NCBI GenBank assembly: GCA_000004985.1
Contig: GG738851.1
Length of the DNA stretch: 64,000 bases
From: Naegleria gruberi
Taxonomy: Eukaryota
Direction: 5' to 3' (one strand)
Part shown: in pieces, positions 1 to 64,000 of the stretch
Position numbering within the stretch: position 1 is the first letter of the stretch
Layout of the letters: the number at the start of each line of letters is the position of its first letter
Notes under the pieces: model-generated
Seen by the model: the letters and a program-made list of their open reading frames with translations, nothing else
What the model was told of the DNA's origin: nothing
The model's database searches: none
Position numbers and translations under genes: made by a program

Positions 1-1522
1 GTCGACACCTTAAATGCCAAAGTTAGAAGTGCGAATCCATCTATTGGAGGATACATTCTAGTTCTAGAAGATAGTGGTGTGATTGTAGCTCACTCATTTG
101 CCAATCTCACAGCCAACATGGAGAAACCATGTTATTTGGGAGGAAATCTATTGGTTCAAACTTTGTGTTCATATTTATTACCTGATCAGAATAGCTCTTC
201 AATATCTGATCGATTTGGAAATACTCCCTCGAGTAAGTTTAGTTTGGAAGGGTTTTCTGTCCAGAGAAAGGAGCTCAAATTTCCAGGTATTACATGGCAT
301 GTCTTGATTGCAATTCCAGATGAGGAAATATTGGGAGACATTCTGATTCAATCGTATAATACTGTGTGGATTTCTGCTCTTGTTCTGGTTGCAGCAATAA
401 TATTCTCTGTCATTACAACATTTTCACTGTTCAGAACTTTATCCATGTTGGCTCGTTGCTTTACAGATATTCAAAATTTGGATTTGGATGCACCAACCAT
501 TGTCAAAGCAACATCAATTCTAACTGCAGTCTATGAATTACGTGAGCTCCAAAACAATTTTAAGAGCATGATTGTCACATTGAAATCCATTAGAAAGTTT
601 GTCCCAGTTCAAATTATTAGGAAAATTCTAATAACTGGGAGGGAGGCATCTCTAGGTATTGAGGATGCTGATGCAACCATTTTCTTTTTGGATATTGCTG
701 GGTTTACCACCATGTCAGAAAAGATGGAGCCGAAAGCTCTGGTCGATTTGGCATCCAGTGTATTCGAAAGTTGTTCTCAATCTATTAACAAGCACAATGG
801 TGTCATTGACAAATTCATTGGTGATGCTGTCATGGCACTGTGGAATGTTCCGACAAGAACCAAAGACCACGAATATCATGCCCTCCAATCAGCCATTGAA
901 ATTCAATTGGAAATGGAAATGAAAAATGTACCAGTTCGTATTGGAATACATTCAGGAAGAGTAAAGGCTGGAAATATTGGAAGTGTGGATCGATTCAGTT
1001 TTAGTGTTTTGGGAGATTGTCCTAACGTTGCTTCCAGATTTGAGGGCGCCAACAAGGTTCGTAAATATATAATTATATTTTGCATTACTAATAATAATGT
1101 CGTAGGTCTACATGAGTAAGATCATATGTGGATCAAGTACAATAGAAGTTGCATTGCTGAGCGAGGAAAGATTAGCCATCAAGGATCCATCCTTGAAGAG
1201 AATTGTAAATAGAAGACTCGACAAGTTGAAACTCATTGGAAAGGAACATCCAGTTCTTGCCTATCAGATATTCTTGAGTGAAAATCCCAAACATACCAAT
1301 GGATTGGATAGCAGAGATTTGAAAATGTATGAGAAGGGATATGACTATCTCGTTGAAAAGCAATATAAGGAAGCTCTTTCAATATTCTATACTTTGGGAG
1401 ACAAGGCACCGAATGATATGGTCATTAGAAGAAAGATTAATCTGTGCAGATCTCTTGTTGAAAATGCTGGTATTGTTGATGGAAAGAAATTTGAAGGATT
1501 TGTTGAAATTACTGGCAAGTAA
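1..1522 (+). CDS. Receptor-type class III adenylate/guanylate cyclase, 5'-truncated at the window edge: extracellular sensor region, one TM helix, cyclase catalytic domain, one short intron
   Basis: Frame 1 is open from nt 1, so the listed ORF 79..1119 is only the in-window part. The TM segment is TVWISALVLVAAIIFSVITTF. Catalytic motifs read FFLDIAGFT ... GDAVMALW ... IGIHSGRVKAGNIGS ... GDCPNVASRFE. The ORF breaks after ...ASRFEGANK and resumes in ORF 1112..1522 (...LLSEERL...). An intron is required, and two GT..AG solutions both keep frame: 1057..1105 (GTTCGT..GTAG, 49 nt) or 1061..1145 (GTAAAT..ATAG, 85 nt). Stop is at 1520-1522. Confidence 0.7.
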
Positions 1523-1955
1523 TATTGAGTTCCTTATTAATTGGAACTTTTGGAAACTTAGATTGCCAATATTTGAATAGGAGAAATATGATGCTGCTTT
1601 AACAATAATGATTGGATTCAATGAGGAGCACCGAGTACAAACTTTGCTGATGTGTTTCCACACCATAAACACGTACAACAAAATCGATCGTTAATTTTTT
1701 GTTTGAGAACTTTATTTTTGGATGTGTGCACTTGGCATCAACAACGCTTGCTGACGTCAAAAAAATTCATGGTGACAAAGCATCCTAAACAAAACCCAAG
1801 CAAAAACGCTGGATGAAGTGATAATCGGTTATTGAGAGAACTAAGGAGTATTATTTGCATACTATTATAAATTGAAAAAAGTGAAAAGACATCACTGAAC
1901 ACAACAATAGTATTCATAAAACACAACTAGAATAACAACAATAATCTGAAACAAG

Positions 1956-2555
1956 ATGAATCATTCCAAACTCATTCCTCTACATCTAGTACTAATTCTC
2001 TCAACAGCCATTATCATAACAGCTCGGCCAAATATCCTACAATATGAAAGGATTAGAAAATACCGATATTCAGTTGGAGAAGGAACAACAAGTAAATCTT
2101 CCCAAGAGCCACTAATACATTCATCAGCTACCTATAAAACCACCACATCATTATATACTACTACTACTACCACTATAACAGAAGCAGGTAATGATCATCA
2201 CAATCAAGAACGACTCTACAAAAGTAACAGCATTGTTGGAGGAAGCGCCTCACCAAGTATTAACCATATTTCCTATGATGACTTTATCAACTTGACTTGC
2301 CAAGAAGAACATGAAGAGAATCATGGTCCGTCTACTACCACCACAAATAGCTGTTATCTTCATGATGATGATTCATCGAGTAATGCATCAACTTCATCAT
2401 CACAGAGCCATAATAATCATGACAATCATACCAATACAAACAAATTGCACCGAACCTTTCTCAGAATACCTACAACCATCAGTGCATCTAAAGTAATTCT
2501 AGAATCTGAGGAATTGAATGAGGACCATCTCTTTGAGTCATACATATACTCGTAA
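1956..2555 (+). CDS. Ser/Thr-rich (mucin-like) protein with an N-terminal hydrophobic signal/anchor
   Basis: ORF of 199 aa. Hydrophobic N-terminus LIPLHLVLILSTAIIITA, a poly-Thr tract TTTSLYTTTTTTIT, Ser-rich tail. No recognisable domain. Confidence 0.4.
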   Translation: MNHSKLIPLHLVLILSTAIIITARPNILQYERIRKYRYSVGEGTTSKSSQEPLIHSSATYKTTTSLYTTTTTTITEAGNDHHNQERLYKSNSIVGGSASPSINHISYDDFINLTCQEEHEENHGPSTTTTNSCYLHDDDSSSNASTSSSQSHNNHDNHTNTNKLHRTFLRIPTTISASKVILESEELNEDHLFESYIYS

Positions 2556-2660
2556 CAATAAATTATAATATACATTTATATGTACAGAGTGGAATGTACA
2601 AGTATCAAAGTGCTATACAGAATAGTTACGCTCATTAAAGTGTTGATACTCCTGCAAACT

Positions 2661-3242
2661 CTAAAAATTACGTGATCTTGCTTGAAGTCTACCCATTTGA
2701 ACAATCGAGTCAATCGATTGTCTAATGTAGTTAGTGAACAGAGCAGGCTCAGTGTACCTATCTCTTACTATACAGTGCATTATAATTACAAAACAATTAA
2801 CAACGTCTTCATCACTCAACAAATCAACCTTGTCAGCCTTTGAAAAGCGAGTTGAATCTTCAGCCCCACTCATCTCTGCTGATGATGTATTGTAGCTTGC
2901 TGGAACGTTTTGTTTCCAACTACTAAAGAATGACATGAAACCATAAAGTATTTCCATAGGATTTACGGTAACAACTTTTGGTTCGTCTTGTTGATTTTGT
3001 TGTTGTTGTTCAATAAAAGTCATGATGATACGTTGTACTTGCTCTGGTGCATAAACCTTTGTCTTTCCCATTGGTTGTTGCTGTTGAGGAGATGAAAAAA
3101 AACCGGTTTGGACGTAGGGTGGCGGTTCAGGTGGTTGAATAGCTTTGGTGAGGCTCATTTTTTTCTTGAGTTGTTTTTCAAAATTTAATTGATTGGCAGC
3201 TTTAAAAATATCTCCCAACAGCCAAGCAACTTTAATGCGCAA
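2661..3242 (-). CDS. Hypothetical Q-rich protein. This is probably the 3' exon of a longer gene whose true 5' end is uncertain
   Basis: 193-aa ORF beginning at an alternative TTG. The frame stays open upstream of the called start. A possible acidic 5' exon lies at ~3632..3718 (-), reading MENKHNDESEGEEEPLTQEQLDRFKNK. Confidence 0.35.
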   Translation of the reverse strand: MRIKVAWLLGDIFKAANQLNFEKQLKKKMSLTKAIQPPEPPPYVQTGFFSSPQQQQPMGKTKVYAPEQVQRIIMTFIEQQQQNQQDEPKVVTVNPMEILYGFMSFFSSWKQNVPASYNTSSAEMSGAEDSTRFSKADKVDLLSDEDVVNCFVIIMHCIVRDRYTEPALFTNYIRQSIDSIVQMGRLQARSRNF

Positions 3243-4288
3243 TAGGCTGTTTGAAAATGAAACGGCAAAAACAAATCTACAAAATATATTTTGGAACCAT
3301 TGAAAATGACCTTAATAAGGTTCTCCCTTCGAAGGTTGAGCGTATTGTGGATAATAAAGCGCTTCATTGGAGGGCAGTGGACAACAAAATACAGTTTCTT
3401 TATCCTGATTGTAAAGTTACTTGGTTTTCTGTTTGAACTTGAGAATATTGTTAGATGCTAAATGAACTTGGGTTTCAATTTTTGATTTTTAATTGACAAG
3501 AACAAACGAATACAATGCACATTACACAACACTTGTTGATTTTCAACTTTAGTCATCCTTTCCTTATCAAATCCACACATTTAATATTGTTCATATTCTC
3601 AATGTTGACTGAGTGATTTTAATTCCGTTGGTTAATACTTATTTTTAAAACGGTCCAATTGTTCTTGGGTTAGTGGTTCTTCTTCCCCTTCGCTCTCGTC
3701 ATTGTGTTTGTTTTCCATCTCCTTTTTCTTGATTTCAAAATTTCATTAATACGCTGTTGGATTGTACAGGTAAGCAAGGAGAGGATTCTCTGTTTCAAAT
3801 CCTAGATATGATCTTTCAAAAGTTCAAAATCAATTACTTCAACATCCACATCGATTCACATTCACATAATATTTAATATGTTTATTACTGGTTTGGCAAG
3901 ATTGATTGCTTTTGATAATTCAGGATTCATTTCATCTGTTGATGATACGAAGAATCTTGAAGAACAACTCTCTAAATCAAAATCTTCCATCCATTCCATC
4001 TGATTCTAAACTCTCCAAGAAGATTCATTCTTGACAATGGATCCTGACCTCCCATGTTTTCAATCAAAGGAAGAAACTGATCTATTGTATTACCTTACTA
4101 TCCCAGCTTCCTTGGATCAAATGTCTTCCTTTCGGAGTTCCACATTTTGTTGTAACATGTCTAGAACTTACTTTATTGAGATCTTCCAGTTAGGAAAATT
4201 ACTTAACCATGTTCTTATTGTGTTCAGCGGTGTGTGTAGTAAGTTTTAACAAACTGTTTCAATAATCAAATGGAGATATCTTAAAAAA

Positions 4289-6515
4289 ATGAGGTATTGG
4301 AATAGTTTACTGTTAGTGCCAAGCTTACTCTGGTTTCTTCACATGTGTGCATCACATATACACGCACAAATTCCAACAAACATTGCAATAGTTGGAGGAA
4401 ACATACCTTGTAAGTGTCATAAACACATCTATTTTACCATGTTAATTTCCATTTCGTACAGCTGCCTCTGGTTACAATTTAGTTTTTATTGATGCGTTTA
4501 GATCTACAAGAAAAGTAAGTTATCATTATGCATGCAATTATTAATCACAAAATCAATAGTATGGTTTAGCAAAAACTCCATGGGTTGCTCTTTCAGACGA
4601 TCAATACACAACAGATGGATGGCCAATTGGTACATCTGCAGGAACTGTCCTTTTCACAGAGAACCCATCAGGATCTTTGAGTGGTACTTATTATTTTCAA
4701 GGTGATGGAGAATTGACATTAGGATTGATCTCTTCCCCTTATTGTTCAATTATAAACGTAACTCAGGCATTTGGAAAGACAACTGGTTACGTGGTTGTGG
4801 GAAGTAGTGCAACTATATTAATGCTAAATTTCAAACAAGCAACCAACTCAACGTTTAGAAATCTACGTTTGATTCGTCCAGGTTTTACTATTGAGGATGC
4901 AGATACACAAATATTTCATCCTGCCTTTTTAGAGACGATCAAGGATTTGAAAATTTTGAGAATGATGGATTGGTTGGGAACCAACGCAAATCCAGATACT
5001 GTTTGGGGCAATAGATCATTAGTTACTGATACAACCTAAAGTTCTTCAGGAGTTCCATATGAAATAATAATTGAGTTGGCAAATAGAACGAACAAGTCAA
5101 TTTGGGTCAATATTCCAGCTATGGTGGATGGGGATTATATAAATCAGATGGCAAAATTGTTCTATCAAAAGCTCAGTTCAACAACAGTGGTTTATATAGA
5201 ATATTCGAATGAATTATGGAATTCAGCTTTTTCTCAAGCAAAGTATAATTGGGCTGCAGCTACCAACATGGTGAATGTGTTAAACCAAACCTTCCTGAAC
5301 TATGACAATGTCAATAATGTTTACACATGGGCTTTTAGAAGAACTGGTTATATGGCTTACAGAATTTCAGAAATATTTGCTGCAGAGTTTGGGGAAAGCA
5401 AACGAAATAACCAATTCAGAGTTGTTTTAGCAGGTCAAGGAGCAAATTCATACATTGTTATGCAAGGTATTACTCTAATCAACAAGTTTTTTGGTCCTCC
5501 ATCCAAGTACTTATATGCCATTGCTTCAGCTCCATACTATATTCTTGATAATAACTATTCAGGAGTCATGAATACCAGTGATGTGCTCGATGAATTGGCC
5601 TATCAAGCAAGAATAAGTCCACAATCCTACGGTTATGCCACTTACGTTTGTTTATCTAAATTCTGGGGATTGAAACATTTTGCCTATGAAGGAGGGCCAG
5701 ATACATATGGATCGTACAATGTTGACTCAAAGAGAGCAGCTCATTTAGATCCAAGAATGAAACAAATCACAATTGACTTCCTAACTACTTGGTTTAGTTA
5801 CGGATTTGATGCATTTTTATACTATACAACAGGGTATGGGACATACAGTAGCAGTACTGGAGCTTGGGCATGGGCAGAGACTATGAATGATTCCATTCAT
5901 CCTAAGAAGGATGGTGTCATTCACATGATTAATAATCCAAATGTTCCATACAATACAAGTGTTTTTAGATACTTGGAAGGAAGTGCTTCACAAACAACAC
6001 AACTTAGTATTCCTGCCATTAAACATCAATTAGCAGGTACTACCTACACAACCACTTTTATTCCTTATTCATCTGTAGGAATTAATCAAACTCTTTACTA
6101 TCCCTTTGTTGCTGGTAAACGAGGAATCTATTCAGTTAGTGTTGAAACTCAATATGCAAAACAGGGAGGAAGTATTGGAATTTATTGGAATAATGATAAA
6201 ATGGGCTCTGTATTATGCAATTCGAAAGTATTTAACTTTTCACTTCCACTCAATACCAGTTCGGTTATTGAGAAGGGTATTTCTGTAGTAACATTATATA
6301 TAGAATCTGACAAATCTTATAGTATCAATACTGTTAATATTACACTGGTTACAGAGGTTCAAGACTCAACCCCAACAACGCCAACAACCCCAACAGTGTC
6401 TTCCTCACAACTTGGTCAAACCTCAACTGTTTCGAATAGAACTGTGGTTTCAGAAGGATCAAATAATGGTCATAATTTCCTTATTAACTTTCAAATTATA
6501 ATTGTAATATTATGA
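4289..6515 (+). CDS. Secreted TIM-barrel glycoside-hydrolase-like protein with a Thr/Pro-rich linker and a C-terminal hydrophobic (GPI-signal-like) tail. Multi-exon, with an unresolved frame discontinuity
   Basis: Exon 1 is 4289..4409 (signal peptide MRYWNSLLLVPSLLWFLHMCASHIHA). Intron 4410..4461 (GTAAGT..ACAG). Exon 2 is 4462..4514. Intron 4515..4559 (GTAAGT..ATAG). Exon 3 starts at 4560 and runs in frame with ORF 4677..5039 (...LRMMDWLGTN...). ORF 5076..6515 continues the same fold (IWVNIP, YIEYSNELWN) in a frame shifted by one. No canonical GT..AG joins them between 5000 and 5050. C-terminus is TPTTPTTPT followed by FLINFQIIIVIL. Confidence 0.45.
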
Positions 6516-6619
6516 TGTGTAGTCATTGCTAATCTAATGGTTTCTTTGTCCAATTAATTTTCTGTTCTGAACTTGCGAATATTTTTAGATGTGAACTTGG
6601 TTTACAATTTATAAAAAAA

Positions 6620-7351
6620 ATGTCACAAGAACAAGTGCAGGAGCACACAGAAGGTATTATTGTGGAGGTGGAGAATACAGAAACTCTTTATGAAAATGTT
6701 CAACTCTCTGTTGATATTGCACCATATAATCAAAGTGTTGATGTTGATATTGCTGGTGCTTGTGCAGTTTGCTCAATAACATTTGCTATTAATGCATCTC
6801 TTACCAACAATCCCGAACGGAGAGTGACTTTGGAGAGTGTTTTGGATTTGTCAATTTCGAATGAACAATTCTCAACAATAGGAAATGGAACTCATCCGAG
6901 GGCTTGTGTTGAAATTGGTAAATTATTTGGAATTGTGGAATGGGGTTATTTTGGAGAGAAAACAAATGGCTTTGAATTGATAAGAAGTCAACTCAAAAAA
7001 GGATTACCTGTTATTGTGGGAGTGAAAATGAATCTATTAACATTACCTTCTGATATTGGGCATGCAGTTGTAATTACTGGAATTGATGAGAGGAATCGGG
7101 TGACAATTGCAGATTCATTCTCTAGAATTTCTACAAGACAAGGGAAACGTAAACAATACCCATTTGGAAAACCTATTTGGGTTGCAAAACCAGGTTTTTA
7201 TGTTGCTGAGTGGCCAGAATTTGATGCCTCTTGGAATACTAAGGATGACTATATGTGTATGAGCTATGAGGGCGATCCAGCATTTGTTTCATTCAATCCA
7301 AATGAGATAGGCTATAGATTTTGGATGACTATTGATCCTAGTAATATTTGA
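6620..7351 (+). CDS. Papain-fold Cys/His peptidase-like protein (peptidase C39-like / BtrH-N-like)
   Basis: 243-aa single ORF starting with ATG. A Cys-containing motif DIAGACAVCSI is followed ~90 aa later by GHAVVITGID. This spacing resembles the C39-like Cys...His arrangement. Not verified by search. Confidence 0.4.
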   Translation: MSQEQVQEHTEGIIVEVENTETLYENVQLSVDIAPYNQSVDVDIAGACAVCSITFAINASLTNNPERRVTLESVLDLSISNEQFSTIGNGTHPRACVEIGKLFGIVEWGYFGEKTNGFELIRSQLKKGLPVIVGVKMNLLTLPSDIGHAVVITGIDERNRVTIADSFSRISTRQGKRKQYPFGKPIWVAKPGFYVAEWPEFDASWNTKDDYMCMSYEGDPAFVSFNPNEIGYRFWMTIDPSNI

Positions 7352-7352
7352 T

Positions 7353-10103
7353 TTATTTTGTTTCCAATAACCTAGGAGAGGTTATAACATTCAGATTGGA
7401 TATTTGTTTTGATTGTAATAATTTGGAGTCACTGTCTGAAAATTTTTTAAGATGATGATGAGCATCTTCTACAGAGAGGAGACGAGGAGAGACAGTGGTA
7501 ACACTGCTTCTTCTGGGTGAAGTTGGACCACCATCGGTTATTTGTGGTACTGGTAAGGTGAAATTCGAGAAACTCAAACGTTTTGGTGAGAGCTTTTCCC
7601 ACAATCCTCCAATAAAAGAGTCAGCTGTTAGTCTATTAGGTGTTCCTCCTGTTTGTGAATTTGATCGTTTTGGACAAATTAATACACTAAGTGTTGCAAA
7701 TTCCTTATCTGCCAATTCAGAAATGTTCTTCTTTTTTCCTCTTGGAGTTGTTGGCGGAGAGGTTACACTTTCAGAAGGAATGACCAAAGTAGCTTCATCG
7801 TTATGAACTGAAAGACGTGGTGTCAGAGAGGTATCAGTTCCTGAGGAGGTACTTGTGCAGCCACTGTCCATGCTTATAGATCTAGAAGGGGATTTCTCCT
7901 TCTTTTCAAATAATAATTCCAACTTGAGTAAATCAAATCCAATAATTTCTTCTTGCAACCTATTAAACAGGACTGTATCAATTGGTAGAGAAAGGTATTG
8001 ATTTGCATACGATTGGCAAGTTTCAATTTGTTGGTGAATTCTATAGATTTGTCCAAGTTTTACCATGTTGAAGAATGATTTGTCTCTGTGCTCAGTATTT
8101 TGGATTGTCGTACTGTGAATAGATTCAATTTGTGTCATTTCTGTCATGAATAGTCCAAAGTATGGTATGATTGGAGTATATCTTGTGAATTGAGCCACTC
8201 TTAGATTTTCAAACTTTTTACGAATCATGAATAAACTATCCAAAGTGGTAAGATAATCTTGATATTTTTGCTCAACCTTACTCCAGACATTTTTCAATCT
8301 ACTGACACACTGAGAAGTTAAAGATCCATAGATTGCCATTAAAGAGTTGTAGTTTCCCAGCTTTTCCAAGTGTTGACAAATATCCAAAAATTTCTCAATA
8401 CATGATGCTCTTTCCTGCAAGCTTAAATTCTTGTAAAAGATACAAAATTTTACAAAAATTCCGAGCTTGTTAAAGTAGTCAATGTAGAGTGATAGTGATG
8501 GGCATTGTGAGGTAGAATATTGTAAATCTGTTTTGTAGAGTGGTGTAGTTTGGCAATTAACATTAGCATATCTTTCCAAAGTGAGCTCCTTGTGAATATT
8601 AACATTTCTCAACAGCAGGGCATCCATAGCTGTTAAGTGTTGTGCAATAATTTCTGGGTTGGCAATACTCAACACCAGGGGAGATTTAATGAGACTAAAC
8701 TCATCAAGGTATGAAGCAATAGGTTTGATTATTGACTTGTCGAGTTCTATTTTCTTGTTTGAAGGATGATTAGGTGTTGAAGATGCCTCAAAGGAACCTT
8801 CAAAAGATTTTAAAAATTCACTCCATGATGTGAAGGTATTAGGATACGACCACGACCTAAACTCATTAGCATAATGTATGCACGAGTTTTTGAAATTTTC
8901 CTGATTAATCTTAACTCCAACCAATTCGGATAGTGTGCAATATTCATCAAAGGAATCCAAATCTCTAGAATAATATCTTAAAAAGTATTCAATAAAGGAC
9001 TTTCTAAGTTCACAATCTTCAAGGGAAAGTAATGAATTAACAAATAAATGAGTATTTGGAAAAATGTATAGATGCAAATCGAATAATACTCTTCTGATAT
9101 TATCATTTGTTTCTGATAATTTGAACAAACCAGTGAGAGTAATGGATTTCAAATGCTCTAGTTCAAAATTTGAATTTTCTACCGACACACTATCCTTCAA
9201 TATTAATTCCTTTGAAATATCACCACTTTCATGGCATGACCAATTCACACAATTTGCACTTTCCACATTTGTATTTCTAATAGAAGAAACACATTTCGGA
9301 ATATGGTGATTTCGAATATGTATCAATAATTCAGAGTTGGCAACATTTTGCTCACCCAAATAGTCATCACATCCCATTATTGTTGGCTTCTTTGAGTCTT
9401 GTTGAATCATTGAGAGAAGTAAACTAGTGCTAGGAACGGTCTGATAATTTACCAATCCACCAATATCCTCCCTATTAATCAGAGGAGATGAAGAGGGTGA
9501 CGAATTGAATTTTCTGTGATATTTTCCATTATTTTCCTGTTGTTGTTGATGTTGAGGTGTAGGAAATTGATAATTATCATGTCCTCCACCCTCCATAAAT
9601 CTCGTCGTATCAATTCTATATTGATCATCATTATCAATACTCATTACTTGTTGTGATGAAACTCTGTTTTTCAATAGTCGACCGGAATCATCTTCATTCC
9701 TTGAAAAACTCCCAGCTATACTTCCATCATTTGATTGGCCATCCATCACAGAGGAAATTCCATCTTCATCATCTCCAACACGAATAGCAATACCATCACG
9801 ATGACTATGAATCTTCTTCTTGTTATTACTTTTTCTTTTACAGTAAATTTTGATGAACACAAAAACGGCGCCAATTAAAAGCAACACCAAGAAAAAACCG
9901 CCCAAACCTGATGAGAGGGAAATGATGAGAATTTGTTCTAGGTTGTTGCCTGTTGTTGAATTGTTATTGTAAGAAGTTGTTGTATGTACAATGGCAGCAG
10001 ATGATGCTTTGATATTATTTGAATTCGGAGAGTTGGTTTCCTCCATTGAAGATAGAGAGTTGCTACTGATGAATGAATCATCACCGAAACATATTGTCAT
10101 CAT
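7353..10103 (-). CDS. RasGEF (CDC25-homology) domain protein with an N-terminal Ser/Asn-rich ectodomain and one TM helix
   Basis: 916-aa ORF. TM segment ILIISLSSGLGGFFLVLLLIGAVFVFIKIY followed by basic KRKSNNKKK. REM-like region, then a RasGEF catalytic core: YGSLTSQCVSRLKNVW, PIIPYFGLFMTEMTQIE, FFNMVKLGQIYRIHQQI. Confidence 0.7.
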   Translation of the reverse strand: MMTICFGDDSFISSNSLSSMEETNSPNSNNIKASSAAIVHTTTSYNNNSTTGNNLEQILIISLSSGLGGFFLVLLLIGAVFVFIKIYCKRKSNNKKKIHSHRDGIAIRVGDDEDGISSVMDGQSNDGSIAGSFSRNEDDSGRLLKNRVSSQQVMSIDNDDQYRIDTTRFMEGGGHDNYQFPTPQHQQQQENNGKYHRKFNSSPSSSPLINREDIGGLVNYQTVPSTSLLLSMIQQDSKKPTIMGCDDYLGEQNVANSELLIHIRNHHIPKCVSSIRNTNVESANCVNWSCHESGDISKELILKDSVSVENSNFELEHLKSITLTGLFKLSETNDNIRRVLFDLHLYIFPNTHLFVNSLLSLEDCELRKSFIEYFLRYYSRDLDSFDEYCTLSELVGVKINQENFKNSCIHYANEFRSWSYPNTFTSWSEFLKSFEGSFEASSTPNHPSNKKIELDKSIIKPIASYLDEFSLIKSPLVLSIANPEIIAQHLTAMDALLLRNVNIHKELTLERYANVNCQTTPLYKTDLQYSTSQCPSLSLYIDYFNKLGIFVKFCIFYKNLSLQERASCIEKFLDICQHLEKLGNYNSLMAIYGSLTSQCVSRLKNVWSKVEQKYQDYLTTLDSLFMIRKKFENLRVAQFTRYTPIIPYFGLFMTEMTQIESIHSTTIQNTEHRDKSFFNMVKLGQIYRIHQQIETCQSYANQYLSLPIDTVLFNRLQEEIIGFDLLKLELLFEKKEKSPSRSISMDSGCTSTSSGTDTSLTPRLSVHNDEATLVIPSESVTSPPTTPRGKKKNISELADKEFATLSVLICPKRSNSQTGGTPNRLTADSFIGGLWEKLSPKRLSFSNFTLPVPQITDGGPTSPRRSSVTTVSPRLLSVEDAHHHLKKFSDSDSKLLQSKQISNLNVITSPRLLETK

Positions 10104-10626
10104 AGATATGTTCTATGAAGTTGTTGGTGCACAATATTGCAGAATAGAGATGCTGTATTTTTCTTTGTCTCTTCAATTTTCTATCATCAATCGACTTGTC
10201 AAGATTGTTTTCTACTCAATTCCCATTCAGGACAATGTCACCTGTAGTAACTTCAGTGCATACCTTCCAAACATTTGTTTAATAACATTTAAGGAAGCTA
10301 TTGGATTTAAAAACAACATTCATTCCTTTTTGTTTCTACTAGGAGTTTGATTTATTAGAAACTATTTATCGCCAAAAGTCAACCGAATATTAAGAAATCA
10401 GGTCATTCTTTCTGCAAACAACAAGGTAATTTATCCTCCATCTTCGAGCTGTAGATAAGGACTGTTTACAGTTTAACAGTAGTGTACATGGATTAAAATC
10501 CTCAAATCGGCAAAATTCAATGAATGTTACCAGACTATATTACATCCAATTACTATCCATATAATTTACCCTATGTTGTTTCTCCAATTTGCAACAGCAA
10601 AAAAATTCAATTCACACCAATGAACC

Positions 10627-12597
10627 ATGATAAGCTTGAAAAAAACCAATGATCTTCACAGTCATTTCTTTAACATTTTGGAGTTACCAGAAATTGTTAC
10701 TCACATTTTCCGAAATTTAGATATAGAAGAAAGAGCAAGAAAAAGACTTGTTAACACAACATTTAATCATGTCTATTTAATTGAAGAGGAGAATGAAATG
10801 TTGCAATTATGGAAGAAGTACGAGAGTGGATATTGTGGTGGTTATTATGTAAAACCACTCAGTGACGAAGAGTTGATAGCTTTGGAACAACAATTTGACA
10901 TGAAGATGCAATATCATTTGAAGATTTGGTTGACCAAGTGCTCAAATGGAAGATTTGAATGGCAACAATCATTGCTATCAATTGCAAATACTGGAGATTG
11001 GGATTATATCATTAATTCTCCATGTTTACAGAAATGTAAATTTGAATTGATGGATCATTTTGGTGATGAGATAGAAAACTTTATTTGTGTCCATTTCTCG
11101 TCCAGAGATCTCTGTGTAATGGACAAAAGGAATGGTAAATTCTACCATTCCTCGAATGCTGCTAGATTATATTGGAAGCAGATAGGTTATATTAGGGAAT
11201 GGTTAGAAAACATTTCGTATGATATTCTGTATCCATTATCTGAATTGAAAGGTGATCATATCAGTGCTCAGTTTTACAAATACTCGGAAGATATCAAGAA
11301 ATTGACCTCTGAAGGCAATATGAATGAATTTCTGAGATTTATCTCTGCAAGTCCTCAATCCTATTCTTTATTGAGTAATGAATGGAAGGGAAAGGAAGAA
11401 GTAATTGGAGCACTTTTATCAAATAATTATGAGGATCCTAATGGGTTCTTTTCACATTTACCAGCTCACATTCCATTTGATTTGAGAAATGACAAGGAAT
11501 TTTTATTGAAATACTTTAAAATAGCCGACTTTTGCTATTACATTCCAACAAAATTGAGAAATGACAAGAAATTTATGAAGAAATTAATATTACAATATAA
11601 TACTTGTTTCAATATAGGAGCCTTGCCAAAGGATATTCTCAGAGATACTGAAATATTAAGGTCACTTTCTGATAGTATTCTCTTAAACTCTGAGGTCCAA
11701 GAATATGTTGATTGGGAGTTTGAAACTGTTGAGCAAGTTAAAACTTTCTTTACTCAGCACCCAGAATCACATATTTCAATTCCATTCATTTCAGATACTA
11801 TCCTGAATGATAAATCAGCAATGATCGATATTTTGAATGAGGTCTATAATCTTGAACTTAAACCAGAAGATACATTGAATGATTTATCAGCGATTGAAAA
11901 AATTGTAAATGAATCCTCACCAATGGTTCTATCTATTGTTGATGAATCCATCAGAAACAACAAAGAGTTTATGATGAAGCTTGGGGAAATTTCTTTAATG
12001 TTTATTGGAAATGAATTGAAAACAGATTTAGATTTAATTTCTAGTGCAAAACCGACAGTACTGAAAAAATTGAATCTCATCATGTCAAAACAAGAATTTC
12101 TAGAATTATTAGAAAGGATTCAAAAAGCACCAACTATCCAATTCAAATACCTACACAATTTGAATTTATTTGACGCCTTGAAATATCAAATTCCCAGAGA
12201 ATATTTCAATGATCCAGAGTTTGCTTATGAAACCTATAGAATTACATCAGCTTCAGAACAATATTTAGGGAAAGTTGCAAAACAAGATTTTAATTTATGG
12301 ATTCGACTTGCACGAATGGAATTGGATTTATATGGAGCTCCTCCAGAACTGTTGGTTACAAATAGAGATCTTGCCTTTCAAAACATCTTTTCACCAATGG
12401 ACTTGCCCGATGATTTGATTTTTGATGAAGATTTTATGATAACGTGGATGGATAACCATCAGGAAATCAATGGTTTTGTTTGTTTGCCAACAAAGGCAAG
12501 AACAAGGAAGCTCTTTAAACACCTTCTTGTTAAGCATCCTTATTTGAAAAAGTTTGGTCCACCAGAATGGTTGGAAGAAGAAAAACCAAGTAAATAA
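10627..12597 (+). CDS. F-box-like protein with repeated DUF4116-like motifs
   Basis: 656-aa ORF. N-terminal ILELPEIVTHIFRNLDIEERARKRL is F-box-like. Recurrent motif copies LRNDKEFLLKYF, LRNDKKFMKKLI, IRNNKEFMMKLG. Confidence 0.5.
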   Translation: MISLKKTNDLHSHFFNILELPEIVTHIFRNLDIEERARKRLVNTTFNHVYLIEEENEMLQLWKKYESGYCGGYYVKPLSDEELIALEQQFDMKMQYHLKIWLTKCSNGRFEWQQSLLSIANTGDWDYIINSPCLQKCKFELMDHFGDEIENFICVHFSSRDLCVMDKRNGKFYHSSNAARLYWKQIGYIREWLENISYDILYPLSELKGDHISAQFYKYSEDIKKLTSEGNMNEFLRFISASPQSYSLLSNEWKGKEEVIGALLSNNYEDPNGFFSHLPAHIPFDLRNDKEFLLKYFKIADFCYYIPTKLRNDKKFMKKLILQYNTCFNIGALPKDILRDTEILRSLSDSILLNSEVQEYVDWEFETVEQVKTFFTQHPESHISIPFISDTILNDKSAMIDILNEVYNLELKPEDTLNDLSAIEKIVNESSPMVLSIVDESIRNNKEFMMKLGEISLMFIGNELKTDLDLISSAKPTVLKKLNLIMSKQEFLELLERIQKAPTIQFKYLHNLNLFDALKYQIPREYFNDPEFAYETYRITSASEQYLGKVAKQDFNLWIRLARMELDLYGAPPELLVTNRDLAFQNIFSPMDLPDDLIFDEDFMITWMDNHQEINGFVCLPTKARTRKLFKHLLVKHPYLKKFGPPEWLEEEKPSK

Positions 12598-12844
12598 AAA
12601 CTTGAGAGTCAATAAATTAAAATCTTATTACATTGAAAGTTTAGAAACAATGGCACAATTCATTTCAAATAAAGTTAAAATGGTGATTTAACAAAAATGT
12701 GATATTTCAATTGTTGTAATTAAGTTGCAATGGTTCAACACAAATATTTCCACAAATACAAGGAAGTTGTTTACAATTAAATCTTGACAAGCTTCAACAC
12801 CAATTATCAGTACCAACTACTTTCCTTTTCAATATTTAAAAAAA

Positions 12845-15580
12845 ATGAAAAGAACAAGGGACGAATTTACCAACTCATCGTCGGACGATGAAGACACTTC
12901 TCAGCATGAAGATGATTCACCACCGACAAAGAAAGAGAAGGAAACTCCAAAATATCGTCCTCCAATTGGTGCACTCTTGGTTGCAGGTTACGGAGCATGT
13001 GAGGACGAATTTACAATTTTCACACTCGATCAAGCAGATGATTTGGAGAATACTAGAGGCAGATTCCCATATAGAGATTATAGAGATGCTTATGAAAGAA
13101 AGAAGGAGAGAAACATTCGGTCATGGACCGATAATTATGTGAAGAATGATGACGATCGTGATCGTGATGAATTGTCCTATTTACAAATTCCTAGTCAAAA
13201 TCTTATCAAGCAAATTCCGTGTGAAATTCTACTCGATTGCATGTTTTATATGGACAAGTATGCATTGTTTAATTTTATTCAAACATGCAGTTTAGTTTAT
13301 GAATTGTTTGATGAGGTTTATGGAGAAAGTATTGAACGGCTACGTCTTGATATTCTCAATAAGAAGAGGAGTGCTGGGAATTTGAATAGGTTGGTGGATT
13401 TATTCTCCAATTCATCAAGTTGGAATGAGAGTTTAGTTCAAGATTCGAATAAGAAAGTAATGATGACCTATGATCAATATTTTAGAATGAAGAGTTCAAG
13501 CAAGTGGCCAACTAGTTATTTTCACGATCATTTGAAGTTTAGAACATTTAAGAAGGATGATCCAATGATTGACCTAATCAACAATCAGGCACTTACAGAT
13601 TCTCTCAAATTTCAGGAAATGAGCTTTGAAGAGTATATCGATTTACAAAAAGATAGCACACCAATATTACCGTATGGATTACTCACTCAACCAGACACAT
13701 ACTATCTAACTTTTGACAATTTTGTAAAGAGAAGATGTTCATTACTAAATTTTGAGCAATTTGCATTGGAAGGTGATGATAGGTATAAATCATACATTGA
13801 TGGTTTATTGAAGGTGGAAACTGTCATCCTTCCTCATACGTATTCAGATCTTGAGGAAGTGAATGGTTCCTTGTCAGGTTACTCCTGGTATCCATACTTC
13901 ACAAAGTATCAAGATTATCATTTTTATATGGACAGTATTTCAGAAAAAAAAGATCTTCCAAAACGTTATGAAAAAATTGTCAGATTCTTTAAGAATCCTT
14001 ATGAAATGACATTTTCAGATTTTCAAGACAGATTCAAGAATGAAATTTTGAGAGATTATGAATTAGCAAGAATCTTATTTTATGATTGTGCATTTGAACA
14101 TAACAAAACAACCAAGACAAAGGAACGTTTTGTTATATCAGGAGGATCCCTTCTTCACACCTTGACTGGTTGTGGTTTCAGTGATTTTGATTTATTCATC
14201 ATTAATAATGGAGAATCAGACGAAATTATCACTCAAGCAATCAAACAAGTTTTATTGAAATTGGAAGGAAAAACTAAACATTTGAATTACAATATTATGA
14301 GTTCCAAAGCTACAATTAATATTTGTCAAGAAGGGAATGAAAACATTCAGATAGTATTATTGAAATATGATACCATTGAGGAATTGCTCTTATTTTTTGA
14401 TTTGGATTGTTGTAAACTGGTCTATGATGGAGAGAGAGTATTAACAGTTTTAGAATGTTTACGATCCCTCAAGTACAAGATTAATTTTATCCACAGAGAA
14501 TCAGGAGGAAAAAGTGAAGTCCACCATGAAAGAGCTTTAAAATATGGAAATAGAGGTTTCTTAACAATTGTTGCTGATTCCTTTCATCCTCTTTCTCATG
14601 TAATGCATTGTGATTTTATTGTAGAAAGAATTCGAAAGATACTCATTGAAAAGTATGCCAAACAAATGCAAAGTGAGGGAATTAACACTCGATACAATAA
14701 TCCAATGGTTGATTTGTTTATTGGTAGAAACAAAACAACTTCAGAAATTGCTACAGTAGACTTGGACGAATCTAATTTGCTCTATCCTGTCGTTTTGAAG
14801 AATATTTCATTTAAATTCGTGGAACAATGCTTGACAAATGGACTTCTCTTTGCCGTCAGAGAAATGGAAAGCGAAGTTGAGGCTGAGAAAGAAATGCTGA
14901 AACGTTTGAAACTGGACGAATATGAATTTGCGAAAAATCCATCAGATCTATTTCAAATTCTTCCAGAAAATCAAAATCTTGTGAAAGCCAAATATTCCTA
15001 TAGTCATTTAGTTTGCAAGTTTTCCATTGTTCATTGTCAAAACTGTTCTATTTACTTTTATTGCCCATTTGCTTCATCTGTGTTAAGGGAACAACGAAAA
15101 AAGGATAGTTGTAATGGACATTTGATACCATTTTTGGAAAATCAAGTTACAAAAGAAAATTACGATCCGAAAATTAACACACTTTGTCAATCTTGCTTGA
15201 ATCAATTGAATTGTTTGGAGAAATATGATGATTTCATTTTATATAAGGAATATAGAAATACAAGATTTGTGGAAAATCAAATAGAGACTAAAATAATTCA
15301 AACTATTTACAAAATTGAAAAGATTGAAAACCTTAAAGGAGTATCACAGGATAGAATACTTCATCTTTTATCAAAAACCTTTTCACTACCTGATTTGGAA
15401 TATACTTTGAAAATTTTGAAATTTAAAGAGCTTGTAATAAGCAGCCAAGAGGAAGACGAAATCAAGTTAACACTTCGCTCTTTATTACCAATCTGGTCAT
15501 ATAGCAACAAGATTGTGGTTCCAATCCCAATATCTGAAAAGAAACAAAAGGTTATTCTTGATTTCTTCAAGAAAAAGTGA
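12845..15580 (+). CDS. Hypothetical 911-aa protein with an acidic N-terminus and an F-box-like segment
   Basis: Single long ORF starting with ATG. Segment IPCEILLDCMFYMDKYALFNFIQTCSLVYELF is F-box-like. No other recognisable domain. Confidence 0.45.
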   Translation: MKRTRDEFTNSSSDDEDTSQHEDDSPPTKKEKETPKYRPPIGALLVAGYGACEDEFTIFTLDQADDLENTRGRFPYRDYRDAYERKKERNIRSWTDNYVKNDDDRDRDELSYLQIPSQNLIKQIPCEILLDCMFYMDKYALFNFIQTCSLVYELFDEVYGESIERLRLDILNKKRSAGNLNRLVDLFSNSSSWNESLVQDSNKKVMMTYDQYFRMKSSSKWPTSYFHDHLKFRTFKKDDPMIDLINNQALTDSLKFQEMSFEEYIDLQKDSTPILPYGLLTQPDTYYLTFDNFVKRRCSLLNFEQFALEGDDRYKSYIDGLLKVETVILPHTYSDLEEVNGSLSGYSWYPYFTKYQDYHFYMDSISEKKDLPKRYEKIVRFFKNPYEMTFSDFQDRFKNEILRDYELARILFYDCAFEHNKTTKTKERFVISGGSLLHTLTGCGFSDFDLFIINNGESDEIITQAIKQVLLKLEGKTKHLNYNIMSSKATINICQEGNENIQIVLLKYDTIEELLLFFDLDCCKLVYDGERVLTVLECLRSLKYKINFIHRESGGKSEVHHERALKYGNRGFLTIVADSFHPLSHVMHCDFIVERIRKILIEKYAKQMQSEGINTRYNNPMVDLFIGRNKTTSEIATVDLDESNLLYPVVLKNISFKFVEQCLTNGLLFAVREMESEVEAEKEMLKRLKLDEYEFAKNPSDLFQILPENQNLVKAKYSYSHLVCKFSIVHCQNCSIYFYCPFASSVLREQRKKDSCNGHLIPFLENQVTKENYDPKINTLCQSCLNQLNCLEKYDDFILYKEYRNTRFVENQIETKIIQTIYKIEKIENLKGVSQDRILHLLSKTFSLPDLEYTLKILKFKELVISSQEEDEIKLTLRSLLPIWSYSNKIVVPIPISEKKQKVILDFFKKK

Positions 15581-15881
15581 AAATCCTTAATACATTGAAA
15601 TATGGTAATGTACAAAGCAGTGTGTATTAAAGGAAGTGAAATGTTATGGAGAGATGCCATAAATAACAAGGTTCAAGATTTTATTACATTTTTTCAATGT
15701 TTATACTGGAATGATTACAAACGATTCGTTTCTATCGCTAACACACATTGACATAACTTGTCAACAAGAACTACACACAACTTGACACAGCATGTGGTAC
15801 ACATTGATTGGCTTGTCATTAGTTGACCAACACAAAATGGGTGAACTGGACACTAATTTGTTGTGCTAAATAACAAAAAAA

Positions 15882-17723
15882 ATGAAACTGTTCGGTCTTG
15901 TTGTTATTTTACTAATTGTGTTCAGTCAACTGACCAATGGTTTAGATTATGTATCAATTTCTGACTATGGCGCCATCGCGGATGGTATCACAGATAACAC
16001 TGCATTCATTAGCAAGGCAATTTCTGATGCAAAGGCCAAGAATTTAACACGAGTTTATGTGCCTCCATCTTCCAAACCATATCTTCACAATAATTTAATT
16101 ATTCTTGATGGTATTTTGTTATATGGTGATGGATACTTGTCATGGTTGCATGGATCTAACACTGAAGCATCACCAATCAAATTGATTGGAAACAATTCAG
16201 GTGTTAAAAATCTTCGGTTGACCAGTATAGATCAGAACAGAAGAAGTGTTCCATGGGCCACAACTGTTTGGTGCTATTTTGCAACTAATTTTCTTGTAGA
16301 TAACATTTGGGCTGAACCAATGGATGGAAAAGGTTACACTTACAATACAACACTTGTTCATGGAGTTGGTGGAATTTTCATTTATGGTTGTGAAAATGGA
16401 ACCGTTTCGAATAACAATTTGAATTATACATATGCTGACAGTATTCACAATACTCACACTACCAAATCAGTCCAAATTTTCAATAATATGATTGAGAATA
16501 GTGGAGATGACGGTATTGCTTCTGTTTCTTATAATGGAAATGAAATTAACCGAAACTTGGTTATTTTCAAAAACTATGTCAAGGGCAATAGATGGGGAAG
16601 AGGTATTACAAACATTGGAGGTGATCAAATCATTATTGAGGATAATACAGTTGAAGCTGGAACTGCTGCAGCAATTTGGTTGGCAGCTGAATATTATTAC
16701 AATACTCTATCTCCTTCCAATACGATTGTTAGAAGAAACAAAGTAATAAGAGCAGGATCAGCTGATGGGAAATGTTATGGGCCTAATACGATTCCATCTA
16801 TGGGTATTAATAATTCTAATTTTCCATTTAAGGCAAATAATATTCAATTTGTGGACAATGTAGTTATGGACTCATGTTTGGATGGAATTGTAATTGGTGG
16901 AACTGATGTCAAGAACGTTGCCATTGCTGGAAACACATTCATTAACCAAAGAGCTGGTGCATTCTTCACAACAAGTAATTCCTCTCAAATTTTCTTCCTC
17001 AACAATCGTGTAGAAAATTCGAGTATCAACTCTATTGTTACCATCAATTATCAAGATACCTTAATCATTGATGGAAATACTCTCGTCAATGCCATTACAA
17101 ATATGCAAGGCAGAACACAAGTTGTCTATATCATTAAGGCAGGTCGAGTTCAATTTACAAATAATAGATATTCACAATATGTTCCAACTGGATCCAATAC
17201 AATAATTCAATTAGGATCTGCTGATTCAGTTGTTAATGATGATAGCGACTCGAAGCTTTCAACTAAGGTACCAAGTAATGTTGCTTCCTTTGCCATTCCA
17301 ACAATTCAGGATTTGGAATTTAATTTTACAACTAATGGAAATGTTGTAACAGTGACAGAATCTCAAATTCTCTCCAAACTTTCATTGGATTCTTCATTGT
17401 TTTCTCTATTAGTTGGATTTTCTGGTGTTGGTGGAAAGGTTGATACCAGTTTCGATAGAAAAACCATGACATTTAGTTTTTCAAATGATTTGAAAAGTGG
17501 CACTTTCAAATATTCAGTTCAATCTGTATTGGAATCTTCTGCTCAAACAGCTAATATTAGAGTGAATAGAATTGCAATTCCAATAGTTGCAGAATCGTCA
17601 AAGCCAAAACCAAAACCTTCTTCAAGTTACATTAATAAGGCAGTCTCTGATGGAAGTACTATTTGTTTTGCTCACCAATTGATTGTAATTGTACTCAGTT
17701 TTATGCTTGTATTACTCTTTTAA
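15882..17723 (+). CDS. Secreted right-handed parallel beta-helix (pectin-lyase-fold) protein with a C-terminal hydrophobic GPI-like signal
   Basis: Signal peptide MKLFGLVVILLIVFSQLTNG. Repetitive N/I/V/G-rich PbH1-like turns (NNMIENSGDDGIAS, GNRWGRGITNIGGDQIIIEDNTV, VDNVVMDSCLDGIVIGG). C-terminus is CFAHQLIVIVLSFMLVLLF. Confidence 0.6.
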   Translation: MKLFGLVVILLIVFSQLTNGLDYVSISDYGAIADGITDNTAFISKAISDAKAKNLTRVYVPPSSKPYLHNNLIILDGILLYGDGYLSWLHGSNTEASPIKLIGNNSGVKNLRLTSIDQNRRSVPWATTVWCYFATNFLVDNIWAEPMDGKGYTYNTTLVHGVGGIFIYGCENGTVSNNNLNYTYADSIHNTHTTKSVQIFNNMIENSGDDGIASVSYNGNEINRNLVIFKNYVKGNRWGRGITNIGGDQIIIEDNTVEAGTAAAIWLAAEYYYNTLSPSNTIVRRNKVIRAGSADGKCYGPNTIPSMGINNSNFPFKANNIQFVDNVVMDSCLDGIVIGGTDVKNVAIAGNTFINQRAGAFFTTSNSSQIFFLNNRVENSSINSIVTINYQDTLIIDGNTLVNAITNMQGRTQVVYIIKAGRVQFTNNRYSQYVPTGSNTIIQLGSADSVVNDDSDSKLSTKVPSNVASFAIPTIQDLEFNFTTNGNVVTVTESQILSKLSLDSSLFSLLVGFSGVGGKVDTSFDRKTMTFSFSNDLKSGTFKYSVQSVLESSAQTANIRVNRIAIPIVAESSKPKPKPSSSYINKAVSDGSTICFAHQLIVIVLSFMLVLLF

Positions 17724-17779
17724 AAACAAATCATTTAGATAATTCTAAACATTAGAATAAAAAAACAAATCATTTATGA

Positions 17780-18577
17780 TTATTCCCAAACTCTTTGATT
17801 TTTCAATAGACAACACAGAACCAATTCATGTCCAAATGGTTTGGATGTATCTTCAAAACATTCTTTCAATGTTTTACCATCATAATTGTATCCATCAAAT
17901 CCAAGAATTTGAATATTCATTCCACTATTGACCATTTCTTCCAGTTTCTTATAAGCTTCAGTTTCGACAACTTTCTCAGCATAAAGTGGACAATAAATTT
18001 TCCTTCTAGCTTGCATATAATTAAATTTCTCTCCCTTCCACCATGAATACAATGGTTTCTCCCTCTTTACATGTCTATGAGCTTTCTCATCCTTCCATCC
18101 TTTTGTTCTTCTTTCAAAAAACTCAGAATTTGGAACTTTGGTCAATTGACCATTATCATTTCTAACTTGTTCCTCTTCTCCTGGAAATACCTTTGAAAAT
18201 TGCCATAAATTCTCCAAATTTGTAATTGTACACTTCTCACTTCCATGTTCATATTCATATGGGCCTAATTTCATTGGTGACAATTCCTTGAATATTCCAC
18301 TAGCTCCAGAACAACAATTTACATTCTTGTAACCTGTCACGATTGGCCACTTTTTATTTCCCTTTGAGAAACGACCTGGTAATTTATCGCAACGAACATC
18401 TCCTTTGGAATTTCTCTTCTTATTCAATTCTTGTTGTTTCTTGACGGATTGATCGTGTTGTTTCTTTGCTTGTTTTTCTAGATCTTGTTCGGTGATTTCA
18501 ATGACTTCATTCTTTTTCTTCTGTTTGATGGTTTGCTTTTTCTTTGTTGTGTTGTTACTGGTTGATTGTTTGCCCAT
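17780..18577 (-). CDS. Hypothetical Lys-rich protein (basic N-terminus, Cys-containing core)
   Basis: 265-aa ORF with ATG start. No confident domain assignment. A weak NADAR-like resemblance was considered and not accepted. Confidence 0.4.
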   Translation of the reverse strand: MGKQSTSNNTTKKKQTIKQKKKNEVIEITEQDLEKQAKKQHDQSVKKQQELNKKRNSKGDVRCDKLPGRFSKGNKKWPIVTGYKNVNCCSGASGIFKELSPMKLGPYEYEHGSEKCTITNLENLWQFSKVFPGEEEQVRNDNGQLTKVPNSEFFERRTKGWKDEKAHRHVKREKPLYSWWKGEKFNYMQARRKIYCPLYAEKVVETEAYKKLEEMVNSGMNIQILGFDGYNYDGKTLKECFEDTSKPFGHELVLCCLLKNQRVWE

Positions 18578-18703
18578 TTTTTTTTGAATATTAATTATTA
18601 ACTAAATGAAAAACTTTGATTTCCATTTATTACTGGAAGTGCAAATTCACCAACTTCAATCAACACAAACATTTTGAACACCGTGTTCTATTTTATAGAA
18701 AAA

Positions 18704-19618
18704 TTAATTCTGTCCATAAACATTAATATCTCTAAAGGTAATATTAAGTCTGGCCGATAACACTCCCTTTCTCTTTGGTACACAATGTTGATAGTGTTTC
18801 TGAGTGGCTCCATTCATAATCAATAAACATCCATTCTCCAATGATTTTGTAATAATTTCACCCTTCTTTTGAATTGGTGATTGAGTTGTATTCGATGAGT
18901 TGGTGTTTTGTTTTGGCATGGGTCTTAATTGAAAATCTCTACTCGCTCCCAATGAAACAGAAGCAATTGAAAAGCCACTTGCTTCTCTATCAGCATGCCA
19001 TCCAATCAGATCATCCCCATCATCATAACGATTAATCAATGCAGCTTCATATTTTTCTCCAATCAATTCTTCCAATCTCTTTTTCAAGTTGAGTAATGGC
19101 TCTGGCCAATCTCTTTGGAGTTTTACCATATCATTATAAACTCGAGAAACACTTCCATCATTTGTATCAACAACAGAATCAGTCTCATTCCTAGTAATGG
19201 GTTTACCAAAGAATGCAACCTTTCTCTTTGAAACAACATCCTTTCCATACATGTTATATTTGGGACTAGTCCACTCACACTTCTCCATCAGACAATCAAA
19301 TAATTCCTTCGATTCCCGTTGGGAGAGAAATCTTTCCATATATCTGACCTGTACTCCAGTATCCTTCTCATTCAGAATAAAGGTAAACTCCTGATTCCGA
19401 TGATGATGAAGATTCTTCTTCTTCAATTCAAATTTCTGTTCATTATTTTCATTCAAAATTATTTCTTCCTCATCATTGATGAGAATTGGATTTTCCGCAC
19501 TCGATGTTAACAGTTCTCTTGATTCTTGCTTGATTTTCTTGGGTGAGGCATTGAAGAAATCGGTGATTGACTTTCTTTTCATTTTTTTTTGAATAGTTCT
19601 AGCCGTCACTCGAACCAT
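18704..19618 (-). CDS. ALKBH-like: AlkB-family 2OG-Fe(II) dioxygenase (DNA/RNA demethylase-like)
   Basis: 304-aa ORF. HxD iron ligands in IGWHADRE. Second His in LLIMNGATQKHYQHCV. RxNxTFR motif in SARLNITFRD. SLGASRDFQLR strand. Confidence 0.7.
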   Translation of the reverse strand: MVRVTARTIQKKMKRKSITDFFNASPKKIKQESRELLTSSAENPILINDEEEIILNENNEQKFELKKKNLHHHRNQEFTFILNEKDTGVQVRYMERFLSQRESKELFDCLMEKCEWTSPKYNMYGKDVVSKRKVAFFGKPITRNETDSVVDTNDGSVSRVYNDMVKLQRDWPEPLLNLKKRLEELIGEKYEAALINRYDDGDDLIGWHADREASGFSIASVSLGASRDFQLRPMPKQNTNSSNTTQSPIQKKGEIITKSLENGCLLIMNGATQKHYQHCVPKRKGVLSARLNITFRDINVYGQN

Positions 19619-19749
19619 TGTATTTTCTAGAAACTATGCTTCAGTGGAGAGCTGCTTATAAGCATCTACAATGAAAATAAACCCAACACGTTTATCTATT
19701 TTCCACTAATAGGTATATTAGTTATGATTAAGATTTTACCTCAATGAAT

Positions 19750-19867
19750 GGCTACGGCCATATCACGATGAATGCACCTCATCCCGTCCGATTTGAGAAG
19801 TTAAGCATCGTCGAGCCACATCAGTACTGAGGTTGGAGACAACTTGGGAACCTGTGGTGCTGTAGTC
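19750..19867 (+). rRNA. 5S: 5S ribosomal RNA gene (copy 1)
   Basis: The sequence GGCTACGGCCATATCACGATGAATGCACCTCATCCCGTCCGATTTGAGAAGTTAAGCATCGTCGAGCCACATCAGTACTGAGGTTGGAGACAACTTGGGAACCTGTGGTGCTGTAGTC has the conserved 5S blocks CCCGTCCGAT, AAGTTAAGC and GGGAACC. Helix I closes by 5'/3' complementarity. A TTTTT run follows immediately. Ends are approximate to +/-3 nt. Confidence 0.85.
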
Positions 19868-19872
19868 TTTTT
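19868..19872 (+). terminator. Pol III T-run terminator of 5S copy 1
   Basis: TTTTT lies directly after the 5S 3' end. Confidence 0.5.
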
Positions 19873-20055
19873 ATCTTTCAGTCTATGCCAATTTCATTTA
19901 TGATCAAGTTTAAGAAATTTACAATTAGTTCATGTCGACAATCTGTGTAAAGACGCTGAAAGATCATTCGAAAAAAATGAGCAAACGAAAAAGACAAGAT
20001 TTGGAAAATCATCAATTAATTAATTATTCGGAGGAAATTCACTAACAATACTATT

Positions 20056-20764
20056 GTGGAAGAGAAATCAAAAGTTGCGAAACAGATATTTTCAGATGAT
20101 ATTTGTTTTGAAATAATTTCCATGCTTGATGATTCGTGGTTTATTTTAAATAATTGTTCTTTAATTTCAAAACAATTCTTTAATGTGATCAAGGAACGTT
20201 CAAAACTTGTTATTCAATTTAAAACAAAATTTACAAAGAAAAGAATTAAATTATTCATGAAAAGTCAATTTATGAATAGTATGGTTAATGTTAAATTTGC
20301 TTGACTCGAGAGAAAAAGCCAAATTCATCAGTGAAATGAAACAATTATCATCACTGAATGTTTATAACAATGAAATTGGTTGCGAAGGAGCCAAATATAT
20401 AAGTGAAATGCAACAATTAACATCAGTTGATATTTATTACAATGAAATTGGTGATGAAGGAGTCAAATATATCAGTGAAATGAAACAATTATCATCACTT
20501 AATGTTTATAACAATGAAATTGGTGATGAAGGAGTCAAATACATCAGTGAAATGAAACAATTAACATCACTTAATATTCCTGACAATCGAATTAGTGTTG
20601 AAGGAGTCAAATATATCAGTGAAATGAAACAATTAACATCACTTGATATTTCTTATAATGAAATTGGTGATGAAGGAGTCAAATATATCAGTGAAATGAA
20701 ACAATTATCATCACTTAATATTTCTTACAATGAAATTGAATTTTGGCAGGGGGGCGGAAAGTGA
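20056..20764 (+). CDS. F-box / leucine-rich-repeat (RI-type, 24-aa repeat) protein. The frame shifts by +1 near 20300 (possible pseudogene or assembly error). The 3' end is altered by a transposon insertion
   Basis: ORF 20056..20304 has an F-box-like segment DICFEIISMLDDSWFILNNCSLISKQFFNVI. ORF 20288..20764, in the next frame, has six tandem repeats xGVKYISEMKQLxSLNxxxNEIGDEG. No GT..AG intron reconciles the two frames. The terminal codons EFWQGGGK* run into the element at 20747. Confidence 0.5.
20311..20745 (+). repeat. Tandem 72-bp coding repeats (six LRR units) with high nucleotide identity
   Basis: Near-identical units ggtgatgaaggagtcaaatatatcagtgaaatgaaacaatta... recur every 72 nt. Confidence 0.6.
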
Positions 20765-21684
20765 AGAAAAATGATGAGAAAGGAAAAAATAAACAAAAAA
20801 ACAACCAGTTTAATTTTCTGAACAACCAAAACCAAAGCCATGTTTCAGACCTTGTAAAGTAACTTTCTGATTATTAGCCAGAAATGCTTAAGAATCAACT
20901 TTTTCGTAACTCCACAAACAGTACAGCAAAAGGGTTTTGCCATTTTTTGGAAGTTTTTTGTAAATAAAAATGCATAATAATTGTGATTGAGATTAAACAT
21001 TATTATCTGCCACATCGAAGAAACAATTCCAACCTTTGATATTTGGAATATATCATTACTACATGAATTATCGCGATTTGACAGAAGCTATTTTTTATTT
21101 TTTGCTTCTATCTTAAGAACGAAAGTTAGCCATCACACTCATTCAATTTCATACCAAAACCAAGCGTACACAGAGAGTTCAAAAAATCCTCCAGCCACAA
21201 CGAAGGAATCTTTTAAAGGTGTCATGTGTTCAATTATTGAACTTTATGAAATTTAAAAGTAACTGAGAGAAGCTATTTTTTTATTTCATCGTATTTATTT
21301 TTTTTAATACTTCCTAAATAGTGCATGTGTTTTTAGCTTAAAATTTAATTCTGAAAATATGCTGTTTACGATAAATACTTCACAGAAATGAAAAATTCCA
21401 AGATGAGAAATATATATATTGGTACTGAAATGTCTTCAAATTGCTAAAGTTTTGGGAAACATCATCCTCGACCCTGAGAGTATCTATGTGAATAAATTCT
21501 AGACAACAAGACGTGAATATGTGAATTAAAATCGATATTGTGAAACTTCACCTGTTTATAGAACTGTAACAGATTATTGGATGTATAGAGTTGTATATTT
21601 ATTGAAAAAACATATATCGACTTGGAACCACTTTGACAATTCTCAACATTTTCGCTCGGCTGATACCAACTTTCCGCCCCCCTG
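20747..21684. mobile_element. Non-autonomous DNA transposon (MITE-like, hAT-like), 938 bp, 15-bp terminal inverted repeats and an 8-bp target-site duplication
   Basis: The left TIR CAGGGGGGCGGAAAG (20747..20761) is the exact reverse complement of the right TIR CTTTCCGCCCCCCTG (21670..21684). The direct repeat AATTTTGG flanks both ends (20739..20746 and 21685..21692). The interior is AT-rich, has an internal direct repeat gaagctattttttatttt, and contains no transposase ORF. A CAGGG terminus plus an 8-bp TSD is typical of hAT elements. Confidence 0.55.
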
Positions 21685-21875
21685 AATTTTGGTAAGGGGT
21701 TTGTAGTCCTCTCCCGCCAAGTTTAATCCACTTTTCACTAGCAAATAAAATGCCAGAAATTCACTGATAATCCACCTGCTGGTGGAAAAGCGTATTCTGC
21801 TTTAAATAACTCTCTGCGTTCTTGGTCCAATTTTCCAACAACAAAAAACAACAATAATAATTATTATTAACAGAA

Positions 21876-23444
21876 ATGTCAAGCAGCAGACCAACAAGAG
21901 AAAGAAGATTACCAATTCACTTGGAAGATTATATTGTTGGTGAATTAGATTTACGAAAGAATTATGAAAAGGAAGAAAAGAAGAAACAAAAATTATTATT
22001 AAAGAAGAAGGCTGAAATTTCAAAGAAGGAACAAGCTGAAAAGAGAAAGAAAGAAGCCATGGAAGCAACAAAGAAAAAGAAGGAAGCTGTTAAAAAATCT
22101 ATTAGAAAAAAGCCATCTTCATCATATTATACTTCATCTTCAACAACAATTTCTAAAAGATCTTCATCCGCAATTACACCATATACAGATTATAATAATC
22201 CAAAATTTAAAGTTTTTACATCAACATCTGAAGCAAGAAACAAATTAATTGAAAAAACACCTGGTAATAAGATTTTAAAAGGATCAGATGATGCTTCTAA
22301 ATGGTCAATGTCAAAATTAGATTCATCAATTAGATACAAATCACTTAATATTTCAGATATTTTAAGTGGATGTTATTATGTACCAGGTAATAATCACAAA
22401 TTAGATACAACTGGTAGTGATAGAGTACCCACAGTTCAAATTTGTTTTTCATTTGATACAACTGGTTCAATGTCTTCATATTTAAATAATTTGAAATTTA
22501 AATTACAAACTATTTGTCAACAATTAATGAATGATGTTAGAGGTTTAGAAATTGCAATTATTGCACATGGTGATTATGAAGATTCTAAAGATAACGGTTC
22601 ATATTGTTTATACAAATTAGATTTTACAACAGATATTGAACAAATTATTTCATTTGTTCAATCAATTAATTCAACAAGTGGTTATGATGGAGATGAATGT
22701 TATGAAGCTGTTTTATTAGAAGCTCAATCTTTATCTTGGGTTAATGTTGAAAATACATTTACAAATAGATCACTTGTTGTAATTGGTGATGCTGATCCTC
22801 ACAAATCAAATGAATGGTTTAATATTGATTGGAAACAAGAAACAAGTAATTTATTTGATAATCATCATGTTAAAATTCATAGTGTTAGATGTGGTTCATC
22901 TTCATGGTCAACAAAAGATTTTTACAAAACAATTTCGGAAGAAACAGGTGGATCTGAATATTTATTAGATACATTTGAAAAAACAATTGAAATGTTTTGT
23001 GGTTTAATTTATAGAGAAGCTGCTGATAATATTATGATGAATGATACAACAATGCAAGCACATATTGATGGAGCAGTTTCAGGTGAAGTTACAATTGTTA
23101 AACCAACAATGTCTTCAAGTGATAAGATGATTGATGATGGTGAAAAGAGTGATGATGTTACATCATTAGGTTCATATATTGTTACAGATGATGATATTTT
23201 AAAGATTCACACTGCAATTCATAGTACTTGTACAGAAGTTAAAATTAATGGTATTGAATTTGCAATTCAAATGAATGAAAGTTCATGTAGATTTGTAAGA
23301 GTTGATGGAGTTGTCTATATTGAACAAAATAAGGAAAAGAAGACTAAGTATGCCAAGATGGCTTTAGAAGGAAAGAAATTAACTTGGATTTGTCATGCTG
23401 GTAATTGGGGTCTTATCATTGATGATAAAATTGAAAAGAGATAG
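21876..23444 (+). CDS. von Willebrand factor A (vWA) domain protein with a Lys/Glu-rich N-terminus
   Basis: 522-aa ORF. MIDAS-like DTTGSMSS motif in VQICFSFDTTGSMSSYLNNL, then IAIIAHGDYED and GYDGDECYEAVL. Confidence 0.6.
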   Translation: MSSSRPTRERRLPIHLEDYIVGELDLRKNYEKEEKKKQKLLLKKKAEISKKEQAEKRKKEAMEATKKKKEAVKKSIRKKPSSSYYTSSSTTISKRSSSAITPYTDYNNPKFKVFTSTSEARNKLIEKTPGNKILKGSDDASKWSMSKLDSSIRYKSLNISDILSGCYYVPGNNHKLDTTGSDRVPTVQICFSFDTTGSMSSYLNNLKFKLQTICQQLMNDVRGLEIAIIAHGDYEDSKDNGSYCLYKLDFTTDIEQIISFVQSINSTSGYDGDECYEAVLLEAQSLSWVNVENTFTNRSLVVIGDADPHKSNEWFNIDWKQETSNLFDNHHVKIHSVRCGSSSWSTKDFYKTISEETGGSEYLLDTFEKTIEMFCGLIYREAADNIMMNDTTMQAHIDGAVSGEVTIVKPTMSSSDKMIDDGEKSDDVTSLGSYIVTDDDILKIHTAIHSTCTEVKINGIEFAIQMNESSCRFVRVDGVVYIEQNKEKKTKYAKMALEGKKLTWICHAGNWGLIIDDKIEKR

Positions 23445-23678
23445 GAAACCAATCCTTAAAAACCATAGTCGAGTGTAAATAAAACTTTAATCAAAAATTT
23501 TCGTAATTCTAAACGTTCCAATTTCAAACCGAGTGGTGGTATCAGATCCACTTGATGGAATTCTTTTGGAATGGCCTTGGACAGATTCCAATTCCTTATT
23601 TCTTCAATAAGGAATGGATGTAGTCCTAGTGTTTTTAAATTCTCTACTTATATGATAAAGAAAAAGATGGAAATGTAA

Positions 23679-23752
23679 GCAGCGATAGATCAGTTGGTTA
23701 GATCGTAAGCCTAACACGCTTAAGGTCGCGGGTTCAAGCCCCGCTCGCTGTA
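23679..23752 (+). tRNA. tRNA-Val(AAC): tRNA-Val (anticodon AAC)
   Basis: Cloverleaf: acceptor GCAGCGA/TCGCTGT (one G-U), D-stem GATC/GATC, anticodon stem TAAGC/GCTTA, loop CTAACAC, T-arm GCGGG TTCAAGC CCCGC, discriminator A. A T6 run follows at 23758..23763. Confidence 0.9.
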
Positions 23753-23919
23753 ACTTATTTTTTGTTTCTCGATTTATAAAGACCAGTAAATTTTAACGCA
23801 TTATTTTTGGCGCTAGAAACGTTTACAGATTTTCAAAAAAAATTAATGCTCTTATTGTACTAGAAAAACATCAACCAATTTTAAAACATCATCAACACTA
23901 ACAATATATTGGAAGCATA

Positions 23920-26178
23920 ATGCTAAGAAATAACGATTTTGGAGGGGCTACAGTTACCCAGACAAAAAAGATGTCTCACTTTACCCCAACCGATCAAAGA
24001 GAATTATACCGAGATGCAGTAAAACAACAATCATCAAATCCATTCAAATTGGAGAGAGTAGTAAATTATGATGGAATGTTCACGGAGCATGGTTCAAGCT
24101 TTAGATTTGGTACATCTCATAATTATAATCCAAATTATTTTCCTCCTAAAACATTTGTAAAAAGTGGTAGGAATGAGCCTCACATTGAAACAACTCTATC
24201 TGGACCTGACCGATATAAATTTTTCCATAGACCAGTTGTTGGACCTGTGAGTGAGAATGAATTTTTAAGCATGCCAATGAATGAAAAACATACAGTCTAT
24301 GTGACTGATAAACCATTAAAAACGGAAAGAGATGAATCTCAAGAAGAGATTGAATTCCAAGAGGAGGAAATAATATCTCAACCAAGAACTAGAGAAGCTG
24401 GAACACAGTCAATGTATAGAGAAAATGACACTCAAACCATGCCATACTTCCCACCAGTCAGACAAAAATCAGCAAAAACTAATGAAGTGGATTTGAACAA
24501 TCCATACAGTAATCAAAAGGAACGAGCTGTTATGAGACCAGGAGAACAAGTAGAAATGGACCCTGAAGATTACCCCGACTATATGAAAATGCATGATTTA
24601 GTTTTTGAGGATGGTAGGAATGGAGGATTTATTACTGAGGATCACATTAAAATTGTAGATAGAACGAGGAGAAGAAGAGAAGTAGAAGAACAACTGAAAA
24701 GAGTTGGACCAAATATTGATGAACAAGAATTTAAGAATCGAGTCAATATGTTAAAAGACCTTGAAATGATAGAATGGAAGGAAAGAGAGGAGGAAGTTGC
24801 CAAAATGCAGGAAAGGCAAATTGAGCATGTCAGAGCAAAATTTGAGGTTCGAGAACAAGTCAGAGAAATGAAGAGTAGTTCTAGGTTGGAATCAAGATTG
24901 AAAAAGATACAAGAAGAAACAAAAGAAAAACTTGCCAAGATTGAAAAGAAAAAGCTTAAAAACATCAGAAGAACGATCAAGAAGTTTGATAATCCTGAAA
25001 ACACACTTGAAAGAAGAGATATTCTATTCGAATATTCCTTCCCTGCCTCTAGGACCTATGCTCCAATGTTGAGAGATGGTCAAGTCTCGGCTCTCACAAC
25101 CATTGCATATGAAATTAGACCTGCTCTTTTGACAGATCCATTGGGAGTGGAAGAAGTTCAAATGAATCAAGTTAACAAATACCTGACCTCAGAGAATAGA
25201 AACCTCGATAAGGCTCTCCCCATTCGTGATAAATCAGGTGCTGTTGTCGTTGATCCTCTCAAGACAACAATCAATCCAGAAAATAGAAAGCAAAAGGTTG
25301 TAAAGGAACATTTACAATTAGCCATCAAGGAGCTTGAAAAGTTAAAGAATGTAAACGACATCCATGATCGTGTCAAGGAAGTGAAAGAAATGTACAAATC
25401 TACTCCTAGAATTACAAGACCTCCAACACCGACTTTGGAAGATGAAGGCTCTGAAACTGATGTCGTTTTTGATGATTTGGAGAATGCTGCTTCATTCATT
25501 CAAAAATTATTGAGAGGAAGAGCAGCTCAAGAAGAATTTTACGAGGGTAAAGAAAGAAGTATCGAGCTTATTAAGGAATTACAAGCTGTTGAAGAAATTA
25601 AACGAAAGGAAAGAGAACAAGAGAAATCTCACCACTTTAAAGAACAACAAAGAAGACAAAATCTCGACCAAGCAAGAGAAATTGTCATGGACAATATCCA
25701 AGGTAAACTCATCAGTAATGCACTTGACTTTTTATCTAAAGAGCTCATCAGACAAGATGAACTCAAAAGAGTCAAACAATTGGTTGAATTTGCAGAAAAG
25801 GAAAGACACCAAAGAGAACAAGAAGAAATCATTAGAAGAAAGCATGAAGAGGAGGCCAGAAAAAGAAAGGAAAAGATTCAATCAGAAACAATTCAAATTC
25901 ACACCGATACAGTTTCCACTTACCTTCTCGATATTTTCAATGCTTGTTCTGAAAGTTTAGCTGAAAGACAGGCCAGAGAAGAAATACTGCAGGAAAGATT
26001 GTCAGATGAAATACTCAAAGAACGTACAGTAATAACACCTGAAGAAGGAGCAATCAAGGATCTTGTCAAATCCTTCCTTTTACCACAAGTCAAGAGAGAA
26101 GTTCTCAAAAAGAAGATTGACGTTAATCAGAACAAGTTTTTGAATTCAGCCCATTCACTATTCCAATCCATAGAGTAA
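23920..26178 (+). CDS. Charged (Lys/Glu/Arg-rich) coiled-coil protein with an IQ motif
   Basis: 752-aa ORF. IQ motif is FIQKLLRGRAAQ. Long heptad-like K/E/R-rich stretches. The internal antisense ORFs listed by the track are composition artefacts. Confidence 0.5.
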   Translation: MLRNNDFGGATVTQTKKMSHFTPTDQRELYRDAVKQQSSNPFKLERVVNYDGMFTEHGSSFRFGTSHNYNPNYFPPKTFVKSGRNEPHIETTLSGPDRYKFFHRPVVGPVSENEFLSMPMNEKHTVYVTDKPLKTERDESQEEIEFQEEEIISQPRTREAGTQSMYRENDTQTMPYFPPVRQKSAKTNEVDLNNPYSNQKERAVMRPGEQVEMDPEDYPDYMKMHDLVFEDGRNGGFITEDHIKIVDRTRRRREVEEQLKRVGPNIDEQEFKNRVNMLKDLEMIEWKEREEEVAKMQERQIEHVRAKFEVREQVREMKSSSRLESRLKKIQEETKEKLAKIEKKKLKNIRRTIKKFDNPENTLERRDILFEYSFPASRTYAPMLRDGQVSALTTIAYEIRPALLTDPLGVEEVQMNQVNKYLTSENRNLDKALPIRDKSGAVVVDPLKTTINPENRKQKVVKEHLQLAIKELEKLKNVNDIHDRVKEVKEMYKSTPRITRPPTPTLEDEGSETDVVFDDLENAASFIQKLLRGRAAQEEFYEGKERSIELIKELQAVEEIKRKEREQEKSHHFKEQQRRQNLDQAREIVMDNIQGKLISNALDFLSKELIRQDELKRVKQLVEFAEKERHQREQEEIIRRKHEEEARKRKEKIQSETIQIHTDTVSTYLLDIFNACSESLAERQAREEILQERLSDEILKERTVITPEEGAIKDLVKSFLLPQVKREVLKKKIDVNQNKFLNSAHSLFQSIE

Positions 26179-26206
26179 GATTCATTACAATAAAATCTTT
26201 AAAAAA

Positions 26207-27819
26207 ATGAATCAACAGAGTTTTGCTGTCATTCACACAAAATTAAATCCATCATTAAATGATGTTCCAACAACATCATCAAATCATCACGATGCTCGGG
26301 ATTCCATCCGATCAATCACAAGTCAAAACGATTATAATTACATACAATTTTTAACAAGAACAGGAGATTCGTGTATTAATCAATCACTCTCTCCTTTACA
26401 AATTAAAATTCAAGTCAAATGTTGTGGATTATCAAAATTAGATTATCAAGTAAAGAAGGGAAATATTCCACAGTGGAAAATTGAAAAATCTCTCGAAATT
26501 AATTTAATTCCTGGATATGAAGTGAGTGGAGTTGTAGTTGAAATTGGAAAGGGTGTAAATTCTAGAGCATTATCTATTGGAGATTCGGTTATTGGTTTCA
26601 TTCCAATCCAACAATTGTCAAAAATTGCTAATTTTAATATTTCCAATGAGATAGAAGAGGATGAAACTAATGTAATGAATAATATTAATGTAGAATCATT
26701 GAATGGTGGGTGCTCAACCGAATGTATTGCTGATGCTCATTTATTTGTAAAAATTCCAAATGGAATGTCCTATATTAAGGCATCCAGTTCAATAATGAGT
26801 GGAATTAGAGCATATGATACTCTCTTTTTCAAAACACCATCCATTAGACAAGGTGATATCATATTTATTAGTGCAGGAGCAAGATGGGAACAGACCTATT
26901 TGTTGCAATTGGCAGTCTTGTTAACAAAATGTCGAGTAATTACAACAGTTCACACCGATGAGGAGATTAACTTTTTGAGAATGATTTCGTCAAGAATCGC
27001 CTCATCTCTCTCATCAAATATGTTAAATAGTGAGGAGGATTCTATTGAGGATAATGATAGATATGAAACAAGTCAACAAACACAACAACACCAATTAGGA
27101 ACTTCTCCACCCTATGATAATAGTATGTTTTTGAATTAGTATTTAGTTTTCATATTTTAATTGTTTACAAATTATTATTTTTGAAAACAATGATCGAATA
27201 GTGATGGATTCACAATTTGTTTCCTCAATCATGTCCCTCATGAAGAATGGTTCATCTGCCAATCCAATTACCATTCTTGATAGAAGGTTGTACGATACTA
27301 CAGATAAATTACAACAAGCCATCATGAAAGAAACAGAAGGTCAAGGAGTTCAGGTTGTTGTTTTAGGTGAATCAGTACTTCACACAAATTCTTCAGATTC
27401 ACTAATTCCAAACGAGAGAAGTGCCACAACTCAATACATTGACATGAGCTTGAATATTTTATCAGCTCATGGCTCATTGATTCTGTGTGATTATTCAGAT
27501 CAATTGACATCTTCCCACTTGAAATTCATGTTTGAGAAATCAATTACCATGAGTAATTGTTTTGAGCAGAATTATGTTTTGAGCTCCAACCTTATTGGAC
27601 GATATTTACGTAAGTTAACCTGTTAATGCTTTCTTTTCTCACATCAACGAAGATATTATGAGTGGAATTGTCAAGGATGTTTTTGAAGAGAAGATTGAAA
27701 TTCCTATCGCTCACTGTTTACCTCTCTCTTCAATAAGGGATGCCCACAAAAAGTTAGATGCCTCATTGGCTGCTAATTCATCTTCATCATTCATTGGAAA
27801 GATTATTGTCAAAATGTAA
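26207..27819 (+). CDS. Medium-chain dehydrogenase/reductase (zinc-ADH / quinone-oxidoreductase-like) family protein, three exons
   Basis: Exon 1 is 26207..27122 and has a GroES-like fold (PGYEVSGVVVEIGKGV ... GDSVIGF). Intron 1 is 27123..27201 (GTATGT..ATAG, 79 nt, phase 1), which joins ...YDNS to MMDSQF. Exon 2 is 27202..27609. Intron 2 is 27610..27652 (GTAAGT..GAAG, 43 nt). Exon 3 is 27653..27819 and ends ...SSSFIGKIIVKM*. The third exon is less certain. The alternative is a stop at 27626. Confidence 0.55.
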
Positions 27820-28052
27820 TGTTATTATCAAAGAGAACGATGTACAAAAAGTAGTGTGAAATAAAACCCATTGTTTTTATAAGAGATTCCCAAAAGAAAT
27901 GAACAGCTAGCCCACTAGGTGTATTTGCCATTCATTTGGTGTTTATATCACACAGGTTTAACCAAAAAGTGCTGAATAAGAGAAAAGAGTCGAAAATTAT
28001 GATTGTTCCACAGGAAATATCATTCGGTATAAAATAGAATATAATACTAAGT

Positions 28053-28468
28053 TTACTTGAGCTTGGAGAACAAGGTTTCAGCAACCTATAGTTATATAAT
28101 GTATCCGCAAAAATGTTCAAGTCATCATCCGATTAATGTTCCAATGAATAATAATAATAAAAATATATATTTCATCATCGTATATTTTGTTATTGTTATT
28201 ATTATATAATAATTAGAAATCCTGAACAAAAACTACAAAGATTACATACACATGAATCAATACAAGTTCTCATATCAAAAGACCAAGATGAGCAGTTCTT
28301 TTCACCGGTTTCATCACCTTCAATTCTCTTACAACAGTTTTCATAATCAGTAACTTCTTGTTGACATCTCATGGTCTTACAAGTAGCACTGAGTTCGATT
28401 CTAGGATCAACGACTTCTTCTTCTTCGTCGTCTGAAGGAAGGACTTTGTAGACTGGTTTGGTGTTCAT
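28053..28468 (-). CDS. UQCRH/QCR6-like: Ubiquinol-cytochrome c reductase hinge protein (complex III subunit 6)-like, two exons
   Basis: Exon 1 is 28250..28468. It has an acidic run DDEEEEVVDP and a Cys pattern C..C..Y..CC..R...C...D..C.DSC. Intron is 28086..28249 (GTATGT..CTATAG, 164 nt, phase 0). Exon 2 is 28053..28085 and encodes VAETLFSKLK*. The track ORF 28202..28579 over-extends at both ends. Confidence 0.7.
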
Positions 28469-28871
28469 TTTTTGGAATTTTTTTATGGCGTTTACAAAAT
28501 TAAATTTTTTAATATTTTTTGAAAAATTGGAGTAAAAGCAACCAATTGGAAGCAAAAGAGGAAAAAATTGAGAGCACACTTAGCTCACCTTATTGAAGAT
28601 CATATTGTTGTTCATTTGATGATGTTGGAAGATATTAAGACTTTTAGATAGTAGAATTTCGGAATTTTTATTGGACAAGATGATGGAGGAATTACTATTA
28701 CTTCCGAACAAATATCAACATTTAATTTTCGATCATGAATATGGAAAATAAGTAATGGATTAACATTAAGATATGATTCAAAATTGATGATAATCTCAAA
28801 AAATCCAATCCTCAATTTTGGAATTTATTCATTTTGGAAGTAATCTAAAAGAAAAATCCATTCAAAACAAA

Positions 28872-29126
28872 ATGACTGGTCTGATTGCAAACTCAACTCC
28901 ACGTGTTGGATCTACCAACTCAATTATTGTCCTCATTATCAACATCTTCTTCCCAGGATTTGGTACCATGTTAGCTTCTCTAATCACTGAAGAAAAAGAA
29001 AAGATGCAACCAACTCTCATAGTTGGAATTTTACAGTTTCTTCTTTCATTCATTATTATTGGTTGGATTTGGGCTATTATATGGGGAATCAAAATAATGC
29101 ATGTTAGCAGAGAAGGTGCTATCTAA
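28872..29126 (+). CDS. Small two-TM membrane protein (SPEC3/Stum-like)
   Basis: The start is taken at MTGLIANS. Motifs NIFFPGFGTMLASL and IIGWIWAIIWGIKI. Confidence 0.4.
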   Translation: MTGLIANSTPRVGSTNSIIVLIINIFFPGFGTMLASLITEEKEKMQPTLIVGILQFLLSFIIIGWIWAIIWGIKIMHVSREGAI

Positions 29127-29951
29127 TAATTGAAATGATAAAATCAAAACTCAATTGGTTCATTTGAAGAATGAAATTATTGAATCAATACTCTTCTCAA
29201 TTCTAATTCACTAGAACAGATAAAGAAAATTACTAAAGCTTAAATCTAAATATTATTCTCTTCATACTCACCATTTTAATAACAAATTATGGAATTAGAT
29301 ACACCATATCCAGTGAAATTCAACGAATATCGGTCCAAACCTCAAAAATGATACAACCATCAACTGTTTTCACAAATCAAGCCTCCCATACAACCATGAA
29401 ACAAATTCACAGGCTTACAATAACCGAAATCATTAGAGCACTATCTCCATACATCAAACAAGAACCACTCCTGATTGACATTATTTTAACAGCAAGGTTC
29501 AGTTGATGTAAGAATTGCTACCACCACACACAGCACAAACTTCTTTCAGCTTGAACCTGCTTGTGTTGAAGACGATAATAAAAAAAGTGCGCAACAAGAA
29601 CGAATCTTTTTCCCTGTCAAGCAAGAAAACAAGAATCTGCATCAACAATAACAAGGACAGCTTAAAAGGCTAGCTTGACAACAACAATATAATACAACAA
29701 TAATTTATCAACAACATTTACATCATCAACAAGATTTATCATACTTGATTCATTTTAATCATCAAATCATAGTGACTGCGTTATCGGATTCTTTTCCTTC
29801 ATCATCCACTCTTACCTTTTAGTATTTATTCCTTCAAGTTGAGAAATCCTTTTAAACTGGCAAGCTTAAAGTTTTGTTATTTTTCCAATTTGAACAATAC
29901 CAGAGAATAGAAATATACTTTTAATTGATCAATCACACATTCAAAAACAAA

Positions 29952-31898
29952 ATGATGAATAATTGTTCCCCTTCCGAAGACTCGATATTATGTGTGGAGA
30001 GAATGAACCATTCTTGTTATAACAACCACCATCATCACCACCACCACTTACAACACCTTACCTCTACTCTAGTCTCACCATCCTCTTGTCCAAAGTACAC
30101 TCATCCTTCACCTAACACACAAGTTTTTATCAAGACACTCTCTGGTAAAACAATGACACTTCTGGTTGACTTGAAAAAGGACACCATCCTTTCAGTCAAG
30201 GAAAAGATTTATCAGAAAACATGCATTCCTGCTCTCAAGCAAAGACTCATTCATAGACAACTACAATTAGAAGATCATAAGAAATTGAGTGACTACCCGA
30301 CCATTGATAAAGATTCCACATTCCATTTAGTATTACGTCTGGTTGCTGGAGTAAACACCAAGTCAGGCAAAAGTAGATCCAAAAAGACAATTCCAATCAA
30401 GACTGAAGATGGTGCTGATGCAATTTCTAATCAAATAACATCTGACAATAGTAGCACATCGCTGACACCAACAACAGCTGTTGTTGTTGCAGACTTGACA
30501 ATACCCAAGCCAGATGATGGAACAATTGATGCTTCCATCATTAATACTTCCTCTACCAACGAACTTGTTACAACGTCCTCATCATCTAATAATAACAATT
30601 CTACAACAACACCTGCCACCACTCGTAAATCAAGATCCAAGAGCAACGCTTCCACAAAAAAGTCCTCGAAAAAGTCCACATCCTCCTCCTCAACAACTGA
30701 AATTAAAGTGAAAGAAGAGCCAATGGAAAAAGATAACAACACGATAGTTTTGGCTTCATCAGATTTGAATAGTATACATTCGTCACCTTCAGAGAATTCG
30801 ACGAGTCCTTCATCCTCTACAATTCCATCTTCTAACTCTAATGCTTTAGAGGCATACTCAGACGAATCTGAGACAGATGAAGACGATTCCGATTCCGAAG
30901 GTGGTGGTAAGGGAAAAAGATCTGGAAAGAATAAGAAGAGAGGATCCTACACAAAGAGAGCCTGTATAAATTGTAGGACGGCTCACGCTGCCTGTGATTC
31001 AGGAAGACCATGTAAGAGATGCATTCAATTGGGAAAGGCTGACAGTTGTCGGGATGCTGAAAGAAAGAGAACCAAGAAGAGAACCTTGAATGAATACGAA
31101 AATGCTCCAGTATTCTTCCCATCTCTTGACTCGTTTATTCCTCTTTTGAGTGGCTTACAACCAGCTCCTCCTTTGGAAACTGTTCAAAAGAGTGATGATA
31201 CCTCCAACATGTCAACAAATTCAGAAACCTCTGAAAAGAAGATTAAGGATGAATTTACACCAAAATCTACCGCTAGAATTAAGAAGGAAAAGGAAAGTAA
31301 GAGAAAGAGTAAGAACCAATCCTCAAGCACTGAACAGAAGGTTGAAAGAATGGACATTATGGAAATTTCTCAACCAGAAAAACCATTGAATAGTGAATTG
31401 GCAGCCATCTTTGCTCCAGACACCGCACACTCCACTTTCTTAGATATGGAAAGTTCACCAACCACTGAGCAAGATGTCCAAATGTTCTTCAACGATGAGG
31501 ACATTTCATTGGACAAGAGAGGAGGTGATAATCTCTCAGAAGCATTCAATACAGGTGTTGTACTTTCACCAGAATCGAATAATAGCCAAATTGAAGAAGT
31601 TTTACCTTCTACAGCACTTGCTCTCGTTCCAAACAATCCAGACAACCAACAACTCATCTCCATTCTCCAATCCTACAATGGTACTCTTCCTTTCGACTTG
31701 ACTGAAGCAATTTCACAGAGCAACAATAATGAAATTGTCAAAATGTTACTCTATGAATATTTGAGACAATCACAAGAGCTTCGTGAATTGAAGCAATTGG
31801 TTGCCTCTCTCCAATTTACTCTCATTAATTTAAATCCTCCTCAATTTTCCCCTAACTCTAGCACTCCGTTGAATGACATTTCAAACAACACAATGTAA
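29952..31898 (+). CDS. Ubiquitin-like domain + Zn(2)Cys(6) binuclear-cluster DNA-binding domain protein with a Ser/Thr-rich linker
   Basis: The first ATG is at 29952. The track ORF starts at TTG 29925. His-run, then a UBL fold (VFIKTLSGKTMTLLVDLKKDTILSVKEKIYQK...FHLVLRL). The segment CINCRTAHAACDSGRPCKRCIQLGKADSC fits the C-x2-C-x6-C-x5-C-x2-C-x8-C pattern of a Zn2Cys6 cluster. Preceded by a basic KKRGSYTKRA stretch. Confidence 0.65.
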   Translation: MMNNCSPSEDSILCVERMNHSCYNNHHHHHHHLQHLTSTLVSPSSCPKYTHPSPNTQVFIKTLSGKTMTLLVDLKKDTILSVKEKIYQKTCIPALKQRLIHRQLQLEDHKKLSDYPTIDKDSTFHLVLRLVAGVNTKSGKSRSKKTIPIKTEDGADAISNQITSDNSSTSLTPTTAVVVADLTIPKPDDGTIDASIINTSSTNELVTTSSSSNNNNSTTTPATTRKSRSKSNASTKKSSKKSTSSSSTTEIKVKEEPMEKDNNTIVLASSDLNSIHSSPSENSTSPSSSTIPSSNSNALEAYSDESETDEDDSDSEGGGKGKRSGKNKKRGSYTKRACINCRTAHAACDSGRPCKRCIQLGKADSCRDAERKRTKKRTLNEYENAPVFFPSLDSFIPLLSGLQPAPPLETVQKSDDTSNMSTNSETSEKKIKDEFTPKSTARIKKEKESKRKSKNQSSSTEQKVERMDIMEISQPEKPLNSELAAIFAPDTAHSTFLDMESSPTTEQDVQMFFNDEDISLDKRGGDNLSEAFNTGVVLSPESNNSQIEEVLPSTALALVPNNPDNQQLISILQSYNGTLPFDLTEAISQSNNNEIVKMLLYEYLRQSQELRELKQLVASLQFTLINLNPPQFSPNSSTPLNDISNNTM

Positions 31899-32245
31899 AT
31901 AAACAATATTTGGTTATTTAAAATTGACTTTATTCAAATACATCATGATTTTGTATTTTTCTTAAGCATTAATGATACGACGGTCTTATTTTAATACACG
32001 TTAGCTTACATTAAGTTGATGAAAGAAAGTTTGATACCGTTAAGCTGAAAATATCTATGCATAAAAATCATCTACTAACAAATTCCTCTTCAAGAATTTT
32101 CGTATTTTAGTCGATTGTTCAATTTTTCATTGTATTTTAAGTGGATGACCATTCATGGCAGCTGTGCTTTGTTGTCATTGTAAAGTACCCAACGCAGGTT
32201 GATACATGCAATGATGAAAAAAGTTTTTGAAAAAAAATATCATCA

Positions 32246-32794
32246 ATGTCCGCCGAAGAACCAAAGATTGAAAACGTCGAAGAAGAAGAAGTCCCAACCT
32301 TGGAAGATGTCCCTGTTGAACAACTCAAGGGTGAATCTGCTGCCGCTGCTGCTGCCAGACACAGACAATCAAAGGCTGAAAAGAAGAACAAGAAGGCCAT
32401 TCTCAAGGCTGGTTTGAAGGAATATCCAGGTGTCAAGCAAGTCTCCATCAGAAGTGCTCAAAGACTCAACTTGACTATTGATGATCCAGAAGTTTTCATC
32501 TCTGACAATGGTAACGGTACTGCTGTCTTTGTTGTTTTCGGTAAATTCAACATGGAAGATGCCACCCAACAAAGAGGACAACAAGCTGTTGCTGACTTGT
32601 TGAAGCCAAAGGATGAAGTCCCAGTTGAAGCCACTGAATCCGATGAAACCCCAGAAGAACTCCCAGAAAATATTGCCGAAAAGGATGTCCAAATGGTCAT
32701 TGAACAAACTGGTTTGTCCAGAAATGCTGCCATCAAGAAGATTAAGGAACACGGTGGTGACATCATTGAAGCTATCACTTCTGCTCAAAAGTAA
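32246..32794 (+). CDS. NACA-like: Nascent polypeptide-associated complex alpha subunit (NAC domain + C-terminal UBA)
   Basis: 182 aa. Acidic N-terminus. NAC domain KKAILKAGLKEYPGVKQVSIRSAQRLNLTIDDPEVF ... AVFVVFG. C-terminal UBA-like KDVQMVIEQTGLSRNAAIKKIKEHGGDIIEAI. Noticeably higher GC and codon bias than neighbours, as expected for a highly expressed gene. Confidence 0.85.
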   Translation: MSAEEPKIENVEEEEVPTLEDVPVEQLKGESAAAAAARHRQSKAEKKNKKAILKAGLKEYPGVKQVSIRSAQRLNLTIDDPEVFISDNGNGTAVFVVFGKFNMEDATQQRGQQAVADLLKPKDEVPVEATESDETPEELPENIAEKDVQMVIEQTGLSRNAAIKKIKEHGGDIIEAITSAQK

Positions 32795-32912
32795 ATTATT
32801 AAAAAAAAAATTTAAATTCTCTTAAAAATTACAAAATAATTATTGTTTATGTGATGATATTGTTTATTTTTATTATTCAATTGAAAGGTAAGCTAACAAG
32901 AAAGCTTACAAG

Positions 32913-35257
32913 TTAATGGAAAAATTGATTAATTTCTTGTGTTTCGTGGAATCTTCTGAGTATTTTGATTAAGCGCAGTGAAATAACACCAAAGGAATCT
33001 ACCTTGCCGTTTGGTGTCTTGAAACACAATTTACACAAATCTGCAAGTGCTGTCATCGTTTTTTGATAAATTTTTGAATACTTCTTTGCATCAATGTTCA
33101 AGCTTAAATCAGGCTCAGAACAAAGACTTCTATGCTCTACAAATAATAAATCATGAAAGACAACTGCAAAACTGTAAATATCTAAAGCTTTTTGATTTGT
33201 TGGTGAAATGGTACCAAATCTTAAAGAATTGTGCATATATCTGAATGTTCCAGTTCTGGAAGGAATTCCAATAGTTTTGGCAACGACTTCTGAAACTCCA
33301 AAATCTGCCAATTTTACCTCGGTTATTACCTTTCTATTTCCACATTGTCCAAAATTGAGAAGAATATTTGCTGGCTATTTTCATGTTCATCGATTTGTTC
33401 AAATCTCAATAAATGTTTTAACAATTAAATATGTCCTTACCTTTAAATCCTTATGAATAATATTTCTATTATGTAAATATTCCATAGCATATGAAATACT
33501 CAGTAAAATGACAAGCATTTCAGCAATTTTCTGTTCTTCTCCAAGTTGTTTAAAGTCATTGACAAGATAATTCTCCAAATCAATTTCCATCTTTTCAAGA
33601 AACATGCTGGTTTGATTATTTTCAGAAGTATAATTGAACAGCTTAATGATATTTGGATGATTCACATAAGACATGATGAAAACTTCATTATTCGACTTGT
33701 CAGTATTCTTGACAGCATATTTCTTTCCTTCAAAGCTGATGGAAAATACTTGACCTTGAGAGCCTTTTCCTAATGGTCCTTCAATTTCAAAGAGATTAAA
33801 GTCAGTTTTCGGATCAAACTCTCTCTCACGAATAACATTCAATAATTTTGATCGTTCTTTAAAATAATTATCTGAATCTCTAATTAATTCTCCTGGTCTT
33901 TGCATTGCATCAATGATATATTTCTCATGTTTCTCATCCTCAACCTCATTCCAAGCATGTGCTCCATTATAGGCTCCTCTCAATAATCTACATTTGATTC
34001 TATTATCCTCCGAATGAAGACAATCACATATTACCTTAAATAACAGAGCTCTATGTCTACACAGGCCCTTCTTGATTTTACCAAGAGGCACACAAGGTGA
34101 TGCTCGAGTGAGAATCTCCAACTCTTTCCTACACTCACTAGAAATATGTTCACCTCCCATTTCATCACTAACAAATTGAGAAAGTTCTCTATAGAAATTC
34201 GAAAGATCTTGTTGAAGAAATTTCCTTGCCTTTCGAATAATATCATTCAATGAATCATCTATTTGAAGATCTACATAAATTACCTCTCTATTACTATCAT
34301 TGCCATTCGAATATTTTGAAAAATCTTTAAATTCCTTATTGGATCTTCCTGGATCGTAAAATAAATTTCCATTTTTAATCTTGTGATCAAAATCAAGTGA
34401 ATGTGAAAAGTAGTAACGAGCAGAGAGGTTTTCAGTCAGAGTTTGATTAATGAGCTTTCTACTCATAAATTGTAATAAATTATGTTTCGAATATTCTTCC
34501 ATAGTTTCCAAGTCAGCTATTCTATTCAATACATGTTGAATAATTTCAATTTTTTTAACAAATTGAGGAGCTTTTACACTTTCCAAAATATTAGAGAATG
34601 ATTTCAAGATAATTCTTTCATAATTTGACACTTCTTGCAATGAATCATCAAAGACAGTTCTTTCATCGTCAAATTTTCCATCATCTGTCATGGTGTCATT
34701 TTCTTCTGTGAATTCGTTTTCTAATGGTTGAATTGGTGAAATGATGGGATTGTTTAGTTGATTGAGAGCTCTTTGAAAAAGTTCTGAATCAACTTTGGCC
34801 TTTCTTTCAATAAATTTTGAAACTATTCTTTTCGAAACTTGCAATTTCTTGCTCATTACATTTTCTAAATATCTTGTGAAGGGAAGAGGATTCTACCAAA
34901 TATAATTAATCATAAAACATTGAAACTTACTCCCAAATTCACATCAACCTTGTCACTTTCCAATAAAATTGATAGATACTCTTCGGAATTATTCAAAATC
35001 ACAAATTCCAATGCAGTCATTGCATTATATTTTACATTTACATCAACGTGTCCGATAATCAATTCCAATATCTTGGAACATTTACTTGTTTTACAAATTG
35101 CAAAGATTGCTGGCATGCCATCATCGGGATTTTTCAATATCAAATCTTTGGATGATTTTAAAAGTTCTTGAATGGTTTTATAGCCATCATCTTGATGATT
35201 TTCAATGGCAGTAAACAGCTGTTCAATGAGGTCAGGTGTTTTAAATGGGAGTGACAT
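32913..35257 (-). CDS. Ankyrin-repeat + EDR1-domain + protein kinase (CTR1/EDR1-like, TKL-type), three exons
   Basis: Exon 1 is 34931..35257 (ankyrin repeats). Intron 34893..34930 (GTAAGT..GGTAG, 38 nt, phase 0). Exon 2 is 33441..34892. It carries the EDR1 signature GLCRHRALLFKVICDCL...GAYNGAHAWNEV and kinase subdomains I-VIb (GPLGKGSQGQVF ... AVK ... HRNIIHKDLK). Intron 33375..33440 (GTAAGG..AATAG, 66 nt) sits between HKDLK and PANILL. Exon 3 is 32913..33374 (KLADFGVSEV ... GTFRYMHNS ... DIYSFAVVF). Confidence 0.65.
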
Positions 35258-35313
35258 TTTTTTTTTCTTGAAGAAATTTGTAATGTGACAAATGATGCGA
35301 ATTCTCGAAATGG

Positions 35314-36975
35314 TTATTGTGTCAATACTTGCTCAACACATGAGGTACCTGCTAATCTACTAGTTATCCATGCAAGTGCAAAGTTAAAACCTCCAATTCT
35401 ACCAAAAGCATCCAAAACTTCACCACATAAGAAAAGATTTGGATGAATCTTACTTTCCATAGATGGAATATTAATTTGTGAAAGATCTACACCTCCTCCT
35501 GTAACTTCTGCCATCTTGAATCCCTTATTTCCACCAATATCTAATGGGAAACTAGTTAAATGTGAAATAATGGACCTTCTTTGGTCATTGCTTAGTCTGG
35601 AAACAAGCAAATCACTCATTGCCAAAGAATCGGTGATTAATTGGACGAGACGAATTGGTAAAAAGTTTGGTTCCGAGTTTTTGTGAATGAAATTCTTGAG
35701 AACGAGCTTGGAATTCTTTTGTTTGGCTTGTTGGAATTTTCTGTCCCATTCCTGAGCTGAGATGAGTGGAGTCCAATTCACATAGAGTTTCAATTGACAT
35801 GGTGGCTTTGCTGGTGAGTGGAAAAGTAGCCTTTCAATTTGTGATTTTTCAATGAGAGAAGAGGATTGGGGTGGATTTTCAACGAGTATATCCTTCATAC
35901 GTTGAGTTTCAAAATTGTAGAGACCTGGTATGGTTGCATGTGAAGGATTGAGACAAGCTGGGCCGGAATAACCTGTATGAGTGAAAAGGAAACCTTTTGG
36001 TTCTTCCATTTGATAGATTACCTTCCTTTCAGATCCATTTTCCAAACAAACTGTTAGAATTACATTTGGAATGGTCAATCCACTCAATTCCTTATGAATT
36101 AATTTCACTTTAGAATCTGAAACCAATGGTGTCAAGGCAGGATACATTGGCACAATGGAATGACCCAATTGAGAAAGTAACTGAACACCCACTCCATCAC
36201 TATTAATCACACTCAATCCTCCAGTTGACATGACCACTGATTTACATAAAACCGATTGGTTATCCCTATCATTATGTGAAAATTTCACATTCCATCCTCT
36301 TTCAGTTTTTTCCAATCCTTTCACATCACAATTATTCAAAATTGAAACTTTCACTCTTTCATTACTTTTATCAGTAATGCTCTTGAGAAATGCATCCAAA
36401 ACATCCTTGGCATCGTTTGATTGGGGGAAATATTTTCCAGATTCAACTTCCAATTCTAGTGGAATTTTCAATTCCTTTTCAAAGAATACTTTTTGTTGCT
36501 CAATTGGCCAAGTTTTCAATATTTGAAACAAGATATCTGGTCTACTTGAAAAGTATTTCAATTCCAAATCATTTTCCTTTTTGAAAGAAAGCCATTTGCT
36601 TTCATGTGGTATTAAATTACATCTAGAACCTCCAGACATGATGATTTTTCTTCCACATTGAGGCTTTCTTTCCAATAGTAGAATTTCAATCTTTTGATTC
36701 TTGTTTGATTTGAGGAGTGAAAGGGCTTTAGATTGAGCAAATTTAGTGCAATTTAATCCAGCAGCACCTCCTCCAACAATACAAATTCTCTTCACTTCCG
36801 ATGATGATGATAATTGTTTTGAAATGGTGAATGATTTAAAATTATTTAGAGTTGTGCAACTTGTTCCGATATTGTGCTGTTGTTGTATTAATATATTATT
36901 GAATTTTGATGTGGCAACAATTTTATGTTTCAATGAAGAACCATGCATCAATGATTGATAATTGAATTGTTTCAT
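35314..36975 (-). CDS. HI0933/BaiN-like FAD-dependent flavoprotein (predicted NAD(FAD)-utilising dehydrogenase)
   Basis: 553 aa. Rossmann dinucleotide motif ICIVGGGAAGLNC. MSGGSRCNL, TGGLSV and GFLFTHTGYSGPA are typical of the family. C-terminal GGFNFALAWITS. Confidence 0.65.
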   Translation of the reverse strand: MKQFNYQSLMHGSSLKHKIVATSKFNNILIQQQHNIGTSCTTLNNFKSFTISKQLSSSSEVKRICIVGGGAAGLNCTKFAQSKALSLLKSNKNQKIEILLLERKPQCGRKIIMSGGSRCNLIPHESKWLSFKKENDLELKYFSSRPDILFQILKTWPIEQQKVFFEKELKIPLELEVESGKYFPQSNDAKDVLDAFLKSITDKSNERVKVSILNNCDVKGLEKTERGWNVKFSHNDRDNQSVLCKSVVMSTGGLSVINSDGVGVQLLSQLGHSIVPMYPALTPLVSDSKVKLIHKELSGLTIPNVILTVCLENGSERKVIYQMEEPKGFLFTHTGYSGPACLNPSHATIPGLYNFETQRMKDILVENPPQSSSLIEKSQIERLLFHSPAKPPCQLKLYVNWTPLISAQEWDRKFQQAKQKNSKLVLKNFIHKNSEPNFLPIRLVQLITDSLAMSDLLVSRLSNDQRRSIISHLTSFPLDIGGNKGFKMAEVTGGGVDLSQINIPSMESKIHPNLFLCGEVLDAFGRIGGFNFALAWITSRLAGTSCVEQVLTQ

Positions 36976-37090
36976 TTTTTAACTTCAAAACTTTTCACAA
37001 CTCAATGATAATTGTAATGGATTTGGAATATTTGAGATTTTAGAAATTTAATTTTTTAATTTATATTTGGTTTGATTAATTTAGAGGAAC

Positions 37091-39133
37091 TTAGAATTGG
37101 AAGCGATTGAAGAGGAAACTTCTATAGTTAAAGCTTCTTGCTTCTTCTTCAGAATCGCCAGAATCATCAGAATCTTCGCTGACAGTGTGTGACTTTTGGT
37201 CAATAATAATGTCAACTGGGATGGTTGATTCTTCGCTAGTCATTCCCTCAAAGATTTTCTTCATTTCATCAGTAACAATACCGTGTTCTTCCAACAAAGA
37301 TTTGGCATCATCGTAATCACCTTCAGCTTGGATTTCCAAAACAGTTTCCAACAACTTGGTCATGGCACTTTCGAATTCGTTAGTATTAACAGCAAAAACA
37401 GTCTTTGAGCTTTCTTGGGAAACAGTGATAGCACCCTTAGCTCTCATATAGTTGAATGCAACAGCATTAGCCATAGCGTGAGCAGATTCACTGACACCAA
37501 ATCTAACACTTCTGAAAATACCAGCCAAGAATGTTGTGTAGAGGGCCTTCTTAGCAAGAACGTTAGCTGGAGCAGTAGCATCAACACTACTTAATCCGAA
37601 ATCAATAGTAGTGATATTGCTATCCATCATGTAAGACAACATCCACAATCCACCAATATCTGCCTTGAGTTCTTCAATTGGAGAGTAGTACTTGCCCAAA
37701 GCTTCACGCAAAGTCTTGCTTGTTTCAGCACCATTTTCAAAGACCTTTTGTGGACCCAAACCGTGCATCATTTCGTGGGCAAGAACTTGAGTGAAGAAGG
37801 CATTAAAGATGACAAAATTTTGTTGAGCTGATGAGATGACAAGCTTGGAAATTGGGAGGAGAATGTTATTGAACTTGGCCTTTTGAACATTCTTCAATAA
37901 AACTCTCTTAGATCCGTATTGTTCAATAATGCTTTCAGTGTTTGGCAAAGTATAAGCAACAGCCTTGATAGCACCATTGGCTTGACCACCAGCATAAATT
38001 TGATTGATAACTCTGATAGAATTGATAGCACCAACACTTCTGACTGGATATTTAGTGGTATCCATTGGCAAACCAGTTTCAATAGCTTGCAAGTTAGCCA
38101 AAACAACATTGATGAATTTGGTAGAATCAGAATCCTTATATCCAATGTAAGCTTCAAAAGCAGCCTTCAACCCCATCAATTCATCATCATAGGTTTCATA
38201 TGGGCCAATAGTAACTTCCAAAACAGAATTGCTATCAGTCATGTTCAACCAAGCAATATCGGAAAGTTCATAATTGTTTGAAGTGAAAGCATCAGCTCTG
38301 AGTTGAAGGAAGCTCTTCAAGTAAGAATCCTTTGGATTAGTCAAAAGATTGGCAGCAGCATGCAAGTACTTGACAGCCTTGGCCAACTTCTTTTCGTATT
38401 GAGTACTGTATTTAACAGGTGTCAATTTACCACTGCTTTCCTTAATGACAGTGTAAAAACTGGTTGCTTCAGCGTGAGCAGTAGAGTCCAATTCATTGAT
38501 CCATTCTTTGATTTCACTTTCAGTGACGTTTTCTGGATAGAAAGCAGCACCAGCAAGCTTCTTTTCTGGAACTTCGTGCTTTGGCTTTTCGGCAAGGAAA
38601 TCAAAAGGTTCCTTGACAAAGGATTCATCGTTACTGACTCTAACCCAAGGTCCGAAATTCAAATCAAACAAAGCCAAAGGCTTTCCATGACAGGCAGTTG
38701 GCAAAATTTCAGCTCTGAGGTGTGAATTTTCAGACCACATTTGATCTCTATAAATTTCTCCCATAACATCAGCAGCTTTCTTTAATTGAGTGATAACAGC
38801 ACTGTATTCTGTGGAAATTTGTGTATAAGATGTTGTTTGTTCCAATACGACAGTACTATACTTATTCAAGTGGTCTTGCACTTCTCCACATCCCAGTTCG
38901 GTTATAAACAAAACAGCAGCAAAAGCACAGAAACCTCCCAAAATTAACAAAATAATCAACAAGATGATGATAGCACCAATGTGATTTAAACACTTGAATT
39001 TAGAGAGAAATTTTTCACCAATAGTTTTTGTTGCTCTTACTGGATCTTCCAAATTTTCAAGGCTTGATGCTCTTGTTGTATCATTACCAGTTTCCTGGAG
39101 TTCAAAATCTTCTTCCTCCAATCGATGAGACAT
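37091..39133 (-). CDS. Type-II membrane-anchored HExxH zinc metallopeptidase (DPP III / M49-like)
   Basis: 680 aa. N-terminal signal-anchor IGAIIILLIILLILGGFCAFAAVLFI. Zinc motif VLAHEMMHGLG with a downstream EELKAD glutamate. Acidic Ser-rich tail. Family assignment is tentative. Confidence 0.5.
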   Translation of the reverse strand: MSHRLEEEDFELQETGNDTTRASSLENLEDPVRATKTIGEKFLSKFKCLNHIGAIIILLIILLILGGFCAFAAVLFITELGCGEVQDHLNKYSTVVLEQTTSYTQISTEYSAVITQLKKAADVMGEIYRDQMWSENSHLRAEILPTACHGKPLALFDLNFGPWVRVSNDESFVKEPFDFLAEKPKHEVPEKKLAGAAFYPENVTESEIKEWINELDSTAHAEATSFYTVIKESSGKLTPVKYSTQYEKKLAKAVKYLHAAANLLTNPKDSYLKSFLQLRADAFTSNNYELSDIAWLNMTDSNSVLEVTIGPYETYDDELMGLKAAFEAYIGYKDSDSTKFINVVLANLQAIETGLPMDTTKYPVRSVGAINSIRVINQIYAGGQANGAIKAVAYTLPNTESIIEQYGSKRVLLKNVQKAKFNNILLPISKLVISSAQQNFVIFNAFFTQVLAHEMMHGLGPQKVFENGAETSKTLREALGKYYSPIEELKADIGGLWMLSYMMDSNITTIDFGLSSVDATAPANVLAKKALYTTFLAGIFRSVRFGVSESAHAMANAVAFNYMRAKGAITVSQESSKTVFAVNTNEFESAMTKLLETVLEIQAEGDYDDAKSLLEEHGIVTDEMKKIFEGMTSEESTIPVDIIIDQKSHTVSEDSDDSGDSEEEARSFNYRSFLFNRFQF

Positions 39134-39777
39134 TTTCGCAGCAAATATTTTTCTCGGCTATTAGGAACACAAAGCTGATGATGATGAAAAATATTATTTG
39201 TATCGTTATCGCGCTCACGATGTATTTATATTTTTTTTTAAAGCAATTAAAAAATCATTTCAATTATTTATTAATTCTACCGATAATGCCAACAGCGGTT
39301 CGCTATTCTTGTCCATGTTGCCAAAATTATCTAGCCCTAGCAGAGCTTCGTAAACGTTGATTTTCTGCTGCTGCATATTGGTACTGACCATGCTGGTTAG
39401 AGATAATGGAATGAGCATCCAATTGCTAATAATAATTCATGGCGTAATCTGTGAAATAATTATAGAGAAGGCACTGTTGGATGGATAGCACATTAGAGTG
39501 ATGATTGATACTTGGTGAGGTTTTATTTTGGATATTGAGGAGAATTTGAACGATTTTCGAAACTGAAAAACAAATGTTTGTTTAAAAGGTTTATTTTTGG
39601 AAAAAAAGATTAAATTGACTGGATTGAACCATTATTGATCATTTATTAATGTTATCTACAGTAAAGATTCTAATATTAAGAATGAAAATAATTGAGTATT
39701 TAAATTATTAAGCCAATTTTTCAATATTTTCTTAATTTTCTCAATTTTCATTTAAATTTTTAAATTTTAAAAAAAAT

Positions 39778-41547
39778 ATGAACAGCTCCTCCATTATTAC
39801 ATCCTTTGATAATTTATTTCCTCTCGATCAGAGAGCGGAAGTCAAGCAAAAATTGGCTTACGGAACAGCCGGATTTAGAATGAAGGCAGATTCTATTCTT
39901 GATAGAGTTGTTTTCACTGTCGGATTGTTGGCTTGTTTGAGAGCATTGGATAAGAAGGAATCTGTTGGTGTGATGATTACTGCTAGTCACAATGGAGCAC
40001 AAGATAATGGTGTAAAATTGGTAGATCCTACAGGTGAAATGTTAGAATCTACTTGGGAAGAAAAAGCTGTTCGTTTGGCTAATTGTATTCATGACGCCAA
40101 GTTGATGAGCGAAAAATTTGATGAATTGGTTTCGGAATTGAAATTGGATTTAACTAAACCAATCGGAAAGACTTTGTGCATTTCTGTTGCAAAGGATACT
40201 AGAACTAGTAGTGATAGATTGGTTTCAAGCTTGAAAACAGCTGTTTCTCTCTTTGAAAATTTAGGAATTGTTCACGTGGATTATGGACTCATGATTACTC
40301 CACAACTTCACTATATGGTCATGTTGACTAATCATCATGAGGAAACTAAATCATTCCTTGTCAATACTCAATTCTCATCACCACAAGAAAGACAACAAGT
40401 AGTTCAAGAAACTCTTGTTAAGAATGAAAGTATTTATTATCAAGATATTTCCAATGCTTTCAATTTATTATACAGAGGAGGTGAAAAGGAAATTACTATG
40501 GATTGTGCATTTGGAGTTGGAGGAAAGAAAATCAAACAATTACAATCAAGTTTAAAGGATGTTAAATTTACTCTTGTCAATGATTATGAAACTGTAGGAG
40601 TTGAGGAATCACAAAAATATCTTAATCATGATTGTGGTGCTGAACATGTTCAAAAGCAAAAGGCTGTTCCAATCAATTGTGAAAATTTCAAGAGTGTTGC
40701 CAGTATTGATGGAGATGGTGACAGACTTGTTTATTTCTTTAGAGATGAACAAAATGAATTGGTCTTGTTGGATGGTGATAAGATTGCCACTCTCTTGGTT
40801 AAATTTATTGGTGAATTGTTGACCAAGACTGGACTTTTGGATCAATTAATTGTTGGTGTTGTTCAAACAGCATATGCTAATGGTTCAAGCACAACCTATT
40901 TGAAGCAAATTCTTGGAGAACAACGTATTTTCTGTGTTCCAACTGGTGTCAAATACCTCCATCATAAGGCTAAAGAACTCGATGTTGGTATTTATTTTGA
41001 AGCTAATGGACATGGTACTGTTATTTTCTCAGAAAAGGCCAATAAGGCAATTAATGAAATGTACAATAGAAGCACCACACAAGGAGGTGAAAGTAGTGAA
41101 TTTGTTCAAGCCATCTCTGACTTGTTTGCCCTCACCAAGTTGATTAATCCAACAGTTGGTGATGCTTTCAGTGATTTACTCGTTGTTGAAGTTGTTTTGG
41201 GTTATTACGGCTGGAGTTATGTAGATTGGGATAAGAATCTCTATACTGATGTTCCAAGTGTTCAAGACAAGTTAAAGGTCAAGGACAGAACTATTATTAA
41301 GGTTTCAGCAGACGAAACTCAAGTTGTTTCTCCAGAAGGTATTCAAAACAAGATCAATGAATGTGTTTTAAAGGTCAATAAGGGTCGTGCTTTTATTCGT
41401 CCAAGTGGTACTGAGGACGTTGTGAGAGTTTATGCTGAAGCAGAAACCAAGGAAGAAGCCAAAGAATTGGCAATTGACGTATTACACATAATCTACAATG
41501 ATTTGAATGGAACAGAACAACCACCAGCCAAATCATCAAAACTCTAA
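39778..41547 (+). CDS. PGM3/AGM1-like: Phosphoacetylglucosamine mutase (AGM1/PGM3, alpha-D-phosphohexomutase family)
   Basis: 589-aa single exon. N-terminal YGTAGFRMKA. Active-site Ser loop GVMITASHNGAQDNGVKLVDPTGEML. Metal-binding DGDGDR. Sugar-binding GVVQTAYANG ... EANGHGT. Confidence 0.85.
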   Translation: MNSSSIITSFDNLFPLDQRAEVKQKLAYGTAGFRMKADSILDRVVFTVGLLACLRALDKKESVGVMITASHNGAQDNGVKLVDPTGEMLESTWEEKAVRLANCIHDAKLMSEKFDELVSELKLDLTKPIGKTLCISVAKDTRTSSDRLVSSLKTAVSLFENLGIVHVDYGLMITPQLHYMVMLTNHHEETKSFLVNTQFSSPQERQQVVQETLVKNESIYYQDISNAFNLLYRGGEKEITMDCAFGVGGKKIKQLQSSLKDVKFTLVNDYETVGVEESQKYLNHDCGAEHVQKQKAVPINCENFKSVASIDGDGDRLVYFFRDEQNELVLLDGDKIATLLVKFIGELLTKTGLLDQLIVGVVQTAYANGSSTTYLKQILGEQRIFCVPTGVKYLHHKAKELDVGIYFEANGHGTVIFSEKANKAINEMYNRSTTQGGESSEFVQAISDLFALTKLINPTVGDAFSDLLVVEVVLGYYGWSYVDWDKNLYTDVPSVQDKLKVKDRTIIKVSADETQVVSPEGIQNKINECVLKVNKGRAFIRPSGTEDVVRVYAEAETKEEAKELAIDVLHIIYNDLNGTEQPPAKSSKL

Positions 41548-41555
41548 ATAATATA

Positions 41556-42338
41556 CTAATTTTCTTCGCTTACTTCGTCCTTCCAAAAATTCTTGTAATT
41601 CTCAGGAATATCAGTAATTTGCAGTAACAAATTTGGGTGATGAGCAAAAACTTCCTTTATCACCTTTACTTTTCCATTTAAAGTCCAATAAGAGAAGGCA
41701 TAAAAGAGTTTTGGATACTTTTCGAAAAAGTTTCTATAGGTTATTCTTACTTGCTCCGTATGATTATTCTTCTTTTGTGTAAGAAATTTGTGATTAATTT
41801 GAATATGTTTCTTATTTTCAGATAATTCGTCTAAATTTTCCAATTCCTCTAGTGTGGGAAGTTCCGATTTGGCCACTTCCTCCATTTTGGCTTTCCACTC
41901 ATTAAATAATTCAAGATTTTTGATTGGTGGAGGTTCTTTCTTTTTCTTTGCAGGCTTTTCAAAATCTGTTGATGATGATTCAGAGTTGATTTTCCTCTTT
42001 GACTTGTCCGATGATCGTGTTACAGCTTTTGAATTGCTTGACTCATTCTCGATCAAAAGTTCAAGTTTTTCAACAAGTTGTTTCGCAGATTCAGCAGAAA
42101 TAGTTTTAAATATTAATTCATAAACCTTTTCAGGCTCTATATTACATTTCAATGCCAAATTCAAGCCTTTTGCATTGTAATCGGGTGAAGGCTTTCCATT
42201 CGGTTGTGCATTCTCATTCGAATTACTACTCGATTCACGACCTGAACCAACACTACTACTTGCACCACTATTATTGGGAGTAAATAAATCCACTGCTGAT
42301 GAAGATGAACCCGATGCAATTGGCAAAAAGAAATCCAT
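41556..42338 (-). CDS. Hypothetical protein (Ser-rich N-terminus, Lys/Glu-rich middle)
   Basis: 260-aa ORF with ATG start. No recognised domain. Confidence 0.4.
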   Translation of the reverse strand: MDFFLPIASGSSSSAVDLFTPNNSGASSSVGSGRESSSNSNENAQPNGKPSPDYNAKGLNLALKCNIEPEKVYELIFKTISAESAKQLVEKLELLIENESSNSKAVTRSSDKSKRKINSESSSTDFEKPAKKKKEPPPIKNLELFNEWKAKMEEVAKSELPTLEELENLDELSENKKHIQINHKFLTQKKNNHTEQVRITYRNFFEKYPKLFYAFSYWTLNGKVKVIKEVFAHHPNLLLQITDIPENYKNFWKDEVSEEN

Positions 42339-42568
42339 CTCGTGTATTTTTTTTTTGAGTTTTCTTTTTTTTTTTCTGTTTGTTTTTCGGTGTTGTTATT
42401 ATTTTGTGATTGGTTAGGACTTGATTTTACAATATTAGGCTTGTTAAAAATTAAGTGAGTGGTTCAAGCAGGTTTGGAATCTGGATTTTGTTGAAATACG
42501 AATGCTATGAGGTTGTATAAAAGAAATGATTATTTATCTGTCAGTAATCATTTCGACATTTTTTCAAT

Positions 42569-42644
42569 ATTGGTTGGAGATGAGTTAAACATCTCTATTA
42601 CAATCACAGCAATGCATAATAAAAACAACTCATCTCCAACCAAT
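42569..42644. repeat. Perfect 18-bp inverted repeat (stem-loop) in a divergent intergenic region
   Basis: ATTGGTTGGAGATGAGTT at 42569..42586 is the exact reverse complement of AACTCATCTCCAACCAAT at 42627..42644. The loop is 40 nt. The track ORF 42507..42800 covering it is almost certainly non-coding. Confidence 0.6.
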
Positions 42645-42993
42645 CATTGTTCTTCACACATACAAACACAAGAGTTTCACCAAATTCAAAAAAGCTCTTA
42701 TTTGGTCAACTCGCATTCACTGTTTCCAAATAAAAAACAATCATTACTAGTAAATTCTACGAAAATTATGCATGATCAACTCAAAACTTGTAAAAACTAA
42801 TCCATTTTCAGATGAATCTTCGTTCCCACGCGCATATTCTTCCATCTTTAGGAAAATTATCGCCTCCCAAAAAAACACTTCAATTGGCTTACAATACAAC
42901 ATTGGACTAATACTTTACAATAACAGCATCCAAATAACCCAAATAAATCAGCGATAGAGTAACACATCTAGCCTTCAATAACACACAAAAAAA

Positions 42994-44438
42994 ATGATCA
43001 ACAGACAATCACTCCAAACAATCAGCAGAAATTTATCAACCCTCCACAAGGCAACCAAGAATGTTGCTTCAGCTTCCTCCGTTGTATTTGTAAATAAGAG
43101 GCAACAAGTAGCCTTACCACTCAATAGCAATCATAAATTCTTCTCCACCTCCTTGAAGAGTATGGATCAAGGACATTATTCAATTCCTGATGGAAATTCA
43201 ATCTTCTTTGCACCTTCACAGAATGCAATTGGTGTGAATAGTGTTGAACAATTGGGTGGATTTGTTAATAATTTGGGATGTAAGAAGATTTTGGTTGTTA
43301 CTGATAAGCCATTGGTTCAAATTGGAATTGTTGCTCAAGTAAGTATTTTGTCAATTAGATCATCGATTGAGTAATTTATTTACAATCAAATTGTAATGTA
43401 TTTAATGCAATATTTGAATAGGTGACTAAAGTTTTGGAAAAGGCAGGCATTTCATTCGTCATCTTTGATAATGTCCAACCAAATCCAACTGTTTCAAATG
43501 TCAATGAAGGTTTGAAAATTATGCAAAAGGAATCATGTGATGGAATTGTCAGTATTGGTGGTGGAAGTGTTCACGATTGTGCTAAAGGTATTGGTCTTGT
43601 TAAGGGAAATGGTGGAAAGATTGAAGACTATGAAGGATTAGATAAGAGTAAGAAGCCAATTTGTCCATATGTTGCAGTTAACACAACTGCTGGAACTGCT
43701 GCTGAGCTTACTAGATTCTCAATTATTACAAATGAAGTGACACGTGTCAAGATGGCCATTGTTGATAAGAATATTACTCCAACATTGAGTTTGAACGATC
43801 CAGTCTTGATGATGAAACAACCACCATTCTTGACAGCTTGTACTGGTCTCGATGCATTAACACATGCCATTGAAGCTTATGTTTCAACAGCTGCTAATCC
43901 AATCACTGATGCTTGTGCATTGATGGCTATTGAACTCATTGGTGAACACTTGTCAAAAGCAGTTGCCAATGGAAGTGATATTTATGCTCGTGAAAAGATG
44001 TGTTATGCTCAATTCCTTGCTGGTCTCGCTTTCAACAATGCCAGTTTAGGTTATGTCCATGCTATTGCCCATCAATTGGGTGGTTACTATAATTTACCTC
44101 ATGGTTTCTGTAATGCAATCCTCCTCCCAAGTGTCATGAAATTTAACATTCCAGCCCATGCTAAGAAACTTGCTCGTGTTGCCAAGACTTTGGGTGTCAA
44201 GAATGTTGATAATATGAGTGATTATGATGCTGCCTATGAAGCTGTTAAGGCAGTTTGTAAATTGAGAGAATTAGTTGGAATTCCAAGTGGATTGAATGGT
44301 GAAAAGATTGTCAAGAGAGAAGATTTTGATGTCTTGGCTGATCATGCATTGAAGGATGTCTGCGGATTTACCAATCCTCGAGTAGCCACCAAGAAGGACA
44401 TTATTGCCATCTTGGAAGAAAGTTACAAGGGATTGTAA
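42994..44438 (+). CDS. ADHFE1-like: Iron-containing alcohol dehydrogenase / hydroxyacid-oxoacid transhydrogenase (ADHFE1-like) with a mitochondrial presequence, two exons
   Basis: Exon 1 is 42994..43338 ([23 protein letters not shown] presequence). Intron 43339..43421 (GTAAGT..AATAG, 83 nt, phase 0). Exon 2 is 43422..44438. Fe-ADH motifs [22 protein letters not shown] and [16 protein letters not shown]. The join reads ...IVAQ|VTKVLEK. Confidence 0.8.
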
Positions 44439-44702
44439 CTTGTGTAAATTATTGTAATTATAAATTCTAATAAATTCGCTTTAAATTATTAAAATTTCAC
44501 CTCATTCTCACTCTCAAGTTCAATAACACTTTGCCTTCATTCATGTTGTAGAAAATAATTCCAAGATGAGAGCTATCAATAAGAATAAAGGAAATAGGAA
44601 AGGGCTTTTATCTTGAATCAAAACATTGAATAAACAACAAATATCGACCTAAATGATTCATTGGAGAAACTACATGTAATAAATGGATTGATTCAAACCA
44701 CT

Positions 44703-45152
44703 TTAAGGTTTATTCAAAACTTGGAAATCCATAACAATGAGACCAGTTTCAATTGGTTTTCTCAAGAATGGTCCAACAAAGTTTTTGAAAGCATCATGGA
44801 GTGGATCATATGGGAAATGGAATGGTCTGCCAACGAAATAATCACGATCTTGAACATTCTTGAATGTGACAATATAGATTTGTTCCATCTTTTGATCAAA
44901 ACCCTCCGGACTATTCGGATAACCACCATCAAATGACAAAATATAAGGTTGATGAGTTTCTGGATTGACACATCTTTCCTTGAGTGAGAAGTAGGTTTTC
45001 ATGATTTGATCCTTATCAGATTGGGTCACATTAGCTTCATATCTGAATGCAACAATGTGTTGGACTTGTCCTGCATGTGGATTCTCGGCATGAATCACCA
45101 TTGACATAATGCAAACAAGGAGAGTACCAACCACGAATAGAATGTATTTCAT
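44703..45152 (-). CDS. Secreted stress-responsive A/B-barrel (Dabb) domain protein
   Basis: Start taken at MKYILFVVGTLLVCIMSMVIHA (signal peptide). Dabb-like HIVAFRYEANVT ... IYIVTFKNVQDRDYFVG ... DPLHDAFKNFVGP. The antisense track ORF 44661..44936 is spurious. Confidence 0.55.
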   Translation of the reverse strand: MKYILFVVGTLLVCIMSMVIHAENPHAGQVQHIVAFRYEANVTQSDKDQIMKTYFSLKERCVNPETHQPYILSFDGGYPNSPEGFDQKMEQIYIVTFKNVQDRDYFVGRPFHFPYDPLHDAFKNFVGPFLRKPIETGLIVMDFQVLNKP

Positions 45153-45544
45153 TTTTGTTTTGTGAAATATTTTAAAAAACAAAGTTCGTTTGGGATCATT
45201 TAATAACAATCTGCTCCGGAGACAATTTGTGTGGGGTTATGTTCTCGGAGTTACTTCAGCTTAACACTGTAGAATTGGTCAATACTTGAGTATATTCTAA
45301 AGTAACTCCTAGTATTTCTTAAAAGGAAGAATGAATAATTAGGAAACATAACTATTCTTTTCAAAGTGAACATGTATTGATAAAACACCTTATAATTTTA
45401 CAATCATTTTACAATCCAAAGTTAAAACAAGCAAAATATAATGTATTTATATTGAAAATTTTAGCATTGGTAGGTGCTCACTTTGGTACAGTCCTTAATT
45501 CTGTATAATTTAGGCAACCATGTAAAAAATCTTGTTTGAGCGTA

Positions 45545-45617
45545 GCCCGTCTAGCTCAGTCGGTAGAGCGCAAGGCTCTTAACCTTGTGGTCGTGGGTTC
45601 GACCCCCACGGTGGGCG
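45545..45617 (+). tRNA. tRNA-Lys(CTT): tRNA-Lys (anticodon CTT)
   Basis: GCCCGTC TA GCTC AGTCGGTA GAGC G CAAGG CTCTTAA CCTTG TGGTC GTGGG TTCGACC CCCAC GGTGGGC G. A T-rich tract TTTCCTTTTG follows. Confidence 0.9.
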
Positions 45618-45783
45618 TTTCCTTTTGCATCATTAAGCTACAAGGTCTGTTTTATTTGGTATTGTTGTCCAGTATTTGTTCTCAGATTCTCTTTTAATTA
45701 ACAATTAATTAACAATTATGCAAATAAATTTAATTTATTGAACTTTCACTCAATTTTGAAATTGCAATATTTACAAAAAAAAA

Positions 45784-47238
45784 ATGCTTTCACAAGTTCA
45801 CGATAATGCAGCAACCACTCAATCCCATCAACAAGCCATCATTATTGATGGAGGGTATGTACTTATTCCTATCATTAGAAATTAAATCAACAAACAATAT
45901 ATAAATACTTGCAATTATTATCATCATCATTTTAAAATTGATAAATATTAGAATTATGGAAGGCGGAGGACAAATTATTAGATATTCAACTGCTCGTACG
46001 TAAATATTTCATTAAATTGAACTGAAATGATGATGACGATGATTTAAATTATAAAATTAGTTTCTCACATTTTGAATAAATCAATCAAGGTGCAGAATAT
46101 TCGTGCAGGAAGAGAAAATCCTGGATTGAGAGCTCAACATTTGACTGGAGTTGTTTTGGTGTCCATGTTGCCGAAAAGTAGAGAATTTTCATCAACTTTG
46201 ACTGATTGCAGAGTTGGATCAACAAGTTTTACATTCATTCCAAAGGATTTGGAGAAGAAACGATTAGTTTTGAATTGTAAAAGTGATTCGAAAGAAGTTC
46301 ATATTGATTATGACGAAGATGAGGAAATTAAGGTATCTGCTGATTGTTTTACTGCTGGAGCAACTACTTTAATGTTGCAATCTTCATTGTGTCCACTGTT
46401 ATTTATGGACACAAATGGAAAGGATATTAGAATGAGTTATAGAGGAGGAACAAATGTGGATTTTTCACCACCAATTGATGAAATTTCCACTTTACTATTC
46501 CCACTTTTGAGAAGACACTTTTTAAAAATTGATAATTCCAAATCATTTGATTTACAATGTAAATATCGAGGATTCTATCCGAGAGGAAATGGTCAAGCTG
46601 AGCTCTTTATTGAAAAGAGTAAATATTTCAAGAAGGGTGAATTTCTGCATGCTGTGGAATTGGTGGAGAGAGGAGATTCGATTGTGAAACTATTATTGGA
46701 GATGAGTTATACTGATAATGATGGTTTGGATTTTTTGGAAAAGGTTGAACAAGCTCTCAAAGTGGAAATTAACAAGAATTCAAGTTTCTTACAGCCATTC
46801 TCAAAGAAATTGGAAATCCAAGTGGAAAAGAAAAAGTGTAACAACAATCCATCCAAGGCAAGAGCTGTCTTTGGTACCTGTATCATGTATGACTCGAAGG
46901 AGAATGCATTTGGTGCCTCCTTCCATACCAAAGATATGAAAAAAAGCCAGAAATTCAAAGTGGATGAACACATTACCCATACCAAGTCCATTCTCAAACA
47001 TTTGGCCAAACAGTGGAATGAAGGAGGATGTGTCGATGAATATGTACAAGATCAGCTCATTATTTTCATGACATTGGCCAAAGGAAAGAGTAAGATTCGT
47101 ACAGGACCACTTACACTTCACACTCAAACTGCCATTCACTTTTGTCAAACCATTGCTGGAGTGCAATTTACCGTAACACCACAAGAAGGTAATTCCTTTA
47201 TTATTGAATGTGAAGGACTTGGACAGAGTTTCGAATAA
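45784..47238 (+). CDS. RTCA-like: RNA 3'-terminal phosphate cyclase (RtcA/RTCA family), three exons
   Basis: Exon 1 is 45784..45854 (MLSQVHDNAATTQSHQQAIIIDGG). Intron 45855..45951 (GTATGT..TTAG). Exon 2 is 45952..45995 (IMEGGGQIIRYSTA). Intron 45996..46060 (GTACGT..TTAG). Exon 3 is 46061..47238. The join reconstitutes the RtcA N-terminal signature IDGG..EGGGQIIR..ALS..L...IKVQNIRAGRENPGLRAQHL. Only exon 3 is in the ORF track, starting at an internal TTG. Confidence 0.75.
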
Positions 47239-47449
47239 ATTCTGATCTAATTTCATTCAAAAAATTATCAAACTGCTACTGAAACAATTCTCAAGTGTAT
47301 TATCAATATGTTTCGAACCTACGGATCTCTTTATTTTGAGCAACAGCTTAATGATGTTGAACAAGCTCACAAAATAATGCTCTACATGTTTTTGATGGTC
47401 GAGGTAGTGATTCCTCATCTCAAAATTTGAGAGAACTTTAGAATGCTTA

Positions 47450-47857
47450 CTATTTTGATAATATAGTGATGTGTGGAAATTTGAGTTGGAAATATTCTAA
47501 TACTTTCCTTTTTGTTTCCTTGTTTGATTCCTCTCTGACTGCAATCTTCTCCCAATCGTTATATATTCTTGACAAGTATCTTCCAATTTCATCACCTTCC
47601 ATTTTAATATTAAACAATTCAATTAATTCATCCAAAGTATTTACCAGAATCGAATATTTTGCACTCGAAGAAATTGCACTAAAGTACATTAGAAATCGCT
47701 CCAAACTAGTCAATCTCAAATTCAGTTTCGATGAAATATATTGAATACCACTTAAATAGTCCGAGTTGGGCATTTCCAAATGATCAAACAGTAATTCAGT
47801 GTTTCCTTCTGGAATCTTGAACTCTAATTGACAATCATCAATCAGATATTTCAGCAT
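47450..47857 (-). CDS. Hypothetical protein, possibly 5'-truncated by the adjacent assembly gap
   Basis: 135-aa ORF. The reading frame stays open upstream of the called Met all the way to the N-run at 47925. Confidence 0.3.
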   Translation of the reverse strand: MLKYLIDDCQLEFKIPEGNTELLFDHLEMPNSDYLSGIQYISSKLNLRLTSLERFLMYFSAISSSAKYSILVNTLDELIELFNIKMEGDEIGRYLSRIYNDWEKIAVREESNKETKRKVLEYFQLKFPHITILSK

Positions 47858-47924
47858 TTCTATTTTATAACATTCATGTCCAGTTTCTACTGTACGATAG
47901 ATTAGGTAGGGATANNNNNNNNNN

Positions 47925-48068
47925 NNNNNNNNNNNNNNNNNNNNNNNNNNNNNNNNNNNNNNNNNNNNNNNNNNNNNNNNNNNNNNNNNNNNNNNNNNNN
48001 NNNNNNNNNNNNNNNNNNNNNNNNNNNNNNNNNNNNNNNNNNNNNNNNNNNNNNNNNNNNNNNNNNNN
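47925..48068. other. Assembly gap (144 N)
   Basis: Run of n characters in the sequence. Confidence 1.
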
Positions 48069-49654
48069 AGTAGTATTGAAAGGCTTCGATATAGAAGGTA
48101 TTAGTATCAGTTAATAGTTGATCAAGAGTAGGAATGAACTCATAATATATAGAGTAATGTTTCTTCTTATTCTTCCTATTGGTATGAATGTTTTTCTATA
48201 GAAATACTATCAAAGTGAATCAGTATATTCTTCTTCTACTATTATTTTCCGATTAGATGTGTGTTGTTTTATTACCTCAAGCCAACCAATGAGAGAGTTT
48301 GAATTGTTGTCGTTGTTGAGTGAGTTTGTGTTGGACGTCCAATGTTCCTATTCTTTTCAAACTAGAAATTATTAAATTCATCAATAATTGAAGAATCACC
48401 AAGGCAATTTGGAAACATTGCGTGAAGGTGCATAGCAGATGAAAGGGGATTATAATATCGTATTCAACGACCGATTCTGTCAAAAAGGTTGATAGAAATT
48501 TCTCCATAAAACACATCAATAAATTTCGCGTTTTGTGTGCTTGAGCATTTAGTTTTTCCTCTCGCATCAAGGAATTTTAAATGGTGAATGTTCAAATAGT
48601 GTAAAAATAACTAAGCGCAGTAGACATTAAGGGCGATACCGTGAATGGAACAATATCACATCTCTGAATACTTGACGAATGGTTGCATTGCATTTTTTAC
48701 AAAATCAAATTGTTGTTCATGTGGTATGATATCTTATCTTTTGCAATTTTATAGCAGTTTGGTGTATTTACTTTTAAGGAGATTGGAAAAAAAGCTAAAA
48801 ACAGTTCTTGTGGAAAATTATGGAGAAATAATCGAATGGCGTTTGAAAAAATTGAATATTTTTGAAAGATGGCAGATTCCGTATTGAATTTCAATACTTT
48901 CTCAAGTGTTCCCTACAGCATCTCCTGAAGGTCCATAGATATCAGCTAAAAAAATTCCTATGTGGAGGTGTCAATCTATTCTCCTATTCTTCCTCATTTA
49001 TTCCAAAGTGAGGACCACGACTAAATTGAAAAGTTGTAATTAACATGTTTAATTTTGAAGACCATTGTTTCTAGGCATAAAACACAAAAATTTTGGCGGG
49101 AAATACTACGGTATTTGAGGTGCTATTACAGAGAGCATGCGGAAGATTTGGAATCAAGGAAATGGAATGGAGGAAGATTTTGATGAACGCGACAGCATTT
49201 TGTTATTAGGAAAGAGGAAGATTTGATTTTTGGATTCTGTCCTTAATTCATTTTTCAATTCCAATGGAAATGTTACATGTATTTGTTATCCAGAGTTTTA
49301 ATGTTGTGCTATCAGGAGGACTAAGATTAGTATGAGATGGATACATAGCTTTTGTTACTGTTTATGAATGGCGATAGGTTATTAGGAAAATAGGTGAGAG
49401 ATGGTTAGTCAGCTTATTTTCCGAAAGATTGAACCTTAATGCTGTGGTGATAATAGAGATGTTGATTGGAGAATTTTCAATTCAACAGATCACAGTAAGG
49501 AGTACTGTACTTAATCAAAGGATGAAAATCTCCAATTGTTTGTAGGAATTATTTTGAATTCTTGTATTGGAATAATTCCTTTAACAAGGAATACGTATTT
49601 TAGGAGATTGTAAGGCACTGCTTGTTTCTATTAAGGATTTCTCGGTCACCGTAA

Positions 49655-49728
49655 GCCTTCCTAGCTCAGTTGGCAGTAGCGCTGTCCTAGTAAGACAGAG
49701 GTCTTGGGTTCGATTCCCAAGGGAGGCA
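49655..49728 (+). tRNA. tRNA-Thr(AGT): tRNA-Thr (anticodon AGT)
   Basis: Acceptor GCCTTCC/GGGAGGC. Anticodon stem CTGTC/GACAG with loop CTAGTAA. T-arm TTGGG TTCGATT CCCAA. Discriminator A. The D-stem is 3 bp plus one mismatch. TTTT lies downstream. Confidence 0.85.
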
Positions 49729-49746
49729 ACATTTTAGGCATTGTTA

Positions 49747-50826
49747 TTATTTTAATTCATCCCTAACAAACACCTTAATTTGATGATTTTCACAATCTGA
49801 AATAAATACAGAACCATTTCTCCTATCAGAGCAAAATCCAGTGATACAATCAAACGAGAAAGGATCATCCTTACCAAATTTTCCAAATGATTTCACCACA
49901 AGTCCACTATCAATATTTAAAACTGAAATTCTATGATTTCCTTCATCTCCAATCAATACATTTCTACTCTCCTTATCAAGTAAAAGATGAGAGTGATTAT
50001 TTACATCAGCATTCAGAGTTTTCAAGAGTGTAAAACTGTCACTTTCATCTTCCGAGACAAGTAGTAGAGATTTTTTGAAACCTATCAAGATTGTACCACG
50101 ATTCTCATCCATTGTAATTGCAAATGGTTCAAGCATTGAGTTAATTTCAATTTCTAGAGTGAGTGGATGGAAAACCTTGATGGAGGATATGGTTTTCACA
50201 AGAGTTCCATCAGAAGCTTTCATAATTACAATACGATCATTGAACCGATCGCACACGTATATAAAATTCCCTTCCTTTCCATATCGAATGGCCAATCCCT
50301 GTGGATCTTTAAACATTTTCTGTGAAAACCACAAAAGCTGAGCTAGGGGCAAATTGGAATTGACATGATTCAATTTCATTTTCATAATTGCATCCATACT
50401 CCCACTCACAAAGAGATTATCTGAATTCTCCTCTTCCTCCACCAATAAATAGAATGGATTCAAACCAGGTGTAACCAAAGCATTGATATATTCCAGTGTA
50501 TCCAAATTAAAAAACACAATTCTCCTATTCTCAGCATCGGTGACGATAATTAATTGAGTTCGATATGAAATTTTCACATCACAAGGAAAGGTGAAATTGC
50601 AATTGAGGCAAGTTTTGTATTTGATTGAATCATCAACAAGACATGGCTGAAATGTAGTGGTTTTACGTGGACACTTCAATTTTTCATGAATCATCATCAT
50701 GGCAGGATTAGAGGAAACATCTTCCGATGACTGATTAATAATAATGAAATCATGTAAAATTAATTTTACACAATTATTTGCAATTTTTCTAATTTTTGAT
50801 GGTTTTTCGTAAAGTGTTTCTTCCAT
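49747..50826 (-). CDS. NHL-repeat beta-propeller protein with an N-terminal Cys-rich (B-box-like) segment (TRIM-NHL-like)
   Basis: 359 aa. Cys cluster CPRKTTTFQPCLVDDSIKYKTCLNCNFTFPC. NHL-like blades FKDPQGLAIRYGKEGNFIYVCDRFNDRIVIM, GNHRISVLNIDSGLVV and FCSDRRNGSVFISDCENHQIKVF. Confidence 0.6.
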   Translation of the reverse strand: MEETLYEKPSKIRKIANNCVKLILHDFIIINQSSEDVSSNPAMMMIHEKLKCPRKTTTFQPCLVDDSIKYKTCLNCNFTFPCDVKISYRTQLIIVTDAENRRIVFFNLDTLEYINALVTPGLNPFYLLVEEEENSDNLFVSGSMDAIMKMKLNHVNSNLPLAQLLWFSQKMFKDPQGLAIRYGKEGNFIYVCDRFNDRIVIMKASDGTLVKTISSIKVFHPLTLEIEINSMLEPFAITMDENRGTILIGFKKSLLLVSEDESDSFTLLKTLNADVNNHSHLLLDKESRNVLIGDEGNHRISVLNIDSGLVVKSFGKFGKDDPFSFDCITGFCSDRRNGSVFISDCENHQIKVFVRDELK

Positions 50827-50997
50827 ATTCTTCTGTTGTGGATGAAAATTCCAATAATCGAGGTATTTTTTTGTACTATTTCTTTTGTAATTTATTCGTC
50901 TTGTGGTATAATTTGCAAAAACAGAAACTCTAGATTCAAAAGTTCACACAAATTATCAGAAAAATCCAATGTATCCATATCTTGTCCATATCCATCT

Positions 50998-51795
50998 CTA
51001 ATGACAACTCTTTCCATGTTTTTTCAATTGATAATAATTGTAAGGGAGAGGAACCAAATAACCCATCGAAAGACTAGCAGCAAGTGAAACCCAAAATGCA
51101 GGTTCATTCACTTGAAGCATGGAAGTACATCCAGTGTCATTATCATTATTCAATAACCCCCAATAGGTCATCATTCCATAATCTGTTATATTTTCACTCA
51201 ATTCCATTGTTAACATGGAGAAGAAACTCATCTTGCAAGCCATTCTGAAAGCTTCTACAGTGGTATCGAATTTCTCTCTATATCTCAGGAGAGCAGTTTC
51301 CAATGCTAAACTTGTGGCTATACCAGAAGCCATACATATTGGCATAATCATGGCCATGCCTAGCTCTGGATATTGACTTGTCAGAAACCACATCATTGAA
51401 AAATCACCAATTGAGCATCCAATTAAACAGTTCAGTGTATTAAGAGAGGCTCTCTTCCATGAATGTTTACATTTCCAAAATTTCAAATCCCAAACTGATA
51501 ATTTACTCTTTTCCAAAGGTGCGTTATTTTTCATTGGCGGAGTATTAATATTTTGATTATGAGTCTCGCTTGATGATGTATTCATTGTATTGCAATGATC
51601 AGAATGATCACTTGTTGATTCCGATTTTAATTTGTGTTTTCCTCCGCAGCATGATGAAACCAATCGGACTTGTTGTTGATGATTTATCAATAATCCAAAA
51701 CCATTCAATGATGATACTACATGTTGTCTCCTTCCCAATAACACAGAACCAACAGTTGCTGCTGCTGAGCGGGTAGTACAGATTCTTTTAAGCAT
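50998..51795 (-). CDS. Mitochondrial-presequence membrane protein with a CxxGCxxGD motif (DUF4396-like)
   Basis: N-terminal MLKRICTTRSAAATVGSVLLGRRQ. Motif LNCLIGCSIGDFSMMWFL followed by hydrophobic helices. Confidence 0.45.
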   Translation of the reverse strand: MLKRICTTRSAAATVGSVLLGRRQHVVSSLNGFGLLINHQQQVRLVSSCCGGKHKLKSESTSDHSDHCNTMNTSSSETHNQNINTPPMKNNAPLEKSKLSVWDLKFWKCKHSWKRASLNTLNCLIGCSIGDFSMMWFLTSQYPELGMAMIMPICMASGIATSLALETALLRYREKFDTTVEAFRMACKMSFFSMLTMELSENITDYGMMTYWGLLNNDNDTGCTSMLQVNEPAFWVSLAASLSMGYLVPLPYNYYQLKKHGKSCH

Positions 51796-51912
51796 TTTTT
51801 TTCATTGTAAAATTCTTGAAGAATGGAGGCGAAATTATGGAGTCCATGGTTTGTGTTCATGTTTGATTGAGTGAAAACTGAATGGAAAATTGGTTGGTGG
51901 TTGGGGAGGTGA

Positions 51913-52923
51913 TTAGAAAACAACTAGGTTGTTGTGGATTTGATAGGTTTCAGCGAGAATGTATGTGAATTTGGAAGTATCGGTCAAGTTGACAGCATGA
52001 ACATACATTGTACATGTTCTGGTGTGTGTTGATACACATTGGTATTGGATGTATCGAATGACCTCTTCTTTAGTGTTTTGACCAGTGTATTCCTTGAAAT
52101 AATCACTAAATGGATGGTGTTCCAGTAATTGAGCCAGTTCATCAGTTTTTGTAAGGAAAATTACAAAGCTGGAAAATAGTTCAGACTTTTTTAGGTTTTC
52201 AAATGTATCAATGGCCAACTGGAGACAATTTGTATTGTGTACCGTATCATGTAACACATAATCAGCCAATGAAATGAAATAATAGACCACGTCCACATTT
52301 TCAAATTGAGTAATCCATTTTCTTGGCTCTCCTCTCATATCACTGGGGTCAATAAATCTGAAATTAAAACCTCCCTTGATATCAATCTCTTTGATGGATG
52401 AGGAGGTTCTTGGAATTTTCACTCGATACATGTCGTTTAATTCAAATTTCATCTGAGAATTATTTTCCAATTTTGCAATAAACTCCTCACTGAAGAAATA
52501 CTTAATATTATTCAAATATCTCATATGAAAAGATGCTTCCAATAAAAATTCATTCTCTCCTTCTCTGACATATCTTATAAATTTAATCAGATCATTAGAA
52601 ATTGTCCTCAATCGAATATCTTTTCGTATAGTTTCTTTCAGCTTTTCGAATTGATTTGGTAACCGATTCTTTAACAATTCATAACAAACCAAAATACATC
52701 TAAACACAAATTCCATCACCCACCTATCCAATTTCACTCCTATCGACAGCAACCATTCAATATCATTATTGACACGCAGAAAATTGCAAAAAGTTGATTT
52801 TCCAGAATTTGTTCCTCCAAGAATGAGAAATCTCTTGCTGATTTGATTTTTGGAAAATTCATCGTGTATGATTAGCTGTTCCGAGATTTGTTTATCTTTT
52901 TGTCTTTCTTTTCGTCTGGCCAT
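51913..52923 (-). CDS. Divergent heterotrimeric G-protein alpha-subunit-like protein lacking the switch-II catalytic Gly-Gln
   Basis: 336 aa. P-loop LILGGTNSGKST. Switch-I Arg retained (YRVKIPRTSS). The G3 motif DVGGQ is replaced by DPSDM in FRFIDPSDMRGEPRKW. G4 is TKTD (canonical NKxD). G5 is HAVNLTDTS (canonical TCATDT). Confidence 0.65.
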   Translation of the reverse strand: MARRKERQKDKQISEQLIIHDEFSKNQISKRFLILGGTNSGKSTFCNFLRVNNDIEWLLSIGVKLDRWVMEFVFRCILVCYELLKNRLPNQFEKLKETIRKDIRLRTISNDLIKFIRYVREGENEFLLEASFHMRYLNNIKYFFSEEFIAKLENNSQMKFELNDMYRVKIPRTSSSIKEIDIKGGFNFRFIDPSDMRGEPRKWITQFENVDVVYYFISLADYVLHDTVHNTNCLQLAIDTFENLKKSELFSSFVIFLTKTDELAQLLEHHPFSDYFKEYTGQNTKEEVIRYIQYQCVSTHTRTCTMYVHAVNLTDTSKFTYILAETYQIHNNLVVF

Positions 52924-53036
52924 TTTTTAGTTGTGAACTTTCGAATTTATTAAATCAAAATGTATTTATTTTACAAAAACATTTTCATAATTTAGTTATC
53001 CATATTATTATTGTACACAGGTTGGGAAATGATTAT

Positions 53037-56000
53037 TTACTCCATTTTAATTTCACAAACTACAATATCTTGTTTATGTGAAGATAATCTGATGGTAGAC
53101 ATTTGACGTTGCTCATTTGGTCTCATGTAGTTCAAGAAAAAGGTACACAGTACACTAGTGCCACCTGTCAAGTTTTGAGAATGATTTGAAAAGTAGTTTG
53201 TGGTTGCCTTGTAAATTCCTGCTGGTGCAACCTTAATCATGTATTCCTCAGGTCCGTAACCATTTCTGAAATCTCTACTGACTGTAATTGATTATTAGTA
53301 CAATGAATATTATAATACTTACCATAACCTCCGATAGCTGTTCTATTGTGGGCATAATATGCGTGCTCTCCTCCTTTATCAGCAGGTTCTTGAACATGCA
53401 AGTCCTTAATGATGTTTAAATTAATAAATTTTAGTATTGACCAATGCCAGTAAAAAAATACTTACAATATCTACTTGGTCAGTGTCCCATGCCATGCTTA
53501 TTCTAATATCTAAATCAAAGTGATGAATGAAACGTGGGTCAATAATTGGTAAATCAGGTTGTTTGAGTAAGAGATGGTTCATCTCAGTGGCAGCTGTCAT
53601 TTCAATTTCATCAAAACGCATGTCCCATTTTCCAGTAATGACCTTATTGAATAATTGCATAGACTCTTCATATTTTCCTAATCTTTCCTTCACCAGAGCC
53701 AAATCTCTATAAGATTGAGGTTCGTGAGGTGCAATCTTTTTCACTTTTTCGAATAGCCACTCAGATAATTCTAATGCATCGGCTTGATCCAATCTGTAGG
53801 CAACAATACGATACAATTGAATATTTTCCAATTCCAATTCACAAATATTTGATAGAATTCTCACACCCAATTTGAAATCCTTGACACTTGAAAGGAAATA
53901 ATCAGCAACATCGAGATAGAAAGCTGGGGAGTCTTTGTAACTCTTTCTTTGTTTCAAATATTCCTTATATGGGTTGGAGGATTTGGCAATTTCTTTACAA
54001 TAGCTGGCGTCAGGACTCCATGCCTTGATTGAGATTGATCCAGAGGCACTTTCAGATGTGCTCTTAGCCTCTGACTTCTTTTCCTTCTTGTCCTTCTTTC
54101 TGTCTTCTCCACCACCTCCACTTGAACTCTCAGATCTTCGCTTGCTGAGGCTGAGTCCTAATGAAATACCACCCTTCTTTTTGGATTTCTTACCACATGA
54201 TCGAAACTCAGCAGCTTCTTCTCTGAGACACAAGTCATCGGATTCTAAGCGTTCAAATTGAGGAGCACTACCAGCAAACTCTTCCTCACATTCATCTTTA
54301 CACAAGTCCTGTTTTTGTGATGCATTTCTTGGAGTAAAATCACGATTGTGCCAATTAACTCTTTCTTTCCACATGGAAAGAATTCTTTCAATTTTATCCT
54401 TTTCTCTTTTTTCCTCAGACTCTTTTTCATTCTTCTTCATTTCAGAATATTGCTTGTAAACATTTGCAAGAGTTTGCGGAGGTACAATGTCATGTTTCAA
54501 GTATTGATCCAAAGTTTCCAAAACGAGTAAGGTAGAATCTTCAGTGACAATTCTAAAATCTTGTCCAATCTTTTTAATTTCATCCTTGAAAAGATGAGGG
54601 AAAGCTGAGAGAGAATCAATCTTTTGTTGAGCCCATAGTAATGGCAAAACAGCAGCTTCACATTGTTCCAAATTGACTGGCAATTCCAATTCTTGAACGT
54701 GATAAATAGAGGAACCGAATCTGAAAGAAACTGCTATCTTTACACTTTCCTTTCCACTATTCTTGAATTTACCAAACAGTTTGAAAACTTCTCCTTCTTT
54801 GAGACTAACTGGTTCATTTGGATACACCTCTTCCAGATCAGAATCTTCAAAATCAGCAACAGCAAATGAGAGAACTGGTTTTCCAATTGACTTGACTAAG
54901 TCAACCTCAGTTAATTCATTGGAATTCAAATAAACACCTCCGCTCTTTGTAGCAATATGTTTAAGAAGAGGTGAATTGACAATATTTCCGCAAGTGACAA
55001 AATAAATTGGTTTCTCAAAGTTTGCCAATGGACTAATCTCATGTCCAAATGTATGAACACCATCAGTAAAGGCAATACAATAATCAACTGACTTGTTAAG
55101 CAAATCCTTATCAAATAGTAACATGTTGGAACCACCATCATAATATAGTTCATCTTTGACAAATTTCAAAACTTCTGCAACAGATGTAAAATCCACAGAT
55201 TGAATAACATCAGCACTGAAAGCAGATAATGAAATTGAAGTTGGAGCAATACCTTCAAGGATCACCTTCAAGGTCTTCAAGTTCTTTTCATGTAGTGACT
55301 GGTTACTATTGGAACAATCCCAAACAATTTGAATTTTGCTTCCAATTCTACTCATTTCTCTCAATTCTGTAGATAATTGAGGAACTGGAATAGATGTCAT
55401 GAAATAGCCATTTTCAGAAGCTAATAAAATATCCCTAACATCTTCTGATTGTTTTGTAACAGCCAATTTAAATCCGGTCATATTTTCATTGAGTTCTGAC
55501 TTTTTCAATTCGAAATATCCTGTTCTTGAGCTGGCATTCTTACTTGTCCACAACAGTTTATCTTCAACTGATTGGGTTTCAGCATTGGCAACACCCATCA
55601 ACACTTCAGTTTCAAATCCTTGTAATGAAGTTTGATTGAGTGTAAATTCAATCTTGGTATCATCTCTCAATGCACCAAAATTCAAGTATGACATTGGAAC
55701 CCAAGCACTTCCTCTAATCTTTCCCTTTTGTGAATCATTACTCTTTTCAATAATTTCATTCAACATCATTTGATATTTGACTTGAATAGTCTTATCCTTA
55801 TTATAAGGCAATGGATAAACACGAGTTTTGAATGAATTGGATTGAGAAACCTTCTCAACCATTGACACCTTATTTCCAGCTCTAACTTCAGCTTCAAAAA
55901 CTTCCTTTGCCTTTTCTTTTGGAACTGGGACAGCATCAATCAATTGACCATCAACTTCCATTGCATAACCTATCAAAGTAGCACCATCAGGCATTGGTAA

Positions 56001-56333
56001 CAACAATTCTCCTTCAATAGTTTTCTGATTTTGATTACAAAATGTCATGGTAGAAACCACCTGAACAATCGGATAGGTCACATGACATTGCACCCGATGT
56101 GAAACTAATGGCAATAACGTTGATGCTTTATCAGAATATTCTCCTGTTGCCAATTTCACGCTGGTAAATTGATCAAGATCCAGAAAGTGCAAACTCTTTG
56201 GAATGCTTCCAATCAGAGAGGCAGAATTTTTCGGATCCACGACAACTTTTTTATCATTGCTTGGAGTTGATTCGAGTTGTGAAAGTTCATCATCAACGGC
56301 TTTATTCTTGCTTCCGAAAAATTTGCCAAACAT
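53037..56333 (-). CDS. VIT + von Willebrand A domain protein with a TPR-like region, three exons
   Basis: Exon 1 is 53466..56333. It has a VIT-like N-terminus (...RVYPLPYNKDKTIQVKYQMM) and a vWA domain (IQIVWDCSNSNQS ... AFTDGVHTFG). Intron 53405..53465 (GTAAGT..TTAAG, 61 nt, phase 0). Exon 2 is 53323..53404. Intron 53282..53322 (GTAAGT..TACAG, 41 nt, phase 1). Exon 3 is 53037..53281. Splicing joins the main ORF to track ORF 53037..53240 (...DLHVQEPADKGGEHAYYAHNRTAIGGYG|VSRDFRNGYGPEEYMIKVAPAGIYK...). Confidence 0.6.
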
Positions 56334-56645
56334 TTGTGTTGTTGAAATCTGTTACGGATATTTTTTTTAGGTTGTTTTATTGTGTTGATTGGCGACATAT
56401 TTGGACATGTTGCTATGGCCAATTACAATAGCTCAATCAAGGTTCATGCAAACTTGTGATTTGTTTTGCATCTTTTTAGATTTGGTTTGAGTTGTAAAGT
56501 TGTAATTTCAATTATGAACTTGAAAGTTGACTATTTTTACGTCTTGAAATTGAAATTCTATTTTCAACATAAAGTAAACATTGGAACAATGAATTTTCTA
56601 ATTTGAAATTGAAAAAAACAAAAAACGAAAAATAACGAAAGAAAA

Positions 56646-57947
56646 ATGTCTCGCATGATTGAAGGATTAACTGGATTCAAGAATTTCATGGCTCCACAAT
56701 CGAATACTTGGATGGAGAATGCAGACGAAACTGACGAAGAAGAATTGAAAGAGTTTTGTGAATTTATGGAGGAGGAATGTAATGCAGAGTTTATTGAAGA
56801 GATTAATCAGGAATCGATCAATACAATGATCGATTATTCAGCATTTCCTTCAGTTTCGAATAGTGTCAGTAAAGGAAGTGCAACCTTATTGTCTTCATTT
56901 GAAAAACGAAAGGTCAAGAAGAAACGAAAGCAAAAAATTACTCCTTTGAAGAATTTGAAAAGTATTATTGTAGAGAATCCAAGATTGGTTTCTCCAACAA
57001 AGAGTACTCCTCCATCAAGTCCATTTCATCCTCAATCTTGTACTTTCGAATACATTCCACACGATGTCGTTGGAGAATACGAATCTATCTATATCACTCC
57101 AAGTAATTATCCATCCAATCTAACACATGTATCAAGCTGCCAGATTAAGCAAACAAGCAGATTTTTCCTATTTGGATCTTCTGTAACTAATCGAAACGTT
57201 TCTACTCATTTAATTTCATTTACTGTAGAGCCATCTTGTCATCCTAACACAAATTTGAAAAAGCAACACTTGGAAAAGTTTCCAAAGGATGTCCTTCCAT
57301 CATTTGGATCTGATTCTAGAATCATGATGGTTGTTAACACCTACTTGGAAAGTTATTACTTATTTATTTATTCGAAAGATACATTCTATAACGCACAAGT
57401 TGACTCGAATGGAAACTTGTTATCACCATTCAGAAAGTGTGAATTTACCAAGACTAATGAAGCTACTGAGTTCTTTACAATGATCTCCAAATATAAAGAT
57501 TCAGAAATTTGGAGATTCGGTGGAAGAAATAAGAAAACAAACGAATTGACTAATGAATTGGAAGTTTTTTCAACTATTGACAAGAAACACATCAAGATTG
57601 AAAAGATTATTCCAAAATCCTCCAAGATTCCAGCTCCAAGACAAGATCACTGCATGTACTATGATTCCAAAAAGGAAAGAATTTTCATTTTTGGTGGAGT
57701 TGACAAGAATGGCAACCTTTTAAATGATTTACAATGTTTCGATATGGAAAACAAGACATGGCGAGAGATTAAGACAAATTTCAAACTTCCTCCTCTCAAA
57801 AATTGCAAATTAACAATGAATGGATACAAACTTGATCGCATACTTCAACTAATTGGTGGAAATTTCAGTGATGGCTCTGTAAATTCTTTGATTATTTCAA
57901 TTTATCCTGAAACTGGTGATGTGAAAGTTCACAGTGCATTGGAATGA
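56646..57947 (+). CDS. Kelch-repeat (galactose-oxidase-like beta-propeller) protein with an acidic N-terminus
   Basis: 433 aa. Kelch-like blades EIWRFGGRNKKTNELTNELEVFS, HCMYYDSKKERIFIFGGVDKNGNLLNDLQCFDMENKTW and LQLIGGNFSDGS. Confidence 0.5.
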   Translation: MSRMIEGLTGFKNFMAPQSNTWMENADETDEEELKEFCEFMEEECNAEFIEEINQESINTMIDYSAFPSVSNSVSKGSATLLSSFEKRKVKKKRKQKITPLKNLKSIIVENPRLVSPTKSTPPSSPFHPQSCTFEYIPHDVVGEYESIYITPSNYPSNLTHVSSCQIKQTSRFFLFGSSVTNRNVSTHLISFTVEPSCHPNTNLKKQHLEKFPKDVLPSFGSDSRIMMVVNTYLESYYLFIYSKDTFYNAQVDSNGNLLSPFRKCEFTKTNEATEFFTMISKYKDSEIWRFGGRNKKTNELTNELEVFSTIDKKHIKIEKIIPKSSKIPAPRQDHCMYYDSKKERIFIFGGVDKNGNLLNDLQCFDMENKTWREIKTNFKLPPLKNCKLTMNGYKLDRILQLIGGNFSDGSVNSLIISIYPETGDVKVHSALE

Positions 57948-57989
57948 TTACCTTATACTCTCGATGTTTCAGTTTCTAATACATCAGAT

Positions 57990-59006
57990 ATGATTTCATT
58001 TGGAAATGATTCGGTTGTCAAGATTTTGGGAGAAGGAAAGAAAACGGAAGTTGACAGCTGGATCAGTCAAATCATGACAGAAAAATCTGGACATGATGTT
58101 ACTTTCCAGTTGAAATCAGGAAACCAAATTACAGCTCACAGATCGTTCCTTGCTTCAAGGTCAAAGTTTTTTGAGAAATTATTCGAAACTCATCAAAATA
58201 CTTATCCTTTAGAGGGATTACAAGATGACACGCTTCAATTCTATATTAATTTCCTTTACACTGGTTATCCACAGATTTCAATCTTACCAAAGCCAATAGA
58301 TTCCAAATTAATTCAAATTTTACAAGTTGACCAAAATAACTCATTAAGAAACTACATTACAGGAGAAGCTGTTTACATTACAGATATTTATCTCATAACA
58401 AGATCCATTGATGATGACATTCGAAAGCTCTATAACTTGGCAATTCAATCCAAGAATCAATCCAAGAAGGCAATCAATAATTCCTCCCTGATTTGCATTC
58501 AATTAATGGAAGAAAACACCAAAACAGATTGCTTCTTTGTAGATAAGACATTCATGAGAAGAATTGATTTCTTTAGAAACATTCTCGATTCAGGAATGAG
58601 TGAAGCCGAAACTGGAGTCATCACTCTTGAAATTTCATCAGAATGTTGTGAGAAACTAATCGAATTCATGTATATTGGTCAAATCAGTAACATTTCCGAC
58701 AGTGCCCTATTGGAATTGTTCATTATTTCCAAACAATATTTACATTGCCAAGAACTAGTTCACTATTGCGAAAATAATCTCAGTAGAATCATTCAAAATT
58801 TGACTCCACAAGTAGCAGTTCACATTATTGATTACTTTAGGGACACCTGTCATGCAGTAGATGACTTGATTTCAAGATGTAGATATTACATTTGCACTAA
58901 CTTTGACAATTCAAGAGAAGATATCTTAAATTTGGACTCCGATTCAAGATATGAATTGAGTAGGCTATATTTTGATTATCTCAAGAGAAAATTCAAAAGA
59001 AAATGA
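57990..59006 (+). CDS. Protein with two BTB/POZ domains
   Basis: 338 aa. BTB-1 is DVTFQLKSGNQITAHRSFLASRSKFFEKLF ... TLQFYINFLYTG. BTB-2 is DCFFVDKTFMRRIDFFRNILDSGMSEAETGVITLEISSECCEKLIEFMYIG. Confidence 0.6.
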   Translation: MISFGNDSVVKILGEGKKTEVDSWISQIMTEKSGHDVTFQLKSGNQITAHRSFLASRSKFFEKLFETHQNTYPLEGLQDDTLQFYINFLYTGYPQISILPKPIDSKLIQILQVDQNNSLRNYITGEAVYITDIYLITRSIDDDIRKLYNLAIQSKNQSKKAINNSSLICIQLMEENTKTDCFFVDKTFMRRIDFFRNILDSGMSEAETGVITLEISSECCEKLIEFMYIGQISNISDSALLELFIISKQYLHCQELVHYCENNLSRIIQNLTPQVAVHIIDYFRDTCHAVDDLISRCRYYICTNFDNSREDILNLDSDSRYELSRLYFDYLKRKFKRK

Positions 59007-59165
59007 ATGAAACTCTCCACCTTCCATAACAAGGAAGAGACCTCACTCAATTTTCATTGATTCAATACTCTTCCAATAAATAGGACTTGTTATTAGTGGC
59101 AGTATATATATAGGAATTATTAATATCATATTAGCATATCCAATATTGATTTAGAAAAGACTTTA

Positions 59166-62100
59166 TTACATCACAATGAAGGCACTCAAGAACACAACAA
59201 GCATCAATAATAGTTGTGATGAATGACTTTTCATACCAGTTGTGACATTCAATCTGACTGAACGAGCGGCTACTCCACTAACATGTCCATTAATATTCTT
59301 TGATGTTGAAGGAGTTGTAACAAATTCACAATTTGATCCAAATGCATTCTTCAAAGTACATTGACAAGTTTCAGGAGCAATACATTGACCTCTTGATGAA
59401 CAAACACTTGCATCAGTACTCTTAACTCCCTTACAATTGAATGATTCACAATTTGATCCATAGTATCCATTCTTGCAAGTACAATTATTTGGTTTGGAAC
59501 ATGTACCATTTCCAGAACAAACTGAATTATCTGAATATAATTGACCAAAACAATTGAACAATTGACAATTGTTTCCATAATATCCATTGTCACAGGAACA
59601 ATTATTTGGTTTGGAACAAGTACCGTGGGATGAACATACTGAGGATTGGTCACTTCCAATACCGTTACAATCAAACTTGCCACATGAAGCTCCATAATAT
59701 CCATTATCACATGAGCAATTATTTGGTTTTGGACAGGAACCATGTGAAGAACAAACAGATGAATTGGCACTGTTCACACCAAAACAATCAAACTTATCAC
59801 ATGCAGCTCCATAATATCCTTCCTTGCAAGTACAATTATTGAAATCCAAACATTGACCATTTCCTGAGCAGACACTTTGTGAATTCTTCAAAGTTCCAAA
59901 ACAATCGAATTCTTCACAATTAGCTCCATAATAACCAAGAGAGCATGTACAGTTATTATATGAAGAACAGATGCCATGACCAGAACAAACATTGGCTTGA
60001 GATTTGAGAATTGAATTACAAGTGAAATCTTCACACTTGCTTCCATTATAACCAGCAAAACATGAACATTGATCCAGTCCTAGGCAATAACCATGACCAG
60101 AACATCCCTTAGTTTCATCAGCAATACCAAAACATTCATTCACACAATAACTCTTGAAACTATTCAGTTTGCCTTTAACGCAATAAGGTGTTAACTTGTT
60201 AACAAATTTGGGTGTTGTGTAGAAAAATTCTCCTTTTCTATTTCTCATGACATAGGAGTAGTATAAATCTGGTACTGAATCCAATTTCAATTCTTCTAAT
60301 TTTCCTGTATACTTGTTTAGTTTGAGCAATGCTGAAAGGCCATAAAGAGTGATAATAATTTCACCCTCTGGTGTTTGAAGAATAGTTTGAACATCACGAA
60401 CTGATGTTTCATTGGCTGGTAAATTATATTCAGGATAACCTCTTGTGTAATTACCAACAATATTCGTAATAATTCCATTGGAAATTTTGAAAATTCTATT
60501 GTTGCCAATATCAGGAACCAACAAGACATCTTCTGACACAACACTGAAAGATTGGGCAGTGAATAGTGCTTGATTTGCAGGAATACCGCTTTCAATTCTA
60601 TTTCCAAGACCTGCAATGGTTGTAACAATTCCAGTTGACTTGGTGATTTTTCTAATTCTTGAAGAACCTTCCAAAATATAGAGATTTCCCTTCTCATCTG
60701 TGTCCATATAAACCACTTCTCCAAAATAGGCATTTTCAGCCTTTAAGCCATCTCCAAATCCACCTATTAATGTTGAAATGGTTGCATTCTCTTGATCAAC
60801 TGAAACATATTTGATATTGTTAATATTGGTTGGATCATCCACATTGGAGAAATACAAGTTTCTTCCCTTCATTAACATCAAGGTTGGGAAAATAGCAGCA
60901 TCAACAGCTCTCATTCCATCTCCAAAGAAACCATTAGTTCCATTACCAGCAAATAACACATTTTGACCTTGTGGAGTAATCTTTCTAACTTGGTAATTCC
61001 CAGTGGAAACATAAAAATCTCCAGTCAATGTATCAAATTCCAATCCCCCTACGTTATCAGTTGCTGATCCAGGAACAGAAGAAACTGTATTATTGTAAAG
61101 CTTTCTAATTCTTTGATTGTAGGGATCAGCAAAATAAATGGCATCCAATGAATTTTCTGAACGTACAACAAGAGCCAATGGATTGATATTTGCTTCAAGG
61201 GCAGGTATTTCCATATCAATGTTTTGCTCATAAATTTGTCCAGTACCAGCAATAATAGAAACTTGATTAGTGAGCTTGTCAATCTTCTTGATCAAATTCC
61301 AATCGGTCACATAGATGGCATCTCCAGAAGGTGATTCTGTCAAGAATATAGGTGAAACAACATCAATATTAGGTGGAACCTCGGATGATGGAATCCCATT
61401 TCCTGAAACTGTGGTGATTGTGCCATTAATTCCAAAAACCTTTCTAACTCTATTATTACCTAAATCGGCAATCCAAAGATCACCATTTGAATCAACAATA
61501 GCATGTGAAGGATTGTTCAATGTTGCTTCAGTTGCTAAACCACCATCTCCTGTAAATCCAACAGTGCCATTTCCTGCAATAATTACAACCATATTACTAT
61601 CTTTAGAAATCTTTCTAATAGTGTGATGTTTGTAATCAGCAATGTAAATTTCATCTTGATAGACAGATAAACCAACATATCTACCACCAAATATTGGATT
61701 CAGAGTATTGTTCAATAATGTATTAGTGCTTGTACTAATTTTTGCGTTTAACTTGGAAATTTCATTAAACTTTGCAATGGAACTTCTTCTAAATTCAGTG
61801 GATCCCTCAATTCCACCATAAAACACATCATTGCTCAATGACTTGTCAATTGCAATAGTTTTAATACGTTCGATAGCTCCAGGTAAGAAAACACTCTTCT
61901 CTAGACTATTGATCTTGTACATAAAGTTGGCATCAAGACTTCCAAAGTACATTTCATCGCTCTTTGAAAGAGTTGCAACTGTATCAACGACACTCAATTG
62001 TTTAGGATCCAGACCATCAATTGGAATTGGTACATTTTTTCCACTTCCAGCAATGGTTTGAATTGTGTTAGTTTGTGGACTGATTTTCTTAATGGAGTAA

Positions 62101-63062
62101 CTCAAACTGAATGTAATGGAATTGTCGCTGTAATCCATTACAATGGCAGTACCACCACTAACTTGAAAATCAGATACCAAAACTCCATCACTACCTGAAA
62201 TAGAACCAGACATGCCTGTAACCTCATTAGTTTCCAAATTATACTTGTAAAGAAAACTGTCAGATAACATGTAGAACTCATTATTGGAAACTTGCAAGAA
62301 ATCTTTAGCATAATAATAATCATTCTTTTTCATGTAAATGGTAGAATCAGAAATCAACCACAAACCAGACATTGTTCCAGTTCCATAAAGAACAATTCTT
62401 CCATCATTTGCCAAACTAAAAGCTGTCAACAGAAGTTGACATGAGAGAGCATTGCTACCATCATAACATGGATTTGTATAAAACAAACCACTGCTACTAC
62501 CAAACACTTGAGTTAAAGCAAGAGTTGTCATGTTAAATATGAATATTTTGTGTTGTTGTTGATAAGTTGTTGTTCTGATGGCAATATCTCCATTACCATT
62601 GATAGAACAACCACCTTCATTGCCATAGGATGAATCTGTTTTAGAAAAGAGTAGTGTTGTTGTGGCTGTTACATTGTCGAGTTTGTAGATGGCAATTTGT
62701 GGAAAAACAACACTGACAATGTACAGATTCTCAGAACTCTTATCATATAACAAACAGCTGACAGAGGTAGAGTGTGAATAAAACTTTTCAACTGTGCCAG
62801 TTTGTTTGGAAATTTTACGAATTGGTTGATAGTTATTGTATGTGAAAATATCACCAGCTGATGTAATGGTATAATGAGCATAACTAACAAGAGTGTTCAG
62901 AGCTGGGTAGCCAGAACCATCGTCATTACCACCTGCATAGACAGAAGTATTGTAAAAAGTTGGATAAACAACATTGTCTGGCAAGGTGGTTGCTTCTTGT
63001 TGCATGGATTGACCAGCAACAAGCAAGAACAAGAATAGACAAAACAATAACTTGTTTCTCAT
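59166..63062 (-). CDS. Large secreted/membrane protein: signal peptide, multiple NHL-type beta-propeller repeats, seven tenascin-type EGF repeats, C-terminal hydrophobic anchor
   Basis: 1298 aa. Signal MRNKLLFCLFLFLLVAGQS. Many NHL-like blades (YFADPYNQRIRKL, IADLGNNRVRKVF, DIGNNRIFKIS). EGF units CSGHGYCLGLDQCSCFAGYNGSKCEDF repeated seven times with a C-x-C-x5-G-x2-C pattern. C-terminus is LLLMLVVFLSAFIVM. The antisense track ORFs inside are artefacts. Confidence 0.7.
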   Translation of the reverse strand: MRNKLLFCLFLFLLVAGQSMQQEATTLPDNVVYPTFYNTSVYAGGNDDGSGYPALNTLVSYAHYTITSAGDIFTYNNYQPIRKISKQTGTVEKFYSHSTSVSCLLYDKSSENLYIVSVVFPQIAIYKLDNVTATTTLLFSKTDSSYGNEGGCSINGNGDIAIRTTTYQQQHKIFIFNMTTLALTQVFGSSSGLFYTNPCYDGSNALSCQLLLTAFSLANDGRIVLYGTGTMSGLWLISDSTIYMKKNDYYYAKDFLQVSNNEFYMLSDSFLYKYNLETNEVTGMSGSISGSDGVLVSDFQVSGGTAIVMDYSDNSITFSLSYSIKKISPQTNTIQTIAGSGKNVPIPIDGLDPKQLSVVDTVATLSKSDEMYFGSLDANFMYKINSLEKSVFLPGAIERIKTIAIDKSLSNDVFYGGIEGSTEFRRSSIAKFNEISKLNAKISTSTNTLLNNTLNPIFGGRYVGLSVYQDEIYIADYKHHTIRKISKDSNMVVIIAGNGTVGFTGDGGLATEATLNNPSHAIVDSNGDLWIADLGNNRVRKVFGINGTITTVSGNGIPSSEVPPNIDVVSPIFLTESPSGDAIYVTDWNLIKKIDKLTNQVSIIAGTGQIYEQNIDMEIPALEANINPLALVVRSENSLDAIYFADPYNQRIRKLYNNTVSSVPGSATDNVGGLEFDTLTGDFYVSTGNYQVRKITPQGQNVLFAGNGTNGFFGDGMRAVDAAIFPTLMLMKGRNLYFSNVDDPTNINNIKYVSVDQENATISTLIGGFGDGLKAENAYFGEVVYMDTDEKGNLYILEGSSRIRKITKSTGIVTTIAGLGNRIESGIPANQALFTAQSFSVVSEDVLLVPDIGNNRIFKISNGIITNIVGNYTRGYPEYNLPANETSVRDVQTILQTPEGEIIITLYGLSALLKLNKYTGKLEELKLDSVPDLYYSYVMRNRKGEFFYTTPKFVNKLTPYCVKGKLNSFKSYCVNECFGIADETKGCSGHGYCLGLDQCSCFAGYNGSKCEDFTCNSILKSQANVCSGHGICSSYNNCTCSLGYYGANCEEFDCFGTLKNSQSVCSGNGQCLDFNNCTCKEGYYGAACDKFDCFGVNSANSSVCSSHGSCPKPNNCSCDNGYYGASCGKFDCNGIGSDQSSVCSSHGTCSKPNNCSCDNGYYGNNCQLFNCFGQLYSDNSVCSGNGTCSKPNNCTCKNGYYGSNCESFNCKGVKSTDASVCSSRGQCIAPETCQCTLKNAFGSNCEFVTTPSTSKNINGHVSGVAARSVRLNVTTGMKSHSSQLLLMLVVFLSAFIVM

Positions 63063-63594
63063 GGTTTTGTTTTTTTGAAATGTGGATTTCCGTCAAGGTT
63101 TGGCCACAGGTCGCTTAAAAGTCTTTTTGTACGATCTCACAATGAGAAACTTGTCGAATAGTTTACAATAAATAAAATTCACCAAAGTGCGTTTGTGCCC
63201 CTTCAATATTTACCATCTCATTGTTTTTGAAGGAATAACCTACTTGGCAACACGTGTTTCGGTATTTCGGAAGCAGAGAAGTACATTCAAGTTTACCAAG
63301 AGAACTATTCGAAACAATCTCTTTTTGATCATTGTTCAAAATTGCATTTGAGTTTTACCAAATCATACCACTAATATTCTGGTGAATAACGAAACATTGC
63401 ATAAAAGAAACAATACATTCGCATATCAAAATTAATTGTTATTTCTATCCTCTAGATTATTGTTTGATTGACATTTAAATGAAAAATTAATTGTTTGATG
63501 TTGGTGGGAAATTGAGTAAAATTATCTTTTTTCAAAAATATCCATAAAAAGTTCAACAGTGATAAAGAGTAAAAAGAAGTTATGTGAAGTAAAA

Positions 63595-63712
63595 GACTAC
63601 AGCACCACAGGTTCCCAAGTTGTCTCCAACCTCAGCACTGATGTGGCTCGACGATGCTTAACTTCTCAAATCGGACGGGATGAGGTGCATGAATCGTGAT
63701 ATGGCCGTAGCC
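63595..63712 (-). rRNA. 5S: 5S ribosomal RNA gene (copy 2, inverted relative to copy 1)
   Basis: The reverse complement equals copy 1 except for two small differences: CGATTCATGC (copy 1 CGATGAATGC) and CAGTGCTGAGG (copy 1 CAGTACTGAGG). The same TGAATGG precedes the 5' end and a TTTT run follows the 3' end (GTAGTCTTTTAC). Confidence 0.85.
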
Positions 63713-64000
63713 ATTCAATACCTTAATTTGTGAAATATAAACCGATTTAAACCCCCTTTTCTTATTAATTCCTTTCAATAATCACCAGAATTAAAATGCA
63801 CTTGACTGATTTCACAACTATTCTTTTACAAGAACAAGTCACGTTTTTCATCATAATGAACTGCTTCCTTAATAAGTGCTGTCCCTTTTGTATTTTTTTA
63901 TTCATACAATTCTGAATGTGGTTCAAAACAATAATTTCATCCAATCATTATAGTTCCTATCATTGTAAACTGCCACGAAATATGAGAGTTTAATATTGAT

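What the first reader, a model, noticed from the sequence alone, without database searches (positions are those of the whole stretch)
20739..21692. hAT-like non-autonomous transposon inserted exactly on the stop codon of an F-box/LRR gene
The 15-bp TIRs CAGGGGGGCGGAAAG and CTTTCCGCCCCCCTG are perfect, and they are flanked by an 8-bp direct repeat AATTTTGG. Removing the element and one TSD copy gives ...AAT GAA ATT GAA TTT TGG TAA (NEIEFW*). The insertion therefore replaced the original stop and now appends QGGGK*. A CAGGG terminus plus an 8-bp TSD is the hAT signature. The element is 938 bp, has no ORF and carries internal direct repeats, so it is a MITE-like deletion derivative. The G6/C6 run of the TIR occurs nowhere else in the 64 kb, so the family is at low copy in this window.
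Basis: seen in the sequence. Interest (0 to 1): 0.6.

Follow-up and report, generated by a model that had tools for sequence, protein, structure and literature searches.

The report
Lone hAT-like transposon in Naegleria
A 938-bp non-coding cut-and-paste transposon, hAT-like by its ends, sits at the 3' end of an already broken leucine-rich-repeat gene in the amoeba Naegleria gruberi; it is a real insertion, but an ordinary one.

Summary
A perfect 16-bp terminal inverted repeat (CAGGGGGGCGGAAAGT; 20747-20762 and 21669-21684) bounds a 938-bp AT-rich segment. It is flanked by a perfect 8-bp direct repeat, AATTTTGG. I estimate this combination at about 3-5e-5 per 64-kb window by chance.

The window is Naegleria gruberi NEG-M nuclear DNA. 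The 8-bp duplication, the short repeat and the CAGGG terminus (YARNG) match the structural signature of hAT transposons.

Membership is not proven:
- The element has no detectable coding remnant.
- No second copy is in the window, and no related copy turned up in what I could search of the public collections.
- The source genome could not be fetched, so neither other copies nor an autonomous partner could be sought.

The "hit on the stop codon" is literally true for the 158-codon LRR ORF (…NEIEFW|TAA becomes …EFWQGGGK*). The gene, however, is a pseudogene. Its homology to paralogues runs through three reading frames with two frameshifts and no room for introns, and no close database protein covers it. 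The coding consequence is therefore probably nil. The element also lies 192 bp upstream of a VWA gene.

Verdict: a real, ordinary transposon insertion of low interest.

The parts
20739..20746 (.). Left copy of the 8-bp target-site duplication, AATTTTGG. It also forms the last 8 nt of the LRR ORF before the original stop.
   Evidence: (D13)
20747..20762 (+). Left terminal inverted repeat, CAGGGGGGCGGAAAGT. Its terminus CAGGG fits YARNG.
   Evidence: (I4)
20747..21684 (.). The 938-bp non-autonomous element. It is 31% G+C, has no coding homology and no known RNA family.
20762..20764 (+). New stop codon TGA inside the element. The ORF now ends ...EFWQGGGK*.
21669..21684 (-). Right terminal inverted repeat (ACTTTCCGCCCCCCTG on the + strand), 16 of 16 complementary to the left one.
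   Evidence: (I4)
21685..21692 (.). Right copy of the 8-bp target-site duplication, AATTTTGG.
   Evidence: (D13)
21693..21695 (+). Original TAA stop of the LRR ORF, now displaced by 946 bp.
19977..20746 (+). Decayed F-box-like/LRR gene (pseudogene). Paralogue homology lies in three frames: 19977-20039, then about 20038-20304, then about 20282-20746. The frameshifts are near 20037-20040 and 20291-20304. It carries six 72-nt LRR units.
   Evidence: (D1)
21876..23444 (+). Downstream neighbour: a VWA-domain gene (EFC48369.1). Its ATG is 192 bp from the right end of the element.

Best explanation
This is one insertion of a non-autonomous class II (cut-and-paste) DNA transposon in the nuclear genome of Naegleria gruberi, most probably of the hAT superfamily.

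Inferred mechanism:
- A transposase encoded elsewhere bound the 16-bp terminal inverted repeats.
- It excised the element and integrated it through staggered cuts 8 bp apart in the target AATTTTGG.
- Repair of those cuts produced the flanking duplication.

Shown here:
- The target lay at the very end of the last ORF of an F-box-like/LRR family member. That gene carries two frameshifts, so the five-codon extension (QGGGK) most likely has no protein-level consequence.
- The only plausible cis effect is on the VWA gene, whose start codon is now 192 bp from the element's right end.
- The perfect repeats and perfect duplication indicate little decay since insertion.

Not shown: the superfamily, the source of the transposase, the copy number and whether the element is still active.
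For: - Exact 16-bp terminal inverted repeat plus exact 8-bp direct repeat, immediately adjacent. The joint chance expectation is about 3-5e-5 per window.
- Excision in silico restores a continuous ORF end...NEIEFW-TAA. This resembles the end of paralogue P0119...DIGDNPNW*.
- An 8-bp duplication, a 10-25-bp terminal repeat and a YARNG terminus are the stated structural features of hAT (PMC3014272; PMC3942097; PMC12730594). All three are met.
- The interior is non-coding and AT-rich like its surroundings (31% versus 29-32% G+C). It has no Pfam, protein-database or Rfam match.
- The host is N. gruberi, where both DNA transposons and retrotransposons have been reported among the classified repeats (PMC12344493).
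- Pseudogene status of the target.
Against: - There is only one copy in 64 kb. No related end was found in the metagenome or viral collections.
- The source genome could not be fetched, so mobility as a family is not demonstrated.
- No transposase remnant or partner links it to hAT by homology.
- The target sequence fits neither known hAT target consensus.
- An 8-bp duplication is not unique to hAT (Zisupton; by recollection also P elements, some MULEs, Merlin and Novosib).
- Subterminal repeated motifs, common in hAT ends, are not evident. There is a single 13-nt block shared by the two ends, E = 0.11.
Confidence: 0.62

Rival explanations
1. It is a real cut-and-paste transposon insertion, but from another superfamily that also makes 8-bp duplications. 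Candidates are Zisupton/KDZ, P, Merlin, Novosib, a short-repeat MULE, or an undescribed Naegleria lineage. The hAT-like terminus would then be a coincidence.
For: - Zisupton generates 8-bp target-site duplications (PMC12730594).
- There is no transposase homology in the element.
- The target AATTTTGG fits neither the Ac nor the Buster consensus (read; the consensus sequences are from my own knowledge).
- The G-rich terminal repeat (11 of 16 G+C) is unusual for its 33% G+C host.
Against: - The terminus CAGGG satisfies YARNG exactly, and the 16-bp repeat length is in the hAT range.
- hAT is by far the most widespread 8-bp-duplication superfamily across eukaryotes (PMC3942097).
- By recollection, P termini (CATG...) and the long terminal repeats of MULEs do not fit.
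Confidence: 0.25
2. It is part or residue of a larger rearrangement rather than a simple transposition. One example is a segment carried along with the small recent duplication that produced three ~99% identical VWA genes on three scaffolds. Another is an assembly artefact at a repeat.
For: - The adjacent VWA gene has two ~99% identical copies on other scaffolds.
- The six neighbouring genes tested are all single-copy in the assembly.
- The extent of the duplicated segment is unknown.
Against: - The repeat-and-duplication boundaries are exact, and excision restores a continuous ORF end. That is the signature of transposition, not of segmental duplication.
- There is no gap or N run nearby; the only N run is at 47915-48068.
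- Nothing else in 18578-23950 is repeated in the window except the 5S gene.
Confidence: 0.06
3. The inverted repeat and the direct repeat are fortuitous, and there is no mobile element.
For: - Perfect 16-nt inverted repeats within 5 kb occur in about a third of simulated windows.
- Lax repeat-plus-duplication combinations occur about 2.5 times per simulated window.
- No second copy is available.
Against: - The joint expectation of a 16 of 16 inverted repeat directly abutted by an 8 of 8 direct repeat is about 3-5e-5 per window.
- The arms hold the only G6 and C6 runs in 64 kb.
- The boundaries interrupt an otherwise continuous ORF end.
Confidence: 0.02

Closest known systems
Non-autonomous hAT elements and hAT MITEs (for example the BuT2-derived short elements of Drosophila willistoni, 532-927 bp; PMC3942097)
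   Same: - 8-bp target-site duplication.
- Short perfect terminal inverted repeats.
- YARNG terminus.
- No coding capacity.
- Several hundred bp long, with an AT-rich interior.
- Located in or next to genes.
   Different: - No related autonomous element is known here.
- There is no evidence of multiple copies.
- The interior shows no similarity to any transposase.
- The target sequence does not fit the Ac or Buster preference.
- The host is a heterolobosean.
Ac/Ds of maize (the type hAT system; my own knowledge)
   Same: - Terminus CAGGG, identical to the first five bases of the Ac/Ds repeat (CAGGGATGAAA).
- 8-bp duplication.
- Ds-like dependence on a transposase supplied in trans (inferred).
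   Different: - The repeat sequence beyond base 5 is unrelated.
- No clustered subterminal hexamer motifs were detected.
- There is no sequence homology.
Zisupton / KDZ transposons
   Same: 8-bp target-site duplication (PMC12730594).
   Different: - The known Zisupton elements are large and protein-coding.
- Their termini were not compared here.
- No coding evidence points either way.

Membership tests
hAT superfamily (DNA transposon) | 8-bp target-site duplication | tested here: met
   A perfect AATTTTGG lies on both sides, directly abutting the terminal repeats. The criterion is taken from PMC3014272, PMC3942097 and PMC12730594.
hAT superfamily (DNA transposon) | Short terminal inverted repeats (about 10-25 bp) | tested here: met
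   16 bp, 100% complementary (I4). The range is from PMC3942097.
hAT superfamily (DNA transposon) | Terminal motif 5'-YARNG | tested here: met
   The terminus is CAGGG at both ends. The motif is from PMC3014272.
hAT superfamily (DNA transposon) | hAT transposase (DDE/RNase-H-like core with hAT dimerisation domain) encoded in the element, or remnants of it | tested here: not met
   - Twenty-six six-frame fragments (1,040 aa) gave no hit at E <= 1 in 5.8 billion protein clusters.
- No Pfam hit at E <= 1 for the eight longest fragments.
- The exhaustive HMMER search with the 89-aa ORF gave one additive artefact only.
- This is the expected result for a non-autonomous element, so it does not exclude membership.
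hAT superfamily (DNA transposon) | An autonomous partner in the same genome with matching termini | not testable with these tools
   - N. gruberi scaffolds are not retrievable.
- The window holds no second match to the terminal repeat.
hAT superfamily (DNA transposon) | Target preference nTnnnnAn (Ac group) or nnnTAnnn (Buster group) | tested here: not met
   AATTTTGG and its complement CCAAAATT fit neither. The consensus sequences are from my own knowledge (Arensburger et al. 2011). This is only a statistical preference, so one site is weak evidence.
hAT superfamily (DNA transposon) | Repeated subterminal transposase-binding motifs | tested here: inconclusive
   Only one shared block was found, AAAATGATGAGAA / AAAATGTTGAGAA, at 22-34 and 33-45 nt from the two ends (E = 0.11). 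No k-mer is enriched.
MITE (descriptive class) | Short (usually under about 600-800 bp), non-coding, terminal repeat plus duplication, AT-rich, near genes, high copy number | tested here: inconclusive
   - Met: non-coding, terminal repeat plus duplication, AT-rich, and near genes.
- The length of 938 bp is at or above the usual limit.
- Copy number is unknown: one copy in 64 kb.
- The criteria are those listed in PMC3942097.
F-box/LRR protein gene (the insertion target) | Intact ORF with an F-box followed by LRRs | tested here: not met
   - LRR_6 is strongly present (E = 1.6e-27), but no F-box model matches the N-terminal ORF.
- Homology to paralogues P0119, P0122, P0125 and P0128 is split over three frames with overlapping ends.
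- No database protein is more than 74% identical to the LRR ORF.

The most novel reading that the evidence does not exclude
The element could belong to a still-active, low-copy Naegleria transposon lineage with an unusually G-rich terminal repeat. Its transposase might not be a canonical hAT. The insertion might be polymorphic between haplotypes or strains, or linked to the recent triplication of the adjacent VWA gene. That would give a handle on ongoing DNA transposition in a heterolobosean.
Probability: 0.07. Interest if true: 0.4.

Novelty: new member of a known kind. Interest (0 to 1): 0.15.

Why it matters
It matters little beyond annotation.
- It adds one well-delimited DNA-transposon insertion to the sparsely classified repeat content of N. 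gruberi. According to PMC12344493, only a small fraction of that genome's repeats are classified.
- It flags an unannotated F-box-like/LRR pseudogene.
- If other copies or an empty allele exist, the exact boundaries given here make it an easy marker for transposon activity or strain typing.
- It opens no long-standing question.

Tried and rejected
1. **Giant-virus origin.** I considered this because the window is dense with intron-less ORFs. I rejected it because of CFAP91, RasGEF and EGF/teneurin domains, eukaryote-type tRNAs, and exact matches to N. gruberi proteins.

2. **Fetching the source or allelic scaffolds for an empty-site test.** Three look-ups (the window protein, P0001 and P0118) all returned 'not on record'.

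3. **Synteny in N. lovaniensis.** The locus of P0004 (L001) has different neighbours, so it is uninformative.

4. **Protein-level empty-site test.** The search with the LRR ORF found no near-identical protein, filled or empty, in any assembly.

5. **Other copies by DNA pattern.**
   - A 24-nt degenerate pattern covering both ends found 0 matches in metagenomes.
   - The bare 16-mer gave 2 viral and at least 120 metagenome stretches.
   - Nine of the loci held also have a match at up to 3 mismatches on the opposite strand. All nine are 62-72% G+C, unlike the 31% G+C element, and I did not examine them further.
   - Two loci, L109 and L120, share 10 of 13 further bases but are 50% G+C duplicates of one contig. 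I judged them chance matches.

6. **Other copies through annotated proteins.** A concatenated six-frame query found nothing.

7. **Hidden RNA gene in the element.** Only sub-threshold U8 and IRE matches appeared (E = 0.12 and 0.4).

8. **The TAA as part of a 5' splice site (TGG|TAAGG).** Any downstream exon would stop within 1-3 codons, and paralogues end at the same point of the repeat. I dropped the idea.

9. **The P0143 hit of the 89-aa ORF.** It is the sum of 22 stretches of about 27 bits each against a tandem-repeat translation, so it is an artefact.

10. **A 10-bp duplication (TGAATTTTGG).** This requires the TG to be shared with the right terminal repeat and offsets the arms, so it is less parsimonious than 8 bp (D13).

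Full report
**Where the window comes from**

The window is 33% G+C and packed with long intron-poor ORFs. It carries eukaryote-type tRNA genes (Val-AAC, Lys-CTT, Thr-AGT) and two dispersed 5S rRNA genes. It also encodes eukaryotic proteins such as CFAP91, a RasGEF and an EGF/teneurin-like protein.

The 522-aa VWA protein encoded at 21876-23444 is identical to N. gruberi EFC48369.1 / XP_002681113.1, on a 693,645-bp scaffold. Six neighbouring ORFs are identical to EFC48365-48367, EFC48370, EFC48496 and EFC48499 on the same scaffold. The window is therefore Naegleria gruberi NEG-M nuclear DNA.

**The observation**

| Feature | Sequence | Coordinates |
|---|---|---|
| Left target-site duplication | AATTTTGG | 20739-20746 |
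| Left terminal inverted repeat | CAGGGGGGCGGAAAGT | 20747-20762 |
| Right terminal inverted repeat | exact complement of the left | 21669-21684 |
| Right target-site duplication | AATTTTGG | 21685-21692 |
| Original stop | TAA | 21693-21695 |

The terminal repeat is in fact 16 nt, and the element is 938 bp.

- Removing the element and one duplication copy gives ...NEIEFW-TAA. With the element present, the ORF ends ...EFWQGGGK-TGA at 20762-20764.
- The only G6 and C6 runs in the 64 kb are those of the two terminal repeats.

**Is it more than chance?**

- In 150 first-order Markov simulations of the window, a perfect inverted repeat of at least 16 nt within 5 kb appeared in 51. The inverted repeat alone is therefore unremarkable.
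- An exact flanking 8-bp direct repeat occurred only 4 times among about 42,000 simulated inverted repeats of at least 11 nt. In the real window this is the only inverted repeat with a flanking repeat of at least 5 bp.
- The joint expectation is about 3e-5 per window, or about 0.02-0.03 for a 41-Mb genome.
- A reverse scan looked for any 8-bp direct repeat enclosing arms matching at 10 or more of 12 positions. It gives about 2.5 chance hits per simulated window. The real window has one hit, this one, and it extends to 16 of 16.
- Chance is rejected.

**What the element contains**

- It is 31% G+C, like its flanks.
- Apart from the terminal repeats, its self-similarity is one 23-nt, 91% direct repeat 185 nt apart and a weak 53-nt palindromic stretch.
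- The two subterminal regions share a single 13-nt block, AAAATGWTGAGAA (E = 0.11), and show no enriched short motif.
- No Rfam family reaches threshold; the best are U8 at E = 0.12 and IRE at E = 0.4.
- Twenty-six six-frame fragments (1,040 residues) joined into one query gave no hit at E <= 1 among 5.8 billion protein clusters.
- The eight longest fragments match no Pfam family at E <= 1.
- The exhaustive HMMER search with the 89-codon ORF returned one 2,115-aa tandem-repeat translation. Its score is the sum of 22 stretches of about 27 bits each, so it is an artefact.
- The element is non-coding and shows no transposase remnant.

**The insertion target**

The 'F-box/LRR gene' is a decayed family member.

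- The paralogues P0119, P0122, P0125 and P0128 (63-74% identical) are single-frame proteins. They share an N-terminus MSKR.RQD.ENHQ..., an F-box-like segment, and then 24-residue LRRs.
- tblastn of these against the locus places residues 1-20 in one frame (19977-20039). Residues about 21-108 fall in a second frame (about 20038-20304), and residues about 112-260 in a third (about 20282-20746).
- Consecutive segments overlap by a few nucleotides, so no intron can reconcile them.
- The first shift looks like ATT-TTC shortened to ATTC. The second is a short deletion in the ...VNVKFS..LLDS... linker.
- No protein in the database is more than 74% identical to the 158-aa LRR ORF, although the neighbours are found at 100%.
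- Pfam detects LRR_6 (E = 1.6e-27) but no F-box in the N-terminal ORF.
- The insertion does sit exactly between the last sense codon and the stop of the terminal ORF. P0119 ends at a comparable point of the repeat (...DIGDNPNW*), so the reconstructed end is plausible.
- The five-codon extension nevertheless affects a gene that is broken twice upstream. Which event came first cannot be told.
- The right end of the element is 192 bp from the ATG of the VWA gene. That is the only place where a cis effect seems possible. This is an inference.

**Classification**

The literature held here gives these as structural features typical of hAT:
- an 8-bp target-site duplication and a YARNG terminal motif (PMC3014272);
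- terminal inverted repeats of 10-25 bp (PMC3942097);
- hAT 'usually' generates 8-bp duplications (PMC12730594).

All three are met, since CAGGG fits Y-A-R-N-G. N. gruberi is reported to contain both DNA transposons and retrotransposons, with only a small fraction of its repeats classified (PMC12344493).

Points against a firm assignment:
- Zisupton also makes 8-bp duplications. From my own knowledge, so do P elements, Merlin, Novosib and some MULEs.
- The target AATTTTGG fits neither the Ac nor the Buster target preference (my own knowledge).
- The defining feature, a hAT transposase in the element or in a partner with the same ends, could not be tested.

I therefore call it hAT-like. I put the probability of true hAT membership at about 0.6, and the probability that it is a genuine transposon insertion of some cut-and-paste family above 0.9.

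**Search for other copies and for an empty site**

- Within the window there is no second match to the terminal repeat at up to 3 mismatches. There is no significant match to the interior either (best E = 0.05, 19 nt).
- The source genome and the two scaffolds carrying ~99% identical VWA genes could not be retrieved.
- The N. lovaniensis locus that could be retrieved is not syntenic.
- A 24-nt degenerate pattern covering either end found nothing in the metagenome collection.
- Nine of those loci also have a match at up to 3 mismatches on the opposite strand. All nine are 62-72% G+C and I did not examine them further. Two loci that extend the match by 10 of 13 bases are duplicates of one 50% G+C contig.

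**Verdict**

This is a real, cleanly bounded, non-autonomous DNA-transposon insertion with hAT-type ends. It lies in the last codons of an LRR pseudogene and just upstream of a VWA gene in Naegleria gruberi. It is an ordinary kind of feature in a published genome. Its interest is low unless a genome-wide search shows an active or unusual family.

Noticed in passing
window 19750-19868 (+) and 63594-63712 (-): Two dispersed 5S rRNA genes (Rfam 105 and 96 bits), 97.6% identical over 127 nt. The first lies 109 nt upstream of the ATG of the decayed LRR gene.
   Followed up: partly
window 21876-23444: The VWA-domain gene (EFC48369.1) has two other ~99% identical copies in the same assembly on different scaffolds (EFC38673.1 and EFC43143.1), differing at a handful of residues. 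The six neighbouring genes tested are each the only N. gruberi protein in their 90%-identity cluster. This points to a small recent duplication, at most about 5 kb of this window, whose extent is unknown.
   Followed up: partly
window 19977-20746: An F-box-like/LRR family member with two frameshifts, near 20037-20040 and 20291-20304. No matching protein exists in the database, so it is an unannotated pseudogene.
   Followed up: yes
L124 (ENA ERZ929261, contig k127_110605) versus window 15592-18626: A metagenome contig 98.75% identical to the window over 3 kb (23 mismatches, 10 gaps). A second N. gruberi-like strain is therefore present in public data and could serve for an empty-site test.
   Followed up: partly
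window 23679-23752, 45545-45617, 49655-49728: Three dispersed tRNA genes: Val-AAC, Lys-CTT and Thr-AGT.
   Followed up: no
window 47915-48068: A run of 154 N, which is an assembly gap.
   Followed up: no
window 42569-42644: A perfect 18-nt inverted repeat (ATTGGTTGGAGATGAGTT) with a 40-nt spacer. It is the longest perfect inverted repeat in the window and has no flanking duplication.
   Followed up: no

What the first reader, a model, noticed from the sequence alone, without database searches (positions are those of the whole stretch)
51913..52923. G-alpha-like protein with the catalytic switch-II Gly-Gln replaced (DVGGQ to DPSDM)
The P-loop (GGTNSGKST), the switch-I Arg and a G5-like motif are retained. 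The G3 motif that carries the gamma-phosphate-sensing Gly and the catalytic Gln is DPSDM. G4 is TKTD, not NKxD. Such a protein would be predicted to bind nucleotide poorly or to be GTPase-dead. This would be a pseudo-G-alpha or a constitutively locked signalling component, and it is not a simple pseudogene because the ORF is intact (336 aa).
Basis: partly seen in the sequence, partly recalled or inferred. Interest (0 to 1): 0.55.

Follow-up and report, generated by a model that had tools for sequence, protein, structure and literature searches.

The report
Catalytically degenerate Naegleria G-alpha paralogue
This is an intact gene from the amoeba Naegleria gruberi for a G-protein alpha subunit that keeps the normal fold and phosphate-binding loop but has lost nearly every residue needed to sense and hydrolyse GTP, so it is probably a non-cycling 'pseudo-G-alpha', a kind of protein already noted in Naegleria and plants.

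Summary
The ORF at 51913-52923 (minus strand, 336 aa) is real. It is N. gruberi NAEGRDRAFT_63704, annotated only as 'predicted protein'. It is a genuine full-length G-alpha: Pfam PF00503 at 121.8 bits, an AlphaFold model with pLDDT 91, and TM about 0.8 to Gi/Gt. Two sub-claims fail. The catalytic switch-I Arg is Lys (or Pro) in every alignment, not Arg, and the key G5 Ala is Leu. Further losses are Gly42 to Thr, Glu43 to Asn, Gly183 to Ser and Arg208 to Pro. The gene retains GxxxxGKST, the Mg/phosphate ligands, Lys/Asp of G4, and the Trp-containing half of switch II. Its nearest relatives are 28-38% identical (N. lovaniensis, a second N. gruberi gene, two environmental contigs). They share TKxD, Lys at the Arg-finger position and loss of the P-loop Glu, but all keep the Gln. 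The Gly-Gln loss was seen only in this gene, which has no positional orthologue. The frame is open (chance about 3e-11) and the gene shows no strong rate acceleration. The most likely reading is a GTPase-dead, RGS-insensitive, non-cycling G-alpha acting as a nucleotide-independent adaptor or decoy, analogous to plant XLG2. Degenerate G-alphas in Naegleria's roughly 44-member expansion are already reported, so interest is modest.

The parts
51913..52923 (-). Complete single-exon CDS of NAEGRDRAFT_63704 (336 aa plus stop at 51913-51915), a divergent G-protein alpha subunit
   Evidence: ORF list. 100% identical to the deposited N. gruberi protein. Pfam G-alpha PF00503, E=4.5e-35, 121.8 bits against a cutoff of 48.8, covering profile positions 3-329 of 333. 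AF2 pLDDT 91.0, pTM 0.86. Foldseek TM 0.70-0.84 to Gi/Gt/Gq chains.
52846..52920 (-). N-terminal helix (residues 2-26). It is polybasic (MARRKERQKDKQ) with no Gly2 and no Cys, so there is no myristoylation or palmitoylation site
   Evidence: DSSP on the AF2 model gives helix H2-26 with pLDDT 92-94. Sequence inspection and the column survey show Gly at position 2 in 74 homologues.
52792..52818 (-). G1 / P-loop GGTNSGKST (residues 36-44). GxxxxGKST is intact, but Gly42 is Thr38 and Glu43 is Asn39
   Evidence: Lys46 and Ser47 are kept. At the Gly42 column the homologues have G 77, A 17, S 10.
52444..52761 (-). All-helical domain (about residues 55-160), the insertion that distinguishes G-alpha from small GTPases
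   Evidence: AF2 helices H55-87, H95-105, H110-122, H124-133, H140-143, H146-153 at pLDDT 90-97. The Pfam match is continuous across this region.
52396..52434 (-). Switch I DMYRVKIPRTSSS (residues 164-176). The Arg-finger position holds Lys169, there is a 1-2 residue insertion, Ser/Thr sits at the Mg-ligand position, and Ser sits at the RGS-contact Gly183 position
   Evidence: phmmer to PDB and MAFFT. Among homologues Arg178 is R in about 117 and K in 14, and Gly183 is G in 121.
52336..52350 (-). G3 motif DPSDM (residues 192-196) in place of DVGGQ. Asp200 is kept, Gly203 is Asp195 and Gln204 is Met196
   Evidence: DNA gac ccc agt gat atg. Alignments. The motif is unique among the 150 homologues.
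52297..52335 (-). Rest of switch II, RGEPRKWITQFEN (residues 197-209). Arg205, Glu207, Lys210, Trp211, Phe215 and Glu216 are kept, and Arg208 is Pro200
   Evidence: Column survey. The AF2 confidence dip (pLDDT 75-79) falls at residues 190-210.
52141..52152 (-). G4 motif TKTD (residues 258-261) in place of NKxD. Lys270 and Asp272 are kept
   Evidence: T is found at this position in 17/150 homologues and in all five subclade members.
51976..51993 (-). G5 region VNLTDT (residues 311-316) in place of TCATDT. Cys325 is Asn, Ala326 is Leu, and Thr327-Asp are kept
   Evidence: Ala326 is A in about 122 homologues and L in 6.
51916..51978 (-). Alpha-5 helix and C-terminal tail (residues 316-336, ...HNNLVVF), of canonical length and ending in an aromatic residue
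   Evidence: AF2 helix H316-330, with the tail at pLDDT 57 or lower.

Best explanation
NAEGRDRAFT_63704 is a lineage-specific, highly diverged paralogue from the large Naegleria G-alpha expansion.

It belongs to a small subclade found so far in Naegleria and in unassigned environmental contigs. In that subclade the GTPase machinery was already remodelled:
- Lys replaces the Arg finger in four of the five members (P0004 has Gln there).
- The P-loop Glu is lost.
- G4 is T-K/H/Y-x-D instead of N-K-x-D.
- Ala326 of G5 is replaced: Leu in three members, Met in P0003 and Ile in P0004.
- Gly183 is lost.

This gene has gone further. It has lost the gamma-phosphate-sensing Gly and the catalytic Gln (DPSDM), the Ras-Gly12-equivalent P-loop Gly (now Thr), and switch-II Arg208 (now Pro).

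Shown here: the G-alpha fold, the helical domain, the N-terminal helix, the P-loop GxxxxGKST, the Mg/phosphate ligands, G4 Lys/Asp and the Trp-containing C-terminal half of switch II are all preserved, and the reading frame has been kept open.

Inferred:
- The protein cannot hydrolyse GTP.
- It cannot undergo the canonical GTP-driven switch-II rearrangement.
- It is not a substrate for RGS GAPs.
- It therefore does not cycle.
- It most likely works as a nucleotide-independent (empty or statically nucleotide-bound) adaptor. It would bind G-beta-gamma or another G-alpha partner through its conserved alpha-N helix and switch-II face, acting as a 'decoy' or scaffold G-alpha in the manner shown experimentally for plant XLG2.
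- Lacking lipidation sites, it would reach membranes only through its polybasic N-terminus or through partners.

The confidence of 0.5 is for 'functional but GTPase-dead, non-cycling G-alpha'. The specific G-beta-gamma decoy mechanism is about 0.25.
For: Family and fold:
- Pfam G-alpha 121.8 bits, AF2 pLDDT 91, Foldseek TM about 0.8 to Gi/Gt heterotrimer chains.

Residue correspondence:
- Searches agree on DPSDM = DVGGQ, K169 = R178, T38 = G42, N39 = E43, S = G183, P200 = R208, T258 = N269 and L313 = A326.

Known effects of the equivalent changes:
- Q204R and R178C abrogate hydrolysis, G42V drastically reduces hydrolysis, and A326S weakens nucleotide affinity (XLG2 preprint 10.1101/795088).
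- G203A/A326S Gi-alpha-1 is deposited as a dominant negative (5tdh; the G203A heterotrimer is 1gg2; both appear).
- G183S prevents RGS interaction (PMC12505447).

Retention of binding-competent features:
- K46, S47, T48, D200, R205, K210, W211, F215, K270 and D272 are among the 19 of 27 most conserved G-alpha columns that the query keeps.

Subclade context:
- P0002-P0005 share the TKxD-type G4, loss of the P-loop Glu and loss of Ala326, and four of five members have Lys at the Arg-finger position. All four relatives keep Gln.

Maintenance of the gene:
- The open frame has a chance probability of about 3e-11, against 14-33 stops in the other frames. In-frame coding LLR is +0.09 against -0.43 and -0.54 off-frame.
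- Unique substitutions number 46 (query), 46 (P0002) and 38 (P0003), and 5 of 6 Tajima tests are non-significant.

Precedent:
- XLG2 binds G-beta-gamma and RGS1 independently of nucleotide.
Against: - No expression, binding or activity data exist for this protein, and it appears in no searchable paper.
- No orthologue was found in N. lovaniensis, Willaertia or any database. Purifying selection on DPSDM itself therefore cannot be shown.
- The coding signal is weaker than in neighbouring genes (0.09 against 0.19-0.49 bits per codon).
- One Tajima test suggests mild acceleration (55 vs 32, p=0.014).
- Unlike XLG2, the P-loop Lys is intact, so nucleotide binding may still matter.
- G-beta-gamma binding is inferred only from conserved residues.
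- Subclade monophyly has only 33% NJ bootstrap support.
Confidence: 0.5

Rival explanations
1. Constitutively GTP-locked signalling subunit. The protein still binds GTP through its intact P-loop and G4 Lys/Asp, cannot hydrolyse it, and so sits permanently in an 'on' state, signalling to an effector without receptor input.
For: - Gln204 to Met, Arg178 to Lys and Gly42 to Thr correspond to classical GTPase-deficient positions. Q204R and R178C abrogate hydrolysis and G42V drastically reduces it.
- GxxxxGKST, D200, K270 and D272 are kept.
- TKxD is a competent guanine-binding motif in dynamins and occurs in otherwise canonical G-alphas.
- Some Naegleria G-alphas are self-activating (PMC9283941).
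Against: - The Gly203 position is Asp. The engineered G203A/A326S Gi-alpha-1 is deposited as a dominant negative (5tdh).
- From general knowledge, G203A and Gs G226A mutants bind GTP but cannot adopt the active switch-II conformation.
- By inference, an acidic side chain next to the gamma-phosphate should disfavour GTP.
- Ala326 to Leu should crowd the guanine pocket, since even A326S lowers affinity.
- Arg208 to Pro sits at the start of the switch-II helix.
Confidence: 0.15
2. Non-functional relic. This would be a recently dead or dying copy from the birth-and-death turnover of the roughly 44-member N. gruberi G-alpha family, whose frame happens still to be open.
For: - It is a singleton with no positional orthologue in the two genomes where both sides of the DUF4396 neighbour could be examined. 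The syntenic DUF4396 neighbourhood has no G-alpha within 10 kb in N. lovaniensis or Willaertia. In the SRR29240419 assembly only the upstream side could be checked, because the contig ends about 0.7 kb past DUF4396.
- N. fowleri has only 13 G-alphas against about 44 in N. gruberi, which implies rapid family turnover.
- The Gly203/Gln204, Gly42 and Arg208 losses are specific to this gene.
- The codon-usage signal is the weakest among the local genes.
- One relative-rate test gives p=0.014.
Against: - The 336-codon frame is open at a chance probability of about 3e-11, with no frameshift against the G-alpha profile over positions 3-329.
- The AF2 model is confident at pLDDT 91, so the core packing signal is intact.
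- Total unique changes equal those of its sisters (46/46/38), and 5 of 6 rate tests are non-significant.
- The binding-site residues that do not need catalysis are selectively kept.
Confidence: 0.2
3. Still an active GTPase using a non-canonical mechanism. Examples would be partner- or dimer-supplied catalytic residues, as in dynamin/GBP-type GTPases that have a hydrophobic residue after G3 and an N/TKxD G4.
For: - Dynamin-superfamily proteins lack the catalytic Gln, carry a hydrophobic residue there, and use N/TKxD (PMC5084822).
- The whole subclade shares TKxD-type G4 motifs and keeps the P-loop.
Against: - Dynamins keep the DxxG glycine, and here it is Asp.
- The P-loop Gly42 equivalent is Thr.
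- The subclade relatives that look most plausibly active keep Gly-Gln (DPSGQ, DTSGQ), so the query is the outlier.
Confidence: 0.07

Closest known systems
Canonical heterotrimeric G-protein alpha subunits (Pfam PF00503; e.g. human Gi-alpha-1, N. fowleri G-alpha-1 to -7)
   Same: - Same two-domain fold (Ras-like plus helical domain), N-terminal helix and alpha-5 C-terminus.
- Shares the P-loop GxxxxGKST, Asp200, Lys270/Asp272 and the switch-II Arg205, Glu207, Lys210, Trp211 and Phe215.
   Different: - Arg finger, Gly203, Gln204, Gly42, Glu43, Gly183, Arg208, Asn269 and Ala326 are all substituted.
- There is no N-terminal lipidation motif.
- Kimura distance to Gi-alpha-1 is 2.17, against a median of 1.1 for the 150 homologues.
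Plant extra-large G proteins (XLG1-3), especially Arabidopsis XLG2, the experimentally characterised 'decoy' G-alpha
   Same: - A G-alpha-fold protein lacking the Arg finger, the DVGG glycines, the catalytic Gln and the G5 Ala.
- For XLG2, nucleotide-independent binding to G-beta-gamma and RGS is demonstrated (10.1101/795088). That is the functional model proposed here.
   Different: - XLG2 has also lost P-loop Gly42 and Lys46, and it carries a long Cys-rich, NLS-containing N-terminal extension.
- The Naegleria protein keeps the P-loop Lys/Ser and is a bare 336-aa G-alpha.
- The origins are independent (plants versus Heterolobosea).
Degenerate members of the Naegleria G-alpha expansion (Anantharaman et al. 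2011, as summarised in PMC8584482)
   Same: Same organism and same family. The review states that N. gruberi has about 44 G-alphas and that some Naegleria G-alphas deviate in conserved catalytic motifs, suggesting reduced or lost nucleotide-dependent activity.
   Different: The primary paper could not be read, so I cannot tell whether this gene or its subclade was singled out there. None of its identifiers appears in searchable literature.
Engineered dominant-negative or GTPase-deficient G-alpha mutants (Gi-alpha-1 G203A/A326S, Q204L, R178C, G42V/R, G183S)
   Same: The natural sequence combines substitutions at exactly these positions.
   Different: The residues are different (Asp, Met, Lys, Thr, Ser, Leu), they occur together, and they sit on a 20%-identical background. 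Single-mutant phenotypes are a guide, not a prediction.
PseudoGTPases (e.g. AAGAB, class i: no binding, no hydrolysis)
   Same: A GTPase fold with catalytic residues lost, presumed to act through protein-protein interaction (PMC12490416).
   Different: The class cannot be assigned. An intact P-loop and G4 Lys/Asp suggest nucleotide binding may persist, unlike class i.

Membership tests
G-protein alpha subunit (Pfam PF00503) | Profile HMM score above the curated gathering threshold over the full domain | tested here: met
   121.8 bits against a cutoff of 48.8, E=4.5e-35, profile positions 3-329 of 333.
G-protein alpha subunit (Pfam PF00503) | Ras-like GTPase domain with an inserted all-helical domain, plus an N-terminal helix | tested here: met
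   AF2 pLDDT 91, pTM 0.86, with the expected helices and strands. Foldseek TM 0.70-0.84 to Gi/Gt/Gq/G11 chains.
G-protein alpha subunit (Pfam PF00503) | G1 P-loop GxxxxGK[ST] | tested here: met
   GGTNSGKST at residues 36-44. The inner Gly42 and Glu43 are substituted (Thr, Asn).
G-protein alpha subunit (Pfam PF00503) | Switch-I catalytic Arg (Gi-alpha-1 Arg178) and Mg-ligand Thr181 | tested here: not met
   Arg178 aligns to Lys169, or to Pro171 under an alternative gap placement. Thr181 is Ser or Thr..
G-protein alpha subunit (Pfam PF00503) | G3 DxxGQ | tested here: not met
   DPSDM. Asp is kept, Gly is Asp and Gln is Met.
G-protein alpha subunit (Pfam PF00503) | G4 NKxD | tested here: not met
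   TKTD. Lys and Asp are kept and Asn is Thr. T is seen in 17/150 homologues.
G-protein alpha subunit (Pfam PF00503) | G5 [TS]-C-A-[TKL] | tested here: not met
   V-N-L-T, with Ala326 as Leu.
G-protein alpha subunit (Pfam PF00503) | Guanine-nucleotide binding, GTP hydrolysis, G-beta-gamma and receptor coupling | not testable with these tools
   This needs purified protein or a complex prediction. Only monomer prediction was available.
G-protein alpha subunit (Pfam PF00503) | N-terminal myristoylation/palmitoylation (Gly2/Cys3), typical but not universal | tested here: not met
   The N-terminus is MARRKERQ..., with no Cys in the first 30 residues.
Plant XLG-type decoy G-alpha | Long N-terminal Cys-rich/NLS extension fused to a G-alpha-like domain | tested here: not met
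   The protein is 336 aa and the G-alpha profile starts at residue 9. The XLG architecture is described.
Plant XLG-type decoy G-alpha | Loss of the Arg finger, DVGG, the catalytic Gln and the G5 Ala | tested here: met
   K169, DPSDM and L313, compared with the XLG2 substitutions listed.
Plant XLG-type decoy G-alpha | Loss of P-loop Lys46 with very weak nucleotide affinity; nucleotide-independent G-beta-gamma/RGS binding | tested here: not met
   Sequence part: Lys42 (equivalent to Lys46) is retained. The affinity and partner binding are not testable here. The result is functional analogy only, not membership.
PseudoGTPase (functional, catalytically dead GTPase-fold protein) | GTPase fold with catalytic residues substituted | tested here: met
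PseudoGTPase (functional, catalytically dead GTPase-fold protein) | Retention under purifying selection / expression | tested here: inconclusive
   The frame is open (about 3e-11) and there is no overall acceleration. However, there is no orthologue for dN/dS, no expression data, and a weak codon-usage signal.

The most novel reading that the evidence does not exclude
The query and its relatives would form a previously undescribed subfamily of G-alpha-derived proteins, seen so far in Naegleria and in unassigned environmental contigs. The relatives are N. lovaniensis C9374_010133, N. gruberi NAEGRDRAFT_72962 and two environmental genes. On this reading the subfamily has abandoned the Arg-finger/Gln mechanism in steps (DPSGQ/DTSGQ, then DPSPQ, then DPNEQ, then DPSDM). 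That would give a natural series showing how a heterotrimeric G-alpha turns into a nucleotide-independent signalling adaptor, independently of plant XLGs. It may also be functionally tied to neighbouring EGF-repeat surface proteins.
Probability: 0.2. Interest if true: 0.55.

Novelty: new member of a known kind. Interest (0 to 1): 0.3.

Why it matters
If the protein is expressed and functional, it would be a second, independently evolved example (after plant XLGs) of a G-alpha that signals or scaffolds without a GTPase cycle. It would sit in an organism with one of the largest known G-alpha repertoires. Because it keeps an intact P-loop while losing the gamma-phosphate sensor, it could separate 'nucleotide binding' from 'nucleotide switching' more cleanly than XLG2 does. 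Its graded relatives would offer natural intermediates. If it is only a decaying paralogue, it simply illustrates birth-and-death turnover in the Naegleria G-alpha expansion.

Tried and rejected
- Word-indexed protein searches with the query and with the subclade profile returned essentially only the query itself. The tool missed known relatives, so I relied on the exhaustive HMMER search instead.
- An exact-sequence contig look-up of the query found nothing.
- The primary paper on Naegleria G-alpha degeneracy (Anantharaman et al. 2011) is not held. I had to rely on a review's summary.
- Synteny with the locus of the best N. lovaniensis homologue was not found. Only the G-alpha itself and EGF or tandem-repeat matches aligned.
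- I briefly read a second tandem G-alpha on environmental contig L002. This was an artefact of two records (L002 and L003) sharing one file, and I retracted it.
- I tested positional orthology through the DUF4396 neighbour. No G-alpha lies within 10 kb in N. lovaniensis or Willaertia. In the SRR29240419 assembly only the upstream side could be checked, because the contig ends about 0.7 kb past DUF4396.
- A metagenome contig scan with the subclade profile gave only generic G-alphas at 34% identity or less.
- The NJ tree recovers the five-member subclade, but bootstrap support is only 0.33 at these saturated distances. The grouping therefore rests mainly on the E-value gap (1e-44 to 1e-23, against 1e-20 or weaker for the rest) and on shared derived motifs.
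- Sequencing error as the cause of DPSDM is rejected. It needs at least 3 nucleotide changes in clean in-frame codons.
- A structured RNA or other feature overlapping the ORF is rejected. Rfam finds only two tRNAs elsewhere in 44.5-53.5 kb.
Its motif positions (G40-T48, R178, T181, D200-Q204, N269-D272, T324-T327) printed as expected, and the PDB alignments give the same correspondences independently.
Full report
**Observation**

The window is Naegleria gruberi DNA. The ORF at 51913..52923 on the minus strand (336 aa) is 100% identical to a deposited 'predicted protein', EFC48504.1 / XP_002681248.1 / UniProt D2V4F2 / NAEGRDRAFT_63704, on a 693,645-bp scaffold. It scores 121.8 bits against Pfam G-alpha PF00503 (cutoff 48.8), in one continuous match over profile positions 3-329 of 333. 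The gene is therefore a complete, single-exon G-alpha.

phmmer against all solved chains aligns FRFIDPSDMRGEPRKWI to FRMFDVGGQRDERRKWI of Gt/Gi/Go. Two MAFFT alignments (9 and 150 sequences) give the same columns. DPSDM (residues 192-196, window 52336-52350) is therefore the homologue of DVGGQ. The DNA reads gac ccc agt gat atg in clean codons. Gly-Gln to Asp-Met needs at least three base changes, so a simple sequencing error is excluded.

**How unusual it is**

I compared the query with the 150 best homologues from an exhaustive HMMER search of 1.84 billion representative proteins, using Gi-alpha-1 numbering:

| Position | Kept in homologues | Query |
|---|---|---|
| Gly203 | 140/149 | Asp |
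| Gln204 | 137/149 | Met |
| Arg178 | about 117 (Lys in 14) | Lys |
| Asn269 | 133/150 (Thr in 17) | Thr |
| Ala326 | about 122 | Leu |
| Arg208 | 141 | Pro |
| Gly183 | 121 | Ser |

DPSDM occurs once. Apart from two probable misalignments, only two other sequences lack both Gly203 and Gln204.

- The catalytic switch-I Arg is not retained. Arg178 aligns to Lys169. There is a 1-2 residue insertion in switch I, and if it is placed so that the conserved I-x-E of strand beta-2 aligns, Arg178 falls on Pro171 instead. No alignment puts an Arg there. R167 is the non-catalytic Arg176 equivalent, and R172 is not conserved among the closest relatives.
- G5 is only partly retained. Thr-Asp is kept, but the guanine-contacting Ala326 is Leu.
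- TKTD is weak evidence for poor binding. T-K-x-D occurs in otherwise canonical G-alphas (P0039, P0109 and P0119, all with DVGGQ). N/TKxD is also the normal G4 consensus in the dynamin superfamily (PMC5084822).

**What is preserved**

Preserved residues are GxxxxGKST, a hydroxyl residue at the Mg-ligand position, Asp200, Arg205, Glu207, Lys210, Trp211, Phe215, Glu216, Lys270 and Asp272. The query keeps 19 of the 27 most conserved G-alpha columns, compared with 25-27 in ordinary homologues.

An AlphaFold2 model built from an 87-sequence alignment is confident (pLDDT 91.0, pTM 0.86). It has a long N-terminal helix, a full helical domain and the alpha-5 helix, and its only dip is over residues 190-210, which is switch II. 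Foldseek gives TM 0.70-0.84 to Gi/Gt/Gq chains. The hits include the G203A and G203A/A326S dominant-negative heterotrimers.

**Relatives**

Four proteins stand out in the exhaustive search, with E-values of 1e-44 to 1e-23 and 28-38% identity. Everything else scores 1e-20 or weaker.

| Protein | Source | G1 (P-loop) | G3 | G4 |
|---|---|---|---|---|
| Query | N. gruberi NAEGRDRAFT_63704 | GGTNSGKST | DPSDM | TKTD |
| P0002 | N. lovaniensis C9374_010133 | GSANSGKKT | DPNEQ | TKSD |
| P0003 | N. gruberi NAEGRDRAFT_72962 | GACSSGKST | DPSPQ | TKLD |
| P0004 | environmental | GSSGSGKTS | DTSGQ | THID |
| P0005 | environmental | on a separate 77-aa ORF | DPSGQ | TYVD |

All five have Thr at Asn269 and have lost the P-loop Glu, and none has Gly183. 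Four of the five have Lys at the Arg-finger position (P0004 has Gln). All five have lost Ala326: three have Leu, P0003 has Met and P0004 has Ile. All four relatives keep Gln204. Much of the remodelling is therefore shared across the group, while the Gly203/Gln204, Gly42 and Arg208 losses are specific to this gene.

NJ recovers the five as a group, but with only 33% bootstrap support. Their Kimura distance to Gi-alpha-1 is 2.1-2.6 (2.17 for the query), against a median of 1.1 for all homologues.

**Orthology**

- The P0002 locus shares no neighbours with the window.
- I used the adjacent DUF4396 gene to find syntenic loci. The N. lovaniensis locus and an unnamed assembly (SRR29240419) carry Peptidase_M49, DRMBL, PGM, INTS8 and DUF4396. 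M49 and PGM match window 38.0-41.5 kb. DUF4396 is inverted in N. gruberi.
- No G-alpha lies within 10 kb of DUF4396 in N. lovaniensis or in Willaertia. The SRR29240419 contig ends about 0.7 kb past DUF4396, so only its upstream side could be checked, and no G-alpha was found there.
- No protein more than 38% identical exists in the 5.8-billion-protein collection, among the 1.84 billion representatives, or on JGI metagenome contigs.
- The gene is therefore a lineage-specific singleton. This fits the reported expansion to about 44 G-alphas in N. gruberi (PMC8584482) against 13 in N. fowleri (PMC9283941).

**Gene or relic?**

- The 336-codon frame has a chance probability of about 3e-11 of being open, and the five other frames carry 14-33 stops.
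- In-frame codon usage is positive (+0.09 bits per codon against -0.43 and -0.54 off-frame), though weaker than in neighbouring genes (0.19-0.49).
- Unique substitutions are 46 for the query, 46 for P0002 and 38 for P0003. Only one of six Tajima relative-rate tests is nominally significant (55 vs 32, p=0.014, outgroup P0004).
- Together with the confident fold prediction, this favours a maintained gene. Without an orthologue or expression data, a young relic cannot be excluded.

**Mechanism**

What the literature shows for the equivalent changes:

- Q204R and R178C abrogate hydrolysis, G42V drastically reduces it, and A326S lowers nucleotide affinity (10.1101/795088).
- G203A/A326S Gi-alpha-1 is deposited as a dominant negative (5tdh).
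- G183S blocks RGS interaction (PMC12505447).

The natural sequence carries changes at all of these positions at once. I infer that the protein cannot hydrolyse GTP, cannot make the canonical gamma-phosphate-driven switch-II transition, and is RGS-insensitive, so it does not cycle.

It conserves the N-terminal helix and the Lys210/Trp211/Phe215/Glu216 half of switch II. The best-characterised degenerate G-alpha, plant XLG2, binds G-beta-gamma and RGS1 independently of nucleotide. On that basis the most likely role is a nucleotide-independent adaptor or decoy. Unlike XLG2, the P-loop Lys/Ser and G4 Lys/Asp are intact here and in most of the subclade, so static nucleotide binding may persist.

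**Rivals**

- GTP-locked 'on' state (0.15).
- Non-functional relic (0.2).
- Non-canonical active GTPase (0.07).

**Comparison with known systems, and novelty**

The protein is a member of the G-alpha family by profile and fold, but it fails four of the five G-box definitions. It is a functional analogue of plant XLGs, not a member: it has no N-terminal extension, it retains the P-loop Lys, and it arose independently. The phenomenon itself is already recorded. The review cites Anantharaman et al. 2011 for the deviation of catalytic motifs in some Naegleria G-alphas. That primary paper could not be read, and none of this gene's identifiers appears in searchable literature. I rate it a new member of a known kind, with interest of about 0.3.

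Noticed in passing
window 59166-63062 (-); L002 4135-8082; L001 12990-13364: A 1298-aa protein in the window has a signal peptide, an NHL/teneurin-like region, five or more EGF repeats and a hydrophobic C-terminal tail. It has a 1315-aa homologue 2.3 kb downstream of the subclade G-alpha on environmental contig L002. EGF-repeat sequence also lies just downstream of the N. lovaniensis subclade G-alpha, next to a REJ-domain gene. This could be conserved linkage between this G-alpha subclade and EGF-repeat surface proteins. However, order and orientation differ, and EGF repeats match promiscuously.
   Followed up: partly
window 50998-51795 (-) and 38000-41540: There is a synteny block with N. lovaniensis and assembly SRR29240419. 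Peptidase_M49 and PGM lie at window 38.0-41.5 kb in the same orientation, but DUF4396 is inverted in N. gruberi and separated from them by about 9 kb. In the other genomes INTS8 abuts DUF4396. The G-alpha, VIT/vWA and NHL genes sit inside this rearranged segment.
   Followed up: yes
window 50998-51795 (-): Beyond Naegleria and Willaertia, the best hits of the DUF4396 protein are mostly bacterial or metagenomic (Bacteroidota, Cytophagales). Many are fused to an HMA domain or named 'copper chaperone CopZ'. The window ORF (265 aa) has an N-terminal extension absent from the deposited 195-aa model (P0153 covers 74% of the query). It may be an organelle-targeted or horizontally acquired metal-related membrane protein.
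   Followed up: no
window 45545-45617 (+) and 49655-49728 (+): Two tRNA genes. The first is tRNA-Lys(CTT), and it explains the 74-88% tblastx matches to several places in the Willaertia locus. The second lies 19 bp from the end of the NHL-repeat gene, near the rearranged segment.
   Followed up: yes
window 53037-53420 (-), downstream of the long VIT/vWA ORF 53421-56333: The 970-aa VIT/vWA/TPR ORF ends in an odd hydrophobic tail. The sequence just past it contains a gtaagtat-type motif followed by another open stretch (53037-53240). This suggests a short intron and a further 3' exon rather than the ORF boundary listed.
   Followed up: no
L002 792-1804: The environmental subclade G-alpha P0005 is split. 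The P-loop part (77 aa, GMHGSGKTT) and the remaining 255-283 aa are in different frames that overlap near 953-1025. This indicates a short intron, a frameshift or an assembly error.
   Followed up: partly
window 20336-20737 (+); L001 17323-18150: Tandem repeats of about 72 nt (24 aa) in the window match a repeat-containing 388-aa gene near the N. lovaniensis G-alpha at 40-64% identity in many registers. This looks like a shared repeat-protein family rather than synteny.
   Followed up: no
homologue set (P0019, P0122, P0025, P0104, P0034, P0054, P0063, P0131, P0146): A recurrent minority of protist or environmental G-alpha homologues also lack Gln204 and/or Gly203 (e.g. DISRI, DAPSN, DVGGM, DVGGA, DVGGT, DVGGL), often together with a TKxD G4. 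Loss of the catalytic Gln in G-alphas seems to have happened many times independently.
   Followed up: no
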